DNA of 52,567 nt, taken from assembly GCA_020536535.1 (NCBI GenBank), contig JAHLWZ010000904.1:1-52567 (forward strand), given 5' to 3'. Origin of the DNA: Pelomyxa schiedti. Its lineage: Eukaryota > Protista > Evosea. Of the stretch, positions 1-52,567 are shown piece by piece. The notes beneath the pieces were generated by a model. It worked only from the letters and a program-made list of their open reading frames with translations. It did no database searches and was not told the origin of the DNA. The first letter of the stretch is position 1; every line of letters starts with the position of its first letter. The position numbers were made by a program, and so were the translations under genes.

Positions 1-2260
1 CCCCAGCCTCGGCGCCTGCCCGGCCGCCCTCGGACGCCACGCTGCTCGCCCCCCCAGGGCCCCTCTCCCCTCCCGCCCCCGCCCCGCCGCCCCCTCCTGC
101 GCCCCCCCGCCACCACGCCCACCCCCCGCAGCCGCAGCCGCCGCAGATACAAATACAACCACTGGAGCCCCCGGCGCCCCTGCACCTCGGCTCAAGCACC
201 ACCAGCAGCACGAGCACTAGTGCAATTGGCGAGAGAACCCGCAGTACTGGCAGCATCGGTACCAGTGATATGGATGCCATTAGCGGCGGCGGCAGCAGCA
301 GCAGAAGCAGCAGCAGAATCAGTGACAACAACATTGCCATTCCAAAGCACAGGTCCTCTCATATGATGATGGCTGCTTCCTCGGATCCACTCCCGGTACA
401 TCACCAGCACAGGGTCCAGGCTCAGCCGCAGTCGCTGAGGCACCAGCAGGGGCATCATAACCAGAACCTTGGATACGGGGGAGCCTCTGGGCCGCCGCAG
501 TGGGATGGAACACCCCCCCAGGCCACAGGACTTGTGAAGTCTGGATTGGATGGTTTCATAGGCGGCGATGTGGGACCTTTTCCGCTAATGGGTGGTGGTG
601 GAGGCGGGGGCAGTGGCAGCACAAGGGGTGCCCAACAAGGAGGGGGTGGAGGGATTCCATCTGTGTTTTTTGATGTTGGTAGGGCGCCACAGTTTACGCC
701 ATTCCCACAGATGCAACTACCACAGCTCCAGTTGCCAATTCCATTTGGTCTACCTCCAATTGTCACGAGTATAGGAGACTCCCAAGCGTACCCAGGATTG
801 CCAAAAACTGAGGGAATGGGGATGGACCTAAATGCAATCATGAGTCAAGTGGATGCTAGGCAGAGTGCACCTCATAGTCGCTCTGTAAGCACTTACTATG
901 GGAAAGCTCCTTCTACAGACTTTCATCATGGCCATGGTTACCAACGGGATGTGACATCTGGAGTCAGTTCTGTTGTCAGCATGCAACCCACAAATACTAA
1001 ACGTCTGGACTTTGTCAGCAACCCTATTAATCACGCTTTCTCAAGTGAAAAAGCTTCCGCAGTGGATGCTGTGGCTAGGCGTTCTCTCACATCGTTCAAA
1101 AAAAATGGTGGGTTCGACAGAATGAGAACAGAAATATCAAAACTTATTTCTGACTCTGTATGTTCCATGTCACCTGTAGTCATCTAAAGTACCACAGGAA
1201 CTGGAAAAAGAGCTCAAGCAACACATACAACAGATTTGCGAAACTTCCCCTGTACTGGCAAGTGCAAACATTTCTGCTGCCCAAACAAATACCGTAATGA
1301 GAAAGGATTTATTTGCCTCACTCAAAGAAGAAGTTTACCGGTACAGTTACCCCAGCAATTCTTCTCCGAAAATTACTGACCAGACCAAAATAAATTAGCT
1401 CCAAGGTTCTGGCTCGCGTCACAGAGGATTTTACAAATAAAATTCACCAGGCACTCACAACTACACTATCGGAGCAGATGAGAAACCAACTGCGAGACAT
1501 AGTTAGAGCTGAACTTTCTCCAACAACATCACCCCCAACAAAGCGACCACCACATTCCCAGAAACCTTCATCAATACCTACTCAGCCCAAAGCAGCAATT
1601 CTCCCTCCGAAAAATTCCGCAAGTACAAATAAGCCAGATACCCAAGCAAAAACTTCCAGTGCCAGTAAACCAAACTCAACACCAACACAATCAGTCAATC
1701 AACTTTCCGCGAACTCAAATAACACTCCTAATCTCCAAACAGGTCAGGATCCACCAAGTCAACAAAATCCCTCACAACATCACACTCAAACAACAACCAC
1801 CACAACAATTACAGCAGCAGCAACTACTAGTAATAGTAGCACTCTCTCACACACAGGATCGGGTCTGAACTCTGCCACTACACCCACAGAGCCTCTTCGA
1901 AAACGGGCAAAGTTCCACAATTTGCAAGTTGCAACACCCACAATCACCGGCACCCACAGTAGCAGTTGTACTACTTCTATAAGCAACTCACAGGAATCCA
2001 TAGAACCGCAAATAAAACCAGAGGAGGATCAAAAAGAACAGGAACAACGGGAACAAAAACAACCACCAAAAAAAGTAGAGAAAGAATCACAAGATACAGA
2101 GGAACCAAGCACAGCAACAACCAGAGCGGAAGAGAATCCAACTAGTGACACAAAGAAAAGTGTCACAGACAAGATAGAGACCACCGCAACACCACAAACT
2201 AATGAAGTAATACAAATCCCTCCTCACCGCACTACTTGGTCCAAAAGACGTAAACTTTGA
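1..2260 (+). CDS. Shg1/BOD1 (COMPASS-associated) domain protein, 5'-partial, low-complexity N- and C-terminal regions
   Basis: The frame of ORF 270..1187 stays open upstream to the window start. Splicing two short introns (~1158 and ~1341) gives 'SLTSFKKNGGFDRMRTEISKLISDS-ELEKELKQHIQQI...RKDLFASLKEEVYR-SKVLARV', which resembles the Shg1/BOD1 motif (FKxxGxFDxxR). It continues into ORF 1478..2260. Confidence 0.6.
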
Positions 2261-2342
2261 ATGTATGAATAACCTCAAGTATGAAAGGCGAAGGTTACTT
2301 CATTTCATTTTATTTGTACTTTCTCGTTCGTACCCTTCAGTT

Positions 2343-3253
2343 TCACGGGTACCAGTCCAAGTCCACGCCTATTTATAAAGTCACAAGAGAAACTTATATG
2401 CGGAAACACACTTTGGTTGCACAGCGACGTGGTTCCTTCATACTGCTTGACACCTAGAAATATGTTTATATTTGCTTCCAAGAAAGAAAGAGGAAAGCAA
2501 ACACACTTGGAGTTGTCCATCCGCCAAAGGCCACGTAGTCAGAGAACGAGGGGTTGTTGTCATAGTGAGCATACCACAGTGGATAGGCAGCACCGCCGGT
2601 GTAGCTGGAGCCCATAATTGGCTGCCACTGGCTCTTGCTGGTATACACGCCGATAGTTACACCCATGGATTTGGCCTGGGCAACCAAGCTTGTGAAGAAG
2701 TTCTGGTTTGCACTTGTGCTGTTTCCCCAGTAGGTCCCCGGCCCTTCCACATCAAACCACATCATTCCATACTTGACGGAATTTGACGTAAGATACTGAA
2801 CCGATGTAGAAACCTGTCCCCTGCACAAATGGCAATAAGTAACTAAGCCTCAACAATATGAACTTTTCTAAACATGAAAATAAAAATAAGACAAGATATA
2901 TTTCAAAATGGTACAGCTAGTAATCGACAGCGCTTTATTTATATTATGGGAGCCACATATATAGAAATGGCCGTTACTCACGCGGGGTCTCCACACGAGA
3001 AGCAGGGGAAGAAGTACACGTCGAAGTATGACATGCCGCCGTTCCAGGCCGCTTTGGACGAGGCCACCACGGCCGTGTCGACCTCCCCGTTGGAGCGGAA
3101 GCACCGGGAGACCGTGAAGTGGTAGCCCTTGCTCACAAGGCACTCCGCGTTGGCCTCCACCAGGGTGCTTGACATGTCGATCCCGCTGTAGCAGTAGACC
3201 TGCTCCAGTCCCACTAGGCACACCAGTACAATACCAACGACACACAACCGCAT
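2343..3253 (-). CDS. Secreted GH25 lysozyme (amoeba/nematode Lys-type muramidase)
   Basis: Signal peptide MRLCVVGIVLVCLVGL, then GIDMS, DVYFFPC, WFDVEG, IGVYTSKSQW, LWYAHYDNNPSFSDYVAFGGWTTP, KQYEGT and a C-terminal VDLDWYP*. Three introns. Confidence 0.9.
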
Positions 3254-3366
3254 TCTTTCGGTTTTTGTTTTTTTCGATTGGTCTGTATCTTACTTGAACA
3301 GATCGTTCTCATTTCAGTCAACAAGGAGAGAAACAAAAAAACAAACGATTGGAACAACAAAAAAAA

Positions 3367-4463
3367 ATGGCGAAGGTGTTCATCACGCGACTGCTTCCGG
3401 AGCCTACAATGCAGCGTTTCCGTTCGTGCAAACTCATAGGAGACCTTAAGGTGAGTCCTCACGATCGAGTACTCACAAAGGAAGGCAAGCCAATCCCCGC
3501 GCCGCTTTCGCCCCACCACGCACCCCGACCCATAATCACCAAACACCCACAACAGAGCTCGCGGAGGGCATCCAGTGGTGCGACGTCGCCGTGACCCAGC
3601 TGACCGACGCTGTCGACGACTCCGTCCTGGCCCTGAACCCGCGCCTCAGGCTCGTCGCCAACTACGCGGTCGGCTACAACAACATCGACGCGGCGTCGGC
3701 GCGCCGCCGCGGCGTGCTCGTCAGCAACACCCCGGGCGTCCTGACCGACGCCACCGCGGACCTCGCCTTCTCCCTGCTGCTCGCGTGCGCCCGCAACGTC
3801 GTCTCTGGCGAGCGCTACCTCCGCGACGGCCGCTGGCGCTCCTGGGCCCCGACGCTGCTGCTCGGCGCCGACGTGCACCACAAGGTCCTCGGCGTCGTCG
3901 GCATGGGCCGCATCGGCGCCGCCGTCGCGCGCCGCGCGCTGGGCTTCGCCATGCGCGTCGTCTACTGCGACGCCCGCGACGCCGCCGCCGTCGCCGAGGC
4001 CGCGGCGCTGGGCGGGGGGCCCGCCGACGGCGGCGCCCTCAGGGCCGCCGTGGCCGCGTCGACCAGGATGCCCCTGGACGACCTGCTGCGCTGCAGCGAC
4101 TTTGTGAGCTTGCACGTGCCGCTGACCCCCGAGACGAGGGGCATGCTGGGCGCCGAGAGGCTGGCGCTGATGAAGCCCACCGCGTTCTTGATCAACACAG
4201 CCCGCGGGGCCGTGGTCGACGAGGCGGCGCTGTGCCGGGCGCTCAGGTCCGGCGCCATTGCCGGGGTCGGGCTGGATGTGTATGAGAACGAGCCTGCCAT
4301 CAGCGAGGAGCTGCTGCAGTGCACTAGGGAGTTTGGGAGCTGCGTTCTGGTGCCGCACATTGGGAGTGCCACTTTGGAAACAAGGTGTGCTATGGGAGAC
4401 CTGGTGTTTGAAAACGTCGTGGCCTGTCTGGAAAACAAGCCACTACCAACACGCATACCCTAA
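3367..4463 (+). CDS. D-isomer 2-hydroxyacid dehydrogenase (glyoxylate reductase / D-glycerate dehydrogenase, GyaR-like)
   Basis: MAKVFITR..., AVGYNNID, NTPGVLTDATAD, GxGxxG (GMGRIG), SLHVPL, LINTARG, GLDVYENEP, PHIGSAT. One intron at 3485-3555. Confidence 0.93.
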
Positions 4464-4516
4464 AAGAAAAAGCTTCATTTTTGCCATTTGAAAAGTTTTG
4501 GTATTCAAAATTTTCT

Positions 4517-6203
4517 TCAAATATTCCTTTTAGAACCGCAGGAGTGGTTACAGGGTACTCTGTTATTCACCTTTCTGAATTTGTATTCTGCCGTAGATGT
4601 TAATTTAATTTGTTGTATGGCAAAACAACCTGGGTCTTGTGGTTGCAGAATGTTGAGCTTCAAACTCCACTTCCACTTGGTGCAGCAATTCAGCAAGGGA
4701 ATTATAGACTGCATGAGAAGAGCCATGGGATACGGTCATTGACACATTCGCCTTCTTCAACCAGAAGAAAGCTTTTTCTGTGTGCTCGAGGTACCACTCA
4801 AGTTTGCCCATCATGAAGTATTGCAATCCCCGAAGAGGCCAGTAGTTGGGGTAGAGGTCTGTCGGTACATAAGTATTGTATAAGGTTTCAAATCAATTCA
4901 CAATCGTAAATGGCTATCGTTTTGGCACAGTACCGGGAGGCCGCGGTAAAATCCTGCCAAAGTGTAAGATTGGTTTCAGAGAAAGTGTACCTTGATGTCG
5001 ATACAAAAAGAAACAAGCGAATTCAGAGTTGACAAGAGTTGCACATTGTGAGGGTGCAATAATTTCCTCTGAATATCAAATGCAGCAACGAGAAAATCTC
5101 TTTTGGTGGAATCTGGGATATTCACACCTGTTTAATCTGGTTTGTAAGGGAGAAAATTAAAAAGGTGAGTGTAGTGCATGAGTTTGTTTCTGGCATACCA
5201 CAAGCTTGCTGTAGCAACCGAAGTGACATTTCTTTCTTCTCCATTAAGCTGGAGTACGGTCCATGTGCCACTCTACAGGAGAGGCAAGCCGCTTCAGATT
5301 TCTCGGAAGTTTCTGGAATAGCACCGTTGCACCCAGGGTTTGTACAGCGGTAGCCAGAGAGCTCCACAGTGCGAGACCCCTCATACTATCTCAGAAAATG
5401 AGTGAAGAAAGAAAGCTTACAGGATTTAAATCTTCAATGCACTGGTCACACTTACATAGAAATGCAAAGTTATTCATGAGTTCCTCTCTTCGCTGTTGGA
5501 CTGTAGCACCAAGTTCAATATAAGTCACAGTAAGCTACAAATATTGTTGGTATAAGGTCACTTTTCTTTGCAATACCTCAGTTCCCGCAGTAATAGGCTC
5601 TATGGCTCTTACAAAGACTGTGTCCCCTTCAAACACTGTCACACAATTCGGCTTACAGGAGTGATTAATGATTGCCGCTAATGGATACAACCCAACTCCT
5701 ATTGGCTGGAAGTCATCATTGGAGATATTGAAAGCATTGGTTTCCAACTGCAACAAAGTGAATTATGACTGGGCTAGCAGAGACCAACCTTGGCAAGGAT
5801 CTGAACAAGTTCAGATGCTGGAACTCTGAGATCTTCTCCAAGAAATTCGTACGCCATAACCGACATGGCCATGTACCTTTCTGACCTGGAGGAATCATTG
5901 GGGTCCACATCTAACAACATCACCGCAATGCAAGATAAGAATACAAATTACTTGGTTTCAAGGTGGCTACATCATCCCAAGAAAGGGAAGGCACCGCGGG
6001 AATAACACCTTGCATTTCCAACTTCCGCCTACACAACAAGCGATAGCACAGTATTACAGTGTCCGGGGGTCTCTTTTGTACAGGCAAAGCTGCTAACCTT
6101 GCACACTCGTATTTGTGAAACGCCCACATTTTTTCCTTCATTCAAGTTACAAATAAAAATAAAAAGCGCAATTCCATTAAACAAAAAGGAAAAGGTACAT
6201 AGC

Positions 6204-6236
<33 letters not shown>

Positions 6237-6537
6237 AACAAACAGCCAAAAACCAGTGAACGTTATCCCAAACACGCACTTGGCACTTCTGGGAACAGAA
6301 GTAAGCCCACTTGCAGGCGGAGCAGCGGCGGCACTCCTGCTGGCGCCAGCAGCCCTGGCACGTCGTGGTCCTGCGCCGCTCCCTCACCACCGCCGCGTAC
6401 GGCGCGCACCGCAGGACCACGTCCCCGCGCCCGATGGGCCTCGTGGCCACCGCCGCCCTGCCCTTCTCCACAACCCCCTCCGCCACATCGAATGGCACCC
6501 CTGATTGTGGAAGTGCTGCTGCTCTTGCGGCTGACAT
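4517..6537 (-). CDS. SET and MYND domain lysine methyltransferase (SMYD family) with C-terminal TPR-like region
   Basis: GRAAVATRPI (SET-N), MYND CxxC...CSACKWAYFCSQKCQ...WAFHKYEC, GVGLYPLAAIINHSCKPNC, post-SET FLCKCDQC. Multi-exon. Confidence 0.9.
6203..6240. repeat. (CAA)n microsatellite within an SMYD intron
   Basis: About 11 consecutive caa units are visible. They produce the poly-N, poly-C and poly-L runs in the ORF track. Confidence 0.9.
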
Positions 6538-6862
6538 GTCGCAATCGGAGGTAAAAAACAAGGCTCCAAGGGTAGTTTGATATGACCCGTGTCGCAGCTG
6601 CAGCTGTCTTGAAGGACCAACAGCGTGGATGGTTGGTTGTAGGAGTTGCGTGGGAGAACTTGCAAACCCAGTTCTTCAATCCTCCCCTGTGATTGATTTC
6701 ACGGATTGGTTGAAAAATTTGGGTTTCGCGCCAAATTTTTTTGGTTTTTAAGGAAAAAAAAAGACAACAAAAATTAAAAAAAAAAAATAACCAGGATGCG
6801 GACATGGAAGGGAAAGCATAAGGTGCGACAGTCACATTGAGAAGCATATACAACACACTTGT

Positions 6863-7026
6863 GAGCATTTGGGAGCAGCAAAGTGGAGCATTTGGGAGAA
6901 TTTGGAGCGGTGCATTTGGGAGCATTTGGGAGCATTTGGAGCGGTGCACTTGGAGCTGGGAGTTTTGGGTGGTGGCAGCATGCATTTGGGGGATAGCAGC
7001 AAGCAGCATGGGCAGGCATAGTTTGG
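6863..7026. repeat. Degenerate ~10-bp tandem repeat, consensus GAGCATTTGG
   Basis: Exact copies at 6863, 6886, 6920 and 6930, plus variants (gagaatttgg, gtgcatttgg, gtgcacttgg, atgcatttgg). Confidence 0.8.
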
Positions 7027-7329
7027 AGTGCAAGGCAACTGATAGATAATACAGGCGGGGGAAAATATTATTAATGCCTCGTGCTCAGCACCACCCTCAC
7101 TCAAATGTTTTGCTTTTCCTCTCCTTTTTGTGTTGCGCCGGTTGGGGTGTTTTGGTGACGGTTCGGCCCTGAAACGCCCTCCGCCCTTCCCTCGCAACGG
7201 AAACACCTTCCTTTAAAATCAAAAAGTCTGTGATTGGCGGAAAAAAAAGAAGAATAGCTGGGTGATGAGGAGTTAATTTGCCGGCAGTGATATCTCATGA
7301 TCATATCTGCTGCGGAATCGGAAGCCAAC

Positions 7330-8100
7330 ACGAGGAGATAATCTGTTCCAGGGCAAGGAGGAATCCACCAGGGAACAAAAAAGCGAGACTGAGACCAAAG
7401 TTAGTCAGGCTCACTTGGTTGTGCTTGAACATGCACGTCGGCCTGTGTGCAAGCCGTACTGGCATTCGGTAACAACTTCGGGGCAAGAGATGCTACTGGG
7501 GGACAGTGAGCCAACAATAATGGAAAGTAGGCTGTCATACATGTGCCCTCAGGCTTTTCAGTCGGAGAAATGCTATTCGTCGCGCGATCGCAGTGCCTGT
7601 ATGATCCCATATCTACCGAAACTCTGATTAGACGAAATAAAATACAGTAGTGTCTAACAACCTTGGCATTCCCACGTTCTTCAATCAGTATGTTTGGCGG
7701 TTTAAAGTCTTTATATAAGTACAGGAGGGAAGATAAAATACACACTTACCTTGTACAACGAAGACCTGGTAATGCAAATATAAGCCTGCACGTGCCTAAT
7801 GTGACGGCAAGAAGGGAGGGAAATTGGTGCGTTCCTTCCTTCAGGCGGCCAACAGAAATGGAAATTTTAAGATTAATGATGTCTATAATTGGCAGGAGGC
7901 CTCTCATGCAGGGTGTCAGCCTCGATAAGAAGACTGTTGAGATCACACTGAAGCAACTCAAAGACCAGCAGTTGACAGGGCATAAGACATAGGGTGAGTG
8001 TTGATGATGGGTTCTCCTCAGATCCGCAGTCAATAGTTGTTGTACCAAAAAACCGTCAGCAAGCGTATTTCATTGTGTTGAACTGTGCTTGGGTGCTGCC
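7330..8100 (-). pseudogene. Decayed protein kinase remnant(s)
   Basis: Fragments GLYLHYQVFVVQ|DFKPPNILIEERGNAKV (catalytic loop with the HRD degraded), VDMG and SLTNFGLS lie in different frames. No intact kinase ORF can be assembled. Confidence 0.55.
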
Positions 8101-8290
8101 TACGTAATATTAGGGACGTAACACGACGAGTCACCGTAGCGGTTGTCCTCACGTATTTGTGGTGGACTACTACTGTGGTGGGTCGTTGTGGCGAATACAC
8201 TTCATAGAAGCAGTTTAGAGGTGCCTCTTGGGGAAGAGATTTTGAAAAACGGACGTTTGTTGATTGATTGGCGTTTCAACAGTTGAAACG

Positions 8291-8579
8291 ATGGACAAGG
8301 TAGCGCTGCTCGTTTCAAAGCCGCATTGCCCTCCGAAATGTTGATTGATCTAACGCCGTTTGTGTGTGTTGACAGGAAAAAAAAGCCGGCGCGGGGCAGA
8401 CCAGAGTCAGGGCGATGTTTGACTACACGGGCCAGGAGGACAGTGAGCTTTCGTTCGTGGAGGGAGATATCATCCTAGTGGAGAACAAAGACCCGAGCGG
8501 GTGGTGGAAGGGAACCCTTGGTGCCGGCGGCAAATCTGGCTTGTTCCCATCAAACTATGTGGAGATCATTGGTAACTGA
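8291..8579 (+). CDS. Small lone-SH3-domain protein (~70 aa)
   Basis: ATG at 8291 (MDK), intron 8300-8375, then EKKAGAGQTRVRAMFDYTGQEDSELSFVEGDIILVENKDPSGWWKGTLGAGGKSGLFPSNYVEII. A short extra 3' exon to ~8655 is possible. Not in the ORF track. Confidence 0.85.
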
Positions 8580-8814
8580 TTTGATTTATGAGGAACCACA
8601 AACCCACATCACTTCAACCTCATCAGAACCTCCACAATTCCTGATGAATAGATAGAATTGAGCTTAAGTTTCTTGTGCAATCTTGGGGCAGTACAGGTGG
8701 TGTTTGGGTGGGAGTCATCTTGTGCCTTGTATCCAATACCTTGAACCTCCAAAGAAAGGCTTTTTGATCACTCGAGAGAAGCCTTTTTTTGGTGAGTCAC
8801 ACTAGAAATTCTCG

Positions 8815-9878
8815 ATGACGGTCACGCGGCGGGTTGTTGTTGGTGTGTTCGTGGGGTTGTTTTTGATTGTGGGAGTGTGCCGTGGGGCCAAGACTACGAC
8901 GCCGTCCGACGATGACGACGACGCGGCGGCCGACGTTGTGACTTGTGGGAGCACCATTAAGCTGAGGCACGCGAGTACCAACTATCGGTTGCACTCCCAC
9001 AAGGTTACTTATGGGAGCGGATCGGGCCAGCAGTCCGTCACTGGCTTCCCTGAATTCGATGACCCAAACAGGTACGCTTTTTCGAGGACTCCCATAATCA
9101 TTGTTGAAATGGCAGGGTGATAAACGTGGCACTGCGTTTTATTTAAATAGTATTCTATGATTTATTTGGCCTCATTTTTATGTTAGCTAATTCATTTCTC
9201 CCTATTAGTCTGTGGACAATCCATGGTGGAAAAGATGGCTCCTGTCCTCGTGGGTACGTAAGTTAATTCCCTTTGTTCAGCCAATCTCATAGCTGAGTTT
9301 TATCCTCCAAAAAAAGCAAGCAGATAAAGAACGGAGATGTTATCAGATTAATGCACGCACAGACTAAAAAGAACCTCCATAGCCACTTACATCAGTCGCC
9401 ACTCACCCACCAACAGGAGGTGAGCTGCTACGGGGATAACGGAGTGGGTGATTCAGGTACAGTGAAAGCTTAGTGACACTTCCCGTGACCCTATCCCAGG
9501 TGATATGTGGGTAGTGGAGACACAAGACAAAGGGCCTTGGAAACGATCCGCTCCTGTATGTTCTTCCAAGAGTTCTCCACGGTTTCAATAAACTAATCAT
9601 ACCAAAAAGATTCGTTTTAAACATGCCGATACTGGGATGTATTTGTATGCTACTTCCCAAGCAAAGGTAAAGCATACCCCTGTCTATACCATTAAATAAG
9701 CTGACTGAATTTTCAATTGTGTAAACCAGTTTGGCAATCCCATCCCCGGCCAGTTGGAAGTCAGTGCTGTTAAGCATTCTGATCCTAACTCACTGTGGAA
9801 CACTGCAGTATGGAAGCTTCACCTTCAAAACTCTCTGACCAATTACAGGAAGGTTTCTATTTCCCCGTTGAAAAATAA
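8815..9878 (+). CDS. SDF2: Stromal cell-derived factor 2-like ER protein (MIR domains)
   Basis: Signal peptide, then VTCGSTIKL, LHSHKVTYGSGSGQQSVTG, IRLMHAQTKKNLHSH, FGNPIPGQLEV and EGFYF. Several short introns. Confidence 0.92.
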
Positions 9879-9952
9879 ATCCCTTTCTTTTCTCTTTTTT
9901 TTTGAGTCTCAACTGTGGTGAGGTGTGATTTTCCCCTGCGCCACACCAACTC

Positions 9953-12288
9953 TTAAAAAATTAAAACCGGCTCTTCTTCCACTGGTAGCATTTCGACGCA
10001 CCTCTTGCGGGATATTGGAGGAAGACTGCAATGTTTTTGTCGCGTGTCAGGGAAATACATTGTGTGGGAGGGTTACCTGACAGTAACAGCATACTTCTTT
10101 CCAACTTCAGCACCTCTTTTGGCAGCAAGGCCTTTATAATACTGCAAGTAAGCAAAAGAGACATCGCCTCGGAGAAGCTGGTGTGCTTCACAAGCTGCTA
10201 CCCAGGTGTCAAAGACCCTATCAGATATCGACACCCACATATCAGGGTGGTAGTCTTCCAAGTCTTCCCAGTTCTCCAGGTAATAGAGGCCTCTTACGAG
10301 GTGTGCAGGGTGGGCTCCCTTTATGGCAGGAAGAGCTGCTAGGAAACTGCCCTGCGTTGCGTTATGAGTTTTACTGGGGTCTCAGCTAACTAACCTCCAT
10401 GACCGACTGGTAAGTGGCACGGTGGTCCCGATGGAATGACCCTCGCCAATGTGTTAAGATAACATCGGGCTTTAAATCTCGGACGAGTGCACAAACATTT
10501 GTGTATGTTGCCTAGTGTTATTTAGAAGGGATACCTTTCCTAACAACTGTACCAATTCTGGTTGAAGTTCACCATCCTTGTAATCAAGAACGATGCACTT
10601 CTCAGCACCCATTATTGCGGCTGAAGCATTGGCTTCCTTTATACGCTGAGCACGGTAGGCTTGATCATCCATTTTAGGATTCCCTTTCTCACCCGCTGTC
10701 ATATGCTTACACCATTTAATGTTATGGAAACAAGAGGAGAGAAAATACCAAGATTGTAACGCGATGTCCTGCTTGGGCATATTTAGTGGCAAGCAATCCC
10801 CCGGAAATTTCTGCATCACCTAAGAGTACTAAGGATATGTGAGGCATTGTAAGCACTTGCCTATATGAGCTCCAATAACTAGAACGTGCAGTTTCTTCCC
10901 TGGCGAGATTGTGGTTGTTGGGGCAATTTCAGGCACTACCGATAGTGGTTGCGCTGGAGAGATGTTGTATGTCATAATGGAAAAAGTACGGAACGCCCTC
11001 ATTCCGTGTCTTGCGTAAAATCTAGCAGCAGCGTCTATATGTCATATGAGACAAGAGATTAACGTAATTTTTGTACCATCTGCCCAGTTGAACCAAATTG
11101 ATCTTCCATCTCGCTGCATTATCCTCATTGCTGCCTCCAGAAATAGCTTGGACAGTTAATGTTTAATGATAATAGAAAGTGTACCTTTGAGCCAACTCCT
11201 TTCGACCGGTATTCTTCATTAACACCGAAAGGTCCAAAGTGCTTTTAACAGTTTTAGAGAAAAAGCGGTACTCAGAATTACCTCTCCTTCCCATTGGCAG
11301 TAACCTTGAGAAGATTAGCTACATTTTCTGGTTCGTTCGTACCAATTACAGAGTTATTCTGAAGAGCAACTAGGACATCGGACAAGGATCCTGATGCCAC
11401 CTTCCCTCTGGCTGCAGTTACCCAGTCCCCTGGAAAGGAGTTGTTCAAGAAGGTCATAAAGGATGGCACATGTTGCCAGCTTAAGTCCCTCACAAGGACT
11501 CCCTAGCATAATTAGAATACATGGAAATATACCTAATTAAAAAAGAAGCCCTCAAAACTTAGCATAGATACCAAGCAACGAGAGTCATTGTTCGCAACAG
11601 AAAGCTGGGAGGGAATGTCCATTTGGGCAAGAACACCAAGCATAGAGACTGGACTGTGATCGGCAGTGCACCCCATTTTATTAAGAAATTGAATTGCCCC
11701 TGCATAAGCTTCAACATCTACTCCAGGAAAAACATAGCCTGGCGCGGAACTGTTGTGAATTAAGTGCTTCCATAGTGGGAAAGAAGTAGGCTACCCTGTC
11801 TTTCCGCATATCCATATCTTTGTACGACTTTCCGTTTTGAAGAAGTTCAGCATGGCGTTCCACAATTTTGTACCAACGCCTTGTCTGTAAAAAGTAAGAT
11901 GCTGAATAGGCACGAAGTGTGCGAAATTACTATACCGCTGTGAATCAGGATGCACAGCCATTACAGGGACGAACCCCAACTGAGATTCCATTCCCAGTCC
12001 TTCGTTTGGCACTCTCCTCACAACGGCACGCGAGAATCCCACGACTCTGTCACCACGGTGAGCAACAAAGATCCCGGAATGTGTCGCTCCTCCGGTGCTG
12101 AAGTTGGGATCTCCGAACAACCAAGTGCATAATCGCGAAATTGTGGTTGGATCTCGCGCCAGGGCGGCGTTCCAAACGCCGAGAATTTCGTTGACATCAC
12201 TTCCCTGCAGCTCCCTCACCTGTCAAGTTGTCATATTTTCACTTTGGCATAATTAGAGGAGTGATGTCTTTAGTACTTGGCTGTCCAT
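9953..12288 (-). CDS. Fusion protein: tandem GNAT acetyltransferase domains + PIG-L/LmbE family deacetylase
   Basis: GNAT1 AVHPDSQRQGVGTKL; GNAT2 HFGPFGVNEEYRSKGVGSK...AAARFYARHGM. The frame then stays open through a linker into VLVIGAHIG|DAEISGG...HMTAGEKG...EANASAAIMGA...LDYKDGEL...KPDVILTHW..HRDH. Confidence 0.85.
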
Positions 12289-12400
12289 TGTTCCGTCGTG
12301 TGGATCTTTGATTTTTGTTTTTTATTATTTGTTTTTTAATCGGGTTCGCTCTGATCGCTCCTTCCTTTTTTCTTGTGTCAAAGTCGATCAAGATCCATAC

Positions 12401-15194
12401 ATGAGTGACGAGAAGGTTCACAGCGAGTCCAGTACCGCACTCATTACGAGTGGGAATGACGAAGATACGGAGGACGACTACGATTATGACACTGTGTTTC
12501 GGCCGGCGCAGGCCGCCGTTTCACCTACACTCTCAGTTGAGGCCACAGCCGCAACTGCCGCTGTCGAATCTGTATCTTTGGAGCCAACGCCTGCTGTTGA
12601 GGCTACGGCTGCAGCAAGCCCGAAAAGTGACGCCAGTGGTGGCTTGCAGCACGTTTTTCGCACTATGCTATCTGGTTTGAAGCTTGAGGCTTGTCAATTT
12701 TGCTCCAGGCTCATGTGGGGTGGAAGTTATGCATTCTGCACTCAGTGCACTTTTTCTTGCCATCTCAAGTGCAAGTACGCCTTCTTTATGTTGGTGCTCT
12801 TGTTTACCTTTTCAGGCAACAGGCCTTGACACAAACCACGTGCACTCTCTCTTCCCACTGCTCCAGGGACAACGCCTCTCTTCAAGTACTCTGTTACTTG
12901 TTTTCATCGGTTAATAACAAACACAAAGGAATCAAAAAAGGCAACTGCTTTCCGTGATAATTTGGGAACTGGCCGGCATACAATGCTACAAAGACGTTTT
13001 TCTAAGCCAACATTTTGTATTGTGTGTCGCAGCTCGATTGGAAGAACAGGGTATCTCATTATTTTCTTTGTTTTCCCTTTAACACGCCACGGAATAAAGG
13101 TGGTTATGTGACGTTTGCTGTTGCGTTGCACACAAGAATTGTTCATCACTTATCCCCTTCCCTTGTGTAAAGACACTCACCACATGGGTATTCTGCACAA
13201 CATATGTTATTCTACACTTACTTCATTAAATAGAATCACCAACATTTTTGGGTTGAAGGAAATTTACATTTAGCAACGGGGTATGTTGCTCCTAAGTGTA
13301 TAGTATGCAGTCACACCTGTGGATCGTTTACTTCTCTTGTTGATAAGCACTGTGTATGGTGCCTGCAAGCTGTGCACACTGCTTGTGCGTCATCGTGTGC
13401 ATCTACTTGTAACCTAGGCATGATCCTTATTCCTGTATGTTAAGGTAATATTAAGAAGGTGATCTTCAAGACCTGATAGTAGATCCCACCTGGGTTATCC
13501 GAGAATCGCAACCTGATGGGACAGAAAAGTGGGTTCTAAAACCCCTTGACCAGTGCCAGGATACTCCGACTTCATCAACAACTTCAGAGTCAGCACCTCC
13601 CACCCTTATCTCACCACTGAACTCCAGCGGGTCCCCTTCAATACCACAATCGAGTTCAAAACTACCCCCCGGTAAGACTCCAAAAGGACCCTTAATTGTC
13701 TTGATAAACCAACGAAGTGGCTGCCTACAAGGCAGGTAACATGCTTCCTGGGATTAAGCCTCATCTCACCAATTATTTTCCGTTCCCATGCAGGGTTGTT
13801 GCTGGAATGCTGGCACAAATTTTGAGCCCCTTCCAAGTATTTAACATTGATGACTCTGGCCCTTCCGTGGCGTTTGACTTCATGGTTCACAATCCACATT
13901 ACCGGTTACTTATGGGTGGTGGAGATGGAACATGTGGGTGTGTCCCAAGTAATTCCCTTTTATTCCATTGACCCAAGATTGCATACAGCTGGATTCTTGG
14001 GGAATTATGTAAAAGATATGTTAACACCAAGCCTTTTGTGGTGCCACTTCCTATCGGAACCGGCAACGATTTATCTCGCGTTTTGGGGTGGGGTGCGGGA
14101 TATACCGGAGATAGTTTGTACAACTGGCTGCTCAACATCTTGCAGCAGTCGTGTCCTGCCATGCTGGATAGGTAATTCTATTGCCGTTCATTTTAAACTC
14201 ACTCTACAAGGTGGTCTGTGGAATCCTCCCCAGAGTTAACACCGTCGCCTCTCCACGATGCTACGCCCCACACTGTTTGTACTTTTCAGAACTACTTCAG
14301 TATTGGAATTGATGCTGCAATTGCACTTGGTGCCCACAACAAGCGGATATCAGTTTGTTCCACAATTTGATGTAAAAATAATGGAATAAACCTTCATCAC
14401 AATAAATAACATCACTGCAGAATCCTGACGCATTTGACAGTCGCCTTGGCAATTTCTTTACATACTTTGTATGTGGAGCAACTGCCTTTTTCCAAAAATT
14501 TGGTGAACTTGATAAACGTGTTTCTCTGTCAGTGGACGATACACAAATACCTCTCACTGGCCTGCAATGCCTTGTTGTGATGAACCTGCCTAGCTATGGG
14601 GCTGGTACTAATGCCTGGGGCTCAAACGCAACTGATGGTATGATAACGCCTACGGTTCCGGCCCATGATGACGTAAGAAACTCGACTACCTCCGTCACTA
14701 CCTCTGTTTCTCCACCTCCAACAACTAGCTTACCCTCTCCACCCATATCTCCTAGTATTCCCGACACCAAGGAGTCTACGCCAAACCCCCCCGCCACTGC
14801 CACCACTTCATCAACACCGTTCATCCCACGTCTGCAGTATTGTGACGACGGCCTTGTTGAGGTTGTTGGCATGAAAGATGTTATGCACCTTGCTGGACTA
14901 CAGTGCCATCTTGTACCTGGCACAAGGCTTGCGCAGGGACGCTGCATTAACTTATGCATACAAGAAAGCATCCCATGCCAAGTTGATGGTGAACCTTTTA
15001 TTCTCGACCCCGGTTCAATCAAAATAGCCTGCAGTTGTCAAGTTGGCGTTCTCACCAGGTTCTCCTCTCCAATCACCCACTTCCCTCTAAAACCAAATAG
15101 GAGACGCATTAGCCCTCTGAGGTCCTCTTTTAGTTCCATACCCTCTCCCGACCTACCACAGTTACCTCTATTAACATCCCAGCACAAACTGTGA
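12401..15194 (+). CDS. Diacylglycerol kinase (C1 domains + DAGK catalytic/accessory)
   Basis: Three C1-like zinc fingers (e.g. HVF..CQFC..CTQCTFSCHLKC), GGGDGTCG, PIGTGNDLSRVLGWG, NYFSIGIDA, NLPSYGAG, DDGLVEVVG, PCQVDGEP. Confidence 0.93.
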
Positions 15195-15646
15195 ACAAGA
15201 TTTTGTATGTTTGCACCATTTGGCCTTCGCATTTTTCACAGGATGTTCCTTGGATGCTGGAAAGACCACGAAACCGTTGGACCAGGTGTGGCCCAGTCAT
15301 TTCAGAATTTTCCCTCCACAGGGCACAGAGAACCAGGACCTGTCCTGCTCCGTGGCTCGGCAAATGGTAGAGGAAACAAAATAATTTCCTTGTCATTGTG
15401 GGACTTCCCATTATCTGGTATGGGGGACCGGGATCTCTTTTTTAGGCTTAAGAAAAAAGTCCCTTCTACAGGTGCTCCGAATTCTCCCCGTTCGATCTTC
15501 TCGTCGAGTTCCCTTCCTGTGGGATTGGCCTCTATGATTTGGGCGGTAGTACAAGAAGATTGGATTGAAGAATTCAGAACACCCAGCCCGTTTTTTTTTT
15601 CATAATTCGAAACAACAAATCTCAAGGAAGGAAAGGTTTTTTTTTC

Positions 15647-18600
15647 CTACAGTCCATCTTCATCATTATCATTAGCTGGATCCTCGTGGGGCATATTTGG
15701 TTGCCTGACAAACGGGAACATTGTCATAAGGAACAACAGCAAAGGGTTGTCTGTCTGTGCTCTGACTGGTTCTGCATCCTGGATTCCCTGATGAGGTGCA
15801 TGGAATTCCAGCCCAAGCGGAATGTCAGCAGGCCCGCCGCCACCACCAAACCGAGGTCTTCCCTCATCCTGGAACAGCAGGTCCCGCGGAACAGTGTTGA
15901 CAACGTCGATGTAGTCACTGAGCACAAGGTGCCTGTACACCACGTCGGACTTGTCATTGTCAGCCTCCTCCCCCCACCTCGCTATTCTCACGGCCTCAGA
16001 GTTCTGTGCTGAGGGGTCATTTGGGTCCTCCAGCCGTGCCAGGGCCTGGGCTGCACATCGCGATAGCCATGAGAATACCACTGGTTCCTTCCACAGTTCA
16101 AAGTTCCTGCCCACATAGATGTCAATGAGCCGGCTCAGCCTTGTGGGCATTTTGATAGATGTTGATTTCCTAGCTGTTGTTGAAGGTGCTGCTGCCGTTG
16201 TTGCTGTTGCTGTTTGTGCTGATGTTGACTTGGGTTCGGGATTGTTAGTGCTATTGTGCTGGGGAAGTGGTGGTGTTAGTGTGTCTGCGGATTGCTGGAG
16301 GAATGGGTGTTGAAGAAGTGTGGGAGGCTGCGGTTCTATTCCGGCTTTGGCGCAGAGCGCGGAGAAGATGGATGGATACATGAGAAGTGCGTCGATGAGT
16401 AGTTCTGTGGAGTTGAGCTCTGCGGTTGGTATGGTGCCATTTGGTTGTGGTTTAGAGTCCTTGCTTTTTGTGGGGGTAGTACTGGTGCTTGGTTTGCTTC
16501 CCCGGCCTTCAAGACAGAACTTGGCCAAGGCAGCACTCCACATCATATTTGGGAGGACAGAGACACTTTGACCACCAAGCTCTTCAAGAAGTTAGCAGTG
16601 TGCATTTTGAAAATTGGGGAGTACCTCCTTTGGTGAAGAAATCTAGAACGAAGGTATATTGTCCACTTTTAATTGCATAAAACTAGTTGGTGTATGTAAG
16701 ATTAATAAGCCAGTGAGAAGGTTTTTATTACATCGACAAGAAGCATAGCCCCCAACGGATCCTCACCATCAAGACTCAAAAGCAATTTGCAGACCTAATA
16801 AAGGAAGTGAAAATTCAAAGGGGTGTAAAATGTATACCTCCAAGGCAGTTCTTGGGCAACCACGACGATTCAAAAGTTGCATGTATCGGAAAAGTGCGAA
16901 AAAGAACGTTCTTTCTCACATTAGGGCAGGCATACACTAAGCCACCATACCTGTTTGGAACCTCAGAAAAACTGAGTTTACAATCTCCTCTTAGACTGAA
17001 CATGTGATGAAACTCAAACTAAATACAACAGTTGGACTCGGCCACTTAATCTCCACAAACCTCAAATGCATAAAGGCATCGCAGTAAAAGATCTTCTGTA
17101 GTTTGTTTTTCTCCTGTCTGTGAGGGTGGGTTAACTGGAGATTGAGCTAAGAAAACACTGACTTGAAGACTGACTAACGCAAGCTGAAGCAGTGAGTCAG
17201 CGTGAAAAGGATTGAAATCCAAAACTTCATGGATCATATCTAAATCAGACTCCTGGCAGAGTTAAGGGCAAAGAAAGAACTTACGCACATACTTGCACAG
17301 CTCTTGAGAATAAATCTTGTGCTTCCTGAGGAATATTGAACCATGTAAACTCACTTGGGGGGAAATACTTTGTACTTTGGAGTCCACACAAAGGTAAACA
17401 TTTTGTTGGCAGGGTCTCCAACTTGCACCATTGTCAATCCACTTCTTGGAGGTGGCCAGTTGGGTTTGGGGGGAACGAGTGTGTTCTGGCCTCGTTTTCT
17501 ACGTAGTTCTTCAGCTCCTCTTGCAGCTAGGAGTCCTGAAGATGAACCACCTCTGTGTGGGCTTGATGATGGTTTGACAACATTACGACCAAACATCTGC
17601 CGCATTTCGCGGTCTGGGTCGAGAAATTGAGGGTCCACCTTGAAAATATTAGGCTGGACCTTGGCACTGGGTTCACTTGAGGCTGAAGAAGGCATACCGC
17701 CCTTCTTCTTTGAAGGGGCAACCTAAACAAATTTTTCATGTAAGAGAACAGTGAAGATTGCTGAGAAGGCATCTTTCACTTGCCTGTTGTTTTGCTTTGG
17801 GCTTTGCTCTTTGTTTCTCCGGTTTCGTTTCTGTTTTCTTGGGTTTACCTTGGCTTCCACTCGCTCCACATCCTTTTGAGCTTCTCTTGGTTGAGCTGAT
17901 GCTGGGTGAAGACGAAGCAGTAGCAGAAGCTGACACAGGAGCGGAACTTGTGCTTGCAGTTTCGACAGAGGATTCCGGCGTGGCTGTGACAGGATTCTCA
18001 GATTGCGGCACTGGGTGCTCCGAATTACCAGGTGGCTCCCTTGATGCAGTATCAGCCACACCCCCTACTTTCTGGGTTTTTTTGCGCTTTGACTTGGAGC
18101 GCTTAGGCTTCACTTCAGCTTGGGCAGAGACCTCCGCACCCTCCTTCTCCCCCTTCTCCTCCTCCTCCTCGTCGGCCACCTCAGCCAATGCCGCAAAAGC
18201 ATTATTCCAAGACCCACTGCTTGCACCCTTGTGAGCCTTTTCCTTTGGCTTCGGGTTCGGCTTCGGCTTTTCCACTCTCTGCTCCTCAGCCTCCTCCCCT
18301 TCCCCTTCCTCTTCCTCTTCCTCTTCTGCCGCCTCCTTCTCCTCCGTATCCTCACCTTCTCCTTCTCCCTCTCCCTCCGCCTTGACCTCGGCCTCGCCCT
18401 CAGCTTGGTTCTCCTCCTTCCCTTCTGCGGCCTGCTGTTCTTCCGCAGCTTCTTTTTCCTCACCCTCGCCCTCTTCCTCTTGCTCAGCCACTGCCACTGC
18501 CACTGCCACTGCCACTGCCTCTTCTTCTTCGTCGGTACTAAGTTGCAGTTGCTGGGGCCTGTCTCGCTTTGACTTTTTGACTTTCTTTTTCTTGGGCACG

Positions 18601-18695
18601 TTGGTCACGTACTCGTCGACTTCCGCCTCGCCCCCCGCCTCTTGGTTCATTTTGGCCTTGAGGGCCATCAAATGGCGCACCTGCTGGTATGACAT
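15647..18695 (-). CDS. TCF25: Ribosome quality control protein TCF25/Rqc1 homolog
   Basis: Acidic/basic N-terminus; DPQFLDPDREMRQMFG; PKPNWPP; NPFHADSLLQLA; DLLLRCLYAFE; RRGCPRTALE|VCKLLLSLD..DPLG. Confidence 0.88.
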
Positions 18696-18882
18696 TGGTC
18701 GCCGGCTCTCGTTGTTGGCCGAAGAATAAAGAAAAAATAACAGATCGACACGACGAGAAAAAAAAGAACAGGTCAAACAGAATTCTTTGCTGGGAATAGA
18801 AAGGGATAGGGAAATGGAAGAAATTCTCTCTTTGTGGTTGTTTGTTGTTTTGTGTTACAACAATAGAGGGTAGTTTTTGTTG

Positions 18883-20233
18883 TTACAGAGGTAGCAGTTT
18901 CCCGTCCAACAATGCCAGTGCCCTCAAAGCAATGTCAATTGCATCCCAGGCAACTTCAGCAGAGTTGGCAACAAAGGTGTCCAGCACGCGGTTGGCAATG
19001 GCTGCACAGATAGTACCAGAGTGGTAGCCCAAAGCACTGCACAGGTGATGCAGAAAAGCAGCTTCCATCTCAAAGTTTTCAACGTGGCACACCTCTGGGT
19101 CCTCAGGTGTTGCAATGGTTGTAAGATTTGACAGGGTATAGTCCACCACCGGCACTGTGGGTGAAACTGTCGGGTGTATATCTCTGCCCTGGTTGGCAAA
19201 GAAGCCAGAGTTGGTTACTGTGATGCCCGTCTTGTGAAGAGGCTTTGCAAGTCCCCGTTGGACTCTGTGGAAATACAGGTTAGTGGGAGAAGTAGGATCA
19301 AGGAAACTCACTGTAAGCTAGTAGCTGCCACTTCCAGGGCATGGACAACATCAGGGTGTGCCATTGACACGTAGGGGAAAATCTTTCCACGGAAACGGGC
19401 GGTGGTTGGCGTTGCGTTGGTTATGCAGTTATAGGCATCTTCTTCCAGCTTTTTAACGACTGGGTTGGGAACAGGGGAGTCATAGAACAGGCCAGTATTA
19501 TCCATACCAAGCTACATTGAAATTTAGACTAAAACCTAAGTTGCGAAAAAACACACAGCATATTTGGTGATAATGGCCGTGCCAAGGGGAGTTTCTTGTC
19601 GGACTGCGCCTGATGTACCCACCCGAATGATATTCAACATTTCTCTTCTATGCTCTAGTCTCATACGCTCAGGCAACTGTTTCTTGTCAGGAAGTTTAAA
19701 CAACAAGAAGCAAACAAGTACCTTGATTTCATTTAGAATGATCAATTCATTGACGACAATCTCCAGAGATGGCGTACCCATACCAGATGTAGCAACAGTG
19801 ACCCTGAATGTTGGCTCTTCAGTGCCGACAGTAACCGAGGGAGCAAGTTTTAAGGTTGAGCCAGCCAGTTTAGTCAAAGAAACTTGCCCCGTGATGAGGG
19901 TGAGACCGCGATGATCGGCGGTGAACTCCCTGCTCAAAAAGTACCTGTCTGCAATTTGTACAGCACGACCTGGGTCACCACAAAGAAGTATACTATGGCT
20001 GACCTAACCGTTGTTAATTTACTTGTGTTTTGTTAATTAAATTTATTAATGGGGGAAAAAAGAGGGGTGCCCCAGGGGAGTAAAAAAGGGGTATAATGAA
20101 AACACAGAAAACGACTAACATGATCCGCATCGGCACAAATGTGGTAGCACTTTTCAGGTTGGTTTGTAGCCGTGGGTAACGTGGCAGCCGTAAGTTTACA
20201 CTTAGACATTGCTGTCGCTGGCGGGGTAGACAT
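18883..20233 (-). CDS. Uridine/nucleoside phosphorylase (PNP_UDP_1 family)
   Basis: CYHI, LLCGDPGRA, SGMGTPSLEIVVNEL, IIRVGTSG, SGFFANQGR, VENFEMEAA, AIANR. Confidence 0.9.
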
Positions 20234-20463
20234 CACAAAGTGGGATAAAACTAAAATAATGATTTTGCTCCAGTAGAAAAAGAAAAGGGCGAGCGTCCGG
20301 CAAAACAACGTAGTTTTCGGAAGTTCAAAATTTTTTTTTTCCTCCTTTTTCGTTGGCACCAATTTTGGTGAAGCAAAACGGAGAGAAAAAAAGAAGAAAT
20401 AAGTAACTACAAGAAGACAAAATGTTGTGTCGCCCACACACAAGAGACAAAGGAAGGTCTATC

Positions 20464-23400
20464 TCACGGCTTTTTCTTTTTGCCAGCCGGAGGAGCCCCC
20501 TTTGTCAGATGTGTTGTGAGTCTTTTCAGGTCCTCAGTGGTAACACTGAGAGTGACAACAAGCTTCTTCAGGGGATCAAGGTGTGGTGATTTTTTATTTG
20601 TGTACAGAACCATTTCCTGCAACAAAGGAGAGTGAATTTGATGTGGATGGATACGCAAAAAGTGGTGGAGTGCGATCTGGAGGATTTGATACCTGAGTGA
20701 TAAGGTAATACTCAGAAATACGGCTCAAGGGTCTCTGTAGACACGATTTAAGTTCGGCCTTATTCACAGCTTCGATTTCCTGAAGTAGGTAAGTACAGAA
20801 TTTCAACTTTGCTTATGTTAACGTACTAGGAGCCAGATGGTGAAAGGTCTATCATTGGAAGCCGCTTCAAAAGCTGAAAATTGAGCGGAGTAGCTTCCTA
20901 TGTAAGCGTTGTAAACATCAAGGAAATTCGGACCAAATAAGTCAGTTATTGTAGAATTTGTATCCCACTCAGTTTGCCGCCTTTCCAAGTCGGCGCTGAG
21001 TCTTGAGGTGATTGGTAAGTGTCACCCTTTAGGGGAGGGAAAATAACTTGGTGTGCTGAGTTATAAATTGCTCCCATGTGGTAAACAGTTTGTTGATTAT
21101 GGCAGTATCCACTGCTTGATCTCCCGTTCGATTTGCCAAAGCTTGTTTCATGGGAGTGATGAAGTTCTTTGTCGGTTTAAGACAACAGGATTATGTTCTT
21201 ATTGAAAAAAAGACTCCAAAAGTGGATGAGGAAGTTACCTGGTGAGTTGAATTGAGTTGTTTCACATACTCGTGCTCCGTATCAATCAGTTGCTGCAGTG
21301 CAGCAGCTAACTTTTTATCCAGTTCTGCTGTTACAAGTGAGGCATATTTTCGCGAGCCTTCCAGATTTCCAGACATTTGCTTTTCCCAGTTTAGGCAAAT
21401 AAAAATATGTAAAACGGAGATACCGTATCAACAAATATACTTGCCATCATCATTTCACGTGCTGCAGCGCAAGCTAGGTTGATCTCTTTTTTAACATCGT
21501 CGTATTCTTGTTGTGTAGGTAAGCCCACTAGGAATTTGCCTTCGGTGCATATTAGGTTGAAACTAAAGTTAGGCCCCGGCTGACAAGTGTTAGGAGGTTA
21601 CAATACCAAAATAAAGGAACCTGAATTGAACTAGTATTCAAGTTAATCTGAACATCAAAAGAATATTTGCCTGAACTTGTTTCTGGTTTGGTAATTACTG
21701 CCACATCATTGAACAACCATAAATGACGCTTTTTCTTGTTTATTAGCACAGAGAAGTCCCGGAGAAATTTGCGCTTTGCTTGGGAGGCAAGCTTTCCACT
21801 GTAGCCAACGAATTTGGCTTGTATATTGCACAATTCAGCAATTGTATCAGCATCATGCTTGTTTTCGTTAATGAAATCGGCTAGCTCTTTGATTGTAGCA
21901 AGTGCACCACTTAATGGGGCATGATCAGGATGAGTGGAAGGAGTGGATTTGAGCATGTCATTAAGCAGAAGTACATCTGATTTGTTCAGAAGATCAAAAA
22001 ATGGAAACTATTTTACATCGTGGAATTCTTTGAACAGGTACAATAAGAAGCCCTTCAAGATTGAGTCCACTGAGTGCAGGAGTGTAGTCAATAGACTAAT
22101 GTAGAGAAAAGTGGGCAAGGAAAACCGGGGAAAAAAAAAAAGCAGAAATGCCTACTTCCATATATTTCCGAAATTCTGCATGATTTTGCTTGCACTCTTT
22201 TAGGGTCATAAGACTACGACCATAGTTATTCACATAGTGCTTGTAAAGCTTGATCCATGCAGTCTACCCCAGTGATTACAGGAAATAAGGAAAGTAAGAC
22301 TTACTTCCTTTTGGAAAATATCCCCAAGTTGGGAATTTGGGTTCCAATCTTGCATTCGTTGTGTGAGTGTTTTCTTCAACCTTTTAAAGTTGGGTGATTG
22401 TTCACCTTTTGTTCCAAAAAAAAAAAACTATAAAACCATAAAAATAACACACCTTTCATGGCAGTCACGAATAACGGCAATATTACTGCTTGAGGTGAGA
22501 GGTTTTTCAAAATGAAGAGGAAAAACCTAAAGATGCTGTAAGTATCTTCTAAAGCTAATCCTCGAGTGTTGCTTTTCAGTTCTGTAACGAATTTCTTTTA
22601 AGTAACTGTTAGGCTATAAATTAATGATTTCACAGTACATTCATAATAAGGTTGACTTGGTGTGTGTATGTTTCCTCAGTTTGAAGTGTTTCTTGGGCTA
22701 TCCTCCGCCTTTTGGTAAGCATTTCGGGAAGTTTCTCCAACTCTTCAGGTGTGACGCCAGATACCCAATCCCCAAGTGTCGACATGTCCAGGGTTGCTAT
22801 ACATGAAATTTATTTAAGAAGGTTGGGAATGGAAAGCTACAAGCAGGGTTTGGGGTAGGAGCTGGACTTGGAGAAGAGTTTGGAGTTGATGAGGCTGCAC
22901 TTGTATCACCACCAGAACTATCTGACAGAGTTGCAGTAACTTCAGGCTGAGTGGTACTGGTTGGAGGTGTCCCTGCCTCTTCCTCTTCAGTTTTCTTCGG
23001 GAGGGGTGGCGGTGGCCGGCGCGGAGGCGCCGATAAAGGGTCATATTTCTCCGTGCTGTGTTGCTCCGCTGTTGATGCTTCGGTGCTAGGTGTGGTGCTA
23101 GTTTGTTGAGTAGTAGTGGGCTGAGTTGATAGTAGAGTAGATGATAGTGCGGATGATGGCGTGGCAGCAGAGGAATCTTGAGTGCTTGTAGCGAGTGTGC
23201 TCGTGCTTGTAGTGGGACTTGTTGCCAAAGGAGTTGGTGATGCTGGAGTTGTTGCCAGGGAAGCAGATGAATGCAGGGTGGATGAAGTAGATGGAGACGA
23301 TGAAGAAAGATTGGGCGACGATGAATGCAGGGTGGATGGAGAAGTCGGTGACCCAATTCCAGAAGAAAGAGAAACGCTTCTGGACGACGAAATGAGGATA

Positions 23401-23609
23401 TTGCTGGTGGAGCGTTGTGGCCTAGAAGGCGTGAATTTTGACATGGACGGCGACCCAGGCGCAAACGACGTGGTCGTCGTCGAAGTGACGTGCGTGTCGT
23501 CTTTAGATGATGCAGTGGGACTTGTGCTAGAAGGTGACGCAGATCCCGACGACGAATTTAGAGACATCGTCGTTGCGCAACGGCGGAAACTGGGCGAAGG
23601 TGTGGTCAT
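20464..23609 (-). CDS. RhoGEF (Ser/Thr-rich N-terminus, DH-PH-DH)
   Basis: RRRIAQETLQTEETY and PVQRIPR|YVLLLNDMLKSTPSTHPDH (DH1); KRHLWLFNDVAVITK (PH); QQLIDTEHEYVKQL...CLQRPLSRISEYYL (DH2). Confidence 0.85.
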
Positions 23610-23958
23610 TCTTGCGTTAAATGTACTACAACTACAACCGTATGTCGCAGACCCGTTGTTGCGGCCGAGATCTTTGTTGTCACTCAACAAAACTCTCTGC
23701 TTGTTTGTTTGTCTTTTTGTTCTTGTGTTTTTTAATCCGTTGTGCTTTTCCAGATCTCCATCGGAACGGCGGGTCACGTTGTGTAAAAGAAAAATTCGGA
23801 AAACTGGGTTGTGTGTTTAGAAAAAGAATGAGTTTATTCTTTTGCCGCTGTGTTAGAAAGGGGCCAAAAAGGCCTTTTAATTTCGAGTGGTGGCGAAATG
23901 ACATGCAACGGGATGGGGTGCTAAAAAAAAGGTGTGTTGGAGCCAACGTTGCTTGTCC

Positions 23959-25893
23959 TCAGGCCGTGAATATAAACAAGTTGTTGTGACAGGTGATTGC
24001 CATGAGGTTCAAGCTGGGGTGGTATGCCAAATGAACAACCTTGCGGGCCAGGTCCAGTGTGTCAGCATTGATTTGCGGCGGTATCCTTTTCGGCATTGGC
24101 TTCGGCTGCACTCTGTTAGCGTGCAGCAGTGTGTCGTTGCTTCCATTGATCTCAAAGGTGCGGAAGAGGCGCCCGTAACTTCCAGTCATCATTTGCCTGT
24201 GTAGCATATAAGACGAGATATACTTGCTCTGGATCGAGAAGGGAAAAGCCATACGTGGAATCCCCGTTGACTGCACACTCGAATTTGTCAAAGATGTTCT
24301 CGGATTCGTATAAATCCGTCAACTTTGACTTCAGATAGTCGTGAACATGCACGACCTTGACTGGACGACTATCCATGTTGATGTCCCACAACTGTGTTGT
24401 TGGGTTATTCTTATTTGAAGGGGCATAGGATTACCTTCAGCGTCATAAAATCACGGGAAACAAGATAGCGACCGTCAAGACTAAACTTGAGGTCAGATAT
24501 GGACATCGTCACGTCTGCGAAGAAGCTACGATTGGATGTATCTTCCGGCTCTTCAAAAACTGAAAGAAAAGGTGAACAGTTTCTAAATGAAGATTGGCAC
24601 AACCTCTGACAGTACTGGTATCACAGAGTGAAGACTGGCGCAAGTCGCCAAGCCTAATGGCACCTCGGGATGAACTGTATGCAAAAAGGGAGCAATGGGA
24701 CGGATGGAACTCAGCACAAGTGATAACCTCTGCAAGTTCTTCCATATTTGGGGGCTTAATGTCAACTATGTCTATTTTCATTGTTAAATCCAGCAGCCGA
24801 GGGTGCAGGAGAAATACTGAATGTTTGCTCATTGTGGTTCAAATTCCACAAATTAATTCTCAAATCGTCAGCAGAAATGAAAGTTTCTTGATCACTGAAG
24901 ATTTTTAGTGGGGGAAGAAAAAGAGATCTCACCTGTTGACTGAAATGGAGTGGATGTGGAAAGTGTGTGCATTGCTGTACACAAAACGCGTTGTGGCCAT
25001 TTTGACAGATTCTCCTGTTGGGGTCACCCGGGGTACTTGCAACCCATCAGTGGAAGATGATTTCTGATTTTACCACATGTATTTGGTTAAACGGGAGGCC
25101 GCTTGTGGTGGTTTTTGGTTGTGGTTGGTAAATTACCACAATACTTTTGGGTTTTCTTTCAAAAACTTTCCATAGTTTAATTGTCTTATCTGTATAAAAT
25201 GAGTGCAAAGGGGCATTGTTGAACTGTTTTCAAACCGTTAGTGGTAAGTAAGTGGTGTGCTTCGGCCCTTCTGTGTAAGAATCTTATTTTATTTATCTTT
25301 TCTTCAATATCCATGCTCTTGAGGCAATCAAATTCAAGTACGTGGCTTTGAAACTCTTGGCAGAATTTAAATTCGACTTTGCACCCAGGATCTGCTCTAT
25401 TTCTATTCTTGTCCTAGGTTGTACAGAGTGAGAGGGGAAAAGGTAACACTCCCCTTTGGAAGAATTACTTTAGTGTCATCTTTCTTGAACATGACAATTC
25501 TGCCACCTTTGTCACCAGCGGCAAGGTACTCCCCTGTCGAATCGAATTGTACTGCGCTCACAATGTCCGCTGAATTAAAACCGATGAGGTAAATGAAGAG
25601 ACAAAGTGGAAAAAAAGACAAGGCGAAACGCTCGAGAAGGGAAGAAAAAAACGCAGGGGAGGGAGAGAAAAAACAAAAAACGGACCTTCGGGGATGGGGT
25701 CGTTTGGGTTTTCTATTCCACCAAACACTTGGTTCAACCGCCACTCCATTATGGCTTTGGCAGCGGGAGGTGTAGCGAGTTTATTATTGGGTGTAGGTGA
25801 AGTACCAGGTGACGCAGTAGGTGTGGACGTAGGTGACGAACGAGATGTAGATCCGTTCGCTGGTGTTCCGCCGGTTTCCGCCTTCGGGTCCAT
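23959..25893 (-). CDS. PPP2R2: Protein phosphatase 2A regulatory subunit B (B55/PR55)
   Basis: [74 protein letters not shown]. Confidence 0.96.
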
Positions 25894-26246
25894 TTTATTT
25901 TATAAAATAACTGCCGCTGCCAGAAAACTCAATATGACAAGCAGGGGAGTGGTGTCTTTTTTTTGTTGTTTTTTTGTTTTTGTGGGTGTGGTGTACTAGG
26001 GACTCGTGAGGCACCGCGGAGATCGCCCGGTGTGTTCTTTCGATTTTTTTTTGTTTTTCGCTTCGCTCTTGTTGTTTTTTCTTCTTCGTTTCACAGTTTA
26101 ATTTTTTTTGTCTTGCTCGAGTTTTTTTTTTTTTTGTTTACAAAAATGGGTATTGACTTTCGTGTTTGTTTCGATCTGTGTCTCATCCCTTGGGCTGTAG
26201 AGGGTCACATAGCAAAAGCCAATACAATCACGGAACACAGAGTGAC

Positions 26247-27520
26247 TCAGGAAAACAGAGGGGTGAATTCTATCAGTGGGGAAAAGTTTAGTGAGGGTGC
26301 CGGCCTATATGGAGAACCGCTATTGTTTGGCACATTTGTGGTAGCTGTTGGTTCTGTGGTTGTTGATGGTGAGAAAGGAGAGAGCAAGGGGTAAAAGGAG
26401 GGAGGGGCGTGTGCTGGAAAAGTTATGGTAGGAACCGCTGTGAGGTTGTTGTACGCTGTTGGGAATGTCATTGCTGAGGGTGGTGGATGCTTGAACAGGG
26501 AGTATTCTACAAATTCATCAAACAATATTGGCCCTGAATTTTTAGTTTTTTTGGTTGGTTTCGTTCATTGGTTATGGTTTTTTGTTAGTGCATACAAGCT
26601 TCATTTTTGTTGTAGTCAGCCAAGGAATGTTGTCGAGAAAATTCCCAAAAGCACAACCATTGGTCACGTGATATGAATTTAACGTTTGTCTCCTGGGGGA
26701 GAATGAGCAATTTGCACATTGAAATAGCGGAACCATCACATGATGGTTCAAACAAATGCACATTTCACCTTGATGAACTGAGTAAATGTTGCCACATGTG
26801 GACAGTTTGGAAGAACCAGGTCCCACATATGAAGTGCAGTACCCACATCCAGACGTTTTTTGCTCACTCCCTCACAACAGAAATCAAAAGTCCATCTGTA
26901 CAGTTCAAAGTATCGCTGAGGATTTTGTTGAACATCAATCCAGGTGTCTTCCAATGTCTTCTTAAGAGTTGGCCCTGATGAACAGCTTGTTTTGATTTCA
27001 AAACCAAGTCAATGCAATGGCGGAGGAAAAAAAAATGTAAGGAAATAGGGTAAGCACCCAAGTTTCACAAGCCCTTCAACGAATTGGTTTCGTGTAAGTA
27101 CTCCAGGAGAAGTCCCATCAAGTTGCCAGAAAAGAATAAGTGCCATCACCTGGTTTTGTTGGTAGGCCACTTTTTTTTTTCCCCGCCATGTTCAAAGAGG
27201 GCAAGGGGAGAAAAAATGCCTTGGAAGTGTCAATCTCAACATACTCACAGAATGTCCTAATTGCTTGGGGACCCATTGTATCTCCGAGAGGGTCCTTGCA
27301 TTGCTCATACCATCTTGTAACCGTTTCTCGTATTTCAGAAAGCGCCGTTCTTCGTGCTTTGTTTGTCCTTTCGTCGAGAAAACCCTGCACGATGGTTCGT
27401 GCTTGAAAACACAAGACGCGCACAAACACGAAAAAAAAAAAATGAAAAGAGAACAACCAAGAAGCCAAAAAGAGTTGTGGGTACCGTGTTGTGTGTTGGT
27501 TTACGCTTGCGTGTCGACAT
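26247..27520 (-). CDS. DCN1-like (DCUN1D) neddylation E3 protein
   Basis: N-terminal MSTRKRK; MGPQAIRTFCEYVEID; FELYRWTFDF..KKRLDVGTALHMWDLVL; ISRDQW; PILFDEFVEY (PONY domain). Confidence 0.85.
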
Positions 27521-27732
27521 CGTGCACCGGCTTGCCTTTTTTTTTGTTTTTAAAAAGTGGGTTTTTCATCTCTTGCCCTGCAAAAAACTCCCCACAAGTT
27601 GCTGTCTCTAAGTTGCTCTACTCGTCTCTTGAGATCTCTAACTCTCAAGTTGACTCTTTCAACCAATGAGGCTCTATTCATCCTCGTCTAGCCCCAAACA
27701 GGCGTTCCAGCAACTTGGGTCATCCAACTGAT

Positions 27733-28080
27733 TTATTCTGAGCCGGCTTCGTTGCCGGCGACCAAAAGCCCCGCACCCCAACACCGTTGATACCTGGGGA
27801 CACCACGCCCAAACCAATTAACAAATAGTGTCGGGTTAGCATACGACATCAAGCAGATCTTGCAACAGCGTTGCCCGCCGACCACTTCATAGTGGCAACA
27901 TGAGTGGAATTGCTGCCGGACAACGACGTGGTCACACCAGGATCTTCTGTTTAGGCTGGTCACACCAGGTGTTTCAATCAATTGGAGTCTACAAAACTGC
28001 TCCATCATTATATCTCCCATCTTCAAATCACGGTGTGCAATGGGGGTAGTAGCCATGTATTTCAAATGTTCTAGAGCAGG
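27733..28080 (-). pseudogene. Isolated protein kinase fragment
   Basis: ALEHLKYMATTPIAHRDLKMGDIMM (subdomain VIa/VIb) with no N-lobe or DFG/APE. It sits immediately downstream of the BBS8 stop. Confidence 0.5.
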
Positions 28081-28168
28081 AACAGATTTTCATTTTTCGT
28101 TGGTTGGGTTTTTTTTGAATGAAAACTCCAAAATGTAATTACATTCACAGGCAGCTTTGGGTACCTAT

Positions 28169-30449
28169 TTATGTGGTGAAGTGCTCGTCGAGCATCCTCT
28201 TGAGTTCTTGGGAGTCCTGGTGGTCAGGGAAAAGGTCCAGTGCACGGGAAACAAGTTGGAAGCTCTCCTGCAAATCACCCAGTCGGAACATCAGCAGTGC
28301 TGTGGGGCTGTTACTTCACAAAAACCAACCAAAAAGGAAAGTCTACCGCCATTGAACAAGGGTTCGTGAAGATGTGGACAGTTGTACTGCGCACTCTTGA
28401 AGCACATCAGGGCTTGATCCATTGCCTGCTGGTTCCTCAGTTCCAATACCTGTTGAATGAAGTTGGGCTACTTGGAATGGTAAACCATCGGGTAAAAATA
28501 CCCCAAGATTGTTCAGTGCTTCGCCGTGATTTGGGTCTATTGACAGAGTTATCTTGAAGGCGTGCATTGCCATAGTGGTGTCCCCAAGTCCAATCCCTAC
28601 GTGGCCGATATTGTACCAGATGTCCGCTATGTTGGAGTCATCAGCAAGTTCCAATGCTCGCCGAAAACAGTTTATAGCCATATCAAACTGAGAAAAGTGA
28701 ATGGGAGAATTGTCAATGAAGAAACTAACCTGCTGTGAATAAAAGCAAGCTAGCCCCACATTGTTCCACAATTCAGCGTTTTCCACACCCATCTGTAATA
28801 GTCGTCGGTAGTAGCGAAGAGATAGCTCTTCTTGGTTGTTGTAAAAGTGTGAACTCCCAAGGCAAGCAATGGACTCGATATTTGAACTATCAAAATGAAG
28901 TGCCTGGCAAATAATTTTACAAAGTAATCTATTAAGCCACATGTGTACCTTTTTGTAGTTCAGCAGTGATTCTTTGTTATCACCTATCGCATCATACACA
29001 CGTGCAACTCCAAGTATTAGTGACACTTCACCAGGAAATTTTTCGGAGGATGACTGGTAGTACTCTAATGCCTTATTGGGTTGATCCAGGCGTAAGTAGA
29101 CTTTGCATAACCAGAGGTAGGTCTCGATCATGGCCTATCTAGAGATCAATGCTAAACACAGTGGTTCTTTTACAAGTAGACCTGGTCTCGTAAGGAGCTC
29201 TGGAATTGTTTTTCTGCTTCTCTAAACAGTCCCAGCCGGTAATAGCATTTTCCTATTTGTGCTTTCCACCACCAGTCCTTAAACCTATTTAAAAGTTGCG
29301 GAGTTAGTTGAGGTAAAGTACTATGTTTTGATGACGAAAAGAGAGCTCACTCAGCGACCCTGGTACACTCTGCAGCCAGTTCCAAGGCTTTGGTTGCATT
29401 GTTCTCATGATGAAGCAAATAGTTGAAAAGAATCTAGATTTGTTGGGCTGCTTCACTTGTGAAAGGAAGCCTTACCTTCGAGAGAGTAGGCCGTCTTGCA
29501 TATTTACGGAAATCCAACTTCCCAACTGTTACGAATTCGCTTGGAGAGTCTGCTATCATTGACGCCGTTCCTAATCGTACATATCTTACAATTCGGTGAG
29601 ATTAATACAAAAAGGAAAGAAGAAAAACCTGCCGGATGCCGTAATTGGCCGAGAAGCACACGTTACAGGACGAGAGGTTTCAGGCCTTACACCAGTAAGT
29701 GCATTTCTAAGTGTTTGCTGAACAGAACTTGACATTGGGCGCCTGATATGAGCGAATAAGAGGTAAAGTATAACTTACAGAGGAAAAGAAACATACCCAC
29801 TAGCAGACCCCGGCCTGGCGTAACCTGAGATAGGTCGACCAGAGCTGCTTGTAGGTCTTTCCGCAGGAGTTGATAAGCGTTTGAGAAGGGAATCCGCACC
29901 TCCTCCCACAGCACTAGTGCCTGGGCGCTGTATGGAAGTTCCTGGTCTATAAATTGGATCAATGACTGGAAAGGGGTGCATTTGTGAAGGTTTTCCCAAA
30001 AGCAGACTGTTTGGTGTTTTTTTTTTTACCTTGGGGTCTCCTGTATCGCATTCTCATCAAGCAAGATATCAGCAACCCCTTGATCTTCCCATTCAGTTTC
30101 ATCCACATACTTCAATGCCGTCAATGCTCTACACTTTACTGACCTGTGTGGAACTTAAAAAGTCAGATTGTTATATACTGTTTGTGAGAGTGGAATTTGA
30201 AGTGAAGGGTTTTGGTTGTTTGTGCTTTTTTGCTCGTTTGTTTTCTCCCATAACGAATACTGCAATTCGCATACGTACCACGCTTGTTGGTCACGAGGGT
30301 TCGCCGACAACATTGCCGAACATACTTCGATGCACTCTTTGAATCTTGCTTGTATGTGAGACAATATTTTGGGTGACAGGTGTCAGTTACTTTCTTTTTC
30401 TCAAATAACTCATCGCCCGCCACAGCCCTGGCAACTGTTGGTTGTCCAT
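28169..30449 (-). CDS. TTC8: BBSome subunit BBS8 (tetratricopeptide repeat protein 8)
   Basis: AMSYLRKRKFKECIEVC..PRDQQAW; RPGTS; SGRPISGYARP; DWWWKAQIGKCYYRLG; KVYLRLDQP; RYYRRLLQMGV; ADIWYNIG. A short upstream exon from ~30533 is possible. Confidence 0.95.
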
Positions 30450-30792
30450 CTCCTAATTTGTTTCGTCAAAGTGTGTTTGTTAGGGGAACGGATCCGAAAC
30501 CCCTTGGAGTTGTGATGAGACGGAAGGATTCATGGATTGGGGCGACAGTCCAAGGAGTGGCGTCAAAGGAGAGGTTCGGGAGACTTGAGTCCCCAGCCTG
30601 ACTATCACAGATTCGTTGATGCATTGTGCAGAAAATTTTGACTTTCAGTAAAGTGTAGAACTGCGAACGGAAATCCCCACCGGAGGAGAGTTTCTTTTTT
30701 AGAAAGGCCACGAAGTTTATAGCATTCCTGAAACCCGAGAAGTGTTGCAACATTGAGCGTTTTGGCGTGCGTTGCCAGCCGGCTCAGGGTCC

Positions 30793-33700
30793 ATGAAAGA
30801 CTTACGATTTTGGTTTATTCTTTCATGCTTTTGCAGTAGTATCTTCTTGGCACAAGGTGTTGGGGCAGAAGAATGTATGGATGAAGTTGTTGGGATAAGA
30901 GGTTCTGATGTGACTGTCAAGTGAGTATCCTATTGGACCTTTCTATGATCACTTGGCTATGAGCACACTTTGTCATTAACCCCGTCTGTTCCCAGTTTGT
31001 TTACCACAATTGCTGGGACTGTAGCTGCTGCAGGTGTAAGGCACTCTGAGCTACCAGCGCAGGCTGGGGCATGTGATTCAAGTGCAGTCATATTAAATTA
31101 TACAGTGGCTGATTGTAGTGATGCAGTGGAAAGCTTGTGCAACGGCACCACTCCTTTCGGTGTTGTGAGTTCTATTTGTGCTCACCATTCAACTCTTAAT
31201 GGTATGTACACAGATTCTTTAGTAAATTGTGAAATGACACTGGAGATTGCAGGTACATGCTACAACTCTGCAAGGCGTTACGTTGGAGTGCCATTCGTGG
31301 GTAGTGCATATGTACTAATGGTCAATGCTGTGGGGTTGTGGACCCAAACTGTGAAGCTCTCAAGAAATGCACTCATTTCAATCATAACTGGAAGAGTATC
31401 ACTGTGGGGTGACCCATTAATTGTAGCCACAAACCCAAATCTTCCTTCGTCACTGCTGTATGTATTCCTCGTTTGCAGAGCTTGTTAATCCAAGTCAGAA
31501 ATCAAAGCATCACTGTTGTTTGGCCTCCAGTTGAAAGGCAAGACTTTTTAGAGGATGCCTTGATGGCATTTGGGGCTCCAAGCAGGTCTCAGTGGGTCAC
31601 CGGGGTAACTGCTACTCCAACAACCCCTGGTGACATTGAGTATTCTACTTTTTTACTTTGTATGAAACCCTTTCCTGTTTTTCTTAGAATTAAGGTGTCC
31701 ACAGGTCGTAGTACGTCATATTCAATAGCATTTGTTGACAGAGCCATAAGTATACATCTTGTGTAGTTTCGTGCCTTCTTATTTCTCATAGCGGCTCTCA
31801 ATTTGTGGACAGCGGTTGCACTATTAGAAAACCACGATGGAGAATTTATTGATCCCTCTCCTGAAGCAATCACTGCTGCAATCAATTCTGCAGATTACAG
31901 TACATCTATTTCGTGGCCTCTACCTGACTTTCTTAATCCCTCTGGAAAAGTGTCTTGGCCGTACGTTGAGTTATAAGTTTATTTATCTATCTCTGATTCT
32001 CAACAGCTTTCCAATAGTGTACACCATTCTCCTGAATCTTCAGGAATCAAGTGACGTTGTAAGTTGTGATGCATACTCCAACTTTCTACAGGTTACCCAA
32101 TGCCAGTGCTCGATCTTCTAAACTCCTCTTAGCTTATACATACAATGCTTACTTCCTCGACAGCTTCTTCCGTCATTCTTCTCGAAGGTTTCATTTCATT
32201 ATCTCGCTCCGTCCTGCAAAGTTCTTCTGTTCATACAAGCTTGAAAGTATTAACTTCCTCGTTGATTTGAATGTCAATCTTTCATAGGCAACTTGCAACG
32301 GCGTCAGCGCCATTCCAAATGAAATTTTTCTGAGAGGAATAGGACCACTTGTAATGATAGATATAATCAATTCATTAGCCGTATCGTATGTGTGTTTTTT
32401 TCCTCAGACATTCAAGTAAAACGGCCTCAGATTCCAGACAATGAACCCTGGACTGACCATGAGTGCTGATAGAGGTACAGTTTTTTTTTTTATATTCTCT
32501 TGTCCTTATTCCTACAAGCATGGGCGGATGTTTGGGAAAATGAATTGAGCTTTGGTGTAGCCGATTTTGCCTTAACTGTTGATGGCATGACATCATTCCG
32601 TACCAACCGCTCCTCTGACTACATAATGATACCACTTCTTGGAGGTCTCTCAACTCACTCAAATCAATTGAATAACTTTTATCAGTACCTTCTGTTATAG
32701 TGTACAACATTCCAGAGTTGGTTGGGCATGATCCCCTTGTTTTATCCCGTGATGTTATCACAAAGATTTTTTTTGGCAACATCACAATGTACTTTGGTTG
32801 TTTCTTAGTTATTGTACCAATAGAATTCAGGTGGAATGATACTGAAATTACTTCCCTACAAACACCCGATCTTCGTTCTCTTATTCCAGCAGAGCCCATT
32901 ATAGTAATTTTTCAGACAGTACCACATGAACAAATTAAGGTAAGAAGTAGGTAATTCTATCTTTGTTAAAAAAACAAGGTGTTAAACGCCGCTCTTTCCT
33001 TGTTTTCTGAAGAATGGGTAAGCTTTATTGTGGGAGGTTTTCTCTGACCTTTACCAGGCTCGGGAAGTCGGGATTCAATCTCTGGCGAATTGGCCGCTTC
33101 TCGAAAAAGAGGGCGCTCACTTCATCACGGTGGATGACTGCAATGGTGTGATTTAAATTTACTACCGTGTGCACTGATTAGTCCAGAACATATAATTGCC
33201 TTTGGAAGTACCCCATATGCGTTATCCTATACTACATGCACTTCAGCAATTTCCCTACGGTGGCAGTATTCGAATATGATAAATAAGTTCAATGATACCC
33301 TGCAACCCAACTCTACAACAGTTGAGGCTGCTCTCAAACAAGCTGGTGTGCCCAATGACATCAATTCTATTGAATCACTGTCATCTAGGAAGTGACCCAT
33401 TTATGTCGCTTCTTGATTTAAATTCCTCCAATGCCTGGCCCATTACTACGATATACTTTGCAACATTTATGAAAGAATGGGTGGACTGTAAAGCAGAATC
33501 TAAGGTCTTCTTTCTTCTTCCCAACTGACCAACCAACTTGCTGATGCAGCTGACCGAATTTTGGTTGTGGATAATTGAGAACCAAACAGCACGCCTAGGA
33601 AGACAGGATCGAGTTTATACCTCTAATTTCACCCAATACTCGTACCTACAGCTTTGTCTGGTATCCAAAAAGAATCTTCCCACTTATTCATTTCCCCAGG

Positions 33701-35138
33701 CCAAGTGCCAAGGTGAATATGTTCTCTCCGACGATGTGTGCGACAGATTACGGCCTGACAAATCACCCAGATGGTGGGTTGTGGGAACATCTCTCGTTTT
33801 TGTTTTGCTGGTTTTAGTCTCAGTATCCTCCTTGACTGCAGCCATCTTACGTAGACGAAGTAAAATACCTTATTTAGAGACATGGTGGCTGATGTGAACA
33901 GACAGGATTTCCCCAAGTGAACCCCTTGAACTTATCATATCTGATCTGTCACTGAAACTCAAAATTGGAGAAGGAAATGCGGGGATCGTGTTTGAAGCAC
34001 TGTGGGGAGGTATAAGCATGCATCAAACACATTTGAGATGTGTAATCTCCCGTCTTTAAGGTACCACCGTAGTGGCAGCAAAGCAATTCAAAGCAAGTTG
34101 TGATCCCTCTTCACTGTTCCATGAAGCCAAAATGCTCAGTGTCCTGCGGCACCCAAATGTTGAACTTCCACATTTTTTTGTGGCACTCACTCGATTCACA
34201 GATCATAGCATTCTATGGCCTTGCAAAGATAGAGGTAATACTGACAATAGGAGTTGAATCGGTTCTAAACAACTCTAGTCGTACTTTTTGGTTGTCACAG
34301 AACTAGCAGAAGGGTCTGCTGAAAGTTTAATACACTACTGGGGAGATTACGCCTCACTGGACGATTTACTCAAACTGGCCAAAGGAACAGCAGCCGGAAT
34401 GGCATTCCTTGAAAAAAACAAGTACTCGCCAGTACTGCAGAGTATCATTAACGCCACCAAAAGGATAGTTCATGGGGATCTGGCACTGCGGAATGTTCTT
34501 TATAAATGCGAAGGAAATGACATTGTCCCCAAGATATCCGACTTTGAGCGGAGTTCACTCAAGAGTGCCCTGCAGAAACCTATGTCAATTCCTGTGCGAT
34601 GGGCTGCTCTGGAAGTTCTTCTTGGAGGGATTCAGTCCACATCTTCAGATGTTTGGTCGTTCGGAGTGGTTCTCTTTTCTCACGAAAATTACTTTATTCT
34701 GATCTTCGCTCAGCTCCTTTGGGAACTTTTTTCGCCCGACACAGAGCCTTATTGTGATGTACCCATAACTGAAGTCATTCCCTTTCTACAGTCAAATCGA
34801 AACCTCAGCAAGCCCACTCGATGCCCAGAGGACTTATATCAGATAATGCTCCTTTGTTGGGCCAGAAATTCTTCTTGCCGTCCTCGGTTCCTGAGTCTAT
34901 TTTCCAAAATCTGGTAATGTGATTCCAATACCCACCTTATTGCACTTTCACCAATACCAAATTCAGCGAAGTCTCTCAGTTGCCTGAGGTTGTATCCCAC
35001 TCACACAGAGATGTGCGTTCCGTGCCTCGGTTCACACACAGACCACAGACCATCCACGTCCCACGAAGCACAGGCCCCATTGACAGTTCTGTTGTCATAA
35101 CCCCCGAGTATGTGGATTCTGCTGGAGTTGCCCTGTAG
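30793..35138 (+). CDS. Single-pass receptor kinase: signal peptide, two PstS-like periplasmic-binding domains, TM helix, tyrosine-kinase-type domain
   Basis: Signal peptide MKDLRFWFILSCFCSSIFLAQG. PstS-like 1 'VKLSRNALISIITGRVSLWGDPLIVATNPNL..ITVVW'; PstS-like 2 'YNIPEL..LVLSRDVITKIFFGNITMWNDTEI..PAEPIIVIF'. TM WWVVGTSLVFVLLVLVSVSSLTAAIL-RRR. Kinase IGEGNAG, VAAK, HGDLALRN, KISDFE, IPVRWAALE, SDVWSFG. Confidence 0.85.
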
Positions 35139-35257
35139 ACATCTTGTACTGGAGTCATACCGTATCCATTACCCCTATCAAATATTGTGTATTATTTGCT
35201 GAAGAAAAAAATGTGGAATTTTTTTTGGAATCTAAGGCTGTGGGGGGTTTTGGGATG

Positions 35258-37768
35258 CTAATAGAGAGGCCAAATTTGGTGGTACAAGGGTTCACATAGA
35301 GGACAACTAAGGGCCTGTGTGTCCGTCTGCAGTGCAGTCAGAAAGCGGAAATAGCACAACTGCATACCTCACAGGTGCAGGCCCTTTCGTGCTGAAGACC
35401 AAACTTCTTGATTTGCTGTGCCTGGGGTAGGCTAGCTTGTATGGCCAGTACTTGTTTTTTAACTAGTGAGCACAGCTCTGAATTGGAAGGTACTTTAGTA
35501 TCTTGTGCGGCACTGTTCATCAACTTAGCAGCCACCCTTTTGTTCGGAACAATAATGGCAGCTGAATTTTAGTAAATTACAATTGGGTCAGTAGGAGAGG
35601 GAGCACACAGATGAAATTCCGGGAACTTCCAAGTACAGTGATGTTCTCCACTATGTCCAATGTACTGAACCTTGATGTTATAAATGTAAAAGGGATGCGG
35701 TCTCCATGTGAAGTGAGAAAGGTCTTATGCTCCCTATAGTCAAATGCCCCAGGAAGTGTGCAGGACAAGTTTCTGTTTCCACAATTTTTGAGATTGGAGT
35801 CTGATTCTATGCCACCACAGCAAGCTGTTGACACTGCCTTTTGGCACTCATTTGACTTGTCATCCTTGAAGTAACCAGAGAATACATTGGGACCGTGCAC
35901 CACCATAACAGCGGCAGATGTCGCATTTGTAGGGATTTCAGACGATGTCGTTGTGTTAGAGTGCGCTGGATCGGATTCCATGGAATTTGGCCCATTCCAC
36001 TCACAAACTTTTACGTCAGTATGAATTGGACCTAAAGGCTTTCCTTCAAATGAGGCAAGAAACGCTCCACAAACTTCCGGAAATCCTAGTAAAAGTTAAC
36101 ATAACTCACTGCCCGGTTGACCTACCTTTAATTTCATAAATTGCAAGACCTGCATTGGTGAAGGTGCCCTTTGTGACAGGAGATACAGTACCATTGAAAC
36201 AAGCAGCATATCTCACCAATTCCAGTCCACGATTGGATAGAAAATGGTTTTTTGGTTCGCTACCCTTTTAAAAACTTTAGTGCATAAATTAGTGGCTACA
36301 GGGGACCTTTCGGTGCAATTTTGATCTCAGTGACTTTCTAGAGGTAGTAGAGTCATCTATTATTTTTTCTGCGTAGAGCTGCCGCATTTCTTTGAAAGTT
36401 GCTGGAAGTACTAATTTATCCCATAGACGCCGTGTGGTAACAAACACAGTTGGACGAGCTCTCTTCAAAGAAGAAAAAAAAAGCTGCCACTCGAGTGCCG
36501 ACTTCCCAAACTTTAAAAGGCCAGTTATGTATTGTTCTCGATTGGTTTTAGGAAGGAAATTACCAATTTATAGGGCATCATTGTCACAGTAGATGCTGAC
36601 ACAATTGGGACGAAGTGCGACATAATCTAAGTCATTGGTTTTAATTTCTAACTGTATTCTGAAACCTACCTGCTCTTCTATGCAAGACAAAGGGTAAATA
36701 CATGCAATGGAGTCGCTGCCTGTAAGTTTTAGCAGGGACCGCGCCACTACAGATTGCCATAAAAGTGTAGAATGTTTGAAGCAGAGGCCTTTCACAAGTC
36801 CATCTACCCAGTTCACATATGACACTTGGCACACTTCGTCTGCGCACAAGGTGCTACGGATTTGAAGAACTTTTTCGACAGGAGTCTGAATAGGGAATCA
36901 CAGTTGAATTTGAGGTGAATCAAAGGAGAGCATCATACTTGAAATGCGGCAGCTAGAAAGTCCCTCCAAGAGGAATCTGGTGATGAAGAAAAATTCAATA
37001 GGAAGTCAAAAGCTGCAGCACTTTCGCTCAGTTTATGGCGCTTTTTCTGTGAAGTATTTCCTCTTTGCATGTCTATCCGAGGAACAGTAACAACAGTGCA
37101 CGACTTTTTGAGACCCAGTTCTGATATAGCAGCATTGACCACACTGACTGAAGAGGAATCTGAAAATATAACAGCCGGGGAACACTGCGAAATGCAGTAC
37201 AGCAGTTGATCCAATGAACAGTCTGTACTCAATACAACAGCCAATCCTGTTTTCCTTGATCAAAAAAACAGATTTAAAGGGGCTACAAACTGTGAACGGT
37301 CAAAGCAGCCATATGGAGAATGCACCACAGAGGAGAACTTGCCATGCATAGCTGTATAGAGTGGTTGTTGTTAAATTGCGCACGGTGAGGTTTTATGCAG
37401 ACATACCATCACAGGGGCAGTGCCATCAGGCAACGACATCAAGGAGCACGCAGCCAACAGACTGGCGTTGTAGTACTCACCCCACGTAATACCATCCAGA
37501 TCCACAGCATCCGAACCATGATCTACAACCCCAACACCGTTCCTCTTCTCTTTCCTCCTTGTGTATACCCACCTTCACACGCGACATTAGTCTTCACAGC
37601 AAACGCGTTTTATTTACAGTTCTGCCAATCTTGCCGTTTGACACAACGGCAGGGCATCACTGAAAAAAAAAAGGGGAAAGAAAGGGACCGAATTGCAAGA
37701 TCGTCAGTGTGTTTGGAGGCTGTTCGCAGGAGACCAACGGGCCACGGCACCAGTTCTTCCTCGAGCAT
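35258..37768 (-). CDS. Divergent long-chain acyl-CoA synthetase-like (AMP-binding fold) protein
   Basis: ITWGEYYNASL, QLLYCISQCSPAVIF, IYPLSCIEEQ (cf. LPLSHxxEQ), RPTVFV..RLWDKL, HGPNVFSGYFKD, TSHGDRIP. Both ends are approximate. Confidence 0.7.
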
Positions 37769-37886
37769 TCGTAATTGTGGGAATCGTGAAAGATTGTGAT
37801 TCTTTTGGCTTAGTGCAAAGGTGGAATGACTCAAAATAAGTGACTCAAAAATATGGCTGAGCAGATAACAGAGTGCAGTGCCGTTG

Positions 37887-40800
37887 TCAGTTAAGAGTCC
37901 CACGGCATTTCAGGGAACCACAGAAACAGGGCACTTTCTCTTCTTCAGGATTGAACTTGTAGTCGTAAGTTATCTCCTTTTTGTTGTGGAAAAGTCGTTA
38001 ATGTTGTTTTTGCAAAGACTGTGAAATGAGTAGTACCTCTCCAACATCTATTGGGTATTTGGCGTAAATGACAATCTTTTTTGTCCCTTCAAACGGGATA
38101 ATTTTTGCATAGCAGTTAGGCTGAAGGGGTCTTAGTTTTTTTTTAAAAAAAAGGTTGATACTGGTACATACACTGCAACTGTGATTTATGAAGCGTGCTA
38201 AATTTCCTTTCCAGGTGGCATCAATGATGACTTCGTCATCAATCCTGAACATATAGCTGCTGCCACCCAATCCGGCTCGATTGTTCCGTTGTTCACGCGT
38301 ATCAGCCGTCTTCTGGCGAATGATTTCGCCTATGTATTCAATTACCAAATCCTCTTTTTCAATAGGTTCCATTGTGAAGAGTCCCCACTCATGTATTTTT
38401 GACCGGGCAAACTTTAACCTTTGTGAAGGATCAGTGGAATAGTGGAGGTATGGAGTACTTTTTCTTTCGCGAAGCTAATTGATCAGATTGGAAGTTTTCG
38501 TTCCTGCAATCACGTCGTTGATTCCTTGCACTGTTCCCGAAGTTACCTTGTAAAAGTCTATGAGAGATTCCTGGAAAGTGACAAGTGACATACAGATAGG
38601 AGGTTTATGACTGCATGAAGTAACTGTAGCTGGCCCTACTGCTAGTGCATTGGCCGTAGTTCTTGCGTGTTTGACAGCTGGTGGAAGCTTAATATAAGGT
38701 TCTGTGCGAGCACATCCAGATGGATTATGGGGTTGCCATTGAGGTGGTGTGTCAAAGAGTTCTGGGAGTTCATATGGAAGGCACAGTTCCATACTAGCCA
38801 AATGTAGGTATGCAGTATCTTCGTCATCAAATCCAGCAATACTAGAGAAATGCTCAGGAAAAATACCAAGACCCCTGGTCCTTACATCTTGTCTTTTGTA
38901 AAGTCCACCACTGGCGGAATGGCAGGACAATACTCAGGTGCAGGTTCTTCAGCCAGCTCATTTGCCTGGTTAGACTCGAGGCTAGCTTCGGGTATAAGCG
39001 GGCTTGCTGATGGTGAGCTGAGTATTTCCGTTGCATATTCTTCTGGGGATGGAGGCTCATCTGATTGAGGGCTGACTTCTGACGATGATTACAATTAGTG
39101 GGGAGTGGAAAGTTTACTTGCCTGGTCTTGAGTCCTTGATGTTGGTTAGGTGGTAAATAAGGTGCATTGCAAACCTCAAGATCTGAAGGTGTCATTGCCT
39201 CTGCTTCCTCCACTTCATCACCCTGCTTCTGCATAACATGGTTAAGTAAGTTAGAAACCAAAAATAAGCCACCTCAGACTCGGAATATGCTTCTCCGTTG
39301 GAATCAGAATCATGTGATGACGGAGAAGATGGTGAAGGGGGTGATGCAGAACGTTGCTGACGTCTGCGGTGTGGGGTGTGGTGACGTGTTGGATGAGTTG
39401 AGAGTAACGGAAAATCATTTTTTGGGGACTGATCATCTCCTATTGCGGGTTGATCATCACCTAGTGCCATGGAGCTATCTGGCTTTTTCTTCAATCTAGG
39501 GAAAAAGAATGAAAATAATTCCAAGAGGAGAAAGTAAACTTTAAAATTGTCCTCTTGCAAGCTGGTCGGGGGATAAGTTCATCATTTGTTGGTATTGCTG
39601 TAACCTTGGCGAATAAGTAGGAGAAATGACTTTACAAATGCACCACTTTTTCACTTTGTGAAGACGTTTGTGCTATGAGCGAAGTTGATGAAGCATTTGC
39701 AAGTGCTGACGATATACAGCCAGTCATCGTTGAGAACAAACATGCTTCTACAATATTTCGTTTACAGTCAGCCAAGGCTACATTGGAAAGCTCTGCAATA
39801 AGTAGGTTGTAGGCACACTCAAGGCATACATCCTCATCATTAAAATCAAGTATCTTATGCCCCTTAATTATTGTTCGAAAGGAGGAACATGTAAACCTTC
39901 TTTGGAAGAGAATTTGAGGTTGGAGGTGCCGGTTCCTGATGCGTCTCCTAATTAATTTTATTGACCAAAAAGGGGAGGAAAAAAGAATTTACCTTATGGG
40001 GGATACATAAAGGTTGGGCAACAGGTGGATTACTAGTCAATGGTATTTCTTTGGCCTCTGGTACTTGCGAGTCCATGATCTCCGTCATTTTTGCTACAGC
40101 CTTTTTCATAAGCATCCCTGTTGTATCAGTTGGCAGAGAAAAAAAAGATAAAAAGGATACCTGTGGGGTCTGCTTGCACGGAAATAGGTATAGAATTATT
40201 GATTTTCATAGTAGGATTTTGTAACACATGTACTGCAGAAAGATTTGAAGAGTATTTGACTTGCCCGATACCCATATGAGCCTGTGATATGTGAGCTGAT
40301 GAATGAGGTGATTAGATACTTTTGTGCGTGGGTGATAGGACACAAAAGCTAACTCTAACTCCCCATAAAGGGCAAAGTGGGTTTTGAGTAGAACGGAGTC
40401 AACTGTCGCAGGAATATTAGATATGAACAAGAGCTTTGAATCTTCTTGGAGTGGGCTATTGGTTGATAAAGGAGGAGAGGAATTTGCTGCCTCTGCATCG
40501 GCAGATAATGAAGTCTCTTTTTCTGGGGATTGTTGCTTTATGGGAGGTTGTGGTGGAAGTGTTGTTGGAGGAGGTGAAGAAGAGTGAGCCTGTGGCTGTA
40601 TCAGTTGAGAAGGTACTGATGTTGGAGGCGAAACAGTATTGGCATCTACCTTTAGTAAAGTAAATAATATTTTCAAATGTGATACTAATGTACAATGAAG
40701 TTGGGCACAATGTAGCTGTTCCAGTGGAATGGTTTTGTAGCAGTCGTAGGATCCCGGGGATCCATAGACACAATGGGCTTGTCACCCTACCAGGAAGAGA

Positions 40801-42932
40801 TTATTGAACGATAGTTGCCTTTTATACACACAGCAGTAAAAACGCCATTGACTCGGTATCGCCTCACATTGCCATCAATAAAAAGTTTCCAGTTGTTCAT
40901 CCCCTAGTAGAATGAGTATGTGGTAATCACACCTTGTTTGGACCTTGATGGGAACAGTAGTTTGGTCAGAAGTTCGATGCATTTTTGGTAGGGGCAAAGG
41001 TTGAAATCCACAACGTTTCACATGATAAGGGGACTTGGAGTTAGAGCTAAATTCAATAGAGGTGAGGGCATGATATTATCTTCTAGAGAGTTAAAAAAAA
41101 ACCTGGTCCTATCACGTAGTGCAGAACCTTGTTAGAACGGAATTAGATCTTTTACAGGAGGGAAAAAGTCAATACCTCTATCATCATTGATTTCCTCATC
41201 GTGCTGTGCTTGAGAGTAGGGAATGAAACCTTAAGTAGGACACGGAATTCCAGGTTTGAAATTACCTGTCAAAAAAGGATTTTCTGTGGTTGACCCAGGT
41301 TGAGCTGGAAGCTCATCAGCCCAAAGTTTGTCCTGTGACACCCCAGCATTACGAGAAGGTGCCTGCGGTGCAGAGTAAATCTATGAAGCTCACATTCAAC
41401 TATACCTTGGGATGAGATTTTGTCATATCCGTGACATTAGACATTGCTGACACACGTGAATTTACTTGAGGTCTTTGATAGTTGTCTCCATTACCACTCA
41501 GTTGTATCACAGTAATATGTTTATTGCTGGAACGACTTCGGCTATTTCTCTGTACATCAGTGGTCTCCTCTTTGATATCAGTATGTCTTTCTTCACTCAC
41601 TTTTCTATCTGCATAATTTCTTTTGCCTCCATTTCTGTCCCATTCTGCATCTCTTACTCGAGTGTCTGGGTGTGTTTTTACATCTCTTTCCCTCTCAATT
41701 GCTCTTGCCTGATCTCTATTTTGGCCTATATCTTGGTCTCTATCATTATCATTTTCCATGTCTTTTTCCCTTTTCCTGTCATGATCTCTTCCCTTTTCCC
41801 TGTCCTTGTCCCTTTCCCTTTCTCTTTCCTTTTCCTTTTCTCGATCCTTTTCTTTTTCCTTCTCTCTTTCTCTTTCTCTTTCTCGTTCTCTGTCCCTTTC
41901 TCTTTCTCTTTCTCTGTCTCTTTCCCTGTCCTTGTCCCTTTCCCTTTCCTTTTCTTTTTCTTTTTCTCTTTCTCTTTCTTTTTCTCTTTCCCTTTCTCTT
42001 TCTTTTTCTTTTTCCCGTTCCCTTTCTCGGTCTCTTTCCCGTTCCCGTTCCCTTTCTTGGTCTCTTTCCCTATTCTTGTCCCTCTCTCTTTCCCTACTTT
42101 CTCTGGCAAAGTACCTCTCCCTGTCATTATCTCTGTCTCTGTCACTGTCCCTGTATCTGGCCCTACTATCACCATCCCTGTCCCTGCTGTCGCGATATCT
42201 ATACCTGTCCGCATCCTTGTCCCCCCTATCCCTTTCCCTGCTGTCACCGTACTTGTCCCTTTCTCTATACACGTCCCTGTCTCTCTCGTTATAGTGGCCG
42301 CCCTGGTGCCTGCCGTCCGCGCCCGGGTACCTCCTCTCCCGCCGCTGCCTCTCCCTGTACCAGTCCACGTACCCCCACCCCGCCATCTCCCCCACCGCGT
42401 CCTGGTACGGCGGGTACTGCCCGCCGTCGCGCCCGTCATACGGGAACAAGTACTCGAAGGTGTCCTCATGCCCAGGGGGGTAGTCCCGCAAGTCCTCCCT
42501 CTCCCGCCCCCTGTCCGCTCCGCTGCTCGCCGTTTTGCTGGCAAAATGGCTGCCGCTGCTGCTGCCGCTGCCGCTGCCGCCGCCGCTTGGCTTGGTCTTG
42601 GCATCGTCGGTCGCGCTGGTGCGCAGGGGGGGCTGCTTGTGGCGGTCCGATTCGTCCGGCTGGATCTCCCCCGCCTCCATGCCGGCGTCCGGCCCAACCT
42701 TGGGGCCCGCCTCCTTCTCCGCTGCCTTCGAAGGGGGCTCGGGCTGCGCCTTCTCGCCACTGCCCGCGCGCGCGGCAGCGCCGCTCCCCTCGCCTCGTGT
42801 GCTCGCGGGGGGCTGTGCCGCCGCCTCGCCCCCTCCCCCGCCGCCACCGCTTGTGTTGGTGGCGCCTCCACCGTCCTCCATAAGCTCGCCTTCCTCCACC
42901 TCGGTGCTGCCTGGCACAGACGTAGACGTCAT
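37887..42932 (-). CDS. SET1: Histone H3K4 methyltransferase Set1/SETD1
   Basis: RRM ([21 protein letters not shown]); Win-like SGCARTEPY; [43 protein letters not shown]|[15 protein letters not shown]; post-[16 protein letters not shown]. Confidence 0.95.
41700..42290 (-). repeat. Coding purine-rich low-complexity repeat (RE/RD/KE dipeptides) in the Set1 N-terminus
   Basis: A (CT)-rich + strand encodes [15 protein letters not shown]... on the - strand. Confidence 0.9.
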
Positions 42933-43177
42933 TGTCGAGGCCCACGCGTACTGCCCGTGTCACTCGCAATCAGGATCAGAGAATTGATTTTTTTTTGATG
43001 TCGACACAGACTGGCGAAGGAAAAAGGTGAAAGGCAAAAAAAGTACAAGCTTGTCTATTGTTGTTGGCGTCGAAGCCTTGTTGTGGGGAGTATAATCACA
43101 AGGGTGGCAACATGTGCCAATCTAAACTTGTGGGAGCGTGCGTAGTTCCTGGTGTCAGGCACAGCAGTTCTATCGTG

Positions 43178-44057
43178 CTATCTTCTCCCGGCCTTTTGCT
43201 GCTCCAGCCTCTTCTGTGCCAGCTCCTTCTCCCTCTGGACGTGGATTTCCAGCACCATATCATGCACCTGCTTCTGCACGACGAGCGCCTCGTCGAGCCA
43301 CACGTCCACCGCGCTGAACTTCCTCTTGAGGTCCTCGAAGCGCTCGCGGGCCGCCTGCACGCGCTGGGACACGCCGTTGACGTGCGGCACCGCGGCGCTC
43401 CGGAACGCCAGCACGGCGTGCGTGTGCGCCTGGAAGTTGTGGTTCGCGCGGACGCACACAGACTCGGTCAGCCGTATGCGGAGGCCGATCACGTCCTGGC
43501 GCTCCGCGGCCTTCTCGGCGTTGGTCTTGAGGAACTCCTGGCACAGGCCGCATATCAGGTGCATAGGGGCCACGTCCAAAAGCTCTTTGTACCTCTGTGT
43601 AGAATTTGTTGTTAGCAAAAAAATAAGCACTGCCAGCCACACTTTTTTTTTTTTTATTGTTGTATGTTGTAGTAGTTAGGGGACTGGAGAATCCCGAAAT
43701 GCTTACTTTGTTGTAGGTCAGTTTCAGGGGCTGGGTTACGTGTACAGCGCTGAGAACTGTCATCTCGGGGTCAGTGGGGGCGCTGCGGTCGGGCCCCGGC
43801 ACGACGGTTACGATGCGCGAGAGCAGCCCCGCGGCGAAGTCCTCTACGCCGCGCACCCTCTCCACGGAGTATTTGGTGTACAGCACGGCATTGGCGCCTC
43901 CTCCGCCCCCAACTATGGTGCCCCCGATGCTTTGTGTGGCGGGCGAGGTGGCCGCGCCTGAATTGTGGGAGGGAGAAGCGTCGCTGGGCTTGGTAGTGCC
44001 AGACGCCGGAGTGGCAGCGGCTGTTGGCTTTGCTGGAGAACCCTGCCCTTGACCCAT
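43178..44057 (-). CDS. BORCS5: BORCS5/myrlysin-like (BORC subunit 5) myristoylated coiled-coil protein
   Basis: N-terminal MGQGQG; IVTVVPG..TDPEMTVLSAVHVTQPL; LDVAPMHLICGLCQEFLKTNAEKAAERQDVIGLRI matches the remembered BORCS5 pattern LDxxxxxxxCxxxQxxLxxxAExxAxxQxxxxxRI. One intron. Confidence 0.7.
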
Positions 44058-44206
44058 CAATCACCGAAACTTTTTCGTTTTTTTCCCGAAGAGGATTGAG
44101 GTGCCTGCCAGGAGTCCTCCCTCAGCCCCATCGTCGTCATGCCGTAAGGAAGAGTTGGGAAGCACAGTGAGTTTGTGATTCTGTCTTTTTTTTTTTTCCT
44201 GCAAAG

Positions 44207-44833
44207 ACGACGAGCAACACATCCGGGGAAAGGCAGTTTAGCACGCCGGGGTGGAGAGTTGTAGCCCACCCTGAGGACGACGAGGAGTCGGAAGACGACG
44301 AAGAAGATGGCGATTCGAGCGAAGAAGGAGGCAGCAGCGGGGAGGACACGTCGGACGAGGCCTTCGCGAGGCACTACGAGGAGGTGTCCGCCAAGTGCGC
44401 GAGGCTGCGGGAGTGCGACGTGGCGCTGAGGGACGAGGCCAGGAGGCTGCAGCAGCTGCACATCCGGCGGCTCAACATACCGCCGGCGACCCCCGTGCTC
44501 GTGTGCCCCGCCACGCCGGCCGCCTCCGCTGCTGCTGCAACCACGGCGTCGCGTTCTTCGGCGTCGTCGCGCTCTGCTGCGGCGGACTCCCTTGGGTCGT
44601 CGGGGGTAAGGGGAAGTAGTGCGCGCGAGGAGGAGGCGACAGGCACAGAGAGGGCGGAATTTGGGGAGGGTGGCGTCAGTTCCCCTGCTGATTACGAGGA
44701 AGGTGACGATATTGTTTGTGTGTACTCGGGCGGACCCGAGGCACTGGAGGAGCGTATACTGCGACAATCTGCAAGAAGAAGTGCCAAGAGAGGCAGAGCA
44801 GGACCACCCACACCAACAGAAAACAACACCTGA
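44207..44833 (+). CDS. Small acidic protein with a PEHE-like motif (start codon unresolved)
   Basis: FSTPGWRVV-(acidic tract)-EDTSDEAFARHYEE resembles the PEHE domain of MSL1/KANSL1. GC-rich, coding-like composition; stop at 44833. Confidence 0.55.
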   Translation, partial: TTSNTSGERQFSTPGWRVVAHPEDDEESEDDEEDGDSSEEGGSSGEDTSDEAFARHYEEVSAKCARLRECDVALRDEARRLQQLHIRRLNIPPATPVLVCPATPAASAAAATTASRSSASSRSAAADSLGSSGVRGSSAREEEATGTERAEFGEGGVSSPADYEEGDDIVCVYSGGPEALEERILRQSARRSAKRGRAGPPTPTENNT

Positions 44834-45278
44834 CCACAAGGCAACCACCAAAAAAAAAAAAACCAGCTATCCCATAATTTATGTTACCAAAAAAACCCGT
44901 TGCTGTTTAGGGAAACAGAGCGACCCAACTTTCGTTCTGTGGGGGGCTCCTGGTGCTCCAATGTGAACGTGTTACTTCGAATATCATCATGCACTGCAAG
45001 ACTAACTGGCCACACCCGACTCTCACTCGGGACCGTGGCTCCCTTCTGCCTCGGTTGCTAACTGGGGTTAGAGGGGTAACCCCACGTTACTCTACTCACC
45101 ACCCCCATGGAATTAATTTTTTTGTTCTGGGTGGTGCTCATTGGTAATAGACAATAAACTCTTGTATTTGTGTTTGGGCTTCTATCTCCCTTACTTCACC
45201 AGTAAAACAACAACCAGCACAAATCACAGTGTGGTGCACTACCCAAACCCAACCTCAGCACACCTGCATAACTGGATC

Positions 45279-45594
45279 ATGGGTGAAGGGGCAAAGGTGT
45301 CAGTGTTTTCCTCTCTGAAGTCTTCACCCAAAAACCCAAGGGGCTCCCACAAGTGGCTCTTGGTCATGTGATCCACAAGAAAATGAAACACAGCAGGACA
45401 GGCACTCAACAAACTCAGTTTGACCACCTCCTGACAAAGACAATTGAAGCACATGACAAGGAGCTGGCCAACATTGATGCAGCACATTCCCAGCTGATTA
45501 CTGTTATGAAACAACAGATTGAAATTCAGCAACAAATGTGTGATCTCTAATTTATTGCACATGTAACTTTTTTCAGCATGGGCATCACCTTGTG
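45279..45594 (+). CDS. Possible small coiled-coil protein or gene fragment
   Basis: MGEGAK|GLPQVALGHVIHKKMK..FDHLLTKTIEAHDKELANIDAAHSQLITVMKQQIEIQQQ with plausible GT-AG introns. No recognisable family. Confidence 0.3.
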
Positions 45595-45889
45595 AAGATG
45601 TTATGCTTGAGAGTTTATTTATCATTTTACCATTTCCCCTTAAAGGATCCTTGACAGAAGATGAGTATGGTTGCCAGTGTCACAACTCAGCAGACAAGTG
45701 GTTGGAGGACAAGGACTGTCAAGGTAATATCTCTGGGTGTTATGCAGACAGTCCCACCATGTTTTAGGATGAAGGGATATTTGTTTTTCTCAAGGAAATC
45801 AGACCATCAAAAGTTTCCCTTGACCAGGGAAACTGTTTCGAAGAAACAATAAAAATTCCAGGTGGGTTATTGGCGGCGAGTGAACCACG

Positions 45890-48800
45890 ATGAACCAAGA
45901 CTCCTTCAGTGCGTGGGAGAGTGGCCTTGGGTTTTTTTCTATTTACCCATAATACAGGGGCGGAGTTCCCTGTGAAAACGATGAGCGAGCACACGCAGAG
46001 GGTAATGTGCATTTCGCAGGTGGATGGTGAAGTTTGGAGCGGGTCGTCCCATAACTCAGTTTATGTGCACTCTGCTTTGGTATTTTTTTTTTTACTTTGC
46101 CTGCACATTGTGAACTTGACACCATTTTCTTTTTTATCGCATTTTATTGAAAATAATGTGGCCTATGTAGACTGGTCAATTTCTGAGGTCTGCTCAAGCC
46201 CCTGGGAAAGGGGATGATGATGACTATGTTTGTTCAATTTTACGTGTTGATTCATATGTGTGGTGTGGTGGAAATAATGGTACCATCACCATTTTCAATT
46301 CAAAGGTACACTCTAGCCAGAACCCTCTGAACTTCTTAATTAATATTTGTTCCACAGACAGTTTCTGTAACACAATTAAAAGGGCACACTGGGTCTGTGG
46401 GTTGTCTGACAGAAAGCCCATGCTTTGTTTGGAGTGGTTCTGGGGACAGAACTGTTAGAGCTTGGGATAAAAAGGTTCTTTGGCTTGCTCCCGTTTATTT
46501 TGTACTAACTTTTGTCTACAAAGACTGGAAAATCTATCTTCCAGCTTGCAGGGCATACAAATTGGGTAAAATGTATTGCATCTGTTGGAACCAAAGTCTG
46601 GAGTGGCTCTGATGACTGCAGTATTCGAATTTGGGATGAAACAGTAATACAATCGTTTGCAAAATTGACACTAAGGTTACCAGACAGGAGAAGCTGGAAC
46701 CCAATTGGTAGGCCATACAGGTGGCGTACTCAGCCTTCTACATGTGGGAACTGCTGTTTGGAGCGGGTCTGCAGATAAAACAATCAAACTCTGGGATAGC
46801 CAGGTAAATTATTCTCATATACCTCCCATCTTGCAACACTTCTTAGACGGGCCGTTCACTCCGCGATCTACAAGGACACACAGGATGGGTAAATGCACTG
46901 GCCTTTAAGGAAGGAGTTGTATGGAGTGGTTCAAACGATAAAACAATACGCGGTTGGAACAGCAAGGTTAGGTTTTAATGCCCAGTTTGTATTTAAGCTT
47001 TGGTTAGACACATCATTGCATCAGAATTCTCACTGGGCATCGTGGATCTGTATGGTGCATGACATCAGTCACCAACAGTCCTTTTATTTGGAGTGGTGGA
47101 GGTGATGCTCTGCTATGCATGTGGAACACCTCAGTAAGTTCCCATCACATAAACCAATAAATAGTTTATCTCAAAAGGACCCCTCTCCCACCCCTGAACC
47201 TCGCACTGGTTCAATGATGAATGTGTCTGGTGAGTATCCCTATTTCCTACAATGCATGTAACTTTCACAAGGTGCCCAATTAAGCCGAAGTGCACGGTCA
47301 GCCAGTATTGCACCGACACGCATCTCTGGTAATTCAGCCGATCCTCCCCCATTCAGTGAAACGGAATCCCACATTGTTACGACATGTAAGTGGCCCATTC
47401 AATGTTGCCTCGTTTTTTTAAAAAAATCAATAACAAATAGCTATTCAACCCAGTGGTTCAGTGGCTGTACCTCAACCGTCACAGCCCTTGGCTCTTGCCT
47501 CTAAAGGATTTGAGGTAAGTACAACACCTTGTTTTTGTGTGTAATGAAATCTTAGCCGCCAGATTCGTGGAACAATCCACCAACCAACAGCACAACAAAT
47601 CTATCCATCCTACCCATCCAGGACACTTCCAAAATTCATAGACACTCAAAATCTAAGGTTTTGTCCCCTTGTTTCTTCTTATTCTTGGTGACCTCATAGG
47701 CATTTAAAAGGCCTTGCGTGCAGAAAGAGAAAACTCCATTCTTCGACTGCAGGATGTAAGTGTTTCCCCTTTTTCCTTCACTGTGTCACTCATATCACAA
47801 GGATCATGCTGAATTAAAGCACCAACTTAGTGCAACAAGAAGGGACCTAGATACTAAAATCCAGGTCCTCTCATCACAAGTTAGTTTCCCAAATTTTTTT
47901 TTTTTGTTATTCCACCAAATCTCACAACCCTAGCTGGAGCAAGTTCAAGTCCCCCTTCCAGATACTCAACTGTATTTACCTAAAACTGATGTGGCAAGAC
48001 AGTACTCAACTGTTGCTTCCATCACCACTTTCCACACATTAATCAATTGTAGCAAGGTATCAACTTGCAAAGTGAAGATGCATTGATTCAAAACTCGGGA
48101 AGATTTGGCTCGGAGTCAGTAAATTATAACTCAACAACTCCTGTTTCTTTATCTGCACGTATGGCTGAGACAGTTCCAAGCTCTGTGGGGGAAGAAAATG
48201 TATCCATTATTTGTTGGCAATTAACTCATTCCTCTAGGAAGTCATAGAGGAATTGAGTCGAAAATTACAAGAAGAAGAAGCTAGATCCCAAAGCGCTGAA
48301 GCTTTAGCAAGGTTCGCGTTTGCTTCCATTGAGGCAATCAATTGACTGTTCTCCTAGTGAGTTGGAAGCGGCACTTGAAGCCAGCAGAAGCGAAACGGCC
48401 AAATTTCGGGAATCTATGCAGTTGCAAAGAGAGCAGTTTGAAAAAGAAAAACAAGTCTCTTCTTTTTGATTAACTTTGTTTCTTAATTTTTTACAGGCTT
48501 GGAAAGCCAAAGCAGACTCTCAGTTGCAGGTTGCTTCCTCAAGGATGGAGGACCAAACATCAGAAATACAAGAATTACAAGATTCCCTATCGCAGTTGAA
48601 TGAGGATCTAGCAGAAGAACGCCGGTGAGGATCTAAATTGAGCTTTAGACCTTAACTGTAATCTTTAGAAGGTATAATGCAGAAAAATCTGAAAACATTC
48701 GAGCTTTTCAAGCTGAGAAACAAGAATTGCAGGAACGGGTCAAACAACTGAATACACAGATTGCTGAAGAAAGAAGGTATAGAAACCTGCTCCTATCCCT

Positions 48801-51133
48801 GTTTCCAACTGCCCTAGAAAATTTACTCTAGAAATGACTAGTTCTTTATCCCAACATAATTCAGTGAGCCAGGAAATGCAACAAAGGCTTGCACAACAGA
48901 CTTCTCTCTCTCAAGAGTTGCAGCAAAGAGTAGCGCAATTAACTACACAAATTTCCGAAGAAAAAAGGTATAGAGTTCAACATTATCTTTCCTAAAAACA
49001 TTAGACGATCCACAGCAGAAATTGCTGGAACTCTAGCAAACAACCAAGACTTACAGCAACGTATCGCGCAGCTGACAGCCCAACTTTCTGAAGAAAAAAA
49101 GTATATTCCACCAACAAATCCCTTTCATCTGGAATGACCAACAGAACATAGAAAGCATATCGCAGAAATAGCAGCCAGGCAAGAGCAACAAGGAAGAGCC
49201 AACAGTGAGTTGCATCAACAAGTCAACAATCTCACATCACAGCTTGCTGATGTAAAAAAGTATACTGTTTATTTATGTCCCCTTTATGCCAACTTCTTTT
49301 TTTTTTTAGAAGACACGCAGAGGAACTGTCTTCTTTGAATACGAAATACCAGGTTAATTGTTACTCCCTCATTAAATATCCAATGGAACTAGGCTGTTGC
49401 AGATGAAAAACTTGCATTACAAACTGAGCTGTCAAGCTTAAGACGGAAGATGGAAAATTTGAGTCAATTAATGCAGGCCTCTGACCAATCAAACAAGTTT
49501 GTATGTAGTCATTAAATCCCACTAAATTCCTCCAAGGGGTAAAATTTTGGAATTACAAAAGCTAGCTGAGACCCAAGTTTCGTCTGCTTTATCGAAGGCA
49601 GATGAATACAGATCGAGGGTAGGATTGCATCCACTCTTGTATTCTTTCACATCTTTCAGGTTGAAGAACTTGAAGCAAAGAATAGCTCCCTGTCTACTGA
49701 GTTGACAAACAACAGAGAAGCATATCGTGCCAAGGTATACACCTAGGCTCAAAGATAATGCTCATTTTTTAAGTTTGAGGAAATTGTCAGTCAAAATAAA
49801 ACTTTGGAACTGAACTTACGGAGAGTTCAAGAGGTCAACATACTCCTTAATATGAACAACTAAATTACCTAGGAAAGCAACAAAACGGAGAGGTCACAAA
49901 CAACACTCTCTGGGGCAGTTCAGACTCTAAAATCTGAATTGGAAAGCACAAAAAGGTTTAACCCCATACCATCAGATAACTCATGAAAGAACAGGCAACT
50001 TCAAGCAGAGAAGGAATTAGTTCAGCAACTTAAAATTGCCCTGGATACGAGCGGTAAATCAGCAGCACAAGTTCATCCTCTAAGGCAGGTGTGCAACATT
50101 TTTTAAAGTTGACTTCAAGGTAATAGACACAGGCCCTAGATGAGAACACCCGCGTCATAAGAGAATTGCAGGCAGCAAATACAAAACTAAAAAATGAACT
50201 TCTGGCAGCAAGTAAGACAATTGTTTCTCTTGAGGGGCAATTGTCTTCCAAGAGCAAGTATGTTTTTCTTTGGACAGACTGAATAAGTCATTTCGTGAAG
50301 GGCTGGTGAGGAACTAAAATCGGCAGTGGAAGCGGAATTTGCTGACCTAGAAGCTGAACAGAAGAATGAAGTTTGACATTGGTTATCTATCTTTGTTATT
50401 AACTCCCGCCAGGAATCGGAGAGGAAAAAGCTGGAGCAGTCCATATTAGAGTTGAAGTCCAACTTAGACTCACACAGAAGTGGACGCTTCCAAGTTATGC
50501 CAACGGACCCAAGTCAACCGTGAGCATTTCCAAACAATTAATTTTTGGCTTAATTTTGCTCAGTTCTGCAAGTACTGCAAAGACTTCAACACCCATTTCT
50601 GTAACTGATGGCCACAATCCCAGAACAAGAAGGTAAGCTTAATCCCTTGTCACACACGTGACACAACCAACAAAAGGATGTGGAACAACCAAGATAATGT
50701 TATTTCCACAAATCCTGGGCCTCAAGGACCAAGACGACAGCAGAACCTTAATACATACCAGCAACCACCAACTACAAAAATATCCTCCACTCTATCGCAA
50801 CAACCGCAACCACCACCATCACAACCCGGTGGAATCCCTCAGCAAGGGAGAAACAGGTGTGTATTCTCTACATTATTATCACCCCAATTAATTCGGAAAC
50901 GTTCTAGGCAAAACATTGCTGATGGACGCCAAGCAACTGCGTCACTTTATGCATCCCTTCAACAAGCACAAAGAAGGCTTACTGCTGATGTAAATAGTTC
51001 CACAATGAGGGTGGCCAATTCTTCCTTTGGTAGTGACTTGAGGAAGGGGGACACAAACAACAGCACAAGCTCACTCTCTGACACTGATGATTATTCCACA
51101 ACAGGAAGTTTTGATGACAACAGTCACATGTAA
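45890..51133 (+). CDS. N-terminal WD40-repeat, long coiled-coil protein
   Basis: Repeated GH..V..L...VWSGS.D.TI..WD units (e.g. GHTNWVKCIASVGTKVWSGSDDCSIRIWD, GHTGGVLSLLHVGTAVWSGSADKTIKLWD), followed by many short Q/E/L-rich heptad exons. Confidence 0.8.
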
Positions 51134-51219
51134 AAACCCAAAAAACAAACCAACACGCAATCAAAATGTGGCATAGACAAAGTGAAGAAATAGAAAAATT
51201 TATTGTACAATACCAAAGG

Positions 51220-52325
51220 TTAAAATCTTTTTGGATCTAGACTCTTATGGAATTGGGAGTAGCCTTGCTCAAGGTCAAACATTAGTTGTCTGGAATCTTC
51301 CTCAGACAATTTGTCACTGGCTTTCATGGCGTTAAGAGTTTTTAACCTAAAACTGATAAGGCGCTTTCACCAGAATGCCTTGAGTTCTTACCAAGTGGTC
51401 ACTTTTTGTCGTGGTTCAAAGTCCTGAGGTAGGTTCACGTTCTTAGTGATACATTCAAGAAGTTCTGTGAGGAGCGGAAACAGTTGGTCGACATCGGACA
51501 CCCCCAGTTTCACAGCATCCATCGCTGTGATGAAGCTTTGAACTGTCTCGGCAACAACCCTAAGCAAATCAGATTCAGAAGACAAAGAGGATAGAGAAAG
51601 CACCTGGCATTGTTGGAACCGTCCCGTGAAGGAACGCTCTTGCCGTGTTCAATTGTAGCAGGGACCCCAACTTTGAATCGTTGTACTGTACAATGATCCA
51701 AGGTATCAACAAAGGATATGTGTTTGAAGGGAATGTCATACCAGCAGCGGGGCACTCTAACTGCAGTGGAGTTAGATAAGTATTTGAATACACAACAATA
51801 TTAAACATCGAGTTAAGTTGGGAGCAGACCCCATATTCCTTCATGAACACTGCAACGTCCGGTACATCACTGGCAACCACCACAAGGGCACCCTTGTATT
51901 GTGTAATAAGGTTCTTACAAGCAGCTTCATACCTTGGTGTTGGTAAGAACACAATTCAATTGCTTGCTAAATCACTATATGTGCTGGAGTAGGAGCGAAA
52001 AGAGGGAAAAAAAAACTCACTCAGTGGGAGCAATAAGATCACGAACAAAGGCTTTTTCAAGGTGTTCCATTGTCTTTATGATGGCAAACAAATCAGCCTT
52101 GTTTGAGTACATTTCCCTTTCACGTGCAGTGGTAAAGAGTCGTACTTCTTCCGTTATAGGCTATTTTTATTAAATGGTGTTTCGCACAAGGAAAGGAAGA
52201 CGGAAGTATACGGGAGGTGATGCACCAGTAGCCTCAGAGTACTATTAATGTCAAAACAAAAACAAAAACAAAAACAAACAGGAGGGGAGAGGAAAAACCG
52301 AGGGCGGTGTCGCCGTGTTCATCAT
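51220..52325 (-). CDS. VPS28: ESCRT-I subunit VPS28
   Basis: EEVRLFTTAREREMYSNKADLFAIIKTMEHLEKAFVRD; YEAACKNLITQYK; VAETVQSFITAMDAVKL..VDQLFPLL; RQLMFDLEQGY. Confidence 0.95.
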
Positions 52326-52567
52326 CGTTCTTAATTATATTAACCACCAGCTTTTTTGTGTCAGTTTCGACTTGCTTCAGATCGGGAGGAGCGATGGAGC
52401 TGGGAAGACATTCACGGCCCTCACATGTGGGGCCGACGCCCACAGTCGCCCAATAGAATAAGTTGAGAATCTCGAGCCAGGAGAAGAAAAGGAAAAAAAA
52501 AAGCGAACGGCAAGCCACACCACGACACAGGCAGCACGCGCGCCCTCGGTTTTTCCTCTCCCCTCCT
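52280..52567. repeat. Perfect 27-bp inverted repeat running into the window end
   Basis: 52541-52567 (cgccctcggtttttcctctcccctcct) is the exact reverse complement of 52280-52306. Confidence 0.9.

Follow-up and report, generated by a model that had tools for sequence, protein, structure and literature searches.

A candidate receptor tyrosine kinase with a tandem PstS-fold ectodomain in the anaerobic amoebozoan Pelomyxa schiedti

Results

The window analysed here is the whole stretch of 52,567 nucleotides of contig JAHLWZ010000904.1 (assembly GCA_020536535.1) from Pelomyxa schiedti, an anaerobic amoebozoan. Positions 30793-35138 of its forward strand are exactly the coding sequence of the NCBI protein P0001 ('serine/threonine kinase [Pelomyxa schiedti]', 1060 aa), with the ATG at 30793 and the stop codon ending at 35138. 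A signal peptide, two PstS-fold modules, one transmembrane (TM) helix, a tyrosine-kinase-type domain and a short tail lie in one polypeptide, which corresponds to a receptor-tyrosine-kinase architecture. The features are as follows, all on the + strand.

30793..35138, +: whole receptor-kinase coding sequence; 25 annotated exons and one proposed micro-exon; exon-by-exon mapping of P0001 exact
30793..30861, +: putative signal peptide, aa 1-23; N-terminal hydrophobic stretch, by eye from the sequence
30865..32293, +: PstS-like domain 1, aa 25-372, exons 1-9; TIGR00975, PDB PstS 35yt, AF2 and Foldseek
31351..31520, +: first conserved block 'LSR..I..I..G.I..W.D...P...I.V', aa 145-187, split by intron 3
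31515..31544, +: VVWPPVERQD, from the sequence
32294..33735, +: PstS-like domain 2, aa 373-700, membrane-proximal; TIGR00975, AF2 and Foldseek
32736..32909, +: second conserved block, aa 477-520, split by intron 12
32979..33017, +: proposed micro-exon, 39 nt, 13 aa, VLNAALSLFSEEW; inside annotated intron 13 (32940-33057), in frame, GT..AG on both sides
33346..33388, +: intron 15; RNA contig joint skips 43 nt, GT..AG
33772..33858, +: TM helix and RRR stop-transfer, aa 713-741; hydropathy peak 2.72
33949..34908, +: tyrosine-kinase-type catalytic domain, aa 758-1002; PF07714, E 1e-55
34422..34463, +: intron 22, in frame and without stop codon; RNA contig joint skips 42 nt, GT..AG
34471..34494, +: catalytic loop HGDLALRN (tyrosine-kinase-type 'DLAxRN', HRD changed to HGD), from the sequence
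34540..34548, +: DFE replacing DFG, from the sequence; same change in the paralogue
34591..34614, +: P+1 loop PVRWAALE (tyrosine-kinase-type PxxW), from the sequence
34909..35135, +: C-terminal tail, from the sequence; one Tyr near the end (PEYVD, 35103-35117)
34914..34966, +: intron 24; RNA contig joint skips 53 nt, GT..AG

The sequence features named in a first-pass annotation, i.e. the signal peptide, the two LSR blocks, the TM helix with RRR, HGDLALRN, PVRW and VVWPPVERQD, were all found again. The same annotation had described a heavily intronised gene of a eukaryote, in agreement with the amoebozoan host and with an exon map of 24 introns of 39-118 nt, all GT-AG. Splicing, which it had proposed to check against RNA, could be followed in part: single-cell RNA contigs confirm three junctions, one within domain 2 and two in the kinase, and the contig across intron 24 extends into the 3' UTR as far as 35175, but ectodomain and kinase are not connected by any of these contigs. 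The exon 33700-33859 encodes both the end of the ectodomain and the TM helix, and a 42-nt intron alone precedes the first kinase exon. P0001 is encoded by a real, transcribed, single gene, for which the evidence on expression and splicing is partial.

The public label 'serine/threonine kinase' says too little about the protein, and one exon seems to be absent from its gene model. Judged from the sequence, it probably misses the 39-nt micro-exon, a stretch without RNA coverage, which shares 73% identity with an exon of a paralogue. When it is included, a metagenome-derived, prokaryote-like PBP_like_2 HMM matches domain 2 in a single piece with 64.5 bits, compared with 56.0 bits over two pieces when it is left out. 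The spliced model with this exon was assembled from window coordinates; the remote searches and folds used the annotated exons or the public protein.

The count of paralogues in the genome, also suggested by the first-pass annotation, yielded one, P0087 on contig C820, which has the same architecture and shares 15 introns identical in position and phase. Searches of the genome and of protein databases and a scan of JGI metagenomes turned up no further receptor copy, and the combination of a PstS-fold ectodomain with a tyrosine kinase was found nowhere else in these three sources. Given that a word-indexed protein search with the whole ectodomain returned P0001 alone and missed even the paralogue, that search is poor evidence for the absence of relatives.

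Both ectodomain halves had been described as PstS-like solute-binding folds, and profiles as well as models agree with this description. The TIGR00975 PstS profile matches domain 1 with E 9.5e-17 (61 bits) and domain 2 with E 1.9e-20 (73 bits), the two halves align with each other over 232 residues (E 2e-6), and domain 1 matches the PDB PstS entry 35yt with E 1.2e-10. PBP_like_2 is the only Pfam family in the ectodomain; PF12849 scores 45.3 bits against the whole protein (cut-off 27), and 23.7 and 26.5 bits against the separate halves. Since single-exon translations gave no more than a weak Pfam hint of PBP_like_2, the full-length database protein was needed. A profile built from the four Pelomyxa domains (P0001 and paralogue) retrieves PBP_like_2 proteins with E 2e-12 among 5.8 billion sequences. 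The AF2 models, computed for both domains from a 10-row alignment with PstS-like proteins among its rows, have medium confidence for domain 1 (pLDDT 68, pTM 0.72) and reach pLDDT 77 and pTM 0.76 for domain 2. With Foldseek, the best match of domain 1 is PhoX/PstS (E 1.5e-17, TM 0.68/0.75) and that of domain 2 is E. coli PstS 1pbp (E 1.4e-20, TM 0.80/0.82); in both cases the ~20 highest-ranking structures are phosphate-binding proteins of the PstS/PhoX type (TM 0.68-0.82). By profile and predicted structure, both halves belong to the PBP_like_2/PstS superfamily at fold level, and the models show its bilobed type-II binding-protein ('Venus flytrap') fold. Domain 2 has a C(N/Q)G motif at its start and end, and both modules are bounded by Cys-containing C(N/Q)G linkers.

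In E. coli PstS, phosphate is contacted by T10, F11, S38, D56, R135, S139, G140 and T141 (PMC6549937), which sit in the motifs GAGST, GSGAG, SD and RSDGSGTT and are kept by the PstS-like metagenome matches. None of the four Pelomyxa domains retains GAGST, GSGAG or RSDGSGTT, while the equivalent of Asp56 may survive in three of them. The loop with Arg135 and Ser139-Thr141 reads P-P-V-E-R-Q-D in domain 1 and T-V-P-H-E-Q-I in domain 2, the latter thereby being acidic at this place. The earlier observation that the usual phosphate-contact motifs are absent, so that the ligand is perhaps not phosphate, is therefore upheld for both domains, and with the canonical contacts gone we consider phosphate unlikely as the ligand of P0001. 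In domain 2, the cleft motifs ALTVDG and PHE..VLNAALS are conserved between the paralogues and rank among the best-conserved stretches at an overall identity of ~33%, which argues for a constrained pocket. The cleft motifs of domain 1 are not conserved between the paralogues, and for this reason domain 2 is the likelier ligand site.

The kinase matches PF07714/PF00069, the sole cytoplasmic domain found by Pfam, and is of the tyrosine-kinase type as judged by its signature. On the question whether it belongs to the TK or the TKL class, the best 60 PDB matches, all of them tyrosine kinases (EGFR, CSK, Src, Abl), and the database matches that bear a kinase-family name, again all tyrosine kinases, point towards TK. 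A tree points in the same direction, with both Pelomyxa sequences together (support 99), joined by Mastigamoeba m51a1_g1323 (88) within the tyrosine-kinase clade and apart from the HRDIKxxN and HRDLTSNN kinases of the same genome, but it is a quick ML search without curated TKL references, from which many nearly identical RET and MET sequences of metazoans were dropped. Lys785 (VVAAK(785)QF), the alpha-C Glu (HEAKML), the Asp of HGD, Asn879 (LRN) and the Asp of DFE are kept, and these motifs, with a VVAAK-type Lys, occur in both paralogues; P0087 reads HGDLALRN, DFE and PIRWTAPE, and its tail terminates in DIYVNIAV. P0001 deviates from the TK signatures by R to G in HRD and by P to L in APE, and the ALRN variant is common to Filamoeba and other protist tyrosine kinases and to ACK. 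The activation loop lacks a Tyr in either paralogue, whereas the closest kinase relatives retain HRD and DFG. At least 25 SH2 exon matches were found in the P. schiedti genome.

Outside Pelomyxa, a metagenome scan with the pair of domain-2 sequences returned 127 PstS-like relatives with 21-30% identity, none of them adjoined by a kinase. The proposal that a bacterial transporter clamp was captured directly was not substantiated, as the nearest prokaryote-like PstS-type sequences share only 21-31% identity and PBP_like_2 also occurs in eukaryotes, namely in a diatom cluster found here and in Plasmodiophora. SBP_bac_3 was not found at E 0.001 in a six-frame search of the P. schiedti genome, a search with poor sensitivity because exons are short.

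Discussion

Receptor tyrosine kinases are usually regarded as an invention of the animal lineage, with ectodomains for protein ligands. The pairing of a binding-protein fold with a receptor kinase is already known from the Venus kinase receptors (VKR, PMC2680970) and from BvgS (PMC4352136), and P0001 is, by architecture, analogous to both and a member of neither. VKR of invertebrates are single-pass receptor tyrosine kinases with a bilobed flytrap ectodomain and are activated by small molecules, i.e. amino acids (PMC2680970, PMC4026697). While P0001 shares this general design, VKR have one flytrap of the class-C-GPCR/ANF type and an insulin-receptor-like kinase and occur in Metazoa only, in contrast to the two PstS-type modules and the Archamoebae-lineage kinase with HGD and DFE of P0001, which looks like an assembly independent of VKR. 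BvgS, in which unliganded flytraps keep the kinase active and the membrane-proximal module is the key one (PMC4352136), likewise has two tandem extracytoplasmic type-II binding-protein modules, one TM segment and a cytoplasmic kinase, but it signals as a histidine kinase, carries PAS and phosphorelay domains and has flytraps of the amino-acid-binding type, whereas P0001 combines PstS-type modules with a eukaryotic tyrosine-kinase-type domain.

With the PstS/PhoX proteins (TIGR00975, PF12849; 1pbp, 5i84), P0001 has the fold and the conserved core block in common. It differs from them by the absence of the phosphate contacts and of a PstCAB transporter partner, and by domains that are arranged in tandem and linked covalently with a TM helix and a kinase, all encoded by an intron-rich eukaryotic gene. 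A PstS-type outer part is also found in Plasmodiophora brassicae, where PBP_like_2 is fused to a 7TM (class C GPCR-like) receptor (PMC4815078), a protein that resembles P0001 by architecture but has a 7TM output in place of a single-pass kinase. Among Amoebozoa, Acanthamoeba and Physarum have tyrosine-kinase-group enzymes, three of them in Physarum with a single TM helix, as well as SH2 readers (PMC4758236); in contrast to P0001, no binding-protein ectodomain has been reported for any of these kinases. Mastigamoeba m51a1_g1323 (P0090), the nearest kinase found in this work, is cytoplasmic and has SAM domains and canonical HRD/DFG.

We favour the reading, with a probability of about 0.6, that P0001 is a ligand-regulated single-pass type-I receptor tyrosine kinase whose ligand is not phosphate. 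It may serve to sense a nutrient or another small molecule, as the first-pass annotation had proposed. A non-phosphate ligand would bind the cleft of one flytrap module, more likely that of the membrane-proximal domain 2; closure of the clamp would alter the geometry of a receptor dimer and switch the non-RD kinase on or off; and the kinase would phosphorylate the tail tyrosine and/or substrates, to be read by SH2 proteins.

Other readings have to be weighed against this one. The tandem modules could be vestigial or protein-binding, given the loss of the canonical ligand contacts, and might serve as closed, rigid structural elements or as protein-binding, glycan-binding or adhesion modules of a receptor that is default-on or regulated by contact, partly like BvgS. 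Contact loss in all four domains (apart from the possible Asp56 equivalent in three), the divergence of the domain-1 cleft motifs and the 12 N-glycosylation sequons in the ectodomain of each paralogue are in line with such modules, for which the tandem flytraps of BvgS, signalling without bound ligand, provide a precedent (PMC4352136). The conservation of ALTVDG and PHE... in domain 2 of otherwise divergent paralogues speaks for a ligand site instead, and we regard purely structural or adhesive modules as unlikely. That P0001 still senses phosphate or a related oxyanion through a rebuilt site is very improbable: although the nearest structures and profiles are all phosphate-binding proteins, three contact motifs are replaced, the Arg135/Ser139-Thr141 loop has been rebuilt and is acidic in domain 2, and the scores of both domains (61 and 73 bits) are far under the TIGR00975 equivalog cut-off of 205 bits.

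On the cytoplasmic side, HGD, DFE and an activation loop without tyrosine are, as read from the sequence, atypical for a putative active kinase, and their presence in both paralogues, with closest relatives that keep HRD and DFG, would fit a pseudokinase or a very weak kinase in a scaffold or co-receptor. However, the catalytic Lys, the alpha-C Glu, the catalytic Asp, the Asn and the metal-binding Asp are kept, no other part is as conserved between the paralogues as the kinase (47% identity), and a missing HRD arginine by itself indicates a non-RD kinase, a class with many active members, so that we rate this reading as quite improbable. That the gene is an artefact, with two adjacent genes merged by gene prediction, a contaminating bacterial sequence or an FG-GAP repeat protein mistaken for a PstS fold, has a negligible likelihood. 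Ectodomain and kinase are unbridged by any RNA contig, but the TM exon joins both halves, with 42 nt of intron before the kinase; the layout recurs in an independent paralogue, and the 24 spliceosomal introns exclude a contaminant. An exon-2 HMMER search of a 1.8-billion-protein library, a size at which PstS is undetectable, returned P0001 itself and 85 FG-GAP_2 repeat proteins. An FG-GAP identity was rejected, as this signal is one motif of ~45 residues summed over up to 12 repeats, and Pfam FG-GAP is absent from P0001 even at E 1.

If P0001 is a ligand-regulated receptor tyrosine kinase, as we favour, it would represent a second, independent design of flytrap and tyrosine kinase after the invertebrate VKR and a eukaryotic counterpart to the bacterial tandem-flytrap sensor BvgS. 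P0001 is a tractable test of the coupling between binding-protein closure and a single-pass kinase, and it bears on what the PstS fold evolves to bind after loss of the phosphate site and on the use of phosphotyrosine signalling in free-living anaerobic protists. More tentatively, Pelomyxa or its lineage within the Archamoebae may have independently invented a 'Venus kinase receptor', in which a PstS-derived tandem flytrap, its pocket rebuilt as an acidic site for something other than phosphate, would gate a tyrosine-kinase-type enzyme. In that case, a cation, an amine or a metabolite that the amoeba exchanges with its prokaryotic symbionts might be the ligand, and a free-living anaerobic amoeba would possess a small-molecule-gated phosphotyrosine pathway that was assembled outside animals by duplication of exon-bounded modules.

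Gene structure and transcripts

The receptor gene has a eukaryotic appearance, interrupted by many very short introns, in a window with about 46% G+C. Exon 2, used as query in an exhaustive HMMER search, retrieved P0001, the 1060-residue product of the same gene, labelled 'serine/threonine kinase [Pelomyxa schiedti]' at NCBI. The loci considered here are:

30793-35138 (+), receptor-kinase gene, start to stop codon of P0001
28343-29131 (-), apparent TPR-repeat protein, judged by sequence appearance
37998-38372 (-), apparent SET-domain methyltransferase exon with an NHSC motif
41400-42932 (-), RS-like low-complexity protein, a 510-aa open frame of mainly RD/RE/EK dipeptide repeats
G000:C820:43151-47317 (L003 352-4518), paralogue P0087 elsewhere in the assembly, 1048 aa, 21 introns, with signal peptide, two PstS-like domains, transmembrane helix and kinase

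When mapped onto the window, P0001 falls into 25 exons; the 24 introns between them are GT-AG and 39-118 nt long, most of them 41-53 nt. The ends of its coding sequence are exactly those proposed by the first-pass annotation, whose description of the gene as intronised is likewise borne out. The TPR and SET-domain genes on the opposite strand have no evident link to the receptor, and the repeat-rich frame accounts for a G+C peak of 61% at 42-44 kb. P. schiedti is a free-living anaerobic archamoeba whose genome, obtained by single-cell genomics, has 7.4 introns per gene; the genome paper does not discuss P0001 (PMC8887013).

RNA contigs from a single-cell RNA-seq run of the same study skip three introns bounded by GT..AG (33346-33388, 34422-34463 and 34914-34966), confirming these junctions as in P0001, and one contig reaches the 3' UTR, to 35175. 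In DNA runs from the same sample the sequence is unspliced. None of the RNA contigs on the gene bridges ectodomain and kinase. Two separate genes are implausible, since the end of the ectodomain shares exon 33700-33859 with the transmembrane helix and the RRR stop-transfer, this exon lies one 42-nt intron from the kinase glycine-loop exon, and P0087 has the same order of parts and shares 15 introns identical in column and phase. In contigs from the other runs, coding positions 31048, 32754 and 35062 deviate from the window (E61K, V483I, P1036Q), as do intron or UTR sites, among them 1-nt indels at 30935 and 32480; at 32754 both DNA contigs, X2 and X3, have A where the window has G. These differences could be of allelic, cell-to-cell or amplification origin.

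Annotated intron 13 (32940-33057, 118 nt) is the sole length outlier. It contains an in-frame 39-nt stretch (32979-33017) with AG and GT at its sides, which, read as an exon, leaves introns of 39 and 40 nt. Its 13 encoded residues are 73% identical to the contiguous exon of the paralogue, and with them added the domain-2 score against an HMM of metagenome PstS-like hits only was 64.5 bits in a single piece; without them it was 56.0 bits, split into two. None of the RNA contigs extends over it. We propose that this stretch is very probably a micro-exon overlooked by the public gene model.

Ectodomain and its duplication

PBP_like_2 was found in P0001 by Pfam with 45.3 bits (cut-off 27). The NCBIfam PstS model TIGR00975 matched residues 25-380 (E 9.5e-17) and 381-715 (E 1.9e-20), with scores of 61 and 73 bits that are far under its equivalog cut-off of 205 bits. 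Among PDB sequences, the first half resembled PstS (E 1.2e-10) and the second PstS3 (E 3.7e-4), and the two halves aligned with each other over 232 residues (21% identity, E 2e-6). A profile of four domains, two from each gene, retrieved metagenome PBP_like_2 proteins from a 5.8-billion-sequence database (E down to 2e-12); a language-model search also returned PBP_like_2 clusters, one of them diatom. AlphaFold2 models were built from a 10-row alignment that included PstS-like rows and are therefore not independent of the sequence evidence. Domain 1 (pLDDT 68, pTM 0.72) best matched PhoX and PstS in a Foldseek search of the PDB (E 1.5e-17, TM 0.68/0.75), and domain 2 (pLDDT 77, pTM 0.76) E. coli PstS (E 1.4e-20, TM 0.80/0.82), so that the PstS fold anticipated by the first-pass annotation was recovered twice. 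At 31279-31360 (residues ~121-148), GSAYVLMVNAVGLWTQTVKL is close to the FG-GAP_2 repeat consensus and drew 85 bacterial FG-GAP repeat proteins from a 1.8-billion-protein library; the similarity of motif is apparently fortuitous and amplified by repeats.

Identity is 31-33% for the same domain across the paralogues and ~20% between domains 1 and 2, which places the tandem duplication before that of the gene. A C(N/Q)G motif precedes each unit and recurs after domain 2. At both unit boundaries (exon starts 32288 and 33700) the motif has a phase-0 intron ahead of it, at a distance of exactly two residues. This suggests duplication of the PstS unit as an exon-bounded module; the remaining intron positions mostly differ between the two domains.

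In the 52-Mb assembly, TIGR00975 and the four-domain profile matched only the P0001 and P0087 loci, leaving one paralogue of the same layout, and a six-frame search with PF00497, for periplasmic domains of the amino-acid-binding type, gave no match at E 0.001, although short exons make such a search insensitive. Scanned with the domain-2 pair, metagenomes yielded 127 relatives (21-30% identity), all continuous PstS-like genes and none with a kinase neighbour. Among the best 120 kinase relatives, PF12849 occurred only in the two Pelomyxa proteins. Restriction of the architecture to Pelomyxa is provisional, given the limited sensitivity of these searches; a word-indexed search with the whole ectodomain missed even P0087.

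Kinase domain

The kinase domain matched PF07714 with E 1e-55 and has tyrosine-kinase-type sequences in both the catalytic loop (HGDLALRN) and the P+1 loop (PVRWAALE); the 'ALRN' variant also occurs in Filamoeba, other protist tyrosine kinases and ACK. The best 60 PDB matches were all tyrosine kinases (EGFR, CSK, Src, Abl). Beyond the paralogue, the nearest database proteins were protist tyrosine kinases lacking a binding-protein domain, followed by metazoan ones. In a quick maximum-likelihood tree the two Pelomyxa proteins grouped together (support 99) and joined the cytoplasmic, SAM-containing Mastigamoeba m51a1_g1323 (support 88) within the tyrosine-kinase clade; five other kinases encoded in the P. 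schiedti genome, Ser/Thr- or TKL-like, lay apart from this group. Membership of the tyrosine-kinase group is well supported but not formally settled, as the tree lacked curated TKL references.

Discussion

The first-pass annotation is confirmed as an observation: a signal peptide, two PstS-type domains, a transmembrane helix with RRR and a tyrosine-kinase-type domain lie in one gene. Of its interpretation, the architecture, fold, introns and a ligand other than phosphate stand, while direct bacterial capture of the PstS module and nutrient sensing are unproven.

E. coli PstS contacts phosphate through T10, F11, S38, D56, R135, S139, G140 and T141 (PMC6549937). In our alignment, the metagenome PstS-like hits retain the contact motifs GAGST, GSGAG, SD and RSDGSGTT, which are replaced in all four Pelomyxa domains; in place of the R135-T141 loop, domain 1 has PPVERQD and domain 2 TVPHEQI, and of the contacts perhaps just an Asp56 equivalent persists, in three of the four. 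These replacements make canonical phosphate binding very unlikely. An ectodomain that is ligand-independent or contact-sensing, the stronger of two main rival readings, would agree with this loss and with the domain 1 cleft, which is not conserved between the paralogues. We consider it rather unlikely: the parts of domain 2 most conserved between the paralogues include the cleft-lining ALTVDG and PHE followed by VLNAALS.

Less probable still is a pseudokinase. HGD replaces HRD and DFE replaces DFG in both paralogues, and neither has an activation-loop tyrosine; all residues needed for phosphotransfer are kept in both. 

The pattern is that of a non-RD kinase, so that the Pelomyxa kinases would need no activation-loop phosphorylation. 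Each paralogue has a tyrosine at its tail end (PEYVD in P0001, DIYVNIAV in P0087), the latter resembling a Grb2-type pYxN SH2 docking site; in the genome at least 25 exons matched SH2, and PF07714 was matched well over 100 times.

Amoebozoan tyrosine kinases are known, some with a single transmembrane helix (PMC4758236), and in Plasmodiophora PBP_like_2 is fused to a 7TM domain (PMC4815078). Binding-protein ectodomains go unmentioned in a survey of transmembrane kinases from protists (PMC10463195), and a full-text literature search on PBP_like_2 and kinases turned up no paper with the present architecture. Invertebrate Venus kinase receptors combine a flytrap with a tyrosine kinase (PMC2680970), but differ in flytrap class and kinase lineage; bacterial BvgS joins tandem flytraps, a transmembrane segment and a kinase (PMC4352136), but its output is a histidine kinase. 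The Pelomyxa receptor would work as a sensor of either type, yet falls outside both families. As its most likely mechanism (probability about 0.6), we hypothesize that the membrane-proximal PstS-fold module senses a non-phosphate ligand and thereby regulates a single-pass receptor tyrosine kinase.
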